A stretch of DNA of 64,000 nucleotides from Phaeosaccion multiseriatum (taxonomy: Eukaryota; Protista; Ochrophyta, other classes). Shown here piece after piece: positions 1 through 64,000 of the stretch. Position numbers and translations under genes: made by a program. Within the stretch, counting starts at the first letter, position 1, and every line of letters starts with the position of its first letter. The DNA lies in assembly GCA_965112735.1 (NCBI GenBank), contig OZ218958.1, positions 372,001 through 436,000 on the forward strand. Reading direction: 5' to 3'. The notes beneath the pieces were generated by a model. That model did no database searches. It had not been told where the DNA came from and saw only the letters and a list, made by a program, of their open reading frames with translations.

Positions 1-29
1 AAGAGGCGAGCAGATCTTTCAGCAGGTAC

Positions 30-66
<37 letters not shown>

Positions 67-3000
67 GCGTGTGTGTACAATATGTGTGTGTCCTCTGTCG
101 GTCGGTTGCGGAGGTTGGACTGTGCTTTTTCTCTATCGCCGTCGCAGCGCGGCCGGGGAAGGAGTGAGTCATGCTCCAATTTCGTTTCGCAGAAGATACC
201 GCAACCCAGCCATAAGTACCCACATGTGCGGGGCTCTTTTTAATCTCCAATGGCTCTGCTGCTCTGCTGCTCTTTTGCTCTTTTGCTCTCGCTTCTCCCC
301 AAACCGTATCCAAACACGTGTACTTATATGTGTACTTACGTATGACAGGGGGCGCACACGGATGACATCATCTCCATGGCCATGCACCCCTCGGGGCGGA
401 TTGTCGCCACGGGAGAAGTCGGCAAAGCACCCAAGATTGTGCTGTGGGACACAGACACGTGCGAGAGTCTCGGCGTGCTGCAGGGCTTCCACAAGAGAGG
501 GGTGTGTCTGCTGGCCTTCAACGAGGCGGGCGATTACCTGGTCAGTATTGGGCTGGACGACTCCCACTCGATGGCGATTTATCATTGGCAGCAGCGCAGA
601 TTGGTCACTGTCTGTAGTACAGACAAAGGCAAGGTGCTCGGGCTTTGCTCTCTCCCCCCTCCTGGCCGTCTTGGAACGCCGCCAGCAAGGGGGAGGGGGC
701 CCAGCAGCGGCGCAAGCGCTACTAGCACAGGCCGCTTCGTGACGTGTGGTAAAAACCACATGAAGTTTTGGGACTTGTCCGGACAGAATCTCAAGTGTCA
801 AAAAGCGGTGTGGGGGAGGGGGAAGAGTAAGAGGGGGGCGACGAAACGAGCGTCCACCGGCGGAGGGAAAGGCTGCCATCGTCAGACGACTGTGGTGGTG
901 GTGTGCTTCATGGGCGAAGCATGGTCTGGCGGACTGGACGGGTCCCTGGTGGAGTGGAAAGGGCACCGCGCTGTGGGGCACGTGGATACAGAGAACATTC
1001 ATCGAGGCGTCACCATCAATGCCCTCAGCGCCACAGCCGACGGGGGCGAAGGGCCGTTCTTGGTGTCAGGAGACAAAGCCGGGCTGGTGGTGGTATGGCA
1101 GTATGGGGAGGAGCACGGCAGCGTGGTGCCAAAGTTTGTGGCTCACTCTCGCCAATTCTCGCCCTCTCCACCTCCGAGACCTGGGGCCCGCAGTGGGCAG
1201 CTTCGAAACGCAATCAGAGCGGTTCACCTGCGCAACGGATCCGTGCTCGTTGGCACGCAAGGAAGTGAGATTTACGAGATTCTCGTGGACAACATGGAGG
1301 AGTACCATGAACGCGCGGACTACTACCACTACCACGACGACGACATCGCAGAGGACGCAGAGCTGCCCTCCTCGTCCTCGTCCTCCTCCTCCTCCTCCTC
1401 CTCCTACTCGGGCCGGCCCTTCAAAGGTGGAGCAAGGGGAAGCATCGAAGCCCAGCAGATTATGGGGGGGCATTTCAAGGGCGAGGTGTGGGGCTTGGCG
1501 GTTCATCCCTCCACCAACGAGTTCGCCACCGCCGGAGACGACGCTACTGTTCGGCGATGGAGCCTGGGGAGTGGTGGTGGTGGTGGTGGAGGAGGAGGAG
1601 GGGGCGCTGGCTCTGTATCGCCAACTCGTGCTGCTAGTGCGGAGGCTGCTGCTGCTGCTACTGGTGGTGCCAGGACGGGGGCCTCTTCCTTTGGCTGGCC
1701 CAGTAGCAGGGGCGTGGGCAATACCATGGGGCAGCTTGCTTGTGTCTCGCTCCATACCAAGGCTCGTGCGGTCGCATACTCGGCCAATGGAGCGCACCTC
1801 GCTGTGGCTCTGAGCAGTGGAAACGTGCTCATCCTCCTGAGCTCCCTCGAGGGCGGTACAGAGGAGGGCCCTGACGGCGCCGTTCGGGAGTACCTGGACG
1901 GGGTGGTGGCACAGCTGAAGGAGCCCTCACAGTGGGCCCAAGAGCTCAAGTACTCGAAGGACGGCAGCACGCTTGCTGTGGGTAGTCACGACGGCAAGAT
2001 TTACATTTACGACGCTCGGATGGGCCAGGCCTACTACAAGCTTCGAGGGGTGTGCCGTGGCCACACGAGCTACATTACGCATCTCGACTTTGGGGTCAAA
2101 CCTCCTGTGTTGGTGTCCGCAGAGACGCCTCTAGAGGCTACGATGAAACCGGCGAAACCGTACGAGACGGAGGAGGGAGGGGTCGTCCGCAGCACCACCG
2201 ACGACGAGAATTTGTGGATGCAAAGCAATAGCGGGTCGTATGAACTTCTTTTTCACAACGTGTTCACCTGCCGACACGTGACAAGCGCCACGGAGCTGAG
2301 AGACGTTGAGTGGGAGACGTGGACTTGCACGCTGGGGTGGCCGGTACAAGGTGAGCGTGAGAGCGAATGGCAGCCAGCTGTGTGTGTGGTCGGTACTTTG
2401 TTCTCTCCATTCTGTGGTAGGGTGGAGTGGATGAGCGGGTGACAGAGGCATAGAGGTGTTTGATGGCGCAATCAACACCAGTCGTGTGGGCACCTCGCTA
2501 CCCACCCACAGTTTCAGTTTCAGTTTCAGTTTGTTAGCCCCTGCCCACCGGGGTGGCGGGTGGTGGTCGCTCCTGAGCACGCCCCGCGGGGGGAGACGGC
2601 AATACCCACCCACCCAAGCATTCCCACTCGCCCCTTTCTTCATCTTCCCCTTCACCCACCAGGCATCTGGCCCGCCAGTGCGGATGGCACAGACATCAAC
2701 GCGGTGGATCGGAGTCACTCTTACGAGGACGTGCCCGTGGTGGCGTGTGCTGACGACTTTGGCCGAGTGCGACTCTTCAACTACCCGTGCACAGAGGCCG
2801 GATCAGCGGACAAGAGCTACGTGGGGCACAGCAGTCACGTGACCAACGTTCGCTTCAGTCAGGACGACGCCTTCTTGATGAGCACGGGAGGAAACGACCG
2901 CTGTGTATTTGTGTGGCGCACGGACTGCCAGGAGGAAGCACGGGAGAGAAAGGCCGCGCTGGACCGATCCGGCACCACAAAACTGTCACTGTCGAGTGGG

Positions 3001-5307
3001 TGCGGGGCGGACTATTCCGCACAGGACGAGGCCTTCTCCGGCGGCGGCGGCGGCGGCGGCATCGGTACAGGGGCCATGGAAAGGAAGAGGGGCGGTAGGA
3101 GTGGAGAGGAGGGGGCACTCGAAGCGAACTCGAACCCGAACTCGAGCGCTCTGCTGGACAGCAGCGGCACAGCTGACGCGCTGCTGCTGCTCGGCCTGGA
3201 CGAAGAGCTTACACTGGGCAGTAGACAAGCTGCGGCGGAGGGGCGGGCCCTGGCTGTAGGCACGCGGGGCGGTGGGGATGAATTCATGGCGGTAAAGCCA
3301 TGGCTAGGGGCCATTCGAGAGCCCTCCCGCTGGAAGGAGTCGCCGGGGCAGAGCGACGCGCCGGCCGCAGAGCTGGCACTGCACTTTGTGCACGGCTATC
3401 AGGCCCAGGAGTGCCGAAACAATCTGTCGTTTGGGGACAACACCAACGAGGTGGTGTTCCATTCAGCAGGGGTGGGCGTGGTCCACGATGTCAAGCACCA
3501 CAAGCAGATGTTCAACACGCACCACGGGGATGACATTATCAGCCTGGCGGTGCACCCCCAGGGGCATACGGTGGCGACGGGGGCGCTAGGCAAGTCGCCC
3601 GAGATTGTGCTGTGGGACGCCAAGAGCGGTGCCACCTTGCAAGTGATTCGAGGCTTCCACAAGAGAGGCGTTACCCACTTGGCCTTCTCGGGCAGCGGTG
3701 CTCTGCTGGCTAGCGTGGGCCTGGACGATGACCACAGTGTCGCCGTGTACAGTGTGGAGGACGGGGTACTCATGGCTTCGGGGAAGGGGGACCGGAATAA
3801 GGTACTGTGTTTGGCCATGCGAGGTGAGAGGGAGTTGGTGACATGCGGCAGACGGCACGTCAAGTTTTGGGTCAACAAGTCGGGCAGCAACCGCATGGGG
3901 GAGATGCAGAGCAAGAAGGGGCTCTTCGGCAAGTTCAAGAGCCAGGCAGGCCAGCCGGGGAACACCACGGCGGTGTGCGCGGCCTATCTGGGGACAGATG
4001 TGGTGACGGGGCAGGCGGACGGTAGCCTCTACCTATGGAAGGGGCGCAATTGCAGCGGTGTGAGGTACGCACACAAGGGCGCCGTGAATGGCATGTACGC
4101 CTTCCGCCATGGAAAGCCTGGCCTCATCACAGGGGGGCGCGACGGCAAGGTGCTCCTCTGGGACGGCAGCCTCACCCAAACACACGTGATTGACCTCACG
4201 CTGGAGGCACCCGAGGTCCGCCCTACGCTTGCCGATGTGCGCAGTGTGTGCTTTATGCACGGCAAGGCGCTTGTGGGCACTCTGGGCAGTGAGGTGTACA
4301 TCATCGACGTGTCCGTCAAGAGCGTGGTGAAGCTGCTCGAGGGCCACAGCAGAGGCGAGCTATGGGGCTTGAGCACACACCCCACAGTGCAGCAGGTGGC
4401 CACTGTCGGGGACGAGGGCCTTGTGCGCGTGTGGGACGCCTTGTCGAGAGAGATGGTGCATCGCACAGATGTGCAGGGCAAGGCCCGAGCAGTGGCGTAC
4501 TCGCCCGACGGCCAGGCACTCGCAGTGGGGCTGTACAGCGGCCGCGTTATGGTGTGGTTGGAGGATCTCAGCGCGGTCAAGGCGGACGAGCCCGTGGCGA
4601 AGGATTGGATTGAGGCGCTGGCCTACAGCCCGGACGGCAAGACGCTCGCCGTTGGGAGTCACGACAACTGCATCTACCTCCTCGACACGGCGGCGTACCA
4701 TCGCCGCTCAGTGTGCCGCGGCCACAGTAGCTACATTACGCATCTGGACTGGAGCGTCGACTCCCGCCATCTCCAGAGTACTTGCGGGGCCTACGAGCTG
4801 CTCTTCTGGGATACGAGCACGGGCAGGCAGCTCAAGAGCGCGAGCGCTCTCCGCGACGTCAATTGGTCCACGTGGACCTGCACCTTCGGCTGGCCCGTCC
4901 AAGGTAAGCGGTGGTGGTGGCGGGGGTGGGAAACATGATGCATGCACACGACATTTATCCCCTGACATCCAGCCTCTAACAACCCCCCCGCTTCTAATTT
5001 CCACTGCCACTCCTAATGTTCGCTGTGAGCAGGTATTTGGCCCGACTTCTCCGACGGCACGGATGTCAACTCGGTAGCGCGGGCGTCTGGAGCGCAGGGT
5101 CTTCTCGCCACCGGCGACGACTTTGGCGAAGTGAAGTTGTTCAAGTACCCCTGTCCACACGCCAAGGCCAGGTTCAAGGCCTACAGGGCTCACTCCAGCC
5201 ACGTGAGCAGGGTCATGTTCTCGGTGGGGAACCGCTTCCTCTTTACCACGGGTGGAAACGACCGAGCGCTGCTGCAGTGGGTGGTGCAGAATCGACCCCT
5301 GACGTGA
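1..5307 (+). CDS. Echinoderm microtubule-associated protein-like (EML5/6-type) HELP-WD40 protein, 3' part; exons <1-25, 349-2350, 2663-4903, 5033-5307
   Basis: Repeated EML modules (HTDDIISMAMHP..ATGE, TWTCTLGWPVQGIW, DGTDINAVDRS, DDFGRVRLFNYP, GHSSHVTNVRF, L.FVHGY...CRNNL). GT-AG introns at 26-348, 2351-2662 and 4904-5032 join the ORFs in frame. Stop TGA at 5305-5307. Confidence 0.92.
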
Positions 5308-5319
5308 TTCTCAGCAGGG

Positions 5320-5437
5320 AGGGCGCCGAGAAGCACGAATCACGCCTGTAGTAGCGGTGCACAGAATCAGAATTTTAAGGCGCACCGCCCAGAAGCACGA
5401 ATCAAGCCTGTAGTGGTGCACAGAATCACGAATCACG
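5320..5437. repeat. Two tandem copies of a ~55-bp dispersed repeat (third copy at 7779-7836)
   Basis: Consensus aaggcgcaccgcc..gaagcacgaatcacgcctgtagcggtgcacagaatcacgaa; the first copy is more degenerate at its 5' end. Confidence 0.8.
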
Positions 5438-5815
5438 TCAGGGAGGAGGAGAAGGGAGAGGTGGAAGCTCTGTAAACACACACAAAAATGTAGTTACACA
5501 TTGTATCTTCGGTATCGACGTTACTTTTATGTACGTCTTGCATGGGATTGGGCCCTCCCTCCTCCCTCATTCTCCCTCCCCTCCCCATTCCCCTTCCCCT
5601 CCCCTCTGACTAGTTCAAGCTATGCCCCAACCTGTGAGCGCCGAGGTAAGAATGTTCGCACTCAGGAGAGGGGTTCTCTAAAGATTAGTACGTCAGGAAG
5701 TAAAAGGAAGGAGAAAAGAAAGAAGGACGTCTCGCCCTCTCTCCCCCTCCCTCTCCCTCTCTCCTGTCAGCCCCCCTCATCTCATGAAGACTTTGCTCCT
5801 TTCGCTCCCTGGCTG

Positions 5816-7274
5816 ATGGCGACAGGCAGGACGCCTGCACCAGCTCATTATAGCAAAAGGGGGACGGAATTTGGCCAGAGTCCAAGAGGCAGTGGGCGTA
5901 TTTGTGGCCTCGAGGGGGGGGCACCCGGGCTGTCTGGACGAGCCCCTCTTTAAGGAGGGGGGGATGAACGCCATGAGCATGGCTACACATGCGCAACGGG
6001 GCGATGTGATTTCATACCTGGTGCAAGAGGGGGCGTCTGTGTGCAAGCCCCCAAATAGCCGCAATGACTCCAGCGGCTCCACACCTCTGGGCATTGCGTG
6101 CTTTTTCGGCTTTACTGAGATTGCGCGTCTCCTGCTCAGCAAGGGGGCTCCCATCAACCAGGTGGACTTTGTCGGGCTTACGGCCCTGCACCGGGCCTGC
6201 GTGGGCCAGCACGAAGGAGTCATTGAGCTGCTGCTGGAGCCCGGGAGAGGTGCCGATGTGGCAAGGTGGAGCCGTCTGGCGCGACCTGTCTGCATATTGT
6301 GTCTGCACGCGACGGGGCGGGCTTGGACGCGCTGCTGCGAGCCGGCGCTGATGTGAATGCGGCAAATAACACCGGCGGTGGGCCGCTCCTCACGGCCAGC
6401 CAGCACAATCACGTCAAGGCGGTAGAGAAGCTTCTTTGTGCCCAAGGAGTTGCGTGTGGACCAGGCCGACTTGGAAGGAAACACCCCCCTTATTTTGGCG
6501 GCGATGGACGGCCATGGGGGCGTCCTTCGGCTGCTGCTTGCGGCCGGGGCAGAGGTAGACAAACCCAACCACAGGCGGCTCGTACCCCTGCACGTGGCCT
6601 GCGAAAAGGGCCACATGGCTGTGGTGAAGCAGCTCGTGCAGGCAGGTGCAAACCTCGAGTCCAGGAGCGCCGTGGGCGGCACCCCGCTGCACAAGGCCTC
6701 TGTCCACAACCACCACCTTGTGGTTCGCACGCTGCTCCGCGCTGGCGCCAAGCCCAACCCTGTGTCCTACCACGGCTTCACTCCGCTGCACGTGACGGCG
6801 CAGTACGGCCACGACCAGGTCACTCGGGAGCTTCTGCAGGGAGGAGCCGAGGTGGACGCTGTCGAGACGGGAAATAAGGAGCAGCAGCGCACTGCCCTCA
6901 TCATGGCCGCCCACCACGGCCACCCCGCCGTAGTGCGTCTCTTGCTTGCGGCAGGGGCGGACCCGGGGCTCAAGTCGCGCGACGGCTCGTCGCCTCTTGG
7001 TTTGGCCGCGTACGAGGGGCACTCCCAAGTGATGCATCAGCTGCTCTCGGCAGGAGCGCCGCTGGAAGAAGCTTTGGACGGCGCGAGGCAGGACTCGAGG
7101 CGGGACATTGTCTCCCGCCTGCTGGAAGAGTCTCGCCGCCACTTTGCGTCGCTCAGCGCGGCCGACGTGATGCACTTGTGTGACCCCGACTTTGGCAAGG
7201 AGAGGGCACAGCGACCCCAAGCCAGGGGCGTGCGTGTCGAGACCATGTCTGAAGTGGCCACCTCCATGGCTTGA
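5816..7274 (+). pseudogene. Ankyrin-repeat gene broken by several frameshifts
   Basis: ANK motifs (GSTPLGIAC, GLTALHRAC, GNTPLILAAMDGH, GFTPLHVTAQYGH) are spread over three overlapping frames. C-terminal DPDFGKE motif is shared with the ANK genes at 56-60 kb. Confidence 0.8.
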
Positions 7275-7778
7275 GGGCGGGGCGGGTCGCAGACACATCG
7301 AAAGGTCCGATTCGAAAGCCTTGTGGTGGTGGTGCATGGACGGACGGACGGACGGGCAGGGCAAGGGAGGGAGCGCGGCTGACAGGTACACTGGTGCTGT
7401 CGTGGTGGAACGGAATGCAGCAGCAGGGTGGCGGCATCATCCGTGGACTCTCTCCTGTGGGTCAGAGAGACTTGTCCTAGAGGCCATTTGTGAATGTATT
7501 GCGTCAGGCAGTCATGTTTCGGCCGCGGCCTCGACCCATCCTTCCCTACCCTTCGTCCTCCTCCTGCGGCTGCTCCTGTTGCTACGGCTGCTGCTGCTAT
7601 TGCTGTTGCTGATGCTACCAGCAGCAGCAGCAGGGCAGTGGTGGATGGTGAGCGCATGGATAAGGCGCCCGTCCTCACGCTAGCTACACACCCAGCCTCT
7701 CTCCCTACGAGCGCAGGGCAACGGGAAGAAGAAGACAAGCAAGCGGGCAGGAGGGAGACCGCTCATGTAGTTACTTCC

Positions 7779-7836
7779 AAGGCGCACCGCCTCGAAGCAC
7801 GAATCACGCCTGTAGCGGTGCACAGAATCACGAACT
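7779..7836. repeat. Copy of the ~55-bp repeat seen at 5320-5437
   Basis: Direct sequence match; internal GCACCGC/GCGGTGC inverted repeat. Confidence 0.8.
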
Positions 7837-7865
7837 AGCAATGACAACAACTACAACCACAACCA

Positions 7866-8154
7866 CAACCACAAAGGGGCACAGGCAATGCAGGGGGACA
7901 AGTCATCTCTGGCACCTCCGCTCGGCAGGCAGTGGTGGCTTTTCGGTACTTTACGTACATGCATATATGTGCATTCAAAATTCACATATACTACCAATGT
8001 ATCTCCTACAGGATACCGTTGCTGCCAAGGCTACTTCAAAATCCACACTCTCTGTGTGTGCTCCGTAGAGCCTTTTTACAAACCAACCCGTGTGTGCTGA
8101 ATGTACAAAATTCCATCTCTCATTCTCTCTCCAACCCGTGGGTGCGTACATTCC

Positions 8155-8191
<37 letters not shown>

Positions 8192-8890
8192 TTAGCTACT
8201 TCAAAAACCCTATTCTCCATGCTTGCGGTCCGTACAACTGTACCCCCGTCAAATGCATGTCCAACAATCCCCTCTCTCGTTCTCTCTCCAACCCGTGTGT
8301 GTGCGTGTGTGTGTACAGTCTGCCGTTGCTGCCAAAGTCTCCACCTCCTCTAGTCGGACTCAGAGGCATCATCGTCACTGCTCTCGCCGCACGCCTCACT
8401 GTCCAGCTTGGCCACCGCACCCCTCTCGAGCCCCACCTCACCGCGGCCGCTGCTGCTGCTACCTGGGCTCACACTGCTGCTGCTGCTGCTGCCCTGTCTC
8501 ATCTGCGTACACCTCAAGGACAAAGTCCCGAAGCAGTCTCTGTTCCTCCGTCCCCCCCCTACGCTGCTTGCTGCTTGATTCGCTCCTTGTACTGGGGGTT
8601 CCGCAGCACCTTCTTCACCATCTGCAGTGCCACAGTCTTGAACCGGTCAATGGAAGCAGTCTCTCGCGATGTAATGGCGTCTCCGTCATTGTACCTCGTC
8701 CACAAGGCCACCGTCACGTCTGGGAACAGCCCTCCCTGCCCTCTGTGGGACTGCTCCTGTCTCCGCTGTTTCCTGGCGGCCCGCTGGTCCTCAGACAGTG
8801 TGGCGTCGTCGTCATCCTCCAGATGCCACTTCGGCGGCAGAACTACTCGGCCTTGCCCGCCTGGGAGCTTGATTGTTCGTGCTGGAGGAA
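7866..8890 (-). pseudogene. Terminal exon and 3' flank of an unknown gene family (paralog at 26450-27310)
   Basis: Minus strand encodes GLFPDVTVALWTRYNDGDAITSRETASIDRFKTVALQMVKKVLRNPQYKERIKQQAA. The non-coding flank also matches 26450-26960. Confidence 0.65.
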
Positions 8891-9518
8891 GTGCAGCGAG
8901 GGAAGGTGGGTGTAAGAAAGAGAAGAGAAACCCGTGATTTTTTTGGAAATGGCGTGTCCGAATGCTCTTCCTGCCGGACCCGGAGAATTGCCGGAAGGTC
9001 GATGACCTGAGGCTTGCCGTCCTCGCCTATCCTCGTTGGTATCCCTCCCGTCCGACTCTGGGCTCCGAGCGCCACCATGGTCCCCTTCAAGTTGCCGAGG
9101 CAAGCCTCAGGTCATCGACCTTCCGGGTCCGGCAGGAAGAGCATCCGGACACGCCATTTTCCAAAAAAATCACGGGTTTCTCTTCTCTTTCTTACACCCA
9201 CCTTTCCCTCGCTCCACTTCCTCCAGCACGAACAGTCAAGCTCCCAGGCGGGCAAGGCCGAGTAGTTCTGCCCCCGAAGTGGCATCTGGAGGATGGCGAC
9301 GCCACACTGTCTGAGCAGCAGCGGGCCGCCAGGAAACAGCGGAGACAGGAGCAGTCCCACAGAGGGCAGGCAGGAGGGCTGTTCCCAGACGTGACGGTGG
9401 CCTTGTTGACGAGGTACAATGACGGAGAGAGACTGCTTCCATTGACCGGTTCAAGACTATGGCACTGCAGATGGTGAAGAACGTGCTACGGAATGACAAG
9501 TACAAGGAGCAAATGAAG
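8575..9518. repeat. Long imperfect inverted repeat, arms ~8575-9018 and ~9099-9518, ~80-bp spacer
   Basis: Reverse-complement match, e.g. gaaggtcgatgacctgaggcttgcc / ggcaagcctcaggtcatcgaccttc, extending >400 bp with small indels. Confidence 0.93.
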
Positions 9519-9789
9519 AGGGGGGGGAGGGAGAGGAGGAGGGAAAAAAAAAAAAAAAATGGGTCCTCGATTCTCGCGTGTTGGTGCTTCAAACGATCTT
9601 CAAACAGAGGTTGACAACGGCATTACGGGAAGCGAAGCGCGGATCCGTGGGGAGCTTTGAACAATACGCAGCACTTGAGCCATCTTCCCGCACCTCAACT
9701 TCTCCTCTACAGCCGCTGACTGCTTTCAACCATCATCGCTCTCAGTACCGGGCCCCCGCCTTTTTTCTTTCCCCCGAAGGGGAAGCACA

Positions 9790-12700
9790 ATGAAACGACG
9801 CTGTGAGGAGCGCCGGCAGCAAGGAGAGGCGGGAGAGGCGGGGAGGATGTTATCTCACAGTCCCCAGCAGGAGGGCGCCGCTGGTCCCTCTACTGCGTGC
9901 ACCCTCCAAGCTGGGGACAGCAGGAGCCAGACTGTAGCGGCCTGGGGTGTTCTCAATACCGTACTGCGGAGCAAGGAACTTTGGGTGTCAGCCGGGCCCT
10001 CGACGAGGTGACATCACGCACTCTCGTGCTGAATATCGCTGCACCCGCCCCTGTCCAACAGCATATGCTCGGTCTCCTCCGGTGGCAGCAGCGGGAAGAG
10101 AAGAAGCACACTGGTGCATCACCATCTCTAGCGGCAGAGGTGGGGGCCATTGGCAGCGGAGAGGGAGTGGGAGGCCTTGGGGGAGGCAAACCGAGACGCA
10201 CGTTCGGCGTTGCAGCTGTGCGCCTGGGCCCCAGCAGGAGCTACTTTCATGCTCTCGATCTGGCCTCCGCTGACGAAGCTCTGGTCACGAAGGCGTTGGC
10301 GCTATTACCGGCATCGGTCAAGCGTGTGTGTTTCTCGGACCATTTCAACCAAGCTAACATCGCCTTGCCAAGAACCGTGGAGGAGATGCAGATGGGGCGG
10401 GACTTCAACCTCCCTCTGGATCTCCCGGCTTCGCTGAAAAAGATCGCATTTGGCGAAAGGTTCAATCAGCACGTGGTCCTTCCTTGCGGTGTGGAGGAGG
10501 TGCAGATGGGGTGTTACTTCAACCTCCCTCTGGATCTCCCGGCTTCGCTGAAGAAGATCACATTTGGCGAAAGGTTCAATCAGCACGTGGTCCTTCCTTG
10601 CGGTGTGGAGGAGGTGCAGATGGGTAGGGACTTTAACCTCCCTCTGGATCTCCCCGCTTCGCTGAAGAAGATCAAGTTTATTGACTTCTCGAAGTTCAAT
10701 CAGCACGTGGTCCTTCCTTGCGGTGTGGAGAAGGTGAATACGGGGCATGACTTTAACCTCCCTTTGGCCCTACCTGCTTCGCTGAAGACGATCATATTTG
10801 GCGGAAGGTTCAATCAGCCCGTGGTCCTTCCTTGCGGTGTGGAGGAGGTGTGGATGTGGCGGGACTATAACCTCCCTCTGGATCTCCCGGCTTCGCTGAA
10901 GAAGATCACATTTAGCGGAAGGTTCAATCAGCACGTGGTCCTTCCTTGCGGTGTGGAGGAGGTGCAGATGGGCGGGACTTCAACCTCCCTCTGGATCTCC
11001 CGGCTTCGCTGAAGAAGATCACATTTGGCGAAAGGTTCAATCAGCACGTGGTCCTTCCTTGCGGTGTGGAGGAGGTGCAGATGGGTAGGGACTTTAACCT
11101 CCCTCTGGATCTCCCCGCTTCGCTGAAGAAGATCAAGTTTGATGACTTCTCGAAGTTCAATCAGCACGTGGTCCTTCCTTGCGGTGTGGAGGAGGTGGAC
11201 ATGGGGTATTATTTTAACCTCCCTTTGGAGCTGCCTGCCTCGCTGAAGAAGATCACATTTAGCGAAGACTTCAATCAGCACGTGGTCCTTCCTTGCGGTG
11301 TGGAGGAGGTGCAGATGGGGTTCGACTTCGACCTCCCTCTGGAGCTGCCTGCCTCGCTCAAGAAGATCACATTTGGCGGTTGCTTCGATCAGCACGTGGT
11401 CCTTCCTTGTGGTGTGGAGGAGGTGGACATGGGCGAGCACTTCAACCTCCCTCTGGATCTCCCTGCTTCGCTGAAGAAGATCAGATTTCGCGGACTGTTT
11501 AATCAGCACTTGGTCCTTCCTTGCGGTGTGGAGGAGGTGCAGATGGGGTATGACTTTAACGTCCCTCTGGATCTTCCCGTTTCGCTGAAGAAGATCAGAT
11601 TTGGCGATGGCTTCAATCAGCACGTGGTACTTCCTTGCGGTGTGGAGGAGGTGGATATGGGTAGGGACTTTAACCTCCCTTTGGAGCTGCCTGCCTCGCT
11701 GAAGAAGATCACATTTGGCTTTCGCTTCAACCTCCCTGTGGAGCTGCCTGCCTCGCTGAAGATGATCACATTTGGCGGTTGCTTCGATCAGCACGTGGTC
11801 CTTCCTTGTGGTGTGGAGGAGGTGGACATGGGCGAGCACTTCAACCTCCCTCTGGATCTCCCTGCTTCGCTGAAGAAGATCAGATTTCGCGGACTGTTTA
11901 ATCAGCACTTGGTCCTTCCTTGCGGTGTGGAGGAGGTGCAGATGGGGTATGACTTTAACGTCCCTCTGGATCTTCCCGCTTCGCTGAAGAAGATCAGATT
12001 TGGCGATGGCTTCAATCAGCACGTGGTACTTCCTTGCGGTGTGGAGGAGGTGGATATGGGTAGGGACTTTAACCTCCCTTTGGAGCTGCCTGCCTCGCTG
12101 AAGAAGATCACATTTGGCTTTCGCTTCAACCTCCCTGTGGAGCTGCCTGCCTCGCTGAAGATGATCACATTTGGCGGTTGCTTCGATCAGCACGTGGTCC
12201 TTCCTTGTGGTGTGGAGGAGGTGGACATGGGCGAGCACTTCAACCTCCCTCTGGATCTCCCTGCTTCGCTGAAGAAGATCAGATTTCGCGGACTGTTTAA
12301 TCAGCACTTGGTCCTTCCTTGCGGTGTGGAGGAGGTGCAGATGGGGTATGACTTTAACGTCCCTCTGGATCTTCCCGCTTCGCTGAAGAAGATCAGATTT
12401 GGCGATGGCTTCAATCAGCACGTGGTACTTCCTTGCGGTGTGGAGGAGGTGGATATGGGTAGGGACTTTAACCTCCCTCTGGATCTTCCCCCTTCACTGA
12501 AGAAGATCACATTTGGCGCAAGGTTCAATCAGCACGTGGTCCTTCCTTGCGGTGTGGACGAGGTGGAGATGGGTAGGGACTTTAACCTGCCTTTGGCCCT
12601 GCCTGCTTCGCTCCTGCTTCTCAAGCTTGGAAGGAACAACACCTGCCCCACGGAGAATCTACCTGCTCGCCTCATGGTGCTAACCGTTGGTGAGAACTAT

Positions 12701-12814
12701 CCTCTGCCTGCTGATCTACCTGAGGGGCTTTACATAAACGAGTACGAGGACGAGGACGAGGGGGGGGAGGGAGAGGAGGAAGAAGAAGATGGTGATGAAC
12801 CCGGCGATTATTGA
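9790..12814 (+). CDS. Intronless FNIP/IP22-type leucine-rich-repeat protein with F-box-like N-terminus and acidic tail; two single-G frameshifts (~9984, ~10971)
   Basis: About 39 19-aa repeats alternating FNQHVVLPCGVEEVxMGxx and FNLPLDLPASLKKIxFxxx. Restoring one G at each shift gives one ORF whose N- and C-caps align with 39188-41128. Confidence 0.85.
10343..12610 (+). repeat. Coding tandem array: 57-bp half-units / 114-bp units, with a 399-bp higher-order repeat present nearly three times (~11370-12480)
   Basis: tttggcggttgcttcgatcagcacg recurs at ~11372, ~11771 and ~12170. Confidence 0.95.
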
Positions 12815-14044
12815 GCTCTAGGAGACAGACGTGTCCTTTGCAGCTAGGACAGCGCAGCGCTCCTCCGAGGAAAGAGAGGAGGGGGGGGGGCATGCAGCAC
12901 ACTGTGGACATCGTGGCTCGAGGCGAGTCATCGGAAGCTCTGGACGCTCCATTCACTACTTGACGACGGGCCTTGCCGTGGGACGGCCACTGCAGACATC
13001 GCTATCGCAGTGAGAGAGAGAGGTGCTGCCGGGCCTCTGAGAGCGTACCTACACCTCCAGGCTGTCGCACTCCCGCACTCTCGCTGCGCGATGGAAGGAA
13101 CATTCTCGCCGCTCATCATACCTCATCTCTCTTGAAGGCAGCCTGGGGATCATGCTCCATTCTTGTCCCGAGAGAGAGAGAGAGTGTGTGTGTGTGTGAG
13201 TGTCGGCAGCTACATGGCACCGCCCGATACGATGATGGGGCCTTGTGATGACTCTGAGCAGAAGGGCAGTCGCGCCACAGCGCACAAGAGTGCGGCGACT
13301 TTCCTTTCCACGCTTCGCAAGTGAGCTTCCTTTGATATAATATGTAATCTTAGCTCTTCTCTTTTTGCCTCATTCCCTTCCCCTCTCCCTCATTCCCTTC
13401 CCGCTCCAGCCTCATCGCCAGCAAGCTGTGGCGAGGCCTTCCTTGCCCGCACTCCTGCAATAAGCGGCATGAAGTGCCTCCTTTAAACCCCTCCCTCCCC
13501 CTCTACACACATAGTAGGAAGGTCGTAAAAGAAAACTTAACATCAATTCCTCTTCAAATCACATGCTACTCCATCCACTCCACCATACCACCAACTCGTC
13601 CACTCCGGACAGAACCTCAGATCAGCTGCCCAGTGTCACCAGTGTCCGTGCCGTGAGTAAGTAGCCTTGCTCCCTCTCCCTCTCTCCCTCTCCCTCTCCC
13701 TGTTAGTTGTCTCCTCCTTGGTCGTTGGAGTGCAGTAAGCAAGCAGCCTTGCTGTCTCACATCTGTCTCTTGTCTCTCATCTCCGCTGGATCTTCATGAG
13801 GTTTCTGAAGAGTCCCTTGACGGTAGGAGTGAGACGTGTCTTGTTGTTCAATTGTCGCCCACCTGTCGGAGAGCCTCGGCAGCTGAAGAGTGAGAGAGAA
13901 GTGGATAGATGGATGGCAGTGGATGGCAGTGGAGCAAGGGTAGAGTGCGGAGTGATGTGAGCGGGTGCCAAGGTCCCGGACTGGGAGACAGAGGGGACAC
14001 ATGCTCAAAGGCAGGTATATATGGGGAGGAGACAGGCATAGATA

Positions 14045-14175
<131 letters not shown>

Positions 14176-16026
14176 ACAGGTAAAATGAAAGTCGTCTTTG
14201 ACACGCAACACGCAGATAGACCACCAACGCATGCATGAACTTACTCGTGGGGTAGGGGTGGATGACGGCGGCGAGCTTTCCAATCCCAATACCATTCTGC
14301 ATCGCCACACTGAGCTTACTAATCAAGTCCCCTGCACTAGCCCCGACAATGGTGGCGCCGAGGAGGGTATCCGAGCCGGCCTTCACGTGCACCTTGACGA
14401 ATCCACTCGTGTCCCCCTCACAGATGGCTCGATCAACGCGAGTTGCTTGGTGTACGTGTCGTACTTGATGCCCTGCGCGTCGAGATCGCGTGGGTACAGG
14501 CGCACGTGTGCGACTTCGGGCTCCGTGTAGGTGGCCCAGGGAATGAGCAGGGAGCTGATAGTGGAGTAGAGTGGGGTGCAGTGGGGGTGTTGGGGTGGGG
14601 GTGGAGGGGAGGGGAAGAAGGAATGGGTGGAGGTGGAGAGGAGTGGAGTGGAAGGGAGTGGAGTGGAGTGGAGTGGAGTGGAGTGGAGGTGGAGGGGAGT
14701 GGAGTGGGGTGGAGTCGGGGTGAGGGTGCGGGTGGAGGGGAGGGGAAGAAGGAATGGGTAGAGGTGGAGAGGAGTGGAGTGGAAGGGAGAGGGGCGCAGG
14801 GGGGGGGGGTAGTGGAGTCGAGGTGGAGTGGAGTGGAGTGGGGTGGAGTGGGGGTGAGGGTGGGGGTGGAGGTGGAGAGGAGTGGAGATGGAGAGGAGGG
14901 GAGAGCGATAGGTCAGCATCTCTCATCCTACAAAGAAGAAGAAGAAAAAGAGAAGCGACAGACCCAATGGATGCGGGGCCGGCCCGCCTGTCACCTCTCC
15001 TTCCACCCGCACCTCCACCCGCTCCCCACCCACTACAAGGGATGCCACACCTCCGCTCCACAGCAAGATAAGATGATGTAAGATGACATGAGACAACATG
15101 AACATACCTGAACTTGCCCTTGCCGAAGAAGAGCGCGTTGCGAATGACGATTCGCGCCATAAAGTCCGACACGTGCGTGAACTGAAACGGTGTGCAGCAG
15201 TCCCCCACCGCGAAAATCGCCTTGTTGGACGTGTGCAGCTGATCGTTCACCTCCACCCCATTGCGAGTGTCATTTGAGGCCAATGCCCTGGACATTGGGT
15301 TTACGTCCTGTAGCAACGAGCAGTGCCTCGGTTTCGAACACCACCTCCTTCTCCTCCTCTCCATCGGATCCGTCCTGTCGGCACGTTACTCTCATGACGT
15401 TAGCGACGGTTGTCATACAGTCTCCACCGGCTGCTCCTTGTTTCCCTACAACTCTCTCCACCTTGTCAAACTTCAAGTAGAAGTTGAGCTTGATGCTGTA
15501 CTTTGAGGAGCTGCTCCTCCACGATGCGAGCGGCGTTTTCGTCCTCCTTGGGCATGATCGTTTGTTGGAGAGGGAGGGAGGGGAGGAAGGGAGGGAGGGG
15601 GAGGTAGAGGGAGGGGTGTGGAGGTGAGAGAGAAGGTGAGAGAGAGAGAGACAGAGAGGGGAAAGAGAGGGGAGGAGGAGAGGGGGAGAGAGAGACATAG
15701 AGAAGAGAGTCTTACCTGGTCAGAGCGCACCAACACGGTTACTTCCGATCCGAAGCGGCGCATTGCTTGGGCAAGCTCCAGACCGATGGGCCCTGGGGGG
15801 GTGTTGGGCGGGTTGGGTTTGGGTTGGATTGGATAGAGGGTTGGGGTGTCAGGGTGGGGACAATGATTGATGGCCCAGGCACAACTAGCAAGAGAAGGGG
15901 AGCAGGGCGAGGCAGGAGAGAAGCGTTGCGCGCTTTGGGGTCAAGCAGAGCAGGAGTAGCAGGGGTAGTAGTGGTAGTAGTAGTAGTAGAAGTAACAGTA
16001 GTAGTACTATAAGAAGTAGCAGCAGT

Positions 16027-16028
16027 AA

Positions 16029-16120
<92 letters not shown>
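16027..16120. repeat. (AGT)n intronic microsatellite
   Basis: Seen directly. Confidence 0.95.
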
Positions 16121-16121
<1 letters not shown>

Positions 16122-17623
16122 CAGTAGAAGAAGAAGGAGGAGTACACATGCATGTACATGCATTGTCTCTTACCTCCGCCAATGACGAGCATCCTCGGGG
16201 GCAAAGTGGTGAGATTGAAGATGGAGTTATTGGTGAGGTATGGGGCCTCGGCAAGACCCGGGGATGGGCAGGAGGACCGCTGTGCCACCGGTACCGACGA
16301 CCGCCCGGGGGGAGAGTAGTTGGAGGCGTATGAGGAGGGAGAAGATACGGGGGGGGGAGGGAGTGGGGAGGACAGAGAGAATACAAAAGGAGAGGGCAAG
16401 CAGACATGGGTGTGGTGCGAAGGACACACTTACACCACAAGACGGGCTCAATCACCTCCCCAGCTAGTCCACCCACCACCCTCCATCCCTCAAGCTATGA
16501 CATACGACACCATTGACATACTGCACCCACCCACCCGCCCATTCTGACATACACCTATTGACTATTGGCATACCTTCTTGAACTTGAGGGTCTTACCATT
16601 GACCTCAATGGTGTTGGGTCCTGTGAAGGTCCCTCTACCCAAGAAGACGTCGATGCCGAGGTCGTTCCTGAAACGTTCGGCAGAGTCGTGGTGGGAGATG
16701 CCAGCTGACAGAGAGAGGAGAGAGGGGGGGGGGATGGCAGTTGATGGGGGTGGTGAGGGAGGAACGTGAGGGGCTCAAGGGGGTGGAGAGAGAGAGAGAG
16801 AGAGAGCTACGCATCCATGCCTTGCCTTGCTTCTATGCCTGTTGCCTCTACGCCTGTTGCCTCTATGCCTCTATGCCGTTACATGTATGCATGTTGGTGG
16901 TCAAACTTCATACCTCGTATCTTTTGCCCATGCCCTCCATGACCTTCGCGAAGCCGATGGTGACACTCTCTACCGTCACGCCGTACTCCGCCCCTCCTGT
17001 GGTCATCATGTGAGCCGCCTGTGTGTACAGTTGACGCCAAGTGTGAGATGGACAATGGACATATAACACGACGACATAAGGAGAGGGAGGGAGAGGGCGA
17101 GAGATACATAGATACAGAGGAGCGGCATGGACGGAGAGAGGCACACGAATAAAAAAAAAACCCCACAGTCTACACCTCCCTCCCTTCCGCCCCGTATTGA
17201 CGACGTACTTCGGCGGGAAGCCGCCTAGGATCTGTGCTGTCTCCGCCTCCTTCCACTTCTTGAAATCCTGAAAGGAGGAGTCGCCGTCAAAGCCATGATT
17301 GGCCGTAGTGAGTGAGTGCGTTGACATCTTGCCACCCTTGGAGGTGCTCCATTTGCGCCACTCACTGCTCATCCTGTCTTTCTTCGGCAAGGTCTGCACT
17401 CCTTCAGGCGCTGCTGCTGCTGCTGCGGCCGCCCCCTTCGCGGCCCTCCCTTGCGCTATTAGCTTGCTTCTCGTCCTTCCTGTTCTCTTTTTCAATATTT
17501 TTCCTCGGATCCTCGTAGGTTTAATATATTACACCCTTAAGTGCCATCTATGGTTGTCTAAAAGTAATGTCTCACCGCCCCGGGGAACTTAGCCCTCGAG
17601 GTCGTGTCCCGTAGGGACCGAGT

Positions 17624-17852
17624 TCGCGTGTTGGTGCTTCAATACAGCCTTCACAGATCCACAGAGGCAGACACCAGATTTCGGGGAGCAAGCTCTGAAA
17701 AAAGCCATCCACTGACTGCTGTCAGCTATCATCGCTCTCAGTACCGGGCCCCCGCCTTTTTTCTTTCCCCCGGAAGGGGAGCACAATGAAACGACGCGGT
17801 GAGGAGTGCCGACAACAGGGAGTGGCAGGAGAGGCGGGGAGGATGATATCTC
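17624..17852 (+). pseudogene. Orphan copy of the upstream region and first ~20 codons of the FNIP gene at 9790
   Basis: Matches 9574-9592 and 9732-9856. ATG at 17786 reads MKRRGEECRQQG versus MKRRCEERRQQG. Confidence 0.85.
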
Positions 17853-17861
17853 GTTGTACGC

Positions 17862-18175
17862 TTACTGCAACAAGCTCTGAGCCTGCTTGTTACACCCCTT
17901 CTTAATGCATATACGTCTCGCCTCCTTCTTGATCGCCCCCTCGGTGGACGGACCCTCCCCCTTCCCCCTCGCAGTCGGGTTGAAGAGGCGCCTCTCGCCT
18001 GGCTTGCTGTGAAAGGAACACTTCCCGCCGCACTTGGACTGCTGCTTCTTCTCGCACTGTCCCTCCTCGTTCTTGAAGGTACACAGCTTGGCACGGGGCC
18101 TCTTGGCCTTCATCTCGTTGTACGCTGGGCGGTCAAACACTTGCAAGCACGCTGTACAGCATCCATTCTTCACAG
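17862..18175 (-). pseudogene. Fragment with Cys/His zinc-finger-like repeats (CxxxGCxKxAQ type)
   Basis: KLCTFKNEEGQCEKKQQSKCGGKCSFHS and RRICIKKGCNKQAQ. Confidence 0.45.
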
Positions 18176-18299
18176 ATGTCGGCCCAAAAAGGGAGAAGAA
18201 AAGGAAATTGGAAATTTTCCCCGCCTGCGGCGCCACCCCTCAGTTCACTCGGTGCAATGGCCCCTTGCAGGAAAACCTGACCCGCCTTAATGTAGCTTT

Positions 18300-21200
18300 A
18301 GGCAGATGACCAGACCAACTTGAGTAAAGAAAGAAGCTGTCTGAAGTATACATATTTCATTTTCAAAACGATTATCACCATCTGCGCCACGTCGCTCCCG
18401 GGTGGGCTGGCCTTCAGCCGGGTTCATTCTGAGAGAGCATCGGGAACAAAACCAGGGTTCGCTCTCGGGTGGAAGGCTAGGCAGTGGTGGATCAAGGCAA
18501 TAAAGATGGCATCGCTCGCGGCACTTTGGACCATCGCACTTGAGGATGAAGTGCCTCTTCTTGTTCCTCTGACATGCTGAGCAGCGTGTGCTGACCGTGG
18601 GTGCACCCTTCGCATCCGAGTCCTTCGCAGCTCCTGCTCTCTTGCCTCCATCGCCAGCACCACTGTGGTACCTCTTGGCTGTATTCCACTTGCTTCCCTC
18701 ACACGTCGCCCGCGCGCTGCTGGTCGTGCCGGTCTTCGTTTCCTGCGCTTGCTTTGCTCTTGTGTAGTGGTGTTCCTCTTCGTCCTCCTCTTCACTACTG
18801 CTGCCACTGCTGCTGCTACTGCAGTACGCGAAGCCGAGGGCGTCACTTGTTTGAAATCCAATGACCCTTGCCTGTTCTTCCAGAAGCGCTCTATGGCTGC
18901 CCTTGACGAGTTCTTGGCAGTGTGCTGTCAACATAGTGAGGCTCCTCAACTGATGGCCGCGGCCGGTAGCGTTGTAAATCGCCTCGATGGCCACATCGTT
19001 CGAGCCGCCGCTGTCGCACACAAACACCAGCCACGTCATCAACCACCTCCGCCTCCTCGACTTGTTGTAACCCCGCATCTGTTGACTGCCGGTGGAAGGG
19101 GCGGATTTGTCGCCTAGGAGGCCCAATTTGCTTGCTTGTCCTCTCCTCGACCAAATCGTCCAGAAGCTGAGCGAGCAAGTACATATGCCCACCTCCTCCC
19201 CGCGCTGCCTTCACAAGGGCGATATCGTAACGCCGTAGGACGAAGCGCCGAAGAGACTTTACGCTTCCCGGTGCACTCTGGCGTCCCTTTCTACCCTTCT
19301 TTAGCACCGCTTTTGTCACAGTGCTTGTGGTCTGCACCGACGACAAGAATGACCCCGCTGCTGAGAGTGAGGCGTCTCGGGTTGGCAAGGGCGCGCGCGA
19401 GAGGACGAGGGGCACGGTCCCAACGCCGTAGCGCGCTCTGAACGCGAGAGTTGTCAGGACAGCCTCTTTCTTCTTTTTCTCCGCCGCTGCCTTTTCCTGT
19501 GCTGCCTGCCTCCTCCCACTCTGCCATCTTGTCTCTCAGAAGAAGGACCCTCTCCTCCGTGTTAAGGTCCTTACATGTCGACGTTGACTCCCCGATGGCG
19601 TTCAAGCGACGTGCTGCAGCGGAGCCCTGCTTGCGGCTCGCAACGGCTGCGATAGTTTGTCCATAGACTGTAAACGCTCATGAGGAAGGAGAAGGAGGTG
19701 CTGCACAGCTGCCACATCGTCCGTCATGAGCAGCTGCTGTGCCTTCGTCGGCCTGCGCAGGTGTAAGGTCCAGCAGGGGGTGTTTGACCATGTCGGCTGC
19801 GAAGGACGAAGAGCCCACTCCTGCAACTGCGATGCCTTGGCGTCTCCACTGGCCCGTGTGACGTCAGCAGCAGGGGCCCTTCCGCTGGTGAAGTCGGCGA
19901 AAGACATGGGCGGGCAAAAACATGTCGCCTTGAATGCGGACTTGATGGTTTCCGACTTGTGTGACTCTCCCCTTGAGCATGGGAGGCCAGAACAAGAAAC
20001 TCCTGTCGGCTCATGTTCGCTCTGTTGAAGAGTCGCTGCCAGGCCGAGAAACCGGACTTGAAAGGGCGAAAGACTTTGACGTCCAGAGGTTGGAAAGTCC
20101 CCCGATGTGATGCCGGCTTCGCGCATAGCGTGAAGAGCATCCGGGGTCATTGTGTGCGAACCGTAGCCATCCACCAGGAGCAAAATCGGCACGAGCTCGT
20201 CGGTGGCGTATCCGTTCTCCGTGTAATGGATCTCTGCTGTGGCGGGCAAGGACTGTTCCAAGTCAGAGCCAGGTGATGCATCCGCACTGGCAATGTGTGC
20301 CTGCCTCCGTGCTCCAGCAATGACGAAGAACGGGCTCATGCATCCACCAGCGGCATCGACAGCACCGACCAGAGTGACGTGACTTGATCGCTCCTGAGCT
20401 GTCGTTGACACATGCTCGTGCACCCTTACGAGTAACAACGGTCATGAGACCGATTGGTGTTCCAGAACTGCACCGGTCGGAGGTCCTCCACCTCACACCC
20501 AGATGCCACAGCCAGCTTTGCCAGCATACTGAGAAGGGGAGATGAGCAAGCGAGGCAGAGAACAATTATTATCGTGGTGATACGGAGGACAATGGGAAAC
20601 GTCATTTGGTGGGGGAGAGTATAGGCCTTTCTCTCTCTCTCTCTACCCTCTTCCCTCTCCATCTTCATCTCCCTCTCCCCTTCCGTATCCCTCACACTCT
20701 CTCTCCCTCCTTCCCCCTCTTCCTCGCCCTCGCCCTCTCCCCCCTCCCTCTCCCAATGCCCTGTCCCTGTCGCACGCGCCTCTCCTCTGTCCTGTCCCTA
20801 CCCCCACCCTCCTCTGCAGTCACTTTGGGGGCCGGTGCCCTCCACGAATGTAGACTCACCTAGGTAGGTAGGAACTCGTCTAGATACTCCCTCCTTGTCG
20901 TGTCGTTGCAGCCCCGCTCCATTTGTCAGCGCAAGGGGCTGGGCTCGCCGCGTCACTAAACTTGGGTGGCGGCGCTTGAAGCCCTACAGCCAGCCTCCTG
21001 ATGCCACGAATGAAGCAACTCCCAATGCATGGGCCATTCTCCTGGCCAGGGAGCCTACATGGTTCCAGTCAAACCCACAGCCGCTGTCTGCCATGTCCAC
21101 AACAAAGCCCCACCAAGGCTTGATTGCCCTTCCCACCGACAGCCACAGAAACAACCCGTCCCTTGCACCTATACTCCTGAGCAGTCTTGGTGATTCCATA

Positions 21201-21340
21201 TTGCCGCGCCGCCTTCCTAAGGCTGACTTTATCATTCTTCACAGCAGATAGAGCCTTGTCCATGTGTGCCTTCTCTGTGGACCCCTCGACATGTTCGTAT
21301 CGCCGTCTACACTCATTGTGGTTGCTGTCCCGCTGATGCA
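18300..21340 (-). mobile_element. Degenerate pogo/Fot1-like (Tc1-mariner superfamily) transposase: psq-type HTH, CENP-B HTH, DDE_1 domain, downstream PHD finger
   Basis: HMDKALSAVKNDKVSLRKAARQYGI; FVASGGWL*GFKRRH; HVTLVGAVDAAGGCMSPFFVIAG; LLLVDGYGSH; FQPLDVKVFRPFK; PHD CSAC..LKCDGPKCRERCHLYCLDPPL..WFCSRC. Many frameshifts; no TIRs recognised. Confidence 0.85.
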
Positions 21341-23089
21341 AATGGCACGCTGGTGAGCCTCTGCGCCAAAGCTTGCCGTGCTCTCTTCGACAGCGGCCTC
21401 CCCTTTACATCCTTCCACACTCCGAAGGTCAATGGCCGTTGCTGCAGTCGCGAGCGCAGGCGGCTGTGGCACAAGTGACGAAGAGTTTACCTATCGGGGT
21501 TTGGTGCCACCCGCCAGGAGATTCCTCCATACTGCTCCTGCTGCTGCTGCTGCTGCTGATGCTGATGCTGCTGCCGCCGCTAATGCTTCTGAAGCTGCTG
21601 GTGCTCGTGGTTGTGGTGGTGGCACTCGCTCCTGCCTCGACGGCTCCCTTTCCCCCCCCTTCTGCTGCCCTCCATCAAATGTCGTGGCTCTGCCCTTCTC
21701 CTCAGTCCTCAGGGTGGCCGTCATCTCCACTACCACCAGGCTCGACGTCAGAGGTCTCTCTCTCTCTCAATCATCAGCAGACATGTGTGATCTCAGATTC
21801 CTGGATGTCTTGTGGTCGCCATTCGTCGCCTGCTGGAAGTCATTCCACGTCATCGACGGAAGGTCCTTCCCAACGCTCTCAAGGATGGATTCATCAGATA
21901 GCCCCTTCACGTTAAGCCTGCCATGACAAGACGAAGAACAAGCAAGGGTGAGACCATGAAATTCGGAAGGGTCGTTCCCAAGCTTCACACATGTTGCTGT
22001 GGCTCACCTTGCTTGGTGTCTCTCCCCTCAGCTCGGCCAAGAAAGCCTTCAGTCCCTCCTTGTTGGTACCAGGTGTGCCACTCACACCTTTGAATAACTT
22101 CTGGACATCGTTGTTGGTAAGTTCCTTCACGTCGTGATTCTTCTTCTCTCTTCTCTGGGTCCCTCACGTGGCAAACCAAGGCTCGTTTGAAGTCCAAGAA
22201 GGAAAGCACTCCCGCAGCCATCATCTTGTCCGGCCATTGCAATGGGGGCGACGCTGCAGCCGGAACAGCAGCCGCAGCAGAGGCCATAAGCAAAAATGGT
22301 TAAAATCTGGGGAAGACATTACTTTTAGTACTTTACGTAAGTACGTCACGTAAGGGTTGTCTGTCCGATGGGGAAATTGCCCCTCCCCTCGCCTTTCCAG
22401 AGGTGCGTGTGACTTTCTGCTCAGCGTCCAGAGTAGCCATAGGTAAGGGAGGCACAATAAAGCCCATCAGAACCTCAAACAACCTGTATCCTTCAGAGTT
22501 AGCGGCAACACCGATTATGTATTACTCTTACCTTGCCTACGAGCAGGCTACAAGATTATAATAGGAGGCTTCACATATTGGCACAGAGCCAGTGGAGTAT
22601 TCTCTAAACCTCTTTTGTAGAGCTTGTGGGCACAGCATATAATTGAGCCACCTAGGATGTGGGACAAGCCACACACCACAGACAACCAACCAACACGGGG
22701 GTTCTTGTATCCTATGTCGAGTGTGTATGAGCTTTCCTTTGTCTATCTCCCATTCTTATCTATCCTCCACCTGCGACTAACCGCTCATATGAGGCTCGAG
22801 TTCCCCAACTGGCGGCAATCCGGATTCGAACATACCAAGCACCTTTGAGACTCCACACAGGGGGGCAGGGCCGGGTGCGCAAAGACTCGTCCTCCTCTCT
22901 AACTTTCGACTGGCAACTAGCCCCCATACCCAAGGGGGGGGGGGGGGGGGGGGGTGAATGCTGGGAAATTAGGGGTTTCCAGACCGTGAAGGTAGTGAAA
23001 ACCGCCCTTTCAAACAAAAAATCGCAATTTTGAGCAGGAAGTATCCTAGAGTATGACCTTCAAAAACTGTCTAAACTGTTCTGGGGGGA

Positions 23090-23206
23090 GACCAGATGTT
23101 CGAGTGGTCTAAGAAGCTGTGTTAAGGTATATGGGCATGATATGACGTCACCACCCTGTTAAACCCGCAGTCCTCCGGGGCGTGGGTTCAAATCCCACTC
23201 TGGTCA
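23090..23206 (+). tRNA. tRNA-Leu(AAG) with a 37-nt intron (23128-23164)
   Basis: Acceptor stem GACCAGA/TCTGGTC + A; D-loop GAGTGGTCTAAG; anticodon stem CTGTG/CGCAG with TT-AAG-G; intron at canonical 37/38; long variable arm; T arm GTGGG-TTCAAAT-CCCAC. Confidence 0.9.
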
Positions 23207-23212
23207 GATCGA

Positions 23213-23217
23213 TTTTT
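23213..23217 (+). terminator. RNA polymerase III terminator (T5)
   Basis: TTTTT 6 nt downstream of the tRNA. Confidence 0.75.
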
Positions 23218-23537
23218 GCTCAAGGAGCACCTCTTTTGGGTGTTTTGATTTACCTTTTTTTGTTCTCTTGCACCCCCCTCACTATGCCACTCTGGTCAGT
23301 CCGATTTTTAATTCGACAGCTCTTCTTTTGGGGTATTGATTAGGTATTTTGTTTCATTTTTTTGTTTTTTTTGCCCCCCCCTCTTTTTCCCCTGGCGCCT
23401 CTTGTATAGCGTTACCCACACTGCCAATGTTACATACCCTGCCTTCTAACGCGGTTTTGTCCTCATAGAGCTCTCCCTACCTCCTCTGCCCCCCCTTCTT
23501 CATCCTTCATCCCCTCCACATCCTGCACTCGCCATTT

Positions 23538-24975
23538 GTGATTCCCTCCTGCTCTGCTCCTCCTGCCTGGCCTCCGCTCCTTTCACTTTCTCGTCCTCCA
23601 CTCTCGTCTGCCTTCTTCTTGCCAACCCCAGTCTTCTTCCTGCCGAGGCGCAGCAGGAGAGGCCCGCCTCGCGAACGAGGAGAACATCGATATATTCGCC
23701 AGCTGTGAGCTGAATGTCCAACACTCCACCCAAGAAGAAAGAAAAAGAAATCGAAAAATATTTGCCTGCCTCCCTCTCCCTCTCCCTTTCTCTCCCCTCT
23801 CGCCCTCACAACCGACAACCCGAACGAATCCGCAGCATTGGTCAGAGCAGGCAGCGTTACGACAGGAGAAGCAGGATCAAGGAGCAGAAGGAGGAGGGAG
23901 AAGCAGGTAAATACTTTAGGAATCCTTCTCGTTTCAGTAATCTGGCGCCATAATCAGTCATCAGGCCGGCTGCGCCGGCCGTAATCAGTCATCAGATAAC
24001 CTTGTCCAGGGTCGATCCTTCCACCTCTCTCTCTCTCTCTCTCTCTCTCATTCTGTTTTGCGAAAACAATGTCTCTGTACTGCTCTCGGGCCGCCATGAC
24101 TAAGGTCTGCGGGGGCCTTTGCTATTTCGCTCTCGGCTCTTGCGTATTTGGTCTTCCTAGGGAGCCTCCGGTTGTTCCTGCGCGGCCACCGTTGCTGCCC
24201 CTTCTGGGACGTTTGCTTAGCAGCGGCATCTACGGCAGGCCTCCGCCATGGCGGACAGGGATGGACTTTCAACAGATGGCAGTGTGCATAGCTCTTCGAC
24301 GGCCCATACCCACAGACCAAAGCTTGAAAGGATGGGGAGAGGTGTGTGGGACAAAACTATGAATTTCACCATCCCCACCAACCAAGGCACCCATGACCAC
24401 GCCAAGGAAAAGCGTGGGGAATCGTCGTGGAGGTTCAAGGTGGTGCGGTTTACGCACAGCACGCAGGTGCAAATCGTTCTCATGGGGCTGCTGTTTTTGG
24501 GCGTCATTATCCTCTTTCTGGAGCTGCTGTTCTTGGCACAATACCCACACTGCTCCATCATTGAGAGAGATGCGATTTCATGCTGTCCAGCTGCTTCGTC
24601 AGAGGGGGAGGAGGAGGAGCACCACAGCAGCCATCACTTTTGCGAGACTCCGCTTGAAGCCGCCAGCTCCCATGAAGCTAGCTGCGATGAACACAAGTGG
24701 TCCAACATCCATACCACGGAGATGGTGCTTTTTGGATTGACCGTTGCCATCTTATCCCTCTTCTTTGTGGAGCTCAATGCATCCATGATCGCTCTGATGC
24801 CCCAAGTCTTTTTTCGCCAGTTTTTCTTCTTGCTGGACTACGTCATCATCACCGTCAGCTTGGCCATGGAACTTGCCTTTCATTTCCTCGACGAGTTCAT
24901 TTTTCAATCTCTGGTGGGCATCCTCGTCGTCATCAGGATCTGGCGTTTCATTAGGTGCGTAAAGCGCGCGCACTT

Positions 24976-25031
<56 letters not shown>

Positions 25032-25273
25032 CAGGAGGGGTGGGGGGGGGGCTGTGGGCGGTCGGCAGCCGCAGCAGTCCTATGCCGGAAGAGAGTAAGA
25101 GAGTCTTTTTTTGTTTTTGAGGAGGGGGGTCCGATACAAGCCTTCGGCCCCAGCTCGCTCACCATTCCAACTCCCTCCCTCACACACTCGCTCACGTACG
25201 CACTTACGCACTCATTACTCACTCACGCAATCGCTCACTGACGTCCACGTCACCCACTTCCTTCCTCACCAAC
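23538..25273. repeat. ~1.73-kb segmental duplication of 32625-34359
   Basis: Near-identical from gtgattccctcc to ctcaccaac. Confidence 0.95.
24248..24954 (+). pseudogene. Truncated Hv1 duplicate (exon 1 only), S1 Asp replaced by Gly
   Basis: Six aa differences from the 33341 copy. The duplication ends inside the intron, so the C-terminal exon is absent. Confidence 0.8.
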
Positions 25274-26347
25274 GTGTCCCTGTTCTCAGTCTCGGGAGCC
25301 CCGTTTCGGCCCCCACTTCGCCTGTGCCTTCGACCTCCTCCTGCACCCGGCCGCCCATCCTCTCTCTCCTCCTGGCGGTGAAGGACCGGTGTCGCAGCAA
25401 GTGGCACAGCAGACTCCGCTGAGGGAGCGCCCACCGGGCCTTCAGCGGCAGCAACAACAACAACAGCTTCCGAGCTACTCCTCGCTGGAGCGACGCCTAT
25501 CGCCTCTCGTACGCCGTGTCCTTGACAGAGGAGTTGCAGTTGGCGGTGGATGAGCAAGTGTCCAAGTTGCGGCAGGGGAGGAAGGCCATGCAGGCCGCCT
25601 TGGAGCAGCGCCAGCGCCAGCGCCAGCGCCAGCGGCAGCAGCAGCAGCAGCAGTGCCTTTCTACGAAGGACATTGGAGGCGCCGAGGGTGGGAGGAGGAC
25701 CAAGAGGAGGACCAAGAGGACCGGCCTCGCTTGTTTCTGAAGATTGCCGACTTCCAGGAGCACAGTCGCGCGAACGGGTACGCGCTCAGCTGGGAGCGTG
25801 GCGACGGCTTCTCTTGCTGCGACGGTGGGGCTGGGGCGGGAGAGAGGGGAGGAGCAGCAGGAGGAGGAGGAGGAGGGCGCCACCACCTTTGTGCGCGATC
25901 CCTGTGGCACTCCCCCCACCAAAGAAGGGCTCCTCGCCCGGCGGACTCTGTGCTGCTCAGGGGGGCGGAGGGGCGCAGCAGCAGGGGGGTAGCGGCCGAG
26001 GGGGCTGGAAGAGGAGTGGCTGTGCGGTGAGGCTGCTGAACGCTAGGGTACGTCTTGGGGGGAGGGGCCGGATTTAGACTTGCTCTTGCTTGGGGGGGTG
26101 TTTGGGTCTTGCCTGCCTCTGTCGTAGCTCCTCAAGAGTGGCTGGCCCTTCCCATTTTCCTCGGCGATGGAGCAAGATAGCGCCCAACACTCCTTTCTCC
26201 TCCTCGAAAACTCATGACACTTGTGTCTGCCCTCTTAGACGGGAGGGAGCCATGATGGATTTGTTGCGCCAAGGCTACATTCCATCATGGAGCGGCGGGC
26301 TCGGCCTATCGGGGGCGCGAGAAGCCCCGCGGGGAGCCGGCAGCAGC

Positions 26348-26381
<34 letters not shown>

Positions 26382-26449
26382 GCAACAATAGCAACAACCA
26401 CAGCAGCAATAGCAGCAATAGCAACAAGAACAAAAAACGCAACGACAAC

Positions 26450-27583
26450 GACCACAAAGGGGCACAGGCAATGCAGGGGGGCAAGTCATCTGTGGCACCT
26501 CCGCTCGGCAGGCAGTGGTGGCTTTTCTGATCTAAAACCTTTTTTTTTCCATGCATCCTACTACCAATGTATCTCCTACAGGATACCGTTGCTGCCAAAG
26601 CTACTTCAAAATCCACACTCCCTGTGTGTGCCCCGTACAACGCTATATAAACCAAACCTTGTGTGCTGACTGTACAAAATTCCATCTCTCCTTCTCTCTC
26701 CGACCCAGTTCCCTCCATTTCGCTACTTCAAACCCCCCCCCATTCTCCATGTATGATTGTTGTACACTTTATACAAACCGTGTGTGTACAAACATCCCCT
26801 CTCTCGTTCTCTCTCCAACCCGTGTGTGTGTGTGTGTGCGTGTGTATGCCGTTGCTGCCCAAGTCTCCACGACTATTACTAGTCGGACTCGAAGTCATCC
26901 ATCGTCACTGCTCTCGCCGCACGTCTCACTGTCCAGCTTGGCCGCCGCACCCCTCTTCAACCCCATCTCGCCGCTGCTGCTGCCTGCCCTGCTGCTGCTG
27001 CTGCTGCTGCTACTGCCTGCCCTGCTGCTGCTGCTGCTGGTGGTGCTGCTGAACATACCTGCTGCTGCTGCTGCGAACATCTCAATGGCAAACTCCCGAA
27101 GCAGTCTCTGTTCCTCCGTCCCCGCCCGCTCCGCTGCTTGCTGCTTGATGCGCTCCTTGTACTGGGGGTTCCCCAGCATCGCCCTAGCCATCTCCACGAC
27201 CAATCTGTTGAACCGGTCAATGGAAGCAGTCTCTCGCGATGTCATGGCCTCTCCGTCAATGTACCTTGTATACAAGGCCGCCGTCACGGCTGGAAACAGC
27301 CCTGCGGCCTGAGTCGAATAGTTGGGACGACAAGCAAGAGGGAGGGTTGTATTAGAGAGAGAGAGAGAGAGAGAGAGAGCGTGGACTCCCCAAGCCAACA
27401 CACACGCCGCCGAGAGCGTGGACTCCCCGAGTCAAGCCAACACACACCCACCTGGTTTGAAGAGCCATCATCTTGTGACCGGACAGGAGCACCCGCAGGA
27501 GGTACCCCCGACCCGGCGCCATCACCCCTCTTCTCGCCCTCCTCTCCCACGGCCGCATACATGTCCGGCGCTGCGCCATGTTG

Positions 27584-27621
<38 letters not shown>

Positions 27622-28100
27622 GAGGAATGAGAAAAGAGGAGGGAAGGAAGGGGGGAAAAAAGGGGAAAATGTCGACAACACACACACGCACCTCGCAGTG
27701 CCTCTTGGTGCTCAGCTGGAGCAGGGGCAGGTTTTCTTTAGAATCTTCTTTACGAAGCTTGGGGTGATGATGATGCGGTGGGGGGGTTGTCCTGAATGTT
27801 CAAGATTCGGCCCCCGGGGTCTTCCCATCTGTGATGCTGGATGGCCAACCCCCTTGGTAGGCGGGAGTGCTAGCCGGGATACGTATAATACATAATACAG
27901 CGCGGGTGCCAGCCTCCGGGGTTGGGGTTGTCGCAGCAGCTTGACATGGAAATGGAAAGAACGACGCCCCTTCGGGCCGAATGTGTAGCAAGCAAAGACG
28001 TCTTCTCCGCCCCTGCCACGCGCCGAGGCAGGGGGAGCAGCTCCTGCACCTGGCGCCAAGGAAACATCAGCAAGAGAGGCATCACGTCACGCCGGTGGGT
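26450..28100 (-). pseudogene. Unknown gene family member (paralog of 7866-8890 and 9227-9518) with degenerate upstream exons
   Basis: AAGLFPAVTAALYTRYIDGEAMTSRETASIDRFNRLVVEMARAMLGNPQYKERIKQQAAE after a cag acceptor near 27310. Confidence 0.55.
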
Positions 28101-29489
28101 GGGACAGGGAGAGAAGGAGAGAAAAAAAAATTTTTGGGATAACGAAGGGGTTGACACTCAGCCATTGATCCATCTCGCGCTCCCTCCCTCCCTTCCTCGG
28201 CCATCCAACAGAGAGGGGTAGGTAGCCGAAGCAGCTACCACAACCTCACATCCGCGAGGCAGACACGCGCCCATGTCATGCTTCTGGGCTGACTCACTCC
28301 TTTAGCACCATCGAGGTCGGCTTTCAAAGGTCAGGGAGGGGGGTGGACACTCCAGCAGGTTGCTTAGTACAGGCGTGGTCGCTCTTCCCCTCTTCCCCAC
28401 CGGGCGAGCAGCCAGCACTAAGCACCAACCGTCACCAATGGAAGCATCACTCGCTCCGACGCAGTGCGCCAGGAAGGTCTGCACACGCACACTCCGTCCG
28501 TGTCATGGCTGCCCTCCTCGAGGGGGCCGGGGCGGTCCGTCCGTGTTCATTGACGAGTGTGGCTGTCGACTGAGAGAGAGAGAGAGAGAGAGATACAGGG
28601 TCAGCGCGTAGCGAGCGAGCGAGTGAGAGGTGGGATAGGGAGCGAGGGAGGGAGGACGGGATAAGTGGGTCCTCTCCAGGGCGAAGCAATCGATGAATAT
28701 CGACTTTTGTGACTGAGCACTGTATCGACGTAGAATATCGATGTACATGAGTGGCCAAGGCCATCACTTCTTTAAGACGCATCTCTCAATAGGTATATAA
28801 TGTTTCTGTAGAGGGGACATCGCAACACGACAGTTGTCGCGACACTTCACAGCTAGCTGGTTCTACAAAGGTGGTCGGCGACACACAGGCGAGTTTTTGG
28901 TCGGAAAGCTCTAGGAGAGAAAGGGGACTTCCTGCACGTGGCCCATGACGGGCAACGATGCAGAAGGAGGCAGGGAGAGCGGGGGCACGGACAGCTCCAG
29001 CTCTAGCTCCAATACTCCTACCGGATCTGGGGGAGCGACAAGTGGTTGGATGCAGTGTGGGGGGAAGTGCGCACATTGAGAGAATCGATGCAACAGCTCA
29101 TAGCACTGAGCTTTGTACCACTGTGGTTGTGTACTGTGTGGAGAGAAGCGAAGGCAACAGTACGCTCTGGCAGCGAGCGCACGGATAGGTGTGCTGACAA
29201 ACACACACGCACTCGCTCTCTCACTCACTTACTTGGACACTCATGCCCTCACTCCCTCGCTCACTCGATCTCCCAATCACTCGCTCGCTCGATCTCACAG
29301 TCACTCCCCCACTCACTCACTCACCCACTCACTCACTCACTCACTCACTCACCCACTCACTCATCCACCACCCCTCACTCACGTACTCACTCCCTACTCA
29401 CCCACTCACTCGCGCACTCAACCTCCCACTCCCCCAATCACTCGCCCACTCACTTACTCACCCCGGTCACAAACGGCACATACCTGCTC

Positions 29490-32380
29490 CTCACTCCTGC
29501 TTGATGATGTCCAGCCTCCTCCTCCAAGCTCACGAGGGCCAGGCACCTGGGCGTGACCGCCCTGGACACTTGCAACAACGCGCCCCCGACCAAATGTCCC
29601 AAACCCGGAAGGATTGTCCGATCCGAAGCCGCCGCTGCAGGAGCACGTCCCCCCCCCCCCCTGCTACTGCTGGCGCAGGCCACAACGGCCGGGTCATCGT
29701 CTCTCCCTCCGACTCCCCCTCGCACCTCCGACTGGTGCCGTGCAGGGGCGGGTCTGAGAGGGGGTGTGAGAGATAGCGTGGTGAGGACTCTCCACGAAGG
29801 TACCCGTGAGTGACCAGGGAGAGAAGGGAAGGATGGCAATGGATGCCAACCCAAAGTCCCCCGTCAGACGAGACTAGACTTGAAGGACTAGCAGGACAAG
29901 CAAGGGCAGCAACTTACGTGGCGAGCCAGGTGGGTATGTGCGGCGCGCCGCTCCTCCGATCCCACGCCAGCGCAAGCGCAAGGATTAGAAGGCTCGCTTA
30001 CCTTACTTTGGTCATTCACTCGCTCCAAAGCCCCACACCAGTACTTCAGTCAGTGAGGCAGTGACGTTCCTTATCTCCTCAAGCTCACCGTCGTCTGCCC
30101 GCTGTCGTGACGACTCGCACCGCTCTGCTATGGCCCCGCACGCCCAGACGAGCGCATTTTGCATTAGAGTGAGAGAGGGACACCGAGTCGACGTGTCAGC
30201 AACCGCGCATAGTGCGACCCCAACAACCCTCTCCGACCCCTGCCCCTCCGCCTTACCTCTCGGTGTGCGGCAATGTCCCAGAGCCTCAGACTCCAGTCGC
30301 TGCCCCCCCGTCACGAGTCTGTCCGAGGCGCAGCAGCAAGCGACAAACTCCGCGCCCCCGTGTGCCGCGTCATCAATCCTCGCCACGCAGCCCCAAGGAG
30401 GAAGGGCATCATCGCCGGACGGTTCGTCTGATGCAGCCCCCCTTGGCGGGCCCCATCTGCTTCTGCTTCTGTACGTCGGTGTGGTTGCGGGGCGTGGGGG
30501 GGGGGGGGGCACAACCGCACGGTCGAGTCCCGCCCTCCGGAGGAGGGTGTGGGGGGGGGGAAGAGGAGAAAGGATGGCAATCCACGGACGCTACATTTGT
30601 TCGCACGCGCACCACTGCTTCTGGCGGTGGGCTTCACAGCAAGTCCACAACCGCACCCCACCCACACGCCAGCCCCCAGCTCTATCCTCTGTCCTTTTCC
30701 CTCCTCCCTCTACCCTCCGTCCTTTTCCCTCTACATTCTACCCTCTGCCCAGTGATCTCTGACCTCCGACCTCCGAACTTCGACCTTCTTCCCTCTGACC
30801 CTCTGATATTCTAACCCCCCTTCTCCCCTCTGCCCTCTGTTCTCTTCCCTCGCCCCTCTTCCTTCTCCCCTCATCCCTCTGCCCTCTCCCGTCTGACCTC
30901 TCCTCCCCATCTCTTCCCTCTTCCCTCTGACCTCCCCCCCCTCCCCTCTTCCTCCTGGTTGCCCTCTTCTCTCTTCCCTCCAACCTCTGGTGACCTCTGA
31001 CCTCTACCCTGTCGCCTCCAACTTCTGACATCTGATCTCATTCCTCTTCCCCCCCCTCCCTCTTTCCTCTTCCCTTTTACCTCTCCCCTCCGCCCTCTTC
31101 CCTCTTCCCTCATTCCTCTGACCTCTCCCCCCTGACCTTTCGTCCCCCCCCCCCCTCTTCCCTCTCCCCTCTCCCCTCTGACCTTCAAGCTCCTGGCCCG
31201 GCTCGAGCAGAGCTTTGTCCCTGGATGCGCTCCACAGACGCAGCTTGCGGTCGTCCTTGCTGGCCGTCAGCAGAGCAGGGGCAGCCTGGAGGGCAGACGG
31301 AGGTGAGGGGTAACGGGTGAGGGGAGTGCCCAGCAAAAGGGGTCAGAGAGAGAGAGAGGTACAGCCATGGACAGAAAGGAGCACAGGAGCGTCCTGAGGA
31401 GCTTGGCTGCTAGTAAATTATCGCCACTCGGTCACCAAACAACAACAACCATCCCAAGACCCAAGGCCCAAGTCCCCAGCGCATGCATGACCAGTGCCCC
31501 CTGACCTGTGTGAGGGAAGACGCGTCACAGTGACTGGGGCAGCTCAGGGAGGTGATGGCCCCTCCGTGTGCGCTTGCCATGCGCTGCACGCCCCTGTCAG
31601 GCACCGCCCGAGTCATAGGCCCGCTGCCGCCGCCTTGTTGTTGATGGTGGTGCTTTTCGTCCTTGCCCCCCCCCCCTGCCCCTTCTTCAATCGTCCACGC
31701 AGCGATGCCCCCCACAACCTTGCTGCTGCCACTCTCGGACGCACATACGCCTGCAATGACGAGGCAGAAGCGAGGCCACAAGACTCAGTAGTGAAGCCAT
31801 TCGCGATTCGCAGCATCGCTCGCCGTACCCCCCACGAGGAGCAGGGTGCCGCCCCCACTGGCATCGACTTCCTCCTCTTCGGCTCCCTACTGTTCCTTCT
31901 GCGGCGGTGAGGGGGTAGCTCCGGCTGTTTCCATGGAGACGCTGCTCCCTCCCCAGCTCCTTGTGTTCCACCCCACTGCGTGCGGCATGACGTAGCTACC
32001 CACCCCCGAGCCTTGATGCGCTCGGCGTAGTAGGCACAAACGCTCCTCCCCCCGTAGTTGTCAGGAGTCCCCTGCCCCTTACGGTGAAGCCCGTGAAGGC
32101 AATGTAGCCCCCTAACCCCCCATCCGTGGCGCCGGTTGCCCCACCTTCGTGGGACAGTGCTGAGTAATTCTCGTGCCCAGGTGCCAACAGCACGTGTGTG
32201 TGGTGGTGGGCTTGTTGGGGTGGAGCAGTCCAGCAGCAGACTGACAAGTCTGGCCTCCGACAAGAACTTCTTCTGCTCCTCCTCCTGATGCATCGTAGCG
32301 GAAATGCCCCTCCAGCAATGTCTCTGCCCCGGCCGGGCATGACGGGGGCAACAGGAGGATGATGATGATGATGCGCCGCT

Positions 32381-32431
<51 letters not shown>

Positions 32432-32820
32432 TTCTTGCTCCTGCACGGCAGCAACGCTTTGGTCCACGACCAACGGCACCCCTACTACAAGGGAGCTCCT
32501 TGTCGCGCCATGATGCCTCGGTCGGCTCGTGCCAGAAACATATCAAGTCGACTCCACACAAGATACAACAAGGCACGGAGCGAGGGGCGGGCCGCCGGGA
32601 GAGAAGAAGGCGTAGCCACGGGAAGTGATTCCCTCCTGCTCTGCTCCTCCTGCCTGGCCTCCGCTCCTTTCACTTTCTTGTCCTCCACTCTCGTCTCCCT
32701 TCTTCTTGCCAACCCCAGTCCTCTTCTCCCTGCCGAGGGCGCAGCAGGAGAGGCCCGCCTCGCGAACGAGGAGAACATCGATATATTCGCCAGCTGTGAG
32801 CTGAATGTCCAACACTCCAC
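29490..32820 (-). pseudogene. Multi-exon WD40-like gene or fragments, divergent from Hv1
   Basis: WD-like pieces SAHGGAITSLSC, LLTASKDDRKLRLW and AAHGGAEFVACCCASDRLVTGG between microsatellite-rich introns; no clean model could be built. Confidence 0.4.
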
Positions 32821-33106
32821 CCAAGAAAGAAATCGAAAAATACTTGCCTGCCTCCCTCTCCCTCTCCCTTTCTCTCCCCTCTCGCCCTCACAACCGACAA
32901 CCCGAACGAATCCGCAGCATTGGTCAGAGCAGGGAGCGTTACGATAGGAGGAGCAGGATCAAGGAGCAGAAGGAGGAGGGAGAAGCAGGTAAATACTTTT
33001 AGGAATTCTTTCTCGTTTCAGTAATCTGGCGCCATAATCAGTAATCAGGCCGGCTGCGCCGGCCGTAATCAGTCATCAGATAACCTTGTCCAGGGTCGAT
33101 CCTTCC

Positions 33107-33146
<40 letters not shown>

Positions 33147-33340
33147 CTGTTTTGCGAAAACAATGTCTCTGTACCGCTCTCGGGCCGCCATGACTAGGTC
33201 TGCGGGGGCCTTTGCTATTTCGCTCTCGGCTCTTGCGTATTTGGTCTTCCTAGGGAAACTCCGGTTGTTCCTGCGCGGCCACCGTTGCTGCCCCTTCTGG
33301 GACGTTTGCTTAGCAGCGGCATCTACGGCAGGCCTCCGCC

Positions 33341-34068
33341 ATGGCGGACAGGGATGGACTTTCAACAGATGGCAGTGTGCATAGCTCTTCGACGGCCCAT
33401 ACCCACAGACCAAAGCTTGAAAGGATGGGGAGAGGTGTGTGGGACAAATCTATGAATTTCACCATCCCCACCAACCAAGGCACCCATGACCACGCCAAGG
33501 AAAAGCATGGGGAAAGTAGTTGGAGGTTCAAGGTGGTGCGGTTTACTCACAGCACGCAGGTGCAAATCGTTCTCATGGGGCTGCTGTTTTTGGACGTCAT
33601 TATCCTCTTTCTGGAGCTGCTGTTCTTGGCACAATACCCACACTGCTCCATCATTGAGAGAGATGCGATTTCATGCTGTCCAGCTGCTTCGTCAGAGGGG
33701 GAGGAGGAGGAGCACCACAGCAGCCATCACTTTTGCGAGACTCCGCTTGAAGCCGCCAGCTCCCATGAAGCTGGCTGTGATGAACACAAGTGGTCCAACA
33801 TCCATACCACGGAGATGGTGCTTTTTGGATTGACCGTTGCCATCTTATCCCTCTTCTTTGTGGAGCTCAATGCATCCATGATCGCTCTGACGCCCCAAGT
33901 CTTTTTTCGCCAGTTTTTCTTCTTGCTGGACTACGTCATCATCACCGTCAGCTTGGCCATGGAACTTGCCTTTCATTTCCTCGACGAGTTCATTTTTCAA
34001 TCTCTGGTGGGCATCCTCGTCGTCATGAGGATCTGGCGTTTCATTAGGTGCGTAAAGCGCGCGCACTT

Positions 34069-34135
<67 letters not shown>

Positions 34136-34863
34136 GAGGGGTGGGGGGAGGGCTGTGGGCGGTCGGCAGCCGCAGCAGTCCTATCCCGGAAGAGAGTAAG
34201 AGAGTCTTTTTTGTTTTTGAGGAGGGGGGTCCGATACAAGCCTTCGGCCCCAGCTCGCTCACCATCACACACCCGCTCACGTACGCACTTACGCACTCAT
34301 TACTCACTCACGCAATCGCTCACTGACGTCCACGCTCACCCACTTCCTTCCTCACCAACTCCCTCCCTCTCTCCCTCACTTCACTCACTCACATCACTCA
34401 CTCACCACCACCCACTCACTCACTCACTCACTCACTCACTCACTCACTCACTCACTCACTCCAATCACTCCCTTCCTACCTCACTGGACTCACTCACTTG
34501 ACTCACTCACTCACTCAGCACCCACTCCCTTCCTCACTCACTCAATCACTCACTCTTTTCCTCCCTCCCTCCCTCCGTCCGTCCGTCCGTCCTTACCTCT
34601 CTCACTTAAATCACGCCTGCAGAATCGGACACGGTATCGTGGAAATCACCAACGAGCTTGCCCACAACCAGTACGAAGGGTTGCTGGCTTATACGGCCAC
34701 GTTGGAGGACCTGTTGAAGGAGCGAAACGTCCCCCTGCCGTTGAACAAGCTAAGATCTGGTGAAGACGATGACAATCTTCTTCATAAGATCGAGCACGTA
34801 CGCCTCGAGGAGCGCAAGAGGAAGTTGGGAGTCAAGACGCAGCAACATCGGGATGCCCTCTGA
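33341..34863 (+). CDS. HVCN1: Voltage-gated proton channel Hv1 (exons 33341-34047, 34623-34863)
   Basis: S1 LLFLDVIILFLEL with the selectivity Asp; S2 ILSLFFVEL; S3 LLDYVII..SLAMEL; S4 RIWRFIR (RxWRxxR) completed across a phase-2 GT-AG intron; C-terminal helical tail. Confidence 0.9.
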
Positions 34864-35886
34864 GTGAGCAGCGGAAGATGGGAAGTGGCAGGGCAACGCA
34901 AGATCGAGTAGGAGACCAACATCAATGACATTGGGCAAGGGGGTAGAGAGAGTGTCGCTCACTCTGCCAAGGGGGGAGAGACTTCTGGTGGCAGAATTCA
35001 CGCCCATTCATAATTAGTCTAATTCTTAAAAGCCTCATTGAAGCAGTTGCCTCCTGCTCCTCTCAGTATGACGCCCCCTCCCCTCTTCTCCCTCACCGTT
35101 TGTACTTTGGTACTGTACACGCCTAATAACATACCCTTCCTCCCTCCCTCCCGTTGGTCCTTCCAGGGTCAATTTTCAGTCCTGCCTGCCCGCACTTGGC
35201 CTGCATACCGCATCTTGTCTATCATTCTCCACCGACGTGTACCATTCCTCCCCTTTCCTCACATCACTACAAAACTGAAACGGCATCGGTTTCGCTTGTC
35301 TCGGCGTAGCCTTGACTCCGTCACACGCGCGCCGCTCCTCTATTCCGCCTCCCTCTCATATCACTTGAGCAGTGAATCGCTCCTCCTTCACAACTGGCAC
35401 CGTCGCATTGCCGCCCTCCCTCCCTCAGCCCTGGCGGGTCGACCGAATCTTCAGAAGAATCCCCTTCCCACCCGCGCTGACAAGTCGAGGCATTGCTTGG
35501 GTGTGGGGGTCTCGAGTTGTGCAAGAGCCCCAAGAAGCAACGGAGGCGCGGCCCTGACCCACGGGACCGACCGAGGACATCGCTCTGGACCCTTCGATCG
35601 ACACATGCGCCGCCTTGTCTTCCACTGCGCCATCCACTCCCCTCTCCTCCCCTGCCGCAGTATATATATACCCACACACACATGCCCCTCCCCCCCCCAC
35701 TTCTTCCTTCAGTCCGCCCCCAGGTTCACTAAAATGATAAAAAAATAAAAACATATAAACGTGTCTGCGAGTTCGCTCTCCTGCATGAACCCACCCCCAA
35801 CACGATCCCATTCTTCCCGTGTCCCGACACGATAGAAACGAGAGATACCGCTGTTTCAAAATTGTCCGTCGTGTGTTGCCCGCCGC

Positions 35887-36113
35887 GCATTGGTGTCACG
35901 CCCCCGCTCCGTCACACGCCGCCACACGCCGCCACGTGCCTAACCCTCGTGGCACCCCTAGGCCATGGGCTGTCAATCGGATATCCAGAGGCTGTCCATA
36001 GGCTGTCCATAGGATAGCCATAGGCCATCTTAGGCTATCCACAGGCTATCCATAGGCTATCTATAGGCCATCTTAGGCCATCCCCCTCCCGCCAGGCATT
36101 GGTGTCACGCCCC
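35887..36113. repeat. ~190-bp segment with a 10-11-bp minisatellite, bounded by an 18-bp direct repeat
   Basis: gcattggtgtcacgcccc at 35887 and 36096; aggct(g/a)tccat-like units, about 9 copies at 35989-36083. Confidence 0.75.
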
Positions 36114-36124
36114 TTCACGCCCCT

Positions 36125-36989
36125 CTAAGCCCTTGCCGTTGTGGAGCGCACAAGGGCATCGGTGAAGAAGATGGTGACGGCGACGGGCAGCCCCACCGCC
36201 ACAATGTTCTTGTACATACCGCGCATGATGAAAGACGCTCCCTCGTCCTGCCACAGCTTGCTCACTGGGAGACACAAACAACAGCGCACACACACAGCAC
36301 ATATGCATATTCAGCCCACATACGCCACGAGAGAGGCGCATAGCATACAGAGGTATGGAGGCACAAAGGGGGGGAAGGGGGGGGGGGGGTGTAAACACTG
36401 AGAAGGCACTCTTGTCATCCTACTCCTTGCCTTCTCTTTCGGGGGGGGTCAAGCCAAGGCTGCCTTGCCACCACAAAATGCCATTCTGAGACCCCACCCA
36501 CCACGGCCATCACCACCAGCCAGCAGCAGCAGCAGCAGCAGCAGCGATGGAAGAGGAGCTAATTTGTGCTGCACAAACACATTTGAACCGCGGCTTGATC
36601 AACAACCACGGCAACACGACAAAGTGCCCGAGCAAGAGGGCGACACGAGCGTGCACACACGCAGACACACACACGCACGCACGTACAGAGAGACACACAC
36701 AGAGCGACACACACAGACACACTCGCGCGCTGCCCCCCTCCCCCTTCCTTCAATCTCACCAGTGCTGCTGAGAGAAAGGTCCGTCTTAAACATCTCGTTT
36801 CGGATCACGTCCAAAGGGTTGGTCAGGGCCGCGCCTGCGATGCCTGAGGACCAGAACACAGACAGAGACACAAGGATGCAGGGGGGGGGGGGGGCATTAA
36901 GCCAATCATGTGCACCTAAGGAGAGAGTACAAGTGGCAGGATGTCGCGGGGTTTGCGTGTACAAGGAGTGGCACGCAGCAAGCGATGCA

Positions 36990-37034
<45 letters not shown>

Positions 37035-38853
37035 AGCACGGTGCTCACCTGCCGCGCTGGACTTTTGCGCAGACCTCAGCAGCACGGAGAGGCGGTCGTT
37101 CTCCTCCGCAGGGGGCAGGTACCGCTCCATGTACTCCTTCACCGCCACCTGCAGCAGCAGGTGATGGGCACACGCGCACACACACACGACACACACATAC
37201 GCCGGCGGTAGGCACAGTAGGAAGGAACAGCAGGAATGGCAGCATAAGGGGCGATGCTCACTGGTGGGGAGTAGAGGCGGAGTGCACGGGGCACGGCTGG
37301 AGCGGAGGAGGTGGCCCGCCTCAAAGGAAGCGATCGCAGGGCACACAATCGCGTCGGTCCATCCCGTGCGTGTAGCGCACACGCTTGACTCTCCTTAAGA
37401 CCAACCCGAGACAAAAAACCAAGCATCCGCAGCATGGGCAGAAAGGAGGTACCACCCCTTCTGTGGGAAGTCCTCTTCGTCACTCCATGCCTCGCTCCTG
37501 CCTCCCCGCCCGCCCTCCCATCTCTCGCCCAACGCACGCACCGCCACGCAGTACTTGGGCACAGTCTTCATGACTCCAGCGCTGGTCCCGTGCCATAGAC
37601 CTGACCAGCCGCTGCGGCGGTAGATGGCTCGCGCGGCCTCCACCGCGTTGGAGTACTCGCTCTTGGGGTCCTGGATAGTTATGCTGTACCCAACCACAAC
37701 CAGACCGGCAAGCAAGCGAGTTCCACACGCACCCAGTACGCACACACCGCAGGGGACAGAGAGCGAGACAGCGCGGTGACGTGCAGTATGTGGGGGTGGT
37801 AGTGGAAAATGTCAGTGTGTGCGGGAGCGAGGCCATACGGACGGGTTAGCGGCTGTCGGAGACTTTGGTGGACATGGGGGACGGCTGTGGGGGGGGGGCT
37901 TGACGAGTACGCACACGATCACACATGCACACACACACACGCACACGCACACGCAGAGTTCCTCTTGCTCGCAACCACTGCACAACCATCGGCCCACCCA
38001 CACGCACACACACACACGCGCACCTGGAGCGAATGATCGGCTGATTGACAAGCTGAACGATTGTGCTCGTGACAAGAGGGGGAAAAGCCATGAGCGCCGC
38101 CTCGTTCTTCACGCCTTTCCTCTGCAGCACACACACGCGCAGGACACAGGTTCGAAGAGAGGAAAGGGAGGGGAGTGGGCGTGAGACAAAAAGCGAGGGT
38201 CGATGAGGGCAGCGAGCCGGCACCTTCTTGTGCCCCCTGTGTACCACACCATCCTGTCTGTGCCGAGGCGTTTCAATGCACTCGCTGGGGTGGCGAGCTC
38301 GGCCAAAGGTAAACATTCGTTTCACGGCGACCCTCAGCACACTGGCACACACACTCACCTCCATAAAAACCTTCCCCCTCTCCGAGCCGTAGAAGATGAA
38401 GGCTCTGGCCCAGGTCATACCGAATATCACGGCCCCCATGCCCTTATAAGGAGGCTTTACGGCCTCAATGTACTGTGGACACAGCAACAGAGGAGCGGAA
38501 AGTTGAGAGAAAGCCCGTCTAGTTGAGAGGCCATTGAGAACAACCCCTACACCCACCTTTGTCAAGACTCCCCCTTTCAGGCCCTTGTCGAAACCAGACT
38601 GGCCAATGGCGGAAGCTTTCCACAAGGGAAAGTTGATGACAGCCGCAAGAGCTGCAGCCGTCAGGTGACAGAGAGGGAAATCCCCCTTGGCCTGCACAAC
38701 GCCTTGCTTCCTGCTGCCGCTGCTGCTGCCGCTGCTGCTGCCGCTGCTGCTGCTGCTGCTGCTATTGCTCACGGCAATCGGGGAAGCAGCAGCAGCAACA
38801 CCCGAGACCATCGGGGCCGCATCAGCCGCGGACTTGGTTCCCCCCTCCTCCAT
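36125..38853 (-). CDS. Mitochondrial carrier family (SLC25) protein, about 7 exons
   Basis: Carrier-type helices INFPLWKAS, VNQPIIRS and LTNPLDVIRNEM; GWSGLWHGTSAGVMKTVPK; FIMRGMYKN; GT-AG introns; stop TAG at 36127-36125. Confidence 0.88.
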
Positions 38854-39187
38854 TATTGCTCCAAGATTCTCTATACGTTCTCCCTTCTCGCTGCTCTCTC
38901 CACCGCCGCGACTACTCTTGGCAAAGAGTCAGGCAGCCATGCTGCCGGCCAGCTGCTTCGAAGTACAAAGCAAGAGAGAGAGAGAAAGTGGTTTCCGAGT
39001 GGACCCTTTTGTAAACACGTACCACCAAAGCCTTCGTTCCTCTATACAAGCGACCCAGTCTGTGTGCAGTTCCGAGTTCCTTCGCTGTGCAGAAAACGAG
39101 AGGTGATTGGCGGGAGGCCGGAGAGCTCAGGAGGGGAGACGGAGAGGAACTTCAAGGAGGGGGGGAGAGAAAGTAAAGGGGAAAGAG

Positions 39188-41034
39188 ATGGAGGGGGGAA
39201 AGAGACGAGCAGCAGCGCAAAACATTCCCTCTTCTAGTGCTTCCATGAGGCACTCAGGGGGGGGCGCTACTGAGGTAGCAGACTGGGATGGAGTGAAGGT
39301 GCTGACCCTCATTGTTGCAAACGTGGGTTCCGTCAAGAGTCTGTGGGGCTTGTGCAGAGAGGTGGATGCAGTCGTGGGGAGGCGACTCCGTCTAAACTGC
39401 CGTATGCCTAAAGCGGTTCAGCAGAGAATACTGAAGATGCTCGAGCACCAGCAGCGGCTTGAGCTTGAGCCATCTGGGGGAGGAGGAGCATCCTCTGCTG
39501 CTGGGGATGGACAAAGACCACGCGTCCAGGAGGCGCGGCGGCGGGCCCAGCAGTGTGGAGAGGGAGGAGGGGAGGTTCCCAGCAAAAGGCATTTTCGGGT
39601 CAGCGCTGTCACACTGGGTGGCAACAAGTATTCCTATCGTCCTTGTGGTGATGATTTACGGGCGGACATTGCCCTTGTCCTTGAAGGGCTGAGAGTGCTC
39701 CCTCCCTCGGTGAAGCACGTTCGCTTGGGAGATGGTTTCAGCTGTCGTGACCTGCGTCTTCCTGACGGGCTGGAGAGTGTACATTTTGGACAAGAGTTTT
39801 CCGGAGATGTCAAGCTTCCGCACACCTTGAGGGAGTTGAGCTTTGATCCTCAGCAGCCCGTATACAATCGTCCTTTGGACCTCCCCCCATCGCTGCGAAA
39901 GATCACGCTTGGGCGCTGCTTTAGCCATGACGTGACTCTTCCCAGCTCTCTGGAAGAGCTAAAGTTCGGCTGGCGGTCTTCCTTCAATCATCCGTTAACC
40001 CTGCCTGCCTCTCTTCGGACTCTGCACCTGGGAGAGAAATACAGTCTGCCCCTATCGGATCTGCCGGACGGGCTGACGGAGCTGAAATTTTCCGAGTTGT
40101 CGAGCTTTAATCATCCGTTGATCCTGCCTGCTTCTCTTCGGACTCTGCACCTGGGACTGTACTACGGGCTTTCCCTATCGGATCTGCCGGACGGGCTGAA
40201 GGAGCTGACCTTTCCCACTGACTCGTGGTTTAATCATCCGTTGATCCTTCCTCCCTCTCTTCGGACTCTGCAGCTGGGGAGGGATTTCGCGCAGCCTTTG
40301 TCGCGACTCCGGGATGGACTTGTGGAGCTCAAGTTCAGCTATTCGTCTTCCTTCAACCATCCGTTAACCCTGCCTGCCTCTCTTCGGACTCTGCACCTGG
40401 GAGAGAACTACACGCTGCCCCTATCGGATCTGCCGGACGGGCTGACGGAGCTGAAATTTCGCGCTTTGTCAAGCTTTAATCATCCGCTGGTGATCCTTCC
40501 TTCCTCTCTTCGGACTCTGGAGCTGGGGAGGGATTTCACGCAGCCGTTGTCGCGACTCCGGGATGGACTTGTGGAGCTCAAGTTCGGCTATGTGTCTTCC
40601 TTCAATCATCCGTTAACCCTGCCTCCCTCTCTTCGGACTCTGCACCTGGGACGGCACTACACGCTGCCCCTATCGGATCTGCCGGACGGGCTCAAGGAGC
40701 TGGTATTTTCCGTTTACTCGAGGTTCAATCATGCGTTATCCCTGCCTGCCTCTCTTCGGACTCTGCACCTGGGAGTGTACTACACACTGCCCCTATCGGA
40801 TCTGCCGGACGGGCTGACGGAGCTGAAATTTCGCGCCTTCTCCAAGTTTAATCATCCGTTGATCCTACCTGCCTCTCTTCGGACTCTGCAGCTGGGGTGG
40901 ATGTACACGCAGCCGCTAGCACATCTACCTGCTGGTCTGGAGCAACTCGTGGTTGGCAACGATGACCAGCTCCCCGCTCAGCTGCCAAGAGGCCTTGAGG
41001 TGGAGTACTACACGGAGGAGAGTGAGATTGATAT

Positions 41035-41076
<42 letters not shown>

Positions 41077-41128
41077 GGAGGAGGGGGAGGAGGAGGAGGA
41101 GGAGGAGGAGGAGGAGGAGTGTTCTTAA
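39188..41128 (+). CDS. Second intronless F-box-like/FNIP-type LRR protein with poly-D/E tail
   Basis: Open frame with eight ~41-aa double repeats FNHPLxLPASLRTLHLGxxYxLPLSDLPDGLxELKFxxxS. Caps are homologous to the 9790 gene. Start could also be ATG 39245. Confidence 0.88.
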
Positions 41129-41152
41129 GGCGACGCGGACACACTGAAGATA

Positions 41153-41830
41153 ATGAAGGAGGACGGCGGGAGGGAGGGGGAAGAGTATAAGGCCGAAGCG
41201 GATACGGTGATATTACATGACGGACGAGTTGAGGAGACGAGGTGTGTCCAGGTTGATTACGGTGACTGCAAGGACCGGCTGGTCGCACAGTTTGGACCGG
41301 CGCTTCGGAGAGATTGTGGCAAGCATGCACCTTCCGATCTGGAGAGCACTGCCCTGCAGCTGTGGGTGCAGAGGTCGGATCCGTCCATAGCCGCCGCTCT
41401 TAAGGTGTTCCGTCTAGAGAAGGACGAGACCGACTTCAAGGACACTCTCCGGCGGCTGGCCAGGGTGACGCTGGAGCAGCTGCAGGCCCCCTCCTTCTCC
41501 TCTTCCTCCCCGCGGGGAGTGCCGCTTTCAGGAGGAGGAGGAGCGGCATAAGCAGGCTACGAAGATGAGGATGAGGAGGGAGGAGGGAGGGGAGGAGGGA
41601 GGCACAGCACGATGCGTGGACATGACGTCTGCGGCCCGGAAGAGCTTGTTCCAGACGCTCGTGGCGGAGCGGACTGGGTGAAGAAAGCCATTGTGCCCTC
41701 TCCGGCGGCGGGGGCGGCTCTGCTGGCCCATGTTCGACGCTCGCGACTCGAGGGTCATGGATGCGCTGCACAGCTGCGAGGAGAGCGCGGACATGGAGGC
41801 AGTTGGTGGTGGACCTGCACACTGTGCTGG
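41153..41830 (+). other. Coding-like fragment of unknown family
   Basis: Two similar helical segments (SDPSIAAALKVFRLEKDETDFKDTLRRL; RDSRVMDALHSCEESADME) in shifted frames. Confidence 0.3.
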
Positions 41831-42108
41831 GGGCCGTGCAGCAGTAGCTCTGTAGGTCAGAGGAGAGGTGGGCACTGTAACCTCTGGTCGGCCCCTGACA
41901 AGGTTCTGAGACAGGCCAGCCCAGAACCTGCTCTCCGGACCGTTTGTACCTAGCTACAGTAGGGGTGACTGAGGGAGTGACGGACTGATGCCCAGCCCTG
42001 CTGAGTGCCCATCGTGTGTGTTTGGCTGGGACCGCAAAATGGCGTACGTGTCATGTACATTTTATAATGGAGAGTTCAGACTTCTTTCGCGCGCGCCAAC
42101 CTACTAGC

Positions 42109-45100
42109 CTACTTCCCTTCACGGCACGTCGGACAAAACCAATCCCCCTCAGGTACCTCAGTGAGAGGAGGCGTCAGACACCCGAGGTGATACTCTCCAC
42201 CACACGCGTCAGTATCACATAGCAGCATGTGTGACGCTCCTCTGTGACGTCCTGCCTGTACACCACACACATTGTCCCTCCACTCATCTTCTTGCCGATG
42301 CGCAAATCTCTGTAACTCACTGGCGCCCCTGTCGACCGGCCCCGGGACGATCTCGTGCTGACCATAACTCCCAGCTTGCGCTGATGAGGCAGGCGTGCTT
42401 TCTTCATCTCCTTCGTCTTCACTGTCCTCGTCCCCTTCTGATGCGACCTCCTCCTCCTCATCTGCTTGGCGTAAGCCTCGATTTTGCCTGTCGACATTCT
42501 CTTTGCTTGAGTCATTGACAATACCGACGATGCTGTCATGCACCTCCTCCGTGATGGTGAAGCGCATCAAGCGCCTTGTCAAAAGTGACTGCATGCTCGG
42601 GCTGGTGGTGGCGACATCAGCGGGGACTGACAAAGCGCTGGGGCCCTTCCCTCCCTTCTTCTTGCCCCTCTTTTCTTGCTTTCCCTTCGTCCCAACAGAG
42701 AAGCCTTCGTACAGGTAGGCCGCGTTGCCGAACGAAGTCAGCGCACCGTGAATCGCCTCCACGTTCACGCTTGCATCATGGGTGTAGGTGTATACCACGT
42801 CACCGGAGCCACGCTTTGCTTCATCCCCACCAGCGCTGCCCTTGACAAAATGTCGCACACCCGGGTGTGAAGGCTCTGCTGTCTTTCCCATCTTCACTGT
42901 CTTTCCAGCTCCTTTGTACGCTTCACGTCTTCTCTTAGCTGGACCACAAAGAAGACCTCATTGCCCGAGCCATTCACCGCCTTCATGTAGACCACATCTC
43001 CCTCTCTGTGCACTTGATCTGGGTGGCCGTGCTGCTCTGCCCCCCGCCCCCCCACCCCTGAAACTGCTAAAACCTGGCTCATAGCTACCCGGACGTGTCA
43101 TCACCCCGACTCTCAATCTTGTCGTACGCGATTGACAGAGGAAGAGAACCAACTTGGGCCTTTCCCTTGTCTGTGACCCGCGTTACGCATCATGGCCTCA
43201 TGATTCGAGCCGCCTGACGAAGTATACGCAGCTCCCGCTCTCGCGTCGCTTGCTCCGCTGGAGACAGAGAGCGTGCGTGAACTTTCCTTCTCATGTATAG
43301 ACGGGGGCAGCGACACGCCTGCTGAAATTGAGAGAGTGGTGGTGGTGGCCGCCGAACTTTTGCTGGCCGCTGGACCTGCCGTCGGTGTTGTAGACATACA
43401 TCCCTTGCCACCACCCCATCGCTTCGCCTCCTCAAGGCCGGCAATCTGTCGCCGTCGAAGCACTTGGAGCACATCTGGAACGTTGGCTGGTGTTCCCCCC
43501 ACCCCCATTGCGGTACTGCGTGAAGCTGGTCTCCACATTCAAGGTGAGCAATGCCTTGGCCATAACCTTGTCGGTCACACGTGCAGGCACTCCCTGCAGG
43601 ACAAGAGAGACCCACAGTGGCCGGTGTAGGAGGAGGGGGAGATGGGGGAAATGTCAGCGCAAGCAGAGAATTGGGGCGGAGGAAGGTAGGGAAGATAAAA
43701 AAATAGCAAGGCAGACAGGCAGTGGGCTCTTCCCCTCCGTCGTGTCGTGGCACTTGTGACTCACCTCCTCCCTCAGCCTCTTCATCAGCTTCGAAAAGGC
43801 GACTACGGCGCACTTGATTCTCTTCCTTAGCGAAGGCGAGATGACGCCCTCGGGCCCCTGAACGGATGCGAGCGACTTCCCGGTCCGCTCTGCGGCGTCC
43901 TCTGCCAGCTTTTCGACGTGGAGGTGCACAGAGGCCATCTTGGCTGCAGACTCGGTCAATGACTTGGCATTTCTGTGCATGTCCACGCCGTCAACAGCGC
44001 AGGAAGGGAGGAGCTGGTACGCCTCGGCCAGGCGCCAGAGCATTGGAAGAAGGCGCTCCGCTAGAGGGTACATGTCCGTAAGAAGCCGGAGACACTGAGT
44101 GCCACTGTCTGAGAATAGGAAGCTCTTCCCACCAAGGAAGCAGCCCCCGGTAGGTTTGAAGAGAGTGACCATTTTGGCCGTGCCGCTCCCAGTGCTCTTC
44201 TCTTGCCCGCTTTGTCGTTGCCGATGCCGCCTGCCACTACACGTACAGTCCATTGCTTTGTGGCAGCACTCTGCCACAACATCTTGACGGAGTGGTCGCC
44301 TTGATCAACCACATACATGACGTGTCTCGCATTCGCATCTTCGGACACCTCAGTCGGTGCTGCATGCAATCCACAGGGCGCCTCGCCAACGCTCTCCGTT
44401 GCGAGCCATAGATGCCCTCCACCCTCTCCCGCCCCCCCCCTCCCCCCCCTGGACTCTCCTCCAGCTCTGCTCCTCGTGCGATGCTCATTCCGCGCTTCGA
44501 CCGTATTTGCAGAATCTTCCTCCTCCTCCTCCTCCACTCTCCGCCCTCTGCCCCCCTCCCCCCCCCTCCTCCTCTTCCTCCTTCTCCTCTTCTCTCCCCT
44601 CCTTTTCTTCGTCTTGTCGGGAAGATCTGTCCAACACGAAGAAGGACCTATCCACGAGTACTGCAATGCAAGAAGCCGAAAGAGCAGTCACACCTGCCGG
44701 CTTTCCGTGAAGCGAGGCGACCAGGGTGCAAAGGGCACAAGTGGGGTCGCGCGCCCGAAAGGAGAGCTGAACGAGCCCCCCCTTACCCCCCGGCAGCCGC
44801 TGAGACACGAAAAGATCATAGTCCTTGTCCGAGCCCAAGCCAACACACACCGCAATGGGATTCCGAAGCGGCATCAAGTGCTCAACGACCTTCCCTGGGG
44901 CGTCACCTAGACTTTGCTGCACGTCTTGAGCTCTACGGCTTTCTTCTTCCTCCTTGGCACACCCGCCCCACCTTCCACATTGCTTGTCAATCCCATCCCG
45001 ACCCTCGTCAAAATCGCGCTTCTCGTGAGACCCTGTCAATGACTCCTTGACGTGAACAACGTACAACTTGTTGTCTCTGCTGCTGCAAATATACACACAG

Positions 45101-45532
45101 TCGCCTACTACTGCCACTCCGCCGGTATCCTTGAGGCGAGCATCTCGCAGGACAACTGTGCATCTGTACTTTGACCATCAACAGAATGCAGAGAATAGAG
45201 TCCACGAGAAACACCATTCCCGGCCCCGTGTGGTACCCAAGTCCCATGGGCTTGCGAAACAAGTCTTTGCTGTTTTCTCGCAACCAGCGGTCCCACTCTG
45301 GACCGATGGTGCTGACAATCGGCGCACACTTGGACCGTCGCTCTTCTTCGGACAGCAGTGATGTCGTTGCCGCATGCGTGATGAGGGCCAGCGCTGTCTC
45401 GATGGAGAACTTGTTCTGGTTCTTCACAGCCTCAAAGAGAGCGGGATAGCAGCAAGAGGGGGGCCCGTTGGTGGTACACGAGCAAGGTGTGGGCATCTGT
45501 GACCGCATCTTTATCCGCACGATTGATTCCAC
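42109..45532 (-). mobile_element. Degenerate transposon-like gene: NHL beta-propeller repeats, putative transposase C-terminal motif, C-terminal PHD finger
   Basis: NHL-like FRKPMGLGY..VFLVDS, LRNPIAVCV, MYVVDQGDHSVKML and LFKPTGGC..FLFSDSGTQCLRLL; QGPEGVIS; LLTLNVETSF; [38 protein letters not shown]. Multiple frameshifts. Confidence 0.55.
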
Positions 45533-45801
45533 GATTCGAGCGAATTATTGGAAATGTGTATCACCGGCCCCTTCACGATCTCATGGACGCCCGCACGCTT
45601 CGAATTATTGGAAATGTGTATCACGGCCTCTAGCAGCGGCACCCGGTGACTCAACACGACCGCACCACTCCTATATACTCCTATACGATGAGGTGCCCGG
45701 CGGTCCGGCTGCTGATAAGCAGTATCTTCTCTCTCATTGAGGTGACTGGAGCGTCGGTTTGTTCTTTTTAATGTGCTTGCCTTGGTGCCGAATCTCACTT
45801 T

Positions 45802-48800
45802 ATGCCCTCACACACCGGCTGAGCTTGCTTGCTGCCTGCTGTAGCTTAGTCCTGCTTGCGACTGCTGGCTGCCCGCCTACGTGAGCGAAGGAACAGCAGG
45901 CTGGCTGGCAGCGTGAGGCATTCCTTTTTAATGGAGAGATAAATGGCAGGCCCAATCTTACTCCCACGCCCTTCCGCACACTTGCCTGCCTGCTGCTCCG
46001 GGACCTCTTCAGCTCGCGTCCGCCGTTGGTGTACAACGGCTTCTCCCTGGAGCAGCAGTGGACTGTGAGGCCCTGTGCTTGGACATCAACCCCAACGAGC
46101 CGTGCTTTGAGGATGATTCTTGCGCTGGTGGCGGTGAGTTGCAGGGTTTATTGAAGACGATGAACTACTCAGTCGATGTGTATACACGCCTTTTTCGATG
46201 TTGCCTGCGCCTGCTGCGATGTATACCTGCGCCTGCCAACCTCCTTGATGTTCCTGCCTCGTGATAATATCGCCCGCCACGGCCGCCTCTTCTCCTTCTC
46301 CTCTTCCTACCCACCAAACGCCTCAGGCCTCGGGTGCAACGCCGCTGGTGTGGACCAGGAGTGCCGCTTCTGCGGTTTCGGCGATTTTGATCCGTGCCCA
46401 GGAGGCGGCTCGACTGTTCCTCCCACGCCTACTCCAGTGGCCGCCGCGCCCACTCAGGTTATTGGCGTGGCTGACTGGTGTCCTCCTCACTCAGTCCGTT
46501 TGTGCTTCCCGTCTCCCTTGCCTTACTTCCTCTCCTCTCTCCTCTCCTCACTCCTCTTGGGTCTCTGAAGGATGCTTAACCCCTCTCCCACTCCCCTGTG
46601 CTCTCCCTATGGCCCCGCCCCGACCCTTGCACCAACGACTGCCGCCCCTACAAAGGTGCCCACCCATGCACGGACCAGCGCTCCAGTCGCCAACGACGAC
46701 AGCTGCCATGAGCGTTGCGTGGCGATCCATGCCGCTAGCACTTGCGTGCTGGACCCGTCGTGCCTCGACTGTGCCAGCGACCATCAAGGGTGTAAGTAGG
46801 ACGCTTGCACCGTGTCCTCCTGTCCTTGTCTCCTCAGCTCCGGCGGAGGAAGAAGCTGCTCACCTGATCCTCCCCCCCCCCCTCCCTCCTGCCAGCCCTT
46901 TACAACACTTCCACCCTCCTCTCTCCTGCTGCTCTCGAATCGCGCCATAGGCCTCGGATGTAACGCTGCTGGTCTGGGCCAGGAGTGCCGCTTCTGCGGT
47001 TTCCAACCTTTCGATCTCTGCCCAGCGGACGACACAACAGTCCCGCCGACGCCTACTCCAGTAACCGTGACCGCCACGACAAGCGCTCCAGTCGCCCCCG
47101 ACGACAGCTGCTATGAGCGTTGCGTGGCGATCCATGCCCCTAGCACTTGCGTGCTGGACCCGTCGTGCCTCGACTGTGCCAGCGACCCTCGCTCTTGTAC
47201 GTAGCTGCATGCATGTAGACTTGTCAACCCTCTCTCTTCTGCCTTGCTCCTATGATATCCTCTCCTCGCTTCATCACCTCAGGCCGAATCTCCTTTCTCC
47301 CTCCTACTCTCCTGCTAACCGTTTACCACACTCCCCCGCTGCTGTTGAATCGCGCCATAGGCATTGGATGCAACGCTGCCGGTCTGGGCCAGGAGTGCCG
47401 CTTCTGCGGTTTCCACCCCTTTGATCCCTGTCCAGCGGACGACACGGCTCCCACAGCTGCCCCGACTGCAGCACCGACAGCTACCCGGACTGCAGCACCG
47501 ACCGCTTCTCCGACTGAAGCACCGACAGCTGCCCCGACTGAAGCACCGACAGCTGCCCGGACTGCAGCACCGACCGCTTCTCCGACTGCCGCACCGACAG
47601 CTGCCTCGACAGCTGCCCCGACTGCGGCACCGAGCGCATCCCCGACTGAAGCACCGACAGCTTCCCCGACTGCTTCCCCGACTGCAGCACCGACCGCCTC
47701 TCCGACAGCTTCCCCGACTGCGGCACCGAGCCCTTCCCCCACTGCAGCACCGAGCGCTTCCCCGATTGCAGCACCGACCGCTTCTCCGACTGCAGCACCG
47801 ACCGCTTCTCCAACTACAGCACCGACCGCTGTCCCGACTGCAGCACCGGCCGCTTCTCCGACTGCAACACCGACAGCTGCCCCGACTGCTGCACCGACCG
47901 CTTCTCCGACTGCAGCACCGACAGCTGTCACGACTGCAGCACCTCACAAGCGTGCCGGCGACGCTTGCGTCGGGGGCAGCGACTTCGGCAGCTTCCGGGC
48001 AGGCTCGTGTGACTCTCAATTATTGTGCATAAACGACGCTTGCACACCCCCGGGCGAAGTCGGCGACACTTGTGAGTTACGGGGGAACATGTTCGGCTTT
48101 GGCCCGGGCACGTGTGACCGCAGTCTGTACTGCGAAAACGACTCTTGCGTGCCGGGTGGCGCTCTCGGCGACGCTTGTAAGGGCAACCCCGTCTTAGGCA
48201 GCACCTGCAACTTCGGCGTCTGCGTTAACGGGGTTTGCAGCCTCCGGGGCCGTATCGGCGACGCTTGTGTTCCTTTCTCCTTCCGAAGCCCCATCGGCCC
48301 GGGCTCATGTGTGCATAAATTATTCTGCATGAACGAGGTGTGCACCCCGCCGGGGGAAATCGGCGACGCTTGTGATCCTGACAGCGGGAGATTCAGCGAG
48401 GGCACGTGTGACTCCAGTCTGTTGTGCGTAAACGGCTCTTGCATCCCCCCGGGCGAAATCGGCGACGCTTGTGAGGTGGATAGCAACACCATCAGCGCGG
48501 GCACGTGTGACTCTCAATTATGGTGCGTGAACGACTCTTGCAACCCACCGGGCGATATCGGCGACGCCTGTGCCTCTGGCATCTTCGGCATCTTCGACAG
48601 CACCTGCAGCTCCGACAACATCTCTACATTATTCTGCGTGAACGGGGTGTGCACCCCCCCGGGCGAAATCGGCGACGCCTGTGCCTCTGGTGTCAAGGAC
48701 AATTATGGTAAGGACAATTTAAGTAGCAGTACCTGCAGCTCCGACAACATCTCTACATTATTCTGCGTGAACGGGGTGTGCACCCCCCCGGGCGAAATCG

Positions 48801-49066
48801 GCGACGCCTGTGCCTCTGGTAGTGAAATCTTCAGCACCAGTACCTCTGATTACACCTTTTCTTATAGCTCTTACAGCGGCCCCTTCATCAGCAGCACCTG
48901 CAGCTCCGACAATTTCTCTACAGTATTATGTGTGAACGGGGTGTGCACCCCCCCGGGCGAAATCGGCGATGCTTGCGAGGTTTATAGCACTAGTTCCTCT
49001 TCTTCGTTTAGCAATACCTGCGAGGAAGGGCTCTCGTGTATGTCCGGCCAGTGCGTGGAACCGTGA
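45802..49066 (+). CDS. Secreted Cys-rich protein: signal peptide, three LGCNAAG..ECRFCGF modules, Pro/Thr/Ala stalk, ten 4-Cys (PGEIGDAC) repeats
   Basis: Exons ~45802-45880, 46013-46133, 46327-46457, ~46612-46791, 46951-47196, 47361-49066. Signal-like HRLSLLAACCSLVLLATAG. The 5' part needs two single-base corrections, and one acceptor lacks AG. Confidence 0.7.
47445..47945 (+). repeat. Coding 12-bp minisatellite (TAAP/TASP/TEAP)n, mucin-like stalk
   Basis: Seen directly in the ORF 47252-49066. Confidence 0.9.
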
Positions 49067-49386
49067 CCCAAACGGCGAGTAATGCGTAAACGAGTCATTG
49101 GATTCGCTGTCTCCGCCCTTTCCCTCCATGCCGTTCCTCCACCCTCTGTCCCCCGTATGTCGCTCCTCCCCTCTCATTTCGCTTCCGAACATGATGTGTC
49201 GTGTCTCGTTTGCTAAAGAGAAATTGCTAAAAGTTTGAAATCGTTGGTAGAAATACATGTACAAAAAAAGGCGAATATCGTGCTAATAGGTAAATTAAAA
49301 TTCCCCTACCACAACTGGCGACTACCTAGTGGATGAACAACATACAAAGAGCTTTGCCCCCCTTTATTTACACTTTTTTGGCTTCC

Positions 49387-52300
49387 CTAAGGCCCAGAAG
49401 TTACGAGTGAACTGCAAAAATCACATCCACAAGGCCCACCATACATCTTGCTGGCGGACTGGCTCTCTGGAATGAGCTCGCCGTTGCGATTGCGCTTCCT
49501 GGGCCGCTTCTCGGCATCGGGCACGGCGCAAGTCTTGGTCGGCCCTGTGTGCACGCGCACGCCACCCCTCTGAGCCTCCTGATAATGCCCGCACGTCTTG
49601 CACATCTTTAAGGCCCTCTTCCGCTGTGGTTCATCGGGAAGTGTGGCCGGTTGACCACTGGCACCGCTATCAGGCACGCTTCCTCCCTCCGAAGAGAGGG
49701 AAGAGACTTGCTCCCGCAGGGTGCACGCCTCGGCGCTACTCGCAGCCGCAGCCGCAGCAGTTGCTGCTACCAAAGGCACACGCCCCTCTCTCAGCCGCCT
49801 CTGCTGCTCGAGCTGTCCTGGCGATGGGCACGTCAGCTGTGGCTCTAAGAGGGAGTTGTTGAACTCCTCCCCAGGCGCAGGCCGCCTCAAGTCCCTTGTC
49901 AGCATGGCCCCCTGCTGAAGAATCGGCTTCATAGTGGCCTTCGCGCTCATCCTCCTCTTCAGCCGTTCATAGTGCTGGCGCAGTTGCGCACTCGTCTTGC
50001 GGAAAACATTGCACCACTTGACCTCTCCTTTCTCTACCTTCGTGCAGCCCTTGTTCCAGTCGCCAGCAAAGCGGTCAAAGTCGATCGCACCATTTGCTAA
50101 CAGCTCTCCCCTCTCTGATCGTTGCCCGGCTGCGGCACCTCTGTACATCGAGGACTCCTTCAGGAACTTGGCCTTCTCCTCCTTGGTGGCCACCTTCCTC
50201 GCTGGAATCACGAGACCCGCGCTGTCTGCTAGAAACTGCGCAGAAGGCGAGAGGCTCTTGAGTGCAGTCAGCGACTCCTCAACGTTTGCGCTACGCTCTG
50301 CTGCCTCTGAGGCAGCAATGTCATCCTCGACGTACACAACATCACTGCAGCTGTCCTCTCCCGCCCCTTCCTCCCCTTTGAGCTGCACACTTCCCCTCAG
50401 ACCAAACCGCTCTCCCGTATCTGCAAAATCAAGTATGCAGGGTGATCCAGCGAACAGCGGCTCCTCCACAAACCAGCTCCGCGTCATGAGCTGAAGCTCC
50501 TCGACGCGGTGCGCATCGTAGAACTTGCCCAATCCCAAATCCAGGAGCAGAAATTGCTCCTCCTTGTCCTGATTCCACCTCCTGTTGAACTCCAGGGTTA
50601 GCGCATTCACCATGGGCGTGGACATGCTAGCATTGCCGATGAGCTTGCGGAGAAACAAATGGTAGTTCTCCGTGGCGTTCGTCCCCCTGACGCATGTGTA
50701 CGACGGCCTTCCGTTCGCCGCCTCCCCGTTCGCAATGTAGAGAGGTACACCCTCGGGGTCACTCAGACAACCCAGAGCGATGTGTTTGCGCAGCGCCTTG
50801 ACCTGAGGCAGCGAGGCACAGGCGGGATTGGGGAGTGGGGCAGAGGGAGGGGGGAAGGGCGCCTCGGGTCAGTGGGGCGAGGAAGGGGAGAAGGGGATCA
50901 TCAAAGCATTGCGAAGCGAAGCAAACGCAAGGGGGGGCGAAGGAGACGAATACAAAGCAGTGTAACTCGGAGAGGGAGATGGCAGCTACCTGCTTCAGGG
51001 CCTTCGGACGGAAGAGGGGCTCCTTCAGGTTGGCGTCCATCACGTCTGCGTACACGGCAATGAGGCGGTCAATTCTCTTGAGGAGCTCCTCGGGCTGTGG
51101 AATCCTTCGACGACAGAAGCGCAGGAAGTACCCCCAATCGTCATGCTTCTTCTGCCATATCTCAGCTTCGGTGAAACCCTCCTTCTTGAGTTGGGCCTCC
51201 ACAGCCCTTATGTCGTCCTCATTCGCCATGAAGACGCAGTCTCGGAAGTGCGCCATGAAGGGCTTGAAGGCCCCATGGCTCTTCTTCAGTACCTTTGAGA
51301 TTCGCTGGAGCGCGTGAAAGGCGTCTAGGCGGACCGTAAGGAGACGAGCACGGCCCTTGCGCTTTTCCTGAGTGTCAGAGTCGGCTTCCGCAGAGGTCTT
51401 CTCCTCTCCACAGTCATTCCCCGTCTCCACTTCCCCCCCAACCCGCGCGTCTACTTCCTTTTCCTCCTCATCCTCATCCTCCTCATCCTCTTGCTGCTGC
51501 TGCTGCTGCTCCTCATCCTCCTCATCCTCCTCCTCATCATCCTCCTCCTCCTCCTTCTCCTCCTGGTCTTCTCTTCCTCCCTTTCCCCCGTCTTTCCGAG
51601 CAACCGCCGTCCCGACATATTGCGGCACACATGTGCGCGCGGCCTCGTCGGAAGGAGCATCGAAGAAGCCCTCCTCCGACGGGGTCGTATAGCGCTCGCT
51701 CTTCTCGTCCTCCGCAAGATGTCGCTTCGAAGCTGCGTCCCGAACCGCCTTTTGTGCCACCTCCTCGGCGGAAGGAGCCACTCGAAGATGACCACAGTCC
51801 CACAGCACCCGCTGCCCTAATGTGCTAGCAAGACATCGGAGCGTCTTGGGGGAGTCCTCGTCGCCGTAAAGGGTGTGAGCCCCTCCGACAAGTACTTCGC
51901 ACACCTTCACCACTCCCCTACTACCGGATGTCTTCCTCTGAAGTCTGAGTCTGCCCCATGCCTCGCCATTGTGGGCAACGGCGACCCGTACACCAACACA
52001 CTGCGAATGTGTAGAGTCATACATGAGCAGCTTGGTACCTTCCGGTAAGGGATAGCCCGGCGCTGTGAACACAGAGAGAAAGGGAGAGGGCACAGGAAGG
52101 TGAGCGGTATTGGTGAGAAACGTTGGAGCGGTCAAGCAGGAAGCAAAGGGAGGGACGGAGTGAGTTAGATAGGGAGGGAGGGAGAGGGGAAGAGGAATAC
52201 CTACATGGATTGTAGATCGGGTCCGCGTGCTTCACCATCCGCTCGTGGATGGCAGCAGCGGCATAGGCGTCGATGGCAGCGTAGTTCAGCTGTAACTTGG

Positions 52301-53156
52301 TCAGCAAGGGGCTCTCCCAAGCAGACAGACGAACGCTCGGGTCCTTCCTCATTCTCTTGCCCAAGATCACGATGGAGAGTGACGCCAAAGCCTTAGGCAA
52401 ACTCGCCCCCTTGGCCATCCCAACGAGATCAACTACGCCCCTCACGTTGACCCCGTCATAGTTGTTCTCCAGGCGCGTGACGTCACCTGCTATGTTCACG
52501 CCCACCTTGAGAATGCTCTTGTCCCCGAGGAACTCACGCAGCTCATCAGGTACCCTCGGCCTCGTCTTCTGCCCGTGGCGCAGATGGTACACGTATGTGT
52601 CTCCTCCCGCGTTCCCGAGCTGGAGCGTGGCTGGCGCCTGTGCTGACGAGACACCAGGTTGACCGTAGCTCACCTCCCACTCCGCATCGAAGCCGATGAC
52701 CTTGTTGCCGTCTCGGGAGACTGCTGCACCTTGGAGGAGATGCTCCAGCGAGAGAGCAAACGAGTTTCGACTCTCTGCGGTCGCTTTCCCCCCGCACTTC
52801 ATGTAGCCTTGAGATGCTCCCTCTGGGATCTCCAGGTACGGAAGCTGCTCCGAGCTCGTCCCGTCACTGCTGATCGGAACCTGCTCCGCTACCTCACTCC
52901 CACCCGCACGGCTGATCAGGAAAGCGTACAGGACAGGGCCGCCCTTGGAAGGAAGTACGTCCGCGTTGGGACTGGAGTGCTCAGGAAGCACATGCTCCAA
53001 CGCGGTCTTTGCTTGCTTGCTTGCGCCCTTTGGCAGTGAAGACTGCAGCAGCAGCTCCCTCATCCGTGAGTGGACCGATCCGTCACACGGTCGGTGCACG
53101 CCAACGGGCATCCGTGCAACTGCCAGGACTGACTCAAGGACTAGCAATCCTAGCAA
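49387..53156 (-). mobile_element. Transposase-related gene (MULE/ISL3-like DxxH and TNxxExxH motifs) fused to a WRN-type DEDDy 3'-5' exonuclease; N-terminus not identified
   Basis: ExoI VIGFDAEW, ExoII KVGVNIAGD, ExoIII YAAIDA; RLDAFHALQRI; HIALGCLSDP; CVRGTNATENYH; C-terminal CKTC..H..C. Introns ~52205-52063 and 50989-50803 keep the frame open to the stop. Confidence 0.7.
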
Positions 53157-53891
53157 GGTGACTGCTCTGAGGCTTGGAGCTCGACTGGCTCACTCACTGA
53201 CTTGGTCACTAACTGAGGCGTGGCTGGAGCCCAAGGCGGTGCGCCACTCGCTGCCCCCCCCCCCTTTGTGAAGTCGCCAATCAACTGCTCAGGGCTGGGG
53301 GCACCCCTGGGAAGAGGAAGGGACCACGCACGTAAGAGCGAGGGCGCATGCACGCGCGCTCGCACGAGAGGGCATAGGCAGAGGCGGGCAGATGTGTTGT
53401 TCGCTTTCCTTTGACTTATCGTGGACATATGCACCTGGTGTGATGGTATGGCGAGGAGAGGCGCCCGAGTCGAAGGTGCACTCATGCTGCTGCTTCTCGG
53501 CCGCCGGTCAGTCACTGCTACCTCTAACTTTAACTGTGAATACTGCTCAAGTACATTATATCAACTGCCAGACTGTAAGCCCCACCTTTACGTTAAGAAT
53601 GGGGGAGCCTCTCATCCACCTCGCGTGTGCTCTGTGCACGCCGACAAATGATCAGGCATGCAGCTTCCGCAGCCGCGGTCCGGTGGTTCCGCCCTCTCTC
53701 GTCTCTCTCTATCGTCTCTAACTATATATCCATCTATCCCCTCCTCTTTCTCTCCATCTGTCTACTTCTTTTCATCTTCTCTCTATCCATTCTCTCCTTC
53801 CCCCTCAAACTCCTCATCCTTCCCTTCCTCTCTCTAGGCACTAGCTCTTCGCGCCCCTCCCACCATACCTCGATCTAACCCTGCCTCCTGC

Positions 53892-55528
53892 TCAGTCCTG
53901 AGCAGGCGGGAGGCACCCCTCCTCTGCGCTTCCCCAGCTGCAGCGGAAGGCGGAGGTGCTCCAGCACTCACATGCAGCCCGTGTGGTGAACGCCCCGCAG
54001 CTGCCGAGCCATCCCAGCGCAGGGCAGTCCAGCGTGCCCACCGGGGGCGGAGTGGGAGAGGAGGGAGGAGGGGTAGGGGGCGATGTAGGGGCACCGTCAG
54101 GCGGTGTGGGTGCGGGCGTGGGACTGCTACTTGAGTCTGCGCTGCGGCACCCGCCAGCGGCCCAGGAGCACTTGAAGGTGGAGGCCGCCCAGCACGAGCA
54201 GGAAGGAGCGTCGGTGAAGGCGGCGCAGTCGCCGCGCCAGCCCAGCTGCGAACAGTCTACCGCCACCGAAGATGGAGCCGCGGTCGTGGTGGCAGGGGCG
54301 GGAGTAGGAGTGGAGGTTGGCGGAGACGTAGAAGGGGCCGGGGCGGGAGTAGGAGTGGATATTGGCCCAGCCGTAGAAGGGGCCGGCGTTGGAGAGCCGG
54401 TGGACGATGAGCCGTCCGCGCAGGGGATGGAGGAGTAGAGCCCCTCACCCCCGCAGAAGCGGCACACCTGATTGCCTCCTACCCCACAGCCCAGGCAGCC
54501 TTGGTCATCCTTCTCACAGTCCGTGCAGGCCACGTCAAGGAGGCACGGCTGAGAGGACGAGCAGATGGAGGAGCAGTAGTAGGACTCATCACTGCAGGAG
54601 GTGACGACGCTCTCCAGCACACCCATTACGTAAGGGTCCATGTCGTCAATCCTGGCCAGGCGGGTGGTGTCGAAGAAAGACACGCCGTCCCTGATCCCTG
54701 CGGAGGAGCGGCCGAGGGTATCGAGCAGGCAGGAGAGGGAGCGGGGGTGGGGTGAGCGGGGGGAGGCAGCAAGTAGACTATTTTCATGCGATCACTCGCT
54801 GGGCAAAACTCACCCACAGCATAGGAGGAGTCACCAGTGCACCAGTGATAGACGGCTTGGTCACACGTGCGGACGCAGGTGATTCCCATGGCGATCGCCG
54901 AAAGGGTGCGTTCCCAAGAAGGCGTACCAAAGCAGCCAAAGGCTGGGCCGCGAGTCCCGGTCCATCCGACGTGGACATCACCATCCTCCCCTGCGGCTCC
55001 GTTGCCGCACTTGACGGAAATGTCCACCGGCGCTGGGAAGCCAGCTTCCACCAGCAGTCGCGTTAGTTGAACATCGCTGTCCACCTCTCCCGTGCCAGTC
55101 TCTGCTGTCTTCCACGTGAAGGAGGTGAGGTCGAGTGCCCAAGGCTCAAGCTCGATTCTGCAGAAGTTGGCGCCTCTGCCGGTGGTGTCAGTAGTAGTAG
55201 TGGTGGTGGGGACGTCCAAGATGACCTGAGCAGCCCGGACGTAGGCCGAGCAGCTGGACCCTGAGTAGTCGATGGAGAGCGCGTCCGCCACCTCGCATTC
55301 AACCTGCTACCGGGAAGAGCTTCAGTCAGTCAGTGAGTGAGTCAAGCCAGTCAGTCAGGCAGGGAGATACGACCTTGCACTCACCTGCTGGGCGTCGCTC
55401 TCCTCAAGGCAGTCCACGGAGTCGTCGGGGAACGAGAACGTCAGCTCCACCCTACTGCTGGCCACCACAGCAAGCCGTTGCAGCAGCAGCAGAATCGCTG
55501 CGATCACCCTCATGGTGCGTGTCGTCAT
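53892..55528 (-). CDS. Secreted Cys-rich protein (exons 55528-55385, 55303-54814, 54697-53892) with a GCLGC..CRFCG module, PT linkers and two C-terminal Cys modules
   Basis: Signal-like MRVIAAILLLLQRLAVVAS; GT-AG introns give a continuous frame; duplicated DC..LGW.G.C.AFT....C.CW..S.F.CSW module. Confidence 0.8.
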
Positions 55529-56079
55529 CTTTAGCTTCTTGTTCTCCTCGTTGTGTGCTTGTGTTTTTGGTTTGTTCTTGTACTTAGATGAAGAGAGAGG
55601 TGTGGGGCAAAAACGGGAGAACTTCACTGCCTTATTATTTGTCCGCACCCGCTCTATCGTATCTTGGGGATCTTCCGACCCTTCCAGACGAAACCTGAAA
55701 AAAAACAAATCCGGGAGCACATGCAGCAAGCAAGAGGCTGCTGCTGCCGGCCGGCCCCTTCCGGCCTGTGGATCAAGGTCAGTTACCGGTAGGTCCGGGG
55801 TCGGAGAGCTGGACTCCCCGCCCGCACCGACGAGCGACGAGTGAGCTTTAGATATGTGATGCGGATGCCATCTCTTTGGACACAGCCATCAGTCACTGAC
55901 CCACCAGAGAAAAGAATATGTTGTTGGGGTGGACCCCCTCGTAGTAGACGATCCCGACGACGTGGTGGGCTGTGCGAAGCACGTGTACAGTTCACCTTTT
56001 GACAACCTCTTGTTCACGCACAGCCAGCCACTTGTTCTGTAAGACGGTGTCCATCGGAAAGAATAGCTAGGTGACTCTG

Positions 56080-58020
56080 CGGACACGATAGCTGCGGTGG
56101 GATGCTCACATGTCGAGGCAACAGGCAGCGCTCCCCTCCGTTGATCCCTTTTAATCCGGTGCATGCGCCTCTCCCCCGCTTTTGGCTGAGGAAACATCTG
56201 TTTCGGAGAGAGCAAAGCGAGGCCAGGGAGGGCTTTTCGGATAACTCTACGATCCCTGACGTGGGATGCGCACGTTTCGAAGCAGTGAGCAGCCTCCTGT
56301 TGATCCTTTTATCCTATGCATATGCGTCTCCCCCCCCCGACATCGTTTCCCTCAACAACACCAGGCGCGGCAGCTGGCTGGGGCAGGCCCTCTCGCTCTG
56401 GACAGAGGGGAGAGCTTTAATAGTAGCTTCCCCGCTGTGAAAGCGCTGAGTGGGAAGCAAGCTCATCGCCAAACAGCCATGGGAAAGCGAGTTTGGATCA
56501 GCTTATCGACGAAGAAGGATATACCGCAATGTTCAGGGCTGTACAACACGGTCGGCTGGATGTCATGGACCTTCTGCTGCGGGAAGGGGCCTCCTTCAGC
56601 ACCAGATGCGGGGCCTTCGGAGACACGCCATTGGTAGTATCTAGCTTCGAGGGACACGATCAGGTAGTGAGGCGGCTGTTGGACCAAGCGGGTGCCGCCA
56701 CAGGAGTAACTCCCTTGATTACGGCATCAGAAATGGGGCACTCCACGACAGTGCAACAGCTGCTCTCGGCGCGTGCTACTAGTGTCGACTTTTGGTGGCG
56801 GAACATGGTTTTTCTCCGATTCAGATGGTCTCTCACTACGGATATAACTCTGTTGTAAGACACCTCATCTCAGCCCAAGCGGATGTGGACAACGCAGATA
56901 ATCGCGGGAGAACTCCTCTTCAAGAGGCATCGTTAAAAGGGTATGCGGGTATGGTACAGCAGCTCATCAGGGCCCACGCCAGCATCGACAAGGCTGACCT
57001 CGACGGTTGCACTCCTCTTCTCGGTGCCTGTCAGGAAGGGCACGACGCCGTGGTGGAGAAGCTTCTCTCTGCGGGAGCACGTGTGGACAAACGGGTCAGC
57101 AATGGCGCTTCACCCCTCCACATTGCAGCGCACCATGGGCACGAGGCCGTCGTCGCTCGTCTCATCTCTGCGGGATCCCGCATCGATATCACGGCATCAG
57201 ACGGTAGCACCCCTCTTCTTTCTGCCATCCACAATGACCAGCACGGGATAGCGCGGCAGCTCCTCTCGGCCGGTGCTTCGGTGGACAAGGCCTTGGCTGG
57301 GGCACGGCGGTATCAGTTCGGCCGGGACATCGAGCAACGACTTATGGAGGCGGCAGCAGCCTTCTTCCGGCCCCAAACCGCGCTGGACCTCATGCGAAGG
57401 ACGGATCCGACCTTCGGCAAGGAGAGCGGAATCCTGCCGCTGGAGAGGCCCTGGAGTGTGGGAAGCGAGACGTGGGAGAGCATGGCGGAGGAGATGGGCT
57501 GAGCGAGCAGGAGGGATGTGCGAGGTGGGGGCGGGTAGGGGCAACGACGACTTTGGCAACGAAAGAGAACCGCTCCAGCTCGCTCGCTTGCACCAGTCAT
57601 GCAGCCCTTCTTAGTGAGCCTGTACATCAGGATGCGATGCGAGAGAGAGACAGCCCACGACACACTGGGCTTGGTATAATGGCGTTGAAGTGATTGCGAT
57701 GCTCTGTCGCGGAGAGGAGCGGAGTACAGGAGGTAGGGGGTCAGGGGAGGGGAGGGGAGTCACGTGTAGCTTACGGGACCAATGGATGTAGTGTATAGCT
57801 TGGAGGGGGGGGGGGTGAGAGAGAGGGTCAGCGCGTTTGAAGGGGGAGAGTGCAATCCCAATGGATAGAGGCCGAGGGCTTCCTTCCTGGGTGGGGCATG
57901 CGGGCACAGCGAAGAGTCGTATCTTGCTTATATATATAAGTATATGGGTAAATACACAATGGCGAAGGTGAACGCCAGGTCCGAGGTGGGGGTTGTGCTC
58001 GTGTGGAGGCAAAAGGCGGT
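56080..58020 (+). pseudogene. Degenerate tandem copy of the ankyrin gene at 58269 (no first exon, frameshifts), with duplicated 3' flank
   Basis: Aligns with ~58370-60280; ANK frames 56493-56858 and 56792-57502. Confidence 0.85.
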
Positions 58021-58268
58021 CACGTCTGTGCTCAACACAGCCTCTGCCGTCTGCCCACGCAAGAAACTCCCCCCCCTGGGATCGGGATCTGTGAATCGGA
58101 TCACCAAACCCAATGCCTTCAGAGGCCTCCATAACTAAACATATCAGCGGGGAGGCCTGATACAAAGGCAGAGCGACCGACTACTGCACAGGAGGCGCAG
58201 CAGGGAGAGGGCCTTCTGTAGCTCCCTTGTCAACACTACCGTCTCAAGGGAGGGGCCGCTTGCTCACC

Positions 58269-59759
58269 ATGGCGCAGCGGACAACGTTAACGCCCGAGGT
58301 ACGACCTAGCGCCCACCTGTGAGACAGGTTTTCTTTGGAAAGCGTAGAGCAAGGCGAGGGGTCCTTCTGTGGATACGATAGCTGCGGTGGGAAGCTCACG
58401 TGTCGACGGAACAGGCAGCTCTCCGTTGATCCCTTTTCATCCGGTGTATGCGCCTCTCCCCCCGCTTTTGAGAAAACAAATGGACTCTTGTGTTTCGAAG
58501 AGAGCAGAGCGAGGGAGGGTTTTGTGGTGGATAAGATGGCTGCGGTGGAATGCTCACGTATCGAAGCAGTGAGCAGCTTCCTGTTGATCCCTTACAGCCT
58601 ATGTATATGCGTCTCTCCCCCCCATTCTCGTTTCCCTCAACAACACCAGGCGCGGCAGCTGGGGCAGGCCCTGGACAGATGGGAGAGCTTCCCCAATGTG
58701 GAAGCGCTGATTGGAAAGCTCATCGCCAAACATGGGAAAGCGAGTTTGGATCAGCCTATCTACGAAGAAGGATATACCGCAATGCGTGTGGCTGCAACAC
58801 AAGGTCGGCTGGATGTCATTGACCTTCTGCTGCGGGAAGGGGCCTCCTTCAGCACCAGAGGGGGGCCCGTTAGAAGCACGCCATTGATATCCGCTAGCGG
58901 CATCGGACACGATCAGGTGGTGAGGCGGCTGTTGGACATTGGAGCCCCTGTCGACCAAGCGAATGACCCAGGAGTTACTCCCTTGATGGTAGCATCAGAA
59001 ATGGGGCAATCCATGACAGTGCAGCAGCTGCTCTCGGCGCGCGCTAGTGTCGACTTGGCGGACGAACACGGTCGGTCTGCGATTTGGATGGCCTCTCAGA
59101 ACGGACATAGCTCTGTTGTAAGGCGCCTCATCTCAGCCCAAGCGGATGTGAACCACGCAAATAATGTCGGGAGAACTCCGCTTCTGAAGGCATCGGCCAA
59201 AGGGCATGCGGGCATCGTACAGCAGCTCATCAGCGCCCACGCCAGCATCGACAAGGCTGACGTCCACGGTGTCACTCCTCTTCACCTTGCCTGTCAGGCA
59301 GGGCACGACGCCGTGGTGGAGAAGCTTCTCTCTGCGGGAGCACGTGTGGACAAAAGGACCAACGCTGGCGCTTCAGCCCTCCACACTGCAGCGCACAATG
59401 GGCACGAGGCCGTCGTCGCTCGTCTCATCTCTGCGGGATCCCCCATCGATATCCCGGCATCAGAGACTCCTCTCCTTGCTGCCATCAACAGAGACCACCA
59501 CGGCACTGCGCGGCAGCTCCTCTCGGCCGGTGCTTCGGTGGACAAGGCCTTGGCTGGGGCACGGCGGTGGCAGCTCGGCCAGGACATCGAGCAGCGACTT
59601 CTGGAGGCGGCAGCAGCCTTCTTCCGGTCCCAAACCGCGCTGGACCTCATGCGAAGGACGGATCCGACCTTCGGCAAGGAGAGCGGAATCCTGCCGCTGG
59701 AGAGGCCCTGGAGTGTGGGGAGCGAGACGTGGGAGGGCATGGCGGAGGAGATGGGCTGA
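58269..59759 (+). CDS. Ankyrin-repeat protein with conserved C-terminal DPTFGKE domain (exons 58269-58298, 58650-59759)
   Basis: MAQRTTLTPE|gtacga...caccag|ARQLG joins in frame; about 8 ANK repeats; open to TGA. Confidence 0.85.
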
Positions 59760-60630
59760 GCGAGTAGGAGGGATGTGCGAGGTGGGGGCGGGTAGGGGCA
59801 ACGACGACTTTGGCAACGGAAGAGTACCGCTCCAGCTTGCTCGCTTGCACCAGTCATGCAGCCCATGCGAGTGAGCCTGTACATCAGGATGCGACGCGAG
59901 AGAGAGAGACAGCCCACGGCACACTGGCTTGGTGTAAGAGCGGTGAAGTGATTGCGATGCTCTGTCGCAAAGAGGAGATGAGTCGGAGAACAGGAGGTAG
60001 GGGGTCCGGGGGGGAGGGGAGTCACGTGTGTAGCTTACGGGACCAATGGATGTAGTGTATAGCTTGGAGGGGGGGGGGGGTGAGAGGGAAGGTCAGTGCG
60101 TTTGAAGGGGGGAGAGTGTAATCCCGATGGATAGAGGCCGAGGGCTTCCTTCCTGGGTGGGGCAGGCGGGCACAGCAAGTAGTCGCAGCTTAGAGAAGGG
60201 TATTGCCCTGCTAAACACAGAGTGGTAAAGGTGAAAGCCAGGTCCTTGGCGGGGGTTGTGCTCGTGTGGAGGCAAAAGGCAAGCTCCCCCCAATCGAGTC
60301 TATGCGTACTCAGTGACTGATGAAACACTTTGCTATTACGAAAGATTACGTAAACAAGATAAGCTGGTACTCAGTGACTTCCCCAGTGCTCTGCTACTTT
60401 TTGGTCTCTACCCCTTCGTCTTAAGAGAGCCCTGTCCTCGGCAATATCAAGTGGGGATCAGAAAGAAGCGTACGGGTGAGCCATGTTTCCCAGCGGTAGG
60501 AAGTGGATACGGAGTGCCGAAATTATATCCATCTGTGAATCTTGCTGCTTGCCTCTCGACCTTGGAGAAGCATGTGTATTGCATTTGCTCTCTGGACTTC
60601 GTTTATAGAATAGAGCCAGAAAGTGAATAC

Positions 60631-60715
60631 GTGAGTGAGTGAGTGAGTGAGTGAGTGAGTGAGTGAGTGAGTGAGTGAGTGAGTGAGTGAGTGAGTGAGT
60701 GAGTGATTGAGTGAG
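60631..60715. repeat. (GAGT)n microsatellite
   Basis: Seen directly. Confidence 0.95.
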
Positions 60716-61477
60716 GATGGATTCCTCGTCTACCTGCCCTGTCCGCCTCGTCCTCATCCTCTTCCTCCTACTCCTCCTCTTGCCCCTCCCCTCCCTCGCG
60801 GCGTCCCTCCCTCCTCTCCCCCGCTACCCCCGCCTTCACCCCTCCCACCCGACTCACAGGGGCTGACGCCGGCCCAGCACCAACCCGGCCACCACCACCA
60901 CTACCACCACTGATACCTTCTCCTTCTCTCTCCTGCCCGTCCCTGTGACGGGGCTTCCAATGGGCCTCTGCTGATACCCAAGTCCAATACCTTGCCCTCC
61001 CCTCCCAGCCCCCTCTCCCCCTCCTGGTGTTGGTGGTACTGAAGCCATTTGTGACGCCCCCCCCCTCCTCCTCCTCCTCCTGAGGGTTGGAGCCATAGAC
61101 AGAGCTTCTCCCCCCCCCCCCCAATGGCGAGATTGGGAACGCTCCGATGGCTCATGCTCCCCCCTCCCCCCCTGGCCCTCCACCCAGCGTATCCTCCTCC
61201 CGCCCCCTCCTCTCCGCCCCGGGGGATCGCGAGGCCTGGAACGATCGCAGACCGCTCCGCGCTGACTCCAAGGGGGAAGGTCGAAGCTGTTGTACCGATC
61301 TGGATCGGTCTCTGTGCAAGGAAGGCGCTCCGGTGGCGGCGGCGGAAGGGTCTTCTTCGATGATGCGCACTTGCTCGCAGCAGGGGAGAAAGGGTGGACA
61401 GAGGGTGAAGAAGGTGGAGAGAGAGAGAAGAGAGGGGGAGGGGAGGTCGTAGAGTGAACGCTATGTCAATGAGTGGA

Positions 61478-62047
61478 GGGAAGGAAGGAAGGAACGAAGG
61501 GAGGAAGGAAGGGAGGAAGGGAGGAAGGGAGGACGGGAGGAAGGAAGGAAGGAAGGAAGGGAGGGAGGGAGGGAGGAAGAGAGGGAGGGAGGGAGGGAGG
61601 GAGGGAGGGAGGAAGGAAGGAAGGAAGGAAGGGAGGGAGGGAGGAAGGAAGGAAGGAAGGAAGGAAGGAAGGAAGGAAGGAAGGAAGGGGGAAAGGGAGG
61701 GAGGGAGGAAGGGAGGAAGGAAGGGAGGAAGGAAGGAAGGAAGGAAGGAAGGAAGGAAGGAAGGAAAGAAGGAAGCATGGATGGAAGGAAGGAAGGAAGG
61801 AACGAACGAAGAAAGGAAGGAAGGCAGGAAGGAAGGGTGAAAGGGAGGGAGGGAGGAAGGGAGGAAGGAAGGGAGGAAGGAAGGAAGGAAGGAAGGAAGG
61901 AAGGAAGGAAGGAAGGAAGGAAGGAAGGAAGGAAGGAAGGAAGGAAGGAAGGAAGGAAGGAAGGAAGGAAGGAAGGAAGGAAGGAAGGAAGGAAGGATGG
62001 AAGGAAGGACGGAAGGAAGGAAGGAAGGAAGGAAGGAAGGAAGGAAG
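61478..62047. repeat. (GGAA/GGGA)n purine microsatellite, ~570 bp
   Basis: Seen directly; it explains the PSFL/RKEG pseudo-ORFs. Confidence 0.97.
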
Positions 62048-63662
62048 GAGGCTGGGAGGAAGCACATGTCAAGAGGGGTGGAGCAGAGCGCACCACCGTG
62101 CTGCGGGGAAGCGCCCCATCGTTTCGTCGCTCCACGCCCTCCTGCGTTCTATCCGTAGCATAACCCTCTATCATCTCCCTCACCCCCTTCCTCCCTCCCT
62201 CCCTTACCCCTCCCCTCCTCCCTCACCCCTTCATCCCTCCTCCCCCCTCACCTTCCATTGACGGCGACCATCCTGCCGCCCTCGACGAGCTCTGCCCTCC
62301 TGTCCAGTGCCATCTCGATCGGCTTACCCCGCTCTCTCGCACTCGCTCACTCCCTCCCTCTGTATCGCCAAATCTCTTCCTCCCTCCCTCCCCTCCCTCA
62401 CCGCAGCGGCTTGGCCGGAGTGCCGCTGTTGCCGCTGAGCTGTCACCGCCCCCCGCATCAGCAGCCCTTCCTCTCTGCAGCCCTCTGCCGCCCTTGCCCC
62501 CTCTGCTGCTGCTGCTGGCGCTGCTGCTCATTCCGCCTCTCCACGGTGCGGGCGCTGCGAGCGCTGCCTGGCCTGCTGTCGAAGCAGAGCGGTGTACGCG
62601 TCTGTGGCCCATGGACAGAGGGAGGGGGAGGGAGGAAAGGAGGGAGAGAGAGGGAGGGAGGGAGGGAAGAAAGGTGGGAGAGAGAGAGAGACGGGTGACG
62701 AGAGCGAGAGAGAGAGGGAGAAGGAGGGAGAGGGAGGGAGAGAAAGCGAGAGAGAGTGATAAGAGAGAGCGAGAGCGACAGAGCGAGGGACAGAGAGAAA
62801 GAAGGGCGAAGAGGACTCAATTGTTGATCATCCACCTTGGCGCCTTTGCGCCTTTGCCCCCCCAACATCCTGGTACCGACCCCCCTCCATCCCCACTCGG
62901 CCTTGACAGCTTACGTCATGCTGTCATTCAGCCTTCAGCCCTCAGCTTTCATCTACAGCCACTTGCTTCCTTCCGTTCCTGCTGGACACGGTCAAAGTTG
63001 GGTATCGCGAGACCCATGCGCTGCAACAAGGCCGCGTGGGAGGAAGAGGAGAAGGAGGAGGAGGCACCCCTCACCCCTGCTTCCCCCATGGGCGCGCCTT
63101 CGACATTGACATCGGCATCGGCATCGGCATCGAGTTCGGTTTCGAGTTCGTCTACATGCTCTCCTCGCGACAGCATGCGGTTACCCACCCCCTCTCCTTC
63201 TCCCGCTGACGACGCGGAGCTCCTGTCTGCCCGGAGAATGAACGAGTTTGAGCGGCTGTGGGGGTGTGGGATATGGGGTATGGGAGGTGGGGTGGGCGGG
63301 GGAGGGGAAGGGAGTGGGCGAGTGGAGCTCTCCTGAAGAGGAGGTGAGGCTGTATCTAGCCGAAAGCAGGGGGCTCACAGCTTGGCTCGCTCACGAACCC
63401 CTCACGCAGTCGCCACCACTCACCTCAGTATTCGTGGTGCACCACGGGGCCAGGCCCTCGGAATCGGTCCAGGGGTGCTGGAAGAGCCGAGCCGTACCGG
63501 GGGAGGGAGGCTGATGCCCAGGCCCTGCAGGAGAAGGGAGGAGAAGCTGAAGGGCTCCGCTGGTCTCGCGGGAAGGAGATTCATCCATACAGCGGCTCCT
63601 GCTCCTGCTTGCCCTTCTCCTTTTCCTCCCACTGACCGTCCTCTGCTCTGCTTGCTCTCGCA

Positions 63663-64000
63663 GGAACTGCCCCCCCCCTGGGATCGGGATCTGTGAATCG
63701 GATCACCAAACCCAATGCCTTCAGAGGCCTCCATAACTAAACATATAGCGGGGAGGCCTGATAAGAAAGGCAGAGCGACCGATACTGCACAGGAGGCGCA
63801 GCAGGGAGAGGGCCTTCTGTAGCTCCCTTGTCAACACTACCGTCTCAAGGGAGGGGCCGCTTGCTCACCATGGCGCAGCAGACAACGTTAACGCCCGAGG
63901 TACGACCTAGCGCCCACCTCTGAGACAGGTTTTCTTTGGAAAGCGTAGAGCAAGGCGAGGGTTCCTTCTGTGGATACGATAGCTGCGGTGGGAAGCTCAC
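63663..64000 (+). CDS. Upstream region and first exon (63870-63899, MAQQTTLTPE) of a third tandem ankyrin copy; runs off the window
   Basis: Near-identical to 58063-58399. Confidence 0.85.

What the first reader, a model, noticed from the sequence alone, without database searches (positions are those of the whole stretch)
9790..12814. F-box-like/FNIP LRR gene with a constant framework and hypervariable codons (VLR/TALE-like variable receptor)
Seen: about 39 19-aa repeats whose framework DNA (cttccttg(c/t)ggtgtggaggaggtg; tcgctgaagaagatc) is almost invariant. Variation concentrates at the residue before M/F and the 2-3 residues before the next FN. A-type di-residues: RD, CY, HD, YY, FD, EH, YD. 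B-type endings: GER, IDFSK, GGR, SGR, DDFSK, SED, GGC, RGL, GDG, GFR, GAR. Established: in LxxLxLxx-type LRRs these positions line the concave ligand-binding face, and F-box+FNIP proteins occur in Mimiviridae and amoebae. Inference: a diversifying intracellular recognition receptor, possibly an SCF substrate adaptor whose specificity is set by a repeat code.
Basis: partly seen in the sequence, partly recalled or inferred. Interest (0 to 1): 0.85.

Follow-up and report, generated by a model that had tools for sequence, protein, structure and literature searches.

The report
FNIP leucine-rich repeat gene, frame-broken
This is one copy, with its reading frame broken twice in this assembly, of a large algal family of FNIP/FGxxFN leucine-rich-repeat proteins; its "hypervariable codons" are the surface positions already known to vary most in this protein family, so it is a recognisable family member rather than a new kind of receptor.

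Summary
The repeats are real: 40 half-units, mostly 19 aa, at 10344-12637 (+). They alternate between two types and match Pfam FNIP and the solved CroV588 structure (6NYR, E 6e-60). The listed variable residues and the invariant DNA frameworks are confirmed.

Four corrections:
1. The gene is not one open frame. It runs frame 1, then 0, then 2, with one base missing in G-runs at 9983-9985 and 10970-10972. This is a recent pseudogene or an assembly error.
2. A 399-bp block repeated three times supplies 21 of the units, so only 23 of the 57-nt units are distinct at the DNA level.
3. The variable codons are positions 5, 8 and 9 of the LxxLxFGxxFN unit. Huyton et al. 2022 already describe these as the most variable in all such proteins, at the concave-face edge, and compare them with VLRs.
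4. No F-box was found by any search.

Non-synonymous change is concentrated in the windows (p about 1e-4), but no excess over synonymous change is shown. Identical 45-nt frameworks carry unrelated windows. That fits concerted evolution sparing the contact positions.

Nothing supports a TALE-like code or VLR-like assembly. The scan has 28 notes mentioning FNIP in this same genome.

The parts
9790..10011 (+). 5' piece of the gene in frame 1: ATG at 9790, 73 codons, stop at 10009-10011. Its last part (…WGVLNTVLRSKELW) lines up with the start of the family's N-terminal domain.
   Evidence: by-eye register with the paralog at 39107-41128
9983..9985 (+). Frame break 1: a GGG run where homology passes from frame 1 to frame 0. 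Paralog-like contigs of four public runs carry one more G here.
   Evidence: (table 4: 'put in behind 9982 G')
9986..10343 (+). Rest of the N-terminal domain, in frame 0. It is family-specific (37% identical to the intact paralog, E 3e-21) and has no detectable relative elsewhere. No F-box signal.
10344..12637 (+). FNIP/FGxxFN LRR array of 40 half-units (37 of 19 aa, two of 21, one of 20) alternating A and B. Variable codons are 15, 17, 18 and 19 of each half-unit, which are LRR positions 5, 7, 8 and 9.
10970..10972 (+). Frame break 2: the Gly codon of unit 11 is one base short (ATG-GG-CGG where the sibling unit at 10344 has ATG-GGG-CGG). The frame passes from 0 to 2.
11321..12517 (+). A 399-bp block of 7 half-units repeated three times at 98% identity. 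The odd number of half-units gives one B-B junction per copy (11725/11726 and 12124/12125). This marks recent unequal crossing-over.
12638..12814 (+). Degenerate last units acting as a cap, an acidic Glu/Asp-rich tail, and the stop at 12812-12814. The paralog has the same tail type.
   Evidence: pLDDT below 50 for residues 592-611
10928..12421 (-). A 497-codon antisense ORF. It is a by-product of a repeat unit that has no stop codon in that frame, not a gene.
   Evidence: the translation is the repeat read backwards

Best explanation
This is a member of a large, lineage-specific expansion of FGxxFN/FNIP-type leucine-rich-repeat genes. The host is a GC-rich eukaryote, probably an ochrophyte (heterokont) alga.

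The protein plan, seen intact in the paralog at 39107-41128, has three parts: an orphan N-terminal domain, a long solenoid of short LRR units, and an acidic tail. Here the units are 19 residues long and alternate between LKKIxFGxxFNQHVVLPCG and VEEVxMGxxFNLPLDLPAS.

The array grows and is kept uniform by unequal crossing-over and gene conversion in register with the 57-nt half-unit. This is shown by the 399-bp triplication and the roughly 461-bp higher-order period. Core residues (L/V/I, F/M, G, FN, LP) are held by purifying selection.

Positions 5, 8 and 9 sit in and just after the beta-strand, on the concave face and its edge. They are free to vary, or are selected to vary, and presumably form the ligand-contact surface. 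That is inferred.

The likely function is a cytosolic protein-binding scaffold whose partner is unknown. This particular copy has two 1-nt frame breaks in short G-runs, so it is either freshly inactivated or mis-assembled.
For: Family membership: Pfam FNIP E 5e-32 and 2e-81. phmmer to CroV588 6NYR E 5.7e-60 and to CroV539 7ZAL E 5e-17, with each 19-aa unit aligned to one 22-aa unit minus three residues. AF2 model pLDDT 77.8 with one strand per 19 residues. Foldseek top hit 6NYR_A, E 4e-27, TMq 0.75.

Array dynamics: block duplications. Non-synonymous events are concentrated in the windows, p 6e-5 for A units and 2e-4 for B units. One 45-nt A framework haplotype carries 5 different window DNAs, and window divergence is saturated whatever the framework distance.

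Family size: about 2,000 short contigs per run lie on the array at >=95% identity, with loose ends that start at the windows. There are 28 scan notes on FNIP in the same genome.

Other: intact paralog with the same plan. EML neighbour gene's best named hits are Phaeothamnion 51% and Tribonema 50%. FNIP expansions are known in brown algae: 104 sequences in Ectocarpus and 121 in Saccharina.
Against: The ORF is broken twice, so a function for this copy is not assured. No RNA run was shown to hold it. No ligand or partner is known for any FNIP protein. Selection for diversity is inferred, not shown: window N/S is 0.5 for A units and 2.3 for B units (p 0.2). The near-absence of synonymous change in the A framework (3 events on 9.5 sites, against 5 on 2.1 sites in the A window, p 0.006) is not explained by amino-acid selection alone.
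Confidence: 0.72

Rival explanations
1. It is a diversifying, immune-like intracellular recognition receptor. Positive selection drives change at positions 5, 8 and 9, while recombination in the invariant frameworks shuffles windows among hundreds of units genome-wide.
For: Window divergence per site is 10.7 times the framework's in A units and 2.8 times in B units. Window dN is 0.58-0.65 against a framework dS of 0.067 in A units. Identical frameworks carry unrelated windows. The contig graph branches at the windows, and new window variants appear in paralogs (table 7). Zambounis 2012 gives a precedent for fast-evolving LRR receptor candidates in brown algae.
Against: Non-synonymous change does not significantly exceed synonymous change inside the windows. 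B-framework dS of 0.44 is close to window dN. The most recent duplicates have 0 window changes and 1 framework change. Units 18 and 25 share a window but differ in the framework. There is no signalling domain, no strain comparison and no expression data, and this copy is frame-broken.
Confidence: 0.2
2. It is an SCF ubiquitin-ligase substrate adaptor. The N-terminal domain is a degenerate F-box that binds SKP1, and the FNIP array selects substrates.
For: F-box plus FNIP fusions are known in Megavirus baoshan, mimiviruses and Dictyostelium. The nearest language-model clusters are giant-virus FNIP proteins, 13-23% of which carry an F-box (a lead only). By eye, a W..VL..I…K.LWG..R motif sits where an F-box would.
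Against: No Pfam F-box or F-box-like hit even at E<=10 in either paralog. No PDB hit at E<=10. No relative of the domain in 5.8 billion proteins, and none convincing in 1.84 billion representatives, where the single hit has E 6.6e-4. AF2 gives pLDDT below 50 over almost all of the first 150 residues. In this copy the putative motif is split by frame break 1.
Confidence: 0.12
3. Diversification is programmed: either VLR-like somatic assembly from cassettes, or mutagenesis targeted to the window codons.
For: Frameworks and windows are sharply decoupled. Synonymous variation is also raised inside the A windows, p 0.006. That would fit a regional mutational process rather than selection on amino acids.
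Against: The germline array is complete and not an incomplete gene flanked by cassettes. The youngest duplicates show no window mutations. B units show no rise in synonymous rate in their windows. No read-level heterogeneity was shown; contigs cannot show it. No deaminase or reverse transcriptase was linked to the locus.
Confidence: 0.03
4. This copy is a dead gene: a recently inactivated paralog in a birth-and-death family. Its variable codons then say nothing about a present function.
For: Two independent frame breaks. No RNA holder was found. High turnover is expected in such families.
Against: Apart from the two missing bases there is no further decay: every unit keeps the consensus and each piece stays open. 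Both breaks sit in G-runs and could instead be assembly errors, and the contigs laid cannot settle this. This reading can hold together with the best explanation.
Confidence: 0.45

Closest known systems
FGxxFN/FNIP LRR proteins of Cafeteria roenbergensis virus (CroV588, PDB 6NYR; CroV539, PDB 7ZAL), Huyton et al. 2022 (PMC9525666)
   Same: The LxxLxFGxxFN…LP unit, the FN ladder and near-identical repeats within one protein. Positions 5 and 8-9 are the variable ones, at the concave face and its edge. Sequence E 6e-60 and model TM 0.75 to 6NYR.
   Different: Units are 19 residues, not 22: the ENV segment is missing. There is strict A/B alternation, with MG replacing FG in every second unit. The gene is cellular, from an alga, with an orphan N-terminal domain and an acidic tail. 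It sits in a host chromosome next to ordinary genes.
F-box and FNIP repeat proteins of Mimiviridae (e.g. Megavirus baoshan) and Dictyostelium
   Same: An FNIP array downstream of a short N-terminal domain. Large multigene families.
   Different: No F-box could be detected here by any sequence or fold test. Their repeat length is 21-22 residues.
FNIP expansions in brown algae (104 sequences in Ectocarpus, 121 in Saccharina; PMC9525666, PMC4421812)
   Same: Same protein family, expanded in a related algal lineage. The best hits include Pylaiella.
   Different: Best identity outside this genome is only 35%. Most hits have 22-residue spacing and only a few have 19-20.
Ectocarpus LRR-ROCO and NB-ARC-TPR candidate receptors (Zambounis et al. 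2012, PMC3341825)
   Same: Fast birth and death. Repeat shuffling with variation at the exposed LRR positions, in a heterokont alga.
   Different: Those have one exon per repeat and a ROC-COR or NB-ARC signalling domain. This gene is an intronless array with no signalling domain and a different LRR class.
Lamprey VLRs and Xanthomonas TALEs
   Same: A constant repeat scaffold with a few variable residues per repeat. TALE repeats are also near-identical at the DNA level outside the variable codons.
   Different: VLRs are assembled somatically from cassettes, and are secreted or GPI-anchored with Cys-rich caps. TALEs are helical 33-35-aa DNA-binding repeats with a proven one-repeat-one-base code. 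Neither defining feature is present here.

Membership tests
FNIP / FGxxFN LRR (Pfam PF05725) | Match to the Pfam FNIP model above its gathering score | tested here: met
   110 and 268 bits against a cut-off of 21, with 6 and 13 matched stretches
FNIP / FGxxFN LRR (Pfam PF05725) | LxxLxFGxxFN motif with conserved FG and FN (Phe spine, shifted Asn ladder) | tested here: met
   B units have FGxxFN. A units have MGxxFN, with Met in place of the first Phe. FN/FD/YN is present in all 40 units, and the register with 6NYR is shown.
FNIP / FGxxFN LRR (Pfam PF05725) | Repeat length of about 22 residues | tested here: not met
   19 residues, aligned to CroV588 with a 3-residue gap per unit. Among the hits, 22 is usual and 19-20 is rare. 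The published family already includes a 21-residue variant, so this is a length variant and not an exclusion.
FNIP / FGxxFN LRR (Pfam PF05725) | LRR solenoid fold like CroV588 | tested here: met
   AF2 pLDDT 77.8 with regular strands. Foldseek 6NYR_A E 4e-27, TMq 0.75. This rests on a predicted model only.
F-box proteins (PF00646 / PF12937) | Recognisable F-box motif of about 40-50 aa at the N-terminus | tested here: not met
   No hit at E<=10 in Pfam for the intact paralog's N-terminus or for either piece of this gene. No PDB hit. No convincing relatives of the domain. A very degenerate F-box cannot be excluded.
F-box proteins (PF00646 / PF12937) | Three-helix fold that binds SKP1 | tested here: inconclusive
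   The AF2 single-sequence model has pLDDT below 50 over almost all of the first 150 residues. SKP1 binding is not testable with these tools.
Variable lymphocyte receptors | An incomplete germline gene completed somatically from flanking LRR cassettes; Cys-rich LRRNT/LRRCT caps; secretion | tested here: not met
   The germline array is complete, with 40 units. There are no Cys-rich caps and no signal peptide by direct reading. Somatic variation was not testable because only contigs were available.
TAL effectors | 33-35-aa helical repeats with a variable di-residue at positions 12/13 that read DNA bases | tested here: not met
   Units are 19-aa beta-strand-containing LRRs, and no TAL Pfam hit was found.
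NLR / ROCO LRR receptors | NB-ARC or ROC-COR signalling domain joined to the LRR | tested here: not met
   FNIP is the only Pfam family above its curated cut-off in both pieces and in the paralog.

The most novel reading that the evidence does not exclude
The alga keeps a germline repertoire of hundreds of FNIP units. Their DNA frameworks are actively homogenised and serve as recombination guides, so short window cassettes (positions 5, 8, 9) are shuffled within and between loci under selection for diversity. This would be an intracellular, possibly antiviral, recognition system analogous to NLR or VLR repertoires but built on the FGxxFN scaffold. The near-absence of synonymous change in the A framework beside saturated windows would be its footprint.
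Probability: 0.1. Interest if true: 0.75.

Novelty: new member of a known kind. Interest (0 to 1): 0.33.

Why it matters
FNIP/FGxxFN proteins are numerous in giant viruses, social amoebae and heterokont algae, and no ligand is known for any of them. A host family whose contact positions are saturated with change while the scaffold DNA is kept identical is a reasonable place to look for a protist recognition or antiviral system. For this single locus the value is modest. It mainly shows that the pattern flagged repeatedly in this genome is the published family-wide pattern plus concerted evolution. It also shows that claims of diversifying selection need a genome-wide, recombination-aware test.

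Tried and rejected
(1) Introns as the cause of the frame changes: rejected. Homology to sibling repeats and to the paralog runs straight across both breaks, with exactly one base missing.

(2) F-box. All of the following gave nothing usable:
- Pfam at E<=10
- NCBIfam
- PDB phmmer at E<=10
- word-indexed search of the N-terminal domain in 5.8 billion proteins
- exhaustive phmmer in 1.84 billion representatives, one marginal hit at E 6.6e-4
- AF2 of the intact paralog's N-terminus, low confidence

(3) Settling the frame breaks with public reads. Only Logan contigs were available, and these drop rare variants. At 9982 the contigs carry an extra G, but they also differ at 4-7 other nearby sites and have several times the depth of the flanks, so they look like collapsed paralogs. 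Nothing was reported at 10970-10972. Inconclusive.

(4) Expression: no run is marked as RNA.

(5) Fetching paralogs or relatives by framework DNA: 0 exact matches in viral contigs and in metagenome contigs.

(6) Rfam over the whole window: no hit.

(7) The depth summed in read laying was not used as a copy number, as the tool warns.

(8) Targeted hypermutation: not favoured, because the youngest duplicates carry no window changes.
Full report
**What is there**

The window is from a GC-rich eukaryote (55-63% GC). Between 10344 and 12637 on the + strand lie 40 tandem half-units. Thirty-seven are 19 aa, two are 21 aa and the first is 20 aa. They alternate between type A (FNQHVVLPCGVEEVxMGxx) and type B (FNLPLDLPASLKKIxFxxx).

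TRF reports a 114-bp period, a 461-bp higher-order period (2.9 copies, 89% identity) and a 399-bp period (3.0 copies, 98% identity).

Both ORF pieces match Pfam FNIP far above threshold (E 4.6e-32 and 2.3e-81). The core observation is correct.

The ATG at 9790 opens frame 1, which stops at 10009-10011. The N-terminal domain and the first 11 half-units are in frame 0 (9897-11012). The remaining units and the tail are in frame 2 (10946-12814).

At 10970-10972 a Gly codon is one base short: ATG-GG-CGG here, where the sibling unit at 10344 has ATG-GGG-CGG.

At 9983-9985 homology to the intact paralog at 39107-41128 passes from frame 1 (…KELW) to frame 0 (GVSRALDEV…; 37% identity, E 3e-21).

Neither break can be an intron, because the homologous sequence continues without interruption.

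In four public runs the contigs laid over 9982 carry one more G. Those contigs also differ from the window at 4-7 nearby positions and have several times the depth of the flanks, so they look like collapsed paralogs. Logan contigs drop rare variants. No other decay is visible. The copy is therefore either very recently inactivated or mis-assembled at two short G-runs, and I cannot tell which.

**Effective number of repeats**

The 399-bp block contains 7 half-units, so each copy has one B-B junction. It is present three times. Differences between the copies cluster at the block ends. Away from the ends there is a single difference, at 11580 in a framework codon (Val/Ala), and none in a variable codon.

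Among the units of 57 nt, only 10 A units and 13 B units are distinct at the DNA level.

**What the variable codons are**

phmmer against PDB sequences gives CroV588 (6NYR) at E 5.7e-60 and CroV539 (7ZAL) at E 5e-17. Each 19-aa unit aligns to one 22-aa LxxLxFGxxFNQxIxENVLPxx unit, with a 3-residue gap at the ENV segment.

In that register the true units are LKKIxFGxxFNQHVVLPCG and VEEVxMGxxFNLPLDLPAS.

The AF2 model of 10979-12811 (pLDDT 77.8) has one short strand per 19 residues, covering positions 3-6. Its best structural match is 6NYR_A (E 4e-27, TMq 0.75).

Huyton et al. 2022 (PMC9525666) state that:
[quoted passage not shown] - residue 5 is the only variable concave residue;
- the repeats within one protein are almost identical.

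The paper also compares the family with VLRs and notes F-box fusions in Megavirus baoshan.

**Is the variation more than relaxed constraint?**

I counted minimum events among distinct units.

| Region | Non-synonymous events per site | Synonymous events per site | N/S |
|---|---|---|---|
| A window | 1.21 | 2.42 | 0.50 |
| A framework | 0.17 | 0.32 | 0.53 |
| B window | 1.47 | 0.63 | 2.33 |
| B framework | 0.30 | 0.97 | 0.31 |

- Non-synonymous change is strongly concentrated in the windows (p 6e-5 for A, 2e-4 for B).
- Inside the windows non-synonymous change does not significantly exceed synonymous change. For B units p is 0.2.
- The window non-synonymous rate exceeds the framework synonymous rate 3.8-fold in A units (p 0.02), but only 1.5-fold in B units (p 0.2).
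- Pairwise NG86 values agree. Window dN is 0.58 (A) and 0.65 (B). Framework dS is 0.067 (A) and 0.44 (B).

**The more interesting residue**

One 45-nt A framework haplotype, with zero differences, carries five different window DNAs. Pairs such as units 16 and 24 differ at 6 of 12 window bases and 0 of 45 framework bases.

Window divergence is saturated at about 5-6 of 12 nt whatever the framework distance. Per site it is 10.7 times the framework's in A units and 2.8 times in B units.

The A framework also lacks synonymous change (3 events on 9.5 sites), while the A window has 5 events on 2.1 sites (p 0.006). The interleaved B framework has ordinary synonymous variation.

Selection on amino acids alone does not explain this. 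The simplest account is concerted evolution of the frameworks by unequal crossing-over and conversion, with windows that escape or are selected to stay different. Against a window-targeted mutator: the youngest duplicates show no window changes, and units 18 and 25 share a window while differing in the framework.

**Family and context**

The window holds an intact paralog (39107-41128, 673 codons) with the same plan but a different unit consensus (20/21 aa). It varies at the equivalent positions.

About 2,000 short contigs per run lie on the array at >=95% identity. Their loose ends begin at the windows and show further window variants. The scan holds 28 notes on FNIP in the same genome. This is a large family.

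Outside the genome the best protein hit is only 35% identical (Durusdinium). Others come from Pylaiella, dictyostelids and metagenomes. Most hits have 22-residue spacing, and 19-20 is rare.

The neighbouring EML gene is closest to Phaeothamnion and Tribonema (50-51%), which suggests an ochrophyte alga. FNIP expansions are already reported in such algae: 104 sequences in Ectocarpus and 121 in Saccharina, there linked to giant-virus relatives.

The neighbours here are ordinary host genes, namely EML, a pyridine-nucleotide oxidoreductase, and PHD and ankyrin proteins. An endogenous viral island is not indicated.

**F-box**

No test supports an F-box:
- Pfam at E<=10 on the paralog's N-terminus and on both pieces of this gene
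- NCBIfam
- PDB phmmer at E<=10
- a 5.8-billion-protein word search
- an exhaustive 1.84-billion-representative phmmer, one marginal hit at E 6.6e-4
- AF2, with pLDDT below 50 over almost all of the first 150 residues

The language-model neighbours are giant-virus FNIP clusters, a minority of which carry an F-box. The scores are in the range the tool calls a lead only. The domain is an orphan, and a degenerate F-box remains possible at about 0.12.

**Verdict**

This is a real FNIP/FGxxFN LRR gene of a short-unit (19-aa) subtype in an expanded algal family. It is frame-broken in this assembly. Its constant framework with hypervariable codons is the family's published pattern, sharpened by recent tandem duplication and concerted evolution.

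Diversifying selection is plausible but unproven. TALE-like coding, VLR-like assembly and SCF adaptor function are unsupported.

Interest is moderate to low for this locus. The genome-wide family deserves one proper recombination-aware analysis rather than many separate flags.

Noticed in passing
window 39107-41128 (+): An intact 673-codon paralog: the same N-terminal domain (37% identity), FNIP units of 20/21 aa alternating (LPASLRTLHLGxxYx… / LPDGLxELKFxxxSxFNHPLx), and a very long Asp/Glu tail. It varies at the equivalent post-strand positions. Already flagged by the scan as s1-334057.
   Followed up: partly
window 10479-12565 (+), 18 sites: The A framework GGTGTGGAGGAGGTG is G-rich, with four GG runs within 13 nt. 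It sits immediately upstream of each A window on the coding strand. Whether it favours recombination or secondary structure was not tested.
   Followed up: no
window 10344-12637: The units are 19 residues, shorter than the 21-22 reported for FNIP repeats. The AF2 model still gives a regular solenoid resembling the closed CroV588 ring (TMq 0.75).
   Followed up: partly
window 9902-10148: In all four public runs the contigs laid here differ from the window at 4-7 positions and have several-fold higher depth than the exactly matching flanks (9783-9901, 12578-12708). They are probably collapsed paralogs of the N-terminal domain, but a locally mis-polished assembly cannot be excluded.
   Followed up: partly
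window 376-4938 (+): Two adjacent long ORFs encoding EML-type (HELP plus double beta-propeller) microtubule-associated proteins. Best named hits are Phaeothamnion and Tribonema at 50-51%, used here only to place the organism among ochrophyte algae.
   Followed up: partly
window 13757-15364 (-): A pyridine-nucleotide-disulphide oxidoreductase gene, read through as one ORF. It is interrupted by (GTCT)n-type microsatellite and Pro/His/Ser/Thr-rich low-complexity stretches that look like introns.
   Followed up: no
window 47252-49066 (+): A 604-codon ORF with Pfam PT disordered repeats and a weak DUF7107 match. It was flagged separately by the scan (s1-334029).
   Followed up: no

Follow-up and report, generated by a model that had tools for sequence, protein, structure and literature searches.

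How unicellular and simple multicellular algae recognize viruses and intracellular parasites is poorly understood. A stretch of 64,000 nucleotides from Phaeosaccion multiseriatum, an ochrophyte (stramenopile) alga (contig OZ218958.1, positions 372,001–436,000 of the forward strand; here termed the window, in the numbering of which all coordinates are given) carries a gene in which closely similar repeats differ from one another at the same few codons. What keeps the framework of these repeats so uniform, and what drives the remaining codons apart? An earlier reading made from the sequence alone proposed that each gene homogenizes its own framework while its binding codons diversify, through either strong positive selection or a targeted mechanism. 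The explanation that we favour, and consider probable, is that the gene belongs to a family of FNIP-type leucine-rich-repeat (LRR) paralogs that share a scaffold and exchange repeat units, and in which the codons of an exposed ridge are diversified by replacement selection acting on germline mutation.

The gene lies on the plus strand, as do all features described here, and is a single-exon coding sequence of 646 codons and a TAA stop (39188–41128). It is contained in a 673-amino-acid frame that is free of stops from 39107 to 41128. The start was placed at a methionine conserved among paralogs, and the beginning MEGGKRR is common to paralogs L011, L025, L037, L041 and L042. A Pfam scan of the 673-amino-acid frame returned FNIP alone (PF05725; E = 2.9e-62, 207 bits, the cut-off being 21, in nine stretches), with no NACHT, NB-ARC or known effector domain. 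Judged by its frame and this profile match, the gene is an intact, intronless member of the FNIP/FGxxFN LRR family, and its product is most likely an expressed protein with a cytosolic location, which we infer.

The protein would comprise four parts: a three-helix N-terminal module, a linker that is probably disordered, about 20 LRRs of the FNIP/FGxxFN type that form a solenoid, and an acidic tail. The conserved N-terminal module of about 70 amino acids (39257–39466) is the signature domain of the family. It is followed by a low-complexity Gly/Ala/Gln/Arg linker (39476–39592) that is probably disordered (pLDDT below 50 at model residues 97–132) and that varies in length and aligns poorly among paralogs. 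The next region (39593–39982) consists of an N-terminal cap, formed by a strand and a long helix, and five irregular pre-array LRRs; in the AF2 model it has a pLDDT of 81–96 and predicted strands HVRL, SVHF, ELSF, KITL and ELKF. Its profile matched the PDB structures of CroV588 (6nyr; E = 2.6e-91) and CroV539 (7zal; E = 6e-38), and 6nyr and 7zal chains took ranks 1–3 in Foldseek. Seven full double units follow (39983–40846; 41 amino acids each, one of 42), made up of LRRs of 21 and 20 residues, and an eighth, degenerate unit (40847–41011) fuses into the C-terminal cap. The cap motif, ...LPAGL..L.VG....LPA.LP.GL..., is common to both paralog subfamilies and to another gene, the 9790 gene. The protein ends in an acidic Asp/Glu tail (41012–41125), evident from the translation and from TGA/GAG runs found by TRF at 41035–41119, and similar tails occur in some paralogs (L028 and L014) and in the 9790 gene. 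The likeness to the 9790 gene that the earlier reading had noticed, in the N-terminal block, the pre-array block, the C-cap and the acidic tail, is real, but it is a likeness at family level (31–35% identity by tblastn), and the N-terminal string LWGVSRALDEV ascribed to the 9790 gene comes from a reading that crosses a frameshift. The different unit lengths of the two genes, 41 amino acids here and 38 there, hold.

Eight units of about 123 bp span 39983–40969. TRF reported a 123-bp array at 39982–40918 (7.6 copies, 73% matches) as well as a higher-order period of 249 bp. The 15-mer TCTCTTCGGACTCTG occurs exactly in all eight units (at 40010, 40133, 40256, 40379, 40505, 40628, 40751 and 40874), bearing out the reported identity of 15 bp with synonymous sites included; its spacing is 123 bp, apart from a single 126-bp step that results from one extra codon. 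Two repeats alternate along the array, LxLGxxY of 20 residues and LxFxxxSxFN of 21, and the pre-array repeats carry FGxxF. The seven full units fall into two types in the order A, A, B, A, B, A, A (A, units 1, 2, 4, 6 and 7; B, units 3 and 5), with DNA identities of 0.80–0.93 among the A units, 0.91 for the B pair and 0.63–0.69 between types. Part of the array is an internal tandem duplication of a two-unit block (40229–40723; copies 40229–40474 and 40475–40723), which corresponds to the TRF period of 249.

Within this framework, variation is concentrated in two patches. Patch 1 is the pair of codons that follows LxLG in every unit (40034–40903; entropy 2.9–3.4 bits), in blocks at 40034–39, 40157–62, 40280–85, 40403–08, 40529–34, 40652–57, 40775–80 and 40898–903, and these encode the pairs EK, LY, RD, EN, RD, RH, VY and WM. 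Patch 2 consists of the three codons after (K/T/V)F and the codon after a fixed Ser (39968–40846; entropy 2.9–3.8 bits), in 15-bp blocks at 39968–82, 40091–105, 40214–28, 40337–51, 40460–74, 40586–600, 40709–23 and 40832–46, with the triplets GWR, SEL, PTD, SYS, RAL, GYV, SVY and RAF after F. Both lists of residues agree with those first read from the sequence. Patch 1 is invariant within type B, both units of which carry the same RD codons. In the five units of type A, 15 of the 18 bases in variable codons segregate, compared with 20 of the 105 framework bases (Fisher p = 2e-7). Hypervariability falls at the same positions in this gene, in the 9790 gene and across the family, as had been suggested: six columns have amino-acid entropies of 2.9–3.8 bits, and those outside them mostly 0–0.5 bits. 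E, R, D, K, Y and W are abundant at these positions, which directly follow each predicted beta-strand in the AF2 model.

This arrangement matches a known fold. In the FNIP/FGxxFN family, the ‘xx’ positions just past the beta-strand are the most variable (Huyton et al. 2022, PMC9525666), and the six variable codons per unit are these already published ‘xx’ positions. The match to FNIP/FGxxFN proteins (PF05725; CroV588, 6nyr; CroV539, 7zal; PMC9525666) is strong in both sequence and fold, with several differences. Published FGxxFN repeats are uniformly 22 residues long, whereas those described here form an unlike pair of 20 and 21 residues with variant motifs: in one repeat LGxxY replaces FGxxFN, and in the other F-xxx-S-x-FN enlarges the variable patch. 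The algal family also adds its own N-terminal module and C-cap, and the selection signal at the variable positions, given below, was not quantified in Huyton et al. 2022 (PMC9525666).

Is the uniform framework a product of this gene alone? The exact 15-mer is present in 94 copies in the 67-Mb genome, eight of them here and 86 in about 25 paralogs; the reversed pattern, used as a control, gave 0 matches across the same 67 Mb. At the level of whole arrays, a whole-genome DNA search found about 20 paralogs with 75–80% identity. We found 149 N-terminal modules scored among 179 candidates in the genome, nearly all inside long open frames, giving a family of about 150–180 mostly intact, clustered paralogs on at least 12 contigs. 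The proposal that each gene homogenizes its own framework does not stand, because about 25 paralogs have the 15-mer in common, synonymous sites included. Nor do repeats cluster by gene, as that proposal had led one to expect: a tree built from the framework alone of 77 units, drawn from 17 genes, shows them intermixed, with 49 changes of gene label (16 for perfect clustering and 60.7 for shuffled labels). No units other than the two of type B are specific to this gene. Between genes, the framework has a synonymous divergence of 0.18, equal to the value for the N-terminal domains (0.18), and recent common ancestry is thus enough to account for the shared framework.

Units also appear to have moved between genes. 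Identical 15-nt patch-2 blocks recur across genes, but only 1 of 11 and 1 of 17 such pairs also have patch 1, at a distance of 57 bp, in common. Gene pairs with near-identical N-terminal modules (pS 0.02–0.05) carry quite different arrays, which indicates that part of the ‘divergence’ consists of reshuffled pre-existing units and not of new substitutions. Positional alignment of the arrays of the youngest gene pairs, considered as a clean clock, was dropped because the arrays are reshuffled relative to the N-terminal modules.

We then compared replacement and silent change at the variable codons. The comparison is between paralog repeat units whose trees are unresolved and recombinant. Given that the units are not orthologs and that recombination between them breaks the assumptions of tree-based tests, only counting methods were used, with bootstrapping over genes. 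Nei–Gojobori counts gave a framework dS of 0.12–0.17 within genes compared with a dN of about 1.0 in variable codons. Divergence at positions 1 and 2 of the variable codons exceeded that at their own four-fold sites 3.05-fold in one subfamily (gene bootstrap 2.2–7.0) and 5.3-fold in the other (3.5–9.8), and exceeded that at framework four-fold sites 6.8-fold (5.0–9.3) and 10.3-fold (7.9–12.5) in the two subfamilies; no bootstrap replicate had a ratio of 1 or less. In the two-unit duplication, the 12 variable codons have accumulated 12 nonsynonymous and 0 synonymous changes, compared with four synonymous changes per 60 synonymous sites and eight nonsynonymous changes per 150 sites in the framework. 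Core positions (L, F, N, G and P) show synonymous variation and no replacements.

These counts bear on whether the six codons simply drift neutrally as loop positions under relaxed constraint, with the framework held by purifying selection and by homogenization through conversion and unequal crossing-over. Such drift would fit with the variable positions being the least conserved in FNIP repeats everywhere, with the evident exchange of units among paralogs and with an N-terminal region that is likewise near omega 1 (dN/dS about 0.75–1, a value suggesting that some family copies may be decaying). A conservative minimum-event count within variable codons also gives a nonsynonymous/synonymous ratio of just 1.2–1.3. 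However, neutral drift predicts equal divergence at all three codon positions and at framework four-fold sites, in place of the 3–5-fold and 7–10-fold excesses found, and it does not predict 12 replacements against no silent change in a recent duplication. Homogenization tracts would, moreover, need to skip patches of 6–15 bp that recur at intervals of about 50 bp, unless copies that had been converted were then eliminated by selection, and such removal would itself be selection for diversity. We therefore consider relaxed constraint unlikely. The replacement-specific excess favours selection for amino-acid replacement over a mutator, and of the two mechanisms first put forward it is strong positive selection that gains support, with counting methods placing replacement change in the variable codons above silent change.

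The other mechanism, targeted rewriting, would involve somatic or germline hypermutation, cassette gene conversion of the kind seen in lamprey VLRs and chicken Ig, or a DGR-type retroelement. Its appeal lies in the extreme contrast shown by unit pairs that have 0–2 framework differences per 105 bases and still differ at 40–46% of the 18 variable bases, and in the recurrence of variable patches in other genes, uncoupled from each other; somatic recombination has also been proposed for brown-algal LRR genes (PMC3341825). In addition, four-fold sites in variable codons are about twice as diverse as those in the framework, and a local rise in mutation, or an older coalescence, at these codons may contribute to the extra diversity. 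Yet the third positions of the variable codons and the fixed Ser codon are largely spared, which speaks against a mutator; the Ser codon, although flanked by variable codons in patch 2, has synonymous diversity at the level of the framework. The open frame of this gene is complete, whereas a gene of the assembled kind would be incomplete in the germline. A search of the whole genome for donor cassettes with the same variable codons returned the paralogs at 75–80%, the best non-self array matches, and stray fragments only at C11:2.923 Mb, which are the remnant of a broken gene with other variable codons; none of these matches is a donor with the variable codons of this gene, no copy more than 80% identical over the array exists elsewhere in the genome and no flanking cassettes lie in the window. 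A diversity-generating retroelement likewise fits poorly: the array has no near-identical counterpart elsewhere in the genome, and changes at positions 1 and 2 involve all four bases, position 3 being spared, with no adenine-specific pattern. Targeted rewriting thus seems very improbable.

A different question is whether the genes are the alga’s own. Nucleocytoplasmic large DNA viruses typically carry FNIP genes, the nearest solved relatives are proteins of a virus that infects a stramenopile, Cafeteria roenbergensis virus, and the genes described here are intronless within an intron-containing genome. They might then be captured giant-virus DNA, that is, endogenized viral FNIP genes in which the variability represents the viral side of an arms race. 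Ectocarpus FNIP genes are reported to be associated with integrated viral DNA (PMC2373305), and protein-language-model neighbours include viral FNIP clusters, with scores of only 0.83–0.85. Against this origin, the 150–180 or so copies are mostly intact and occur in clusters across at least 12 contigs, the locus has the same G+C content as its surroundings (0.58) and the genes next to it are of ordinary cellular kinds (EML-like WD40, PHD finger and ankyrin). No close relatives were present among 2.9 million viral contigs (IMG/VR), and no relatives of the N-terminal module were found, viral proteins included. Viral capture is accordingly, in our estimation, an improbable source of the family.

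The N-terminal module might be expected to reveal what the family does. Across 33 paralogs its W, G, D, R, R and L residues are invariant, and AF2 models it as three helices (pLDDT 72). An exhaustive HMM search of 1.84 billion representative proteins found no relatives (two spurious repetitive matches), a word search returned FNIP-repeat matches only, and a fold search with the three-helix module alone gave no PDB match (best Z 3.3). The F-box was a specific candidate, because in Megavirus and mimivirus F-box–FNIP proteins a short helical N-terminal domain precedes the FNIP array (PMC9525666). The algal proteins are alike in this layout, but their module is not detectably an F-box: Pfam searches with ten paralogs gave no match at E values up to 10, F-box included; genome-wide six-frame searches with PF12937 and PF00646 matched 13–25 other genes and 0 of about 150 modules; and hhalign of 33 modules against eight F-boxes of the same genome gave a probability of 1.2%. 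Protein-language-model neighbours offered weak F-box/FNIP-type leads, with scores of only 0.83–0.86. The module is thus not demonstrably an F-box.

Returning to the shared scaffold and replacement selection that we favour, these observations suggest how the family could have arisen. The 41-residue double-unit scaffold, including its DNA, would be common to about 25 close paralogs through descent within a young subfamily (synonymous divergence about 0.1–0.2). Unequal crossing-over or gene conversion would still be duplicating units and exchanging them, both inside a gene and from one gene to another, and six codons per unit would have been pushed to near-saturation by replacement selection on ordinary germline mutations. 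The outcome would be a set of germline-encoded proteins in which a single scaffold carries a wide variety of putative binding ridges. Being large, young and clustered, and combining a single scaffold with a variable ridge under strong selection, the family is a candidate recognition set, in which the ridge presumably binds ligands; the resistance genes of plants, the repeats of fungal NLRs and the ROCO genes of brown algae bear the same genomic signature. More tentatively, the 150–180 genes could be a germline-encoded, intracellular, immune-receptor-like repertoire on an FNIP scaffold, with the N-terminal module as its signalling or effector end, selected by fast-evolving intracellular ligands such as the FNIP-carrying proteins of giant viruses; we hold this to be possible, and doubtful as it stands. 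Whatever its ligands, the family is a natural library of putative FGxxFN binders on a scaffold with solved structures.

Diversification of this sort needs no new mechanism, and as a candidate recognition repertoire the family belongs to a kind already known. In the Podospora nwd/HNWD genes, fungal NLR-like WD40, ANK and TPR repeats combine high conservation and shuffling within and between paralogs with positive selection on a few binding-surface codons (Dyrka et al. 2014, PMC4986451). The algal repeats follow the same evolutionary regime (unit DNA identity of 0.80–0.93 within a type, intermixing in 17 genes and a 3- to 10-fold replacement excess), but in a different kingdom and on an LRR solenoid with no Pfam-detected NACHT, NB-ARC or known effector domain. 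Closer in host, the ROCO-LRR and NB-ARC-TPR genes of Ectocarpus form large families of fast turnover with repeat shuffling and diversifying selection on the concave face (Zambounis et al. 2012, PMC3341825). The present family resembles them in its stramenopile algal host, its size, its repeat shuffling and its diversifying selection. It differs in that the Ectocarpus genes have one exon per repeat, exon shuffling and classical LRRs fused to GTPase or NB-ARC domains, whereas here the genes are single-exon and FNIP-type, with an orphan partner domain. Lamprey VLRs and plant NLR/LRR resistance genes likewise present variable solvent-exposed residues on an LRR scaffold, the plant genes in clusters with exchange, although, in contrast to the lamprey VLR, the frame here is complete, with no flanking cassettes in the window and no sign of somatic assembly. 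The variable residues also sit elsewhere on the repeat: mainly at positions 8–10 and 12, at the exit of the strand, and in lamprey VLRs and plant LRRs at strand positions 2, 3, 5 and 7.

The array lies within an open frame of 673 codons (39107–41128, + strand), whose start codon we placed at 39188, a Met that is kept in the paralogs. TRF reported a 123-bp array at 39982–40918 together with a higher-order period of 249 bp, and codon-by-codon dissection gave eight unit starts on the same strand, at 39983, 40106, 40229, 40352, 40475, 40601, 40724 and 40847. Seven units are 41 codons long and one has 42. They fall into two kinds, type A (units 1, 2, 4, 6 and 7) and type B (units 3 and 5), while unit 8 decays into the C-terminal cap. 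The dissection bore out the claim of the sequence-only reading that the 15-mer TCTCTTCGGACTCTG is identical in 8/8 units, and the residues it listed after 'LG' and after 'F' were read from the translation exactly as claimed. These positions vary across the units overall but not throughout, as the RD codons are identical in the two type-B units. The hypervariable array is genuine and far above chance expectation.

In Pfam, the open frame belongs to the FNIP repeats (PF05725; E = 2.9e-62; 207 bits over nine stretches). A profile built from 29 paralogs over their N-terminal 265 residues matched both solved FGxxFN structures, CroV588 (6nyr, 2.6e-91) and CroV539 (7zal, 6e-38), and chains of the same two proteins ranked top when the AlphaFold model of this 265-residue region was searched with Foldseek. 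Each 41-residue unit comprises two leucine-rich repeats, one of 20 residues ('L.TL.LG-xx-Y..PLSDLPDG') and one of 21 ('L.EL.F-xxx-S-x-FNHPL.LPAS'). The AlphaFold model places the β-strands at the 'xLxF/L' tetrapeptides, which the variable residues follow directly. Because the same arrangement of variable residues has already been described for FGxxFN repeats by Huyton et al. (PMC9525666), the hypervariable positions are a published property of the family. The solenoid core is invariant: its L, F, N, G and P codons vary silently but carry no replacements. Among the strongly diversified ridge residues, charged and aromatic ones are abundant.

The window occupies positions 372001–436000 of contig 9 in a eukaryotic assembly of 67 Mb and 22 contigs. 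Over this genome, the FNIP model found 1932 candidate repeats, and a 70-residue profile of the N-terminal module found 149 scored copies among 179 candidates, clustered on contigs 1, 9, 12, 13 and elsewhere and nearly all heading open frames of 400–990 codons. Members follow a common plan of N-terminal module, low-complexity linker, cap, irregular repeats, regular array, C-cap and sometimes an acidic tail. These approximately 150–180 germline paralogs arose as genes were duplicated in tandem and as units were duplicated and exchanged. The likeness previously drawn to the gene at 9790–12814 holds in so far as that gene is a distant family member (31–35% identical), but its 'LWGV...' stretch was read across a frameshift: the module there is frame-broken between '...KELW' and 'GVSRALDEV...'. 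Its units do have 38 residues and their greatest variation at the same positions. Its array carries a 399-bp block of 3.5 units in three copies at 98% identity, a triplication that points to very recent unequal crossing-over. Elsewhere in the window, the best named relatives of an EML-like neighbour come from Phaeothamnion (51%) and Tribonema (50%), which marks the organism as an ochrophyte alga without close kin in the protein databases. A nearby ankyrin-repeat gene (58335–59759) lacks the N-terminal motif of the FNIP family in its translation.

The proposal that each gene homogenises its own framework is contradicted by the shared 15-mer, an intermixed unit tree and equal synonymous divergence. 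About 25 paralogs, most of them on contig 12, have the same framework as the gene under study, whose array DNA is 75–80% identical to that of about 20 of these. Genome-wide, the 15-mer occurs in 94 copies, 8 of them in this gene (reversed control, 0); its codons are unusual in ending in A or T, and each of the five is unchanged in 68–74 of 76 units from 17 genes that share the framework. A tree of 77 units, inferred by maximum likelihood from the 105 framework bases only and expected to cluster by gene, required 49 label changes, compared with 16 for perfect clustering and a mean of 60.7 (minimum, 52) for shuffled labels. The unit at residue 508 clusters (SH-aLRT 95%) with single 'RYYTLPLSD' units from four other genes, and the type-B pair forms the only clade specific to the gene under study (support 99). 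Mean between-gene synonymous divergence over 66 pairs is 0.182 in the framework and 0.184 in the N-terminal region; the two are equal, so descent from a recent common ancestor accounts for the shared synonymous sites. Identical 15-nt blocks covering the second variable patch (three codons after 'F' and the codon after a fixed Ser) are found in different genes, but the patch 57 bp off matches too in only 1/11 and 1/17 of such pairs. Pairs of genes whose N-terminal modules are near-identical (pS 0.02–0.05) have an array framework pS near 0.1, and most of their variable codons differ. In three such pairs on contigs 9 and 12 (paralog loci L005/L006, L002/L022 and L028/L037), module pS is 0.017–0.027 and array framework pS 0.11–0.15. 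Either the 5′ ends may have been homogenised between neighbours or the arrays reshuffled, and unit exchange among genes is still under way.

Six unit columns (two after LG, three after F and one after the fixed Ser) each hold 12–18 different residues with an entropy of 2.9–3.8 bits, whereas most others have 0–0.5. By the Nei–Gojobori method, framework dS is 0.12–0.17 within genes and 0.14–0.36 between genes, and variable-codon dN is 1.0–1.2, near saturation. Even in unit pairs with 0–2/105 framework differences, 40–46% of the 18 variable bases are unlike. Inside the variable codons, diversity is 0.54–0.65 at positions 1 and 2 and 0.19–0.30 at their own four-fold third positions, against 0.11–0.15 at framework four-fold sites. 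Expressed as corrected ratios with bootstrapping over genes, positions 1 and 2 exceed their own four-fold sites by 3.05 (2.2–7.0) and framework four-fold sites by 6.8 (5.0–9.3) in the subfamily of the gene under study, and by 5.3 (3.5–9.8) and 10.3 (7.9–12.5), respectively, in the other large subfamily; no replicate was ≤1. Within the gene itself, the five type-A units segregate at 15/18 variable and 20/105 framework bases (p = 2e-7). The two halves of a two-unit tandem duplication (40229–40474 and 40475–40723) differ by 4 silent changes over 60 framework synonymous sites, and by 12 replacements and 0 silent changes in their 12 variable codons. Counting methods thus uphold the claim of strong site-specific positive selection; simple tree-based tests do not apply, since the units recombine, and a minimum-event count inside the variable codons, a method that saturates, gave only 1.2–1.3.

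Selection for amino-acid change acting on ordinary mutations is the best reading of these patterns. A mutator acting on the variable codons is less favoured because it would not spare third positions and adjoining codons, which are spared here; at the Ser codon flanked by two variable ones, synonymous diversity is ordinary. Neutral drift is likewise less favoured, because it would not favour replacements as the data do. Diversity at four-fold sites is about twofold higher in variable codons than in the framework (144 units, loci L001–L060; bootstrap 0.97–3.5 and 1.1–2.7). Older coalescence near sites under selection, multi-nucleotide changes or a slightly raised local mutation rate may account for this.

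The suggestion of a targeted mechanism is not supported, given the spared third positions, the complete frame and an empty donor search: in a DNA search of the genome with the array, the gene's variable codons were found nowhere else, and its units are separated from their closest counterparts in other genes by 6–11/18 variable bases. Somatic diversification likewise finds no support, the gene being a complete frame. The only stray unit-like fragments belong to a remnant on contig 11 (2.923 Mb), whose variable codons are not those of this gene. This isolated, rearranged gene remnant of the same subfamily (about 2923100–2923460; L073:1600–1960) has unit fragments ('...AYGSKFNHPLTLPASLRT...') crowded into 350 bp, some direct and some inverted, with no long open frame around them, and one 15-mer copy. 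The earlier interpretation was therefore half right, in its site-specific positive selection but not in per-gene homogenisation or the sign of a special mechanism.

The gene belongs to a known protein family and evolves in a known mode, to which the closest regimes described are those of fungal NLR repeats (PMC4986451) and Ectocarpus ROCO/NB-ARC genes (PMC3341825). The alga is a new setting, as no FNIP family of this kind had been described there; the chief interest lies in the family's size and youth and in its orphan N-terminal module. We propose that this constant module would couple ridge binding to a common downstream activity, with a fast-evolving set of intracellular ligands as the putative selective agent. 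The family could have a viral origin, given that the genes are intronless and that their nearest solved relatives come from CroV, but host-like composition, cellular neighbouring genes and a lack of close relatives among 2.9 million viral contigs argue against recent viral capture.

Outside the repeats, conservation is highest in the N-terminal module (39257–39466), where 33 paralogs all keep W, G, D, R, R and L; modelled alone, it yields three predicted helices (pLDDT 72). An F-box identity was not supported: Pfam gave no match to the module in ten paralogs, the F-box and F-box-like models match 13 and 25 genomic places, none within the family, and when compared profile to profile with eight of the genome's own F-boxes the module reached a probability of 1.2%. 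Its fold matched nothing in the PDB or ESM Atlas, its language-model neighbours were only weak (F-box or viral F-box–FNIP clusters, 0.83–0.86), and no true relative emerged when 1.84 billion representative proteins were searched exhaustively with its profile. The module, an orphan domain with about 150 sites in one genome, is specific to this lineage. A genuine F-box-like gene without FNIP repeats (locus L066; 29.6 bits, 530-codon frame) lies at 1249723–1249836 of contig 12, inside the range of the FNIP cluster there, probably by coincidence.

Follow-up and report, generated by a model that had tools for sequence, protein, structure and literature searches.

A probably secreted, mucin-stalked repeat protein with ten four-cysteine units and variable first loops in Phaeosaccion multiseriatum

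Gene model and predicted extracellular architecture

The locus lies on the forward strand of a 64-kb stretch of Phaeosaccion multiseriatum DNA, referred to here as the window, and probably represents the last exon of a eukaryotic gene with several exons, coding for the C-terminal portion of a predicted product of ~780 aa. The exon model was derived from sequence and frame continuity. The 604-aa open reading frame starts with ~36 codons of intron read-through; the last exon (47361..49066, +) starts at 47361 after an AG acceptor and encodes a GCNAAG/CRFCGF half-module, a PT stalk and ten Cys repeats, followed by a TGA stop (49064-49066). Four predicted exons precede it: (i) exon 2 (46013..46133, +) encodes a divergent 4-Cys half-module (VDCEALCLDINPNEPCFEDDSCAGG) and ends in phase 1 at a GTGAGT donor, (ii) exon 3 (46327..46457, +) encodes a GLGCNAAG..ECRFCGF..CP half-module with a short PT linker and is paralogous by tblastn to the sequences beginning at 46951 and 47361, (iii) exon 4 (46656..46791, +) encodes a linker and a DDSCHERC...CLDCASD half-module that is 90% identical to 47083-47196, and ends in phase 1 at a GTAAGT donor, and (iv) exon 5 (46951..47196, +) encodes a GCNAAG/CRFCGF half-module, a PT linker and a DDSCYERC half-module, and ends in phase 1 at a GTACGT donor. 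Splicing of these five exons across GT-AG introns of 159-198 nt gives one open frame of 779 codons. Exon 1 is a candidate: by enumeration of the ATG/GT/AG combinations in frame with exon 2, two hydrophobic first exons can be joined to it, one at 45688..45741 (+) (MRCPAVRLLISSIFSLIE, donor GTGACT) that is a possible, uncertain signal peptide, and a rival one starting at the ATG at 45771.

The stalk (47453..47943, +) is a mucin-like P/T/A/S region encoded by a tandem array with a 24-nt period and ~14-20 copies (TRF), and matches Pfam PT in eight stretches (E=1.1e-20); it is the P/T/A stalk of ~165 aa that an earlier note on this DNA had placed ahead of the repeats. The spliced product has 68 Cys, an even number, seven N-x-S/T sequons and a C-terminus without a hydrophobic stretch. 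Judged by its cysteines, stalk and sequons, the product looks extracellular, in agreement with the earlier note.

The upstream Cys modules gave no Pfam match, the GCNAAG/CRFCGF module gave no match in a word-indexed protein search, and in the Atlas the upstream modules returned compositional look-alikes only, e.g. viral mucin-like glycoprotein G, with scores <=0.69. No library searched contains a match to the N-terminal 10-Cys module, which could merit cataloguing in this lineage. The source organism is a eukaryote of ~58% GC with GT-AG introns, FNIP and ankyrin repeat genes lie near the locus, and the full 64-kb window gave no Rfam match.

The four-cysteine array and its relatives

Translation of 47252-49066 (+) yields ten units, each opening with GD[AT]C, and the array (47957..49063, +) consists of ten tandem 4-Cys units (G-D-A/T-C, loop, C-x5-C-x4-C) that are of the Dickkopf_N/EB/DUF7107 type by Cys pattern, Pfam match and Atlas and AFDB neighbours. 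The C1-C2 loops of units 1-10 are 13, 13, 9, 13, 11, 11, 11, 17, 29 and 14 aa long, and retranslation reproduces exactly the ten GD(A/T)C-loop-C-x4-9-C-x4-C repeats and loop lengths described earlier. The C2-C3 spacing is 5 aa with the exceptions of unit 3 (4 aa) and units 7-9 (9 aa), the C3-C4 spacing is 4 aa in all ten units, and all 40 Cys are in register. In AF2 models the repeat units have a pLDDT of 71, with the C3-C4 hairpins at 80-85 as against 39-65 for the loop blocks, and the view of a rigid Cys scaffold with a single length-tolerant loop is upheld. Independent contigs bridge each of loops 7, 8, 9 and 10, which rules out misassembly as the source of the repeat layout.

The repeat region (47945-49063) matches DUF7107 (PF23416) with 30.5 bits against a gathering cut-off of 24.6 (E 4.7e-7), i.e. 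above the gathering score yet borderline; no single stretch passes alone, and the raw 604-aa ORF scores 24.1 bits, below the cut-off. When three-unit segments of the locus protein and its HMMER relatives were compared with the same family, 11 of 21 matched at E<=0.01. HMMER identified six relatives among 1.84 billion representatives; all six carry the pattern G-x-x-C-(4..24)-C-x5-C-x4-C, in which the first loop is variable and the other spacings are fixed, and themselves have weak DUF7107/EB matches. In sequence, features and shape alike, the repeats are best matched by bacterial Dickkopf_N/DUF7107/EB proteins. These proteins of Myxococcota and Bdellovibrionota, including P0001-P0006, have the same tandem arrangement, and in P0001-P0006 the first loop also varies between 4 and 24 aa and is sometimes rich in Y, D and S (24 aa in P0005). 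Going by these sequences, the repeat family in unrelated bacteria is generally characterised by a C1-C2 loop that varies, between 4 and 24 aa. Unlike the locus product, the bacterial relatives have neither a PT stalk nor 10-Cys N-terminal modules and are of lipoprotein-like or signal-peptide type, and they share just 31-38% identity with it at E values no better than 8.9e-9.

The feature and shape neighbours in the Atlas are Dickkopf_N/DUF7107/EB clusters with TM scores of 0.50-0.61, and the AFDB cluster matches (E 1e-4 to 3e-3, TM below 0.56) include dictyostelid proteins. Dictyostelid Dickkopf_N-like proteins (DDB_G0272530, F4PM27, F0Z6L0) and animal EB-module proteins are, like the locus product, eukaryotic extracellular tandem Cys arrays, and their clusters resemble all three modelled units in predicted fold (AFDB E 1.3e-4 to 1.2e-3, probability ~1.0); however, TM by query is just 0.38-0.48 and there is no HMMER sequence match. 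Similarly, CRD1 of animal Dickkopf is a small disulfide-rich beta-hairpin module, and Pfam Dickkopf_N co-annotates the nearest clusters, but Dkk CRD1 packs its 10 Cys into a single domain as opposed to the 4-Cys tandem units of the locus, the PDB matches to the Dkk4 N-terminal domain and Dkk1 are non-significant (E 1.7-2.3, TMq 0.40), and no Wnt context is implied. Foldseek against the PDB found no significant structure (best E 0.79), so no solved fold is assignable. The repeat region had no match in a word-indexed protein search, JGI metagenome contigs (queried with the single protein, then with alignment A3) and viral contigs yielded pattern matches only, with no relative confirmed, and a literature search on DUF7107 and DDB_G0272530 found no papers. 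At the level of architecture, the locus falls into the same class as SCREPs, tandem disulfide-rich secreted modules with ~60,000 candidates across life (PMC6262176); SCREP is a descriptive class and not a homologous family, and its characterised members are short venom peptides as opposed to a mucin-like protein of ~780 aa.

Loops, frameworks and variation between samples

The 141 loop residues include 35 S, 21 G, 13 F, 13 T, 8 D and only 5 Y, which corrects the S/F/G/Y/D-richness noted earlier. A tendency of the loops to be AT-rich applies to loops 8, 9 and 10 (GC 0.43, 0.49 and 0.40) and fails for loops 1-7 (GC 0.61-0.74), which equal or exceed their own frameworks in GC; overall, GC is 0.567 in loops versus 0.591 in frameworks. 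Insertion of foreign DNA was considered for the AT-rich loops and rejected, because loops 8-10, to which the AT-richness is limited, are low-complexity (S/T/Y/N/K) and loop 8 contains a significant internal micro-duplication. Nor are all loops unrelated to each other: loops 5 and 6 have xxDSxxxSxGT in common, loops 7 and 9 have ASG..IF..ST in common, and the older pairs 5/6, 1/2 and 7/9 are visibly homologous and alignable, with gradual divergence.

Of the micro-duplications proposed for three loops, two hold. Loop 7 (ASGIFGIFDST; 48572..48604, +) contains an exact 9-nt tandem duplication (GGCATCTTC twice, at 48578 and 48587; P<=0.004 by codon shuffle), and loop 8 (ASGVKDNYGKDNLSSST; 48683..48733, +) contains an imperfect 15-nt tandem duplication with an exact 10-nt core (AAGGACAATT twice, at 48695 and 48710; P<=0.001 by codon shuffle). 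The one proposed for loop 9 is imperfect and non-significant in the codon shuffle; we read this 29-aa loop (48812..48898, +) as a loop 7-like start followed by an inserted stretch of 54 nt that is S/T/Y-rich, of low complexity and bordered on both sides by AGCACC direct repeats. The changes in loop length trace to ordinary tandem micro-duplications.

The frameworks of units 7-9 behave differently from their loops. By DNA repeat comparison, a reference framework copy (48598..48691, +) is 99% identical over 94 nt to a second copy (48727..48820, +) and 85% identical to a third (48892..48985, +), and the first two are the frameworks between loops 7/8 and 8/9 for which identity had been reported. 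From C2 to the next C1, the DNA of units 7 and 8 is 100% identical and that of unit 9 is 90% identical, and other unit pairs are at 53-84%. Despite this identity, loops 7 and 8 are 45% identical, approximately the level of unrelated sequence. That identical frameworks go together with differing loops in units 7-9 is real, and is accounted for by loop slippage in combination with recent duplication or gene conversion limited to the alignable framework.

A few variable sites come from near-identical contigs of other samples (X1-X5 and X9). X1-X4 run on through the predicted introns, i.e. behave as genomic DNA, and X9, a 156-nt contig from a metatranscriptome, represents a close variant. Three indels were found in these samples, all of 3 nt and in frame: a duplicated GTA at 49037, an inserted ACT/TAC at 48984 and a loss of 3 nt at 48694. 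In X9 both differences lie in loop 8 (a 3-nt deletion and N>K), with none across ~120 nt of framework. In X5, loop 10 is altered (N>D, +1 aa), and so are two non-loop sites: unit 4 has a V>E following its C2, and unit 10 has gained a Ser in its C3-C4 segment. The few strain-level contigs, with too few sites for a decision, show change in loops and framework parts alike. All three coding SNPs in X5 and X9 alter the amino acid; numbers are small, and this pattern, like that of X9, fits the direction that diversifying selection predicts. An external or internal source for the loops was also sought, with a negative outcome in the 64-kb window: blastn-short and tblastn found neither donor or template copies nor paralogues, and, outside the gene, nothing beyond chance matches of 12-13 nt.

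Origin of the loop diversity and role of the product

Combining these data, we consider it likely that the protein encoded here is secreted and glycosylated and serves as a matrix or adhesive protein, its frameworks having been homogenised by recent duplication or gene conversion and its loops drifting by slippage. The product would be heavily glycosylated and modular, with a lineage-specific 10-Cys module in triplicate, short PT linkers in between, then the ~165-aa PT stalk and last the ten small, disulfide-bonded Dickkopf_N/EB/DUF7107-type units, and would lack a C-terminal anchor. Each unit would form a short beta-hairpin knot (C2-x5-C3-x4-C4) after a loosely constrained C1-C2 loop, and these loops would differ in length and sequence among units because in-frame indels are tolerated there, leaving them to slippage (tandem micro-duplication) and relaxed selection. 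Units 7-9 would be the product of a recent local expansion, and the identity of their alignable frameworks may have been preserved or brought about by recent duplication or by short-tract gene conversion, which would be unable to cross the non-alignable loops. One exon would then host two processes side by side, in which structured repeat segments evolve in concert and an unconstrained loop is turned over by slippage. We infer secretion, glycosylation and gene conversion as well as function; a structural or adhesive role is the most likely one, and we suggest that the protein belongs to the extracellular matrix, cell coat or wall as a cross-linked glycoprotein, for which multivalent binding is possible, and is not a programmed variable receptor. 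What is new here is a eukaryotic, mucin-stalked member of the little-studied Dickkopf_N/EB/DUF7107 repeat superfamily; the repeat type and the variable first loop are already known from the family.

Alternatively, the protein could be a loop-diversified binder or variable surface antigen, in which the C1-C2 loops on the fixed Cys scaffold are binding determinants under diversifying selection and the frameworks are homogenised so that new loops shuffle between units or paralogues. Cys scaffolds with variable loops are a recurrent basis of binders, e.g. knottins. Avidity is a theme in the SCREP literature (PMC6262176), and the combination in units 7 and 8 of frameworks without a single difference and unalignable loops could also reflect selection for loop novelty, as could the placement of the X9 differences and the amino acid-changing SNPs. 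However, this SNP sample is too small for showing selection, X5 also differs outside the loops, the older loops are still alignable, loop-length variation is common to the bacterial homologues, the S/G/T/F loops are of low complexity and low pLDDT, and neither donor cassettes nor paralogues are present in the window. We regard this reading as unlikely, and the antibody-like binder with loop-focused diversification envisaged in the earlier note is not supported. VLRs, DGR variable proteins, Giardia VSPs and cassette-based antigenic variation resemble the locus in having a constant framework with variable segments, and Giardia CRP/VSP proteins are likewise Cys-rich and extracellular (PMC2188815). 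In contrast to these programmed systems, the locus has no donor cassettes or template repeat in the 64-kb window and no sign of a multigene repertoire or of switching; its variation is explained by slippage and indicates no new diversification mechanism.

Somewhat less likely still, the units could be independent bioactive knots, e.g. protease inhibitors, in a multi-headed inhibitor or toxin-like secreted protein, possibly freed by proteolysis at the PPGEIG linkers. Weak Pfam matches to the fungal protease inhibitor amfpi-1 (E 0.073; E 0.0045 on segments), a weak fold likeness to knottin inhibitors and toxins, and the frequency of tandem Cys-repeat architectures among secreted bioactive peptides (PMC6262176) point in this direction, but every such match is below significance or curated cut-offs, dibasic or other obvious processing sites are absent between units, and the long mucin stalk and extra Cys modules better suit a matrix or surface protein.

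A more speculative and quite improbable idea is that the ten units form a repertoire for recognition or adhesion that is encoded in the germline, with gene conversion restricted to the frameworks holding the Dkk_N/EB-like scaffold constant and slippage-prone C1-C2 loops positively selected for novelty. If true, the array would be an innate multivalent binder of a protist, with fast-evolving specificity for prey, symbionts, kin or host surfaces.

Finally, a decaying or unexpressed repeat gene with neutral loop indels is very improbable: no transcript of the exact locus was seen and X1-X4 are contiguous DNA across the predicted introns, but the 1.7-kb exon is open and keeps every one of the 40 array Cys in register, five exons splice to a single open frame, the three indels in other samples are multiples of 3, and the close variant X9, the sole RNA-library support, is present in such a library.

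Gene model, repeat units and stalk

The C-terminal end of a 604-codon ORF (47252-49066, forward strand) consists of ten tandem four-cysteine units (C1-C4), each starting GD[AT]C, in which the C1-C2 loops of units 1-10 measure 13, 13, 9, 13, 11, 11, 11, 17, 29 and 14 residues, the C2-C3 spacing is 5 residues with the exceptions of unit 3 (4) and units 7-9 (9), and the C3-C4 spacing is 4 residues in all ten. Translation of the ORF thus bears out the units and loop lengths described in the earlier note. The near-identity that it saw in the frameworks around loops 7 and 8 also stands: framework DNA at 48598-48691 is 99% identical to its 94-nt copy at 48727-48820 and 85% identical to 48892-48985, and from C2 to the next C1 units 7 and 8 are 100% identical, with framework 9 at 90% to both. 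The frameworks of units 1, 5 and 6 share 83-84% identity with each other and the remaining unit pairs 53-77%. The P/T/A stalk claimed upstream proved to be a 24-nt-period array at 47453-47943 (Pfam PT, E 1.1e-20). No assembly artefact explains the repeat layout, since units 1-7, and also loops 9 and 10, are covered by contigs of the same sample, and two further samples supplied contigs that cross loop 8 and loops 9/10.

The window is eukaryotic, with ~58% GC and FNIP and ankyrin repeat genes nearby, and the ORF opens with ~36 codons that are read through from an intron. By sequence reading and scripted splicing, five exons are inferred on the forward strand (46013-46133, 46327-46457, 46656-46791, 46951-47196 and, as the last, 47361-49066), separated by GT-AG introns of 193, 198, 159 and 164 nt. 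Once joined, they read as a single open 779-codon frame, whose product has 68 Cys and seven N-x-S/T sequons and lacks a hydrophobic stretch at its C-terminus. In the N-terminal part (46013-47440) a 10-Cys module, DDSC.ERC…CLDCASD…C.GCNAAG…CRFCGF…..CP, is present in three copies, each split by a phase-1 intron at the same codon and joined by short PT linkers. Pfam gave no match to this module and the Atlas only compositional look-alikes; the module is lineage-specific. The segment 45688-45741, or one starting at 45771, is a candidate first exon with a putative hydrophobic leader, and composition and architecture suggest that the protein is secreted.

Just upstream of the candidate first exon lies an intergenic, exact 24-nt direct repeat, cgaattattggaaatgtgtatcac, at 45541-45564 and 45601-45624 (60 nt spacing), which could be a paired regulatory site. 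One contig of the genomic DNA-like set X1 (depth 121 vs ~96 at the locus) maps piecewise over 46108-47351 with non-GT/AG joints (46141>46319, 46348>47079, 47112>47351) and mismatches nearby; it probably represents a paralogue at another genomic site, in which these N-terminal modules are arranged differently.

Affinities of the units

Pfam DUF7107 matched the repeat region with 30.5 bits (gathering score 24.6), and among 21 three-unit segments of the protein and its relatives 11 matched DUF7107 and six EB. Searched exhaustively with HMMER, 1.84 billion representatives yielded six proteins only at E<=1e-3 (best E 8.9e-9, 38% identity), all six with tandem G-x-x-C-(4 to 24)-C-x5-C-x4-C units. 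One of them, P0001, is encoded on a bacterial contig beside a TetR-family gene, and three others (P0002, P0003, P0005) have lipoprotein-like N-termini as read from sequence. Protein-language-model neighbours, taken as a lead only, were Myxococcota clusters annotated Dickkopf_N/DUF7107/EB (scores ~0.8).

The AF2 model of units 4-6 (mean pLDDT 71, pTM 0.58) predicts a beta-hairpin for each C3-C4 segment (pLDDT 80-85) and less certain loop blocks (56-65); that of units 7-9 was poor (pLDDT 52; long loops <50). In shape, the predicted model resembles ESM Atlas Dickkopf_N/DUF7107/EB clusters (TM 0.50-0.61 by query) and AFDB clusters annotated Dickkopf_N (E 1.3e-4 to 3e-3), mostly of unlisted organism and including dictyostelid proteins such as DDB_G0272530; AFDB EB-domain clusters resemble it in the same E range. 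Among solved structures none was significant, the best being the Draxin C-terminal domain and the Dkk4 N-terminal region (E 0.8-1.7). The fold assignment is provisional; the ten units are classed, as borderline but consistent members, with small disulfide repeats of the Dickkopf_N/EB/DUF7107 kind, and the protein is a lineage-specific one of an already known kind.

Origin of the loop differences

The C1-C2 loop also varies in the bacterial relatives (4-24 residues; 24 and Y/D/N-rich in P0005), where the x5 and x4 spacings are constant, and tolerance of length in this loop therefore belongs to the scaffold rather than to this gene. Loops 5 and 6 have xxDSxxxSxGT in common and loops 1 and 2 FG…G[ST]; the loops of the older units are still homologous and diverge faster than the frameworks (units 5/6: 64% vs 84% identity).

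Tandem micro-duplications account for most of the length differences among the young units 7-9. Of those reported earlier, the ones in loop 7 (9 nt twice, P<=0.004) and loop 8 (a 10-nt exact core in a 15-nt unit, P<=0.001) proved significant when tested with nucleotide and codon shuffles, unlike the imperfect duplication of loop 9. With the 9-nt duplication removed, loop 7 becomes ASGIFDST; loop 9 opens with ASGSEIFST, followed by a low-complexity, S/T/Y-rich stretch of 54 nt flanked by two AGCACC repeats. The AT-richness attributed to the loops holds for loops 8-10 (GC 0.40-0.49) and fails for loops 1-7 (0.61-0.74, at or above their own frameworks; overall 0.567 in loops vs 0.591 in frameworks). 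Of the proposed S/F/G/Y/D bias, S, G and F stand, together with T, and Y is scarce (5/141 residues).

A single feature is beyond simple divergence: 94 nt of framework show 0-1 differences next to loops 7 and 8, which cannot be aligned. The 15-nt duplication within loop 8 has already gathered ~four differences of its own, and the loops must therefore predate the identity of the frameworks. We infer that recent short-tract gene conversion, or duplication followed by conversion, probably acted on the alignable framework only. The loops that the earlier note called "CDR-like" are best explained by structural permissiveness of the loop, slippage and homogenised frameworks.

Strain-level variation and possible function

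Near-identical contigs from other samples formed the strain-level sample, with a total of three amino-acid-changing SNPs and three indels. In X5, from a plant metagenome, GTA is duplicated after 49037, adding a Ser to the C3-C4 segment of unit 10, a 3-base insertion after 48984 lengthens the TS-TS pattern of loop 10, and substitutions are found at 49013 (N>D) and 48312 (V>E); in X9, from a metatranscriptome, loop 8 shows a 3-nt deletion at 48694 and an N>K change at 48718. These indels are the same kind of event as the loop micro-duplications, and all three preserve the reading frame, an argument that the coding sequence is functional.

With its several Cys modules, a long stalk of the O-glycosylation type, N-glycosylation sequons within the frameworks (NIS, NFS, NDS, NGS) and the lack of a membrane anchor, the architecture would suit either a secreted glycoprotein of the matrix, coat or wall or a multivalent adhesin, and we suggest that the protein may be one of these. 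Tandem secreted Cys-repeat proteins (SCREPs) are a large known architectural class with ~60,000 candidates (PMC6262176). We consider it improbable that the loops determine binding and are under selection for it, as an antibody-like binder or variable surface antigen would have it: the SNPs and indels are compatible with fast protein evolution and far too few to show positive selection, changes occur outside the loops too, as in X5, no loop copies or repeat paralogues were found elsewhere in the 64-kb window, and no relatives in JGI metagenome and viral contig collections. A protease-inhibitor or toxin-like role would draw on matches to the fungal protease inhibitor family amfpi-1 (E 0.073 and 0.0045), but all are sub-threshold.

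Elsewhere in the window, a long forward-strand ORF at 39107-41128 encodes nine FNIP repeats (Pfam E 2.9e-62) and ends in a poly-Asp/Glu tail, and an ORF at 58335-59759 (forward strand) encodes eight ankyrin repeats (Pfam Ank, E 3.6e-46). At 49273-49400, immediately past the 3' end of the gene, X1 word depth jumps to ~1100-2000 with several variant contigs; this segment is probably a dispersed high-copy repeat.
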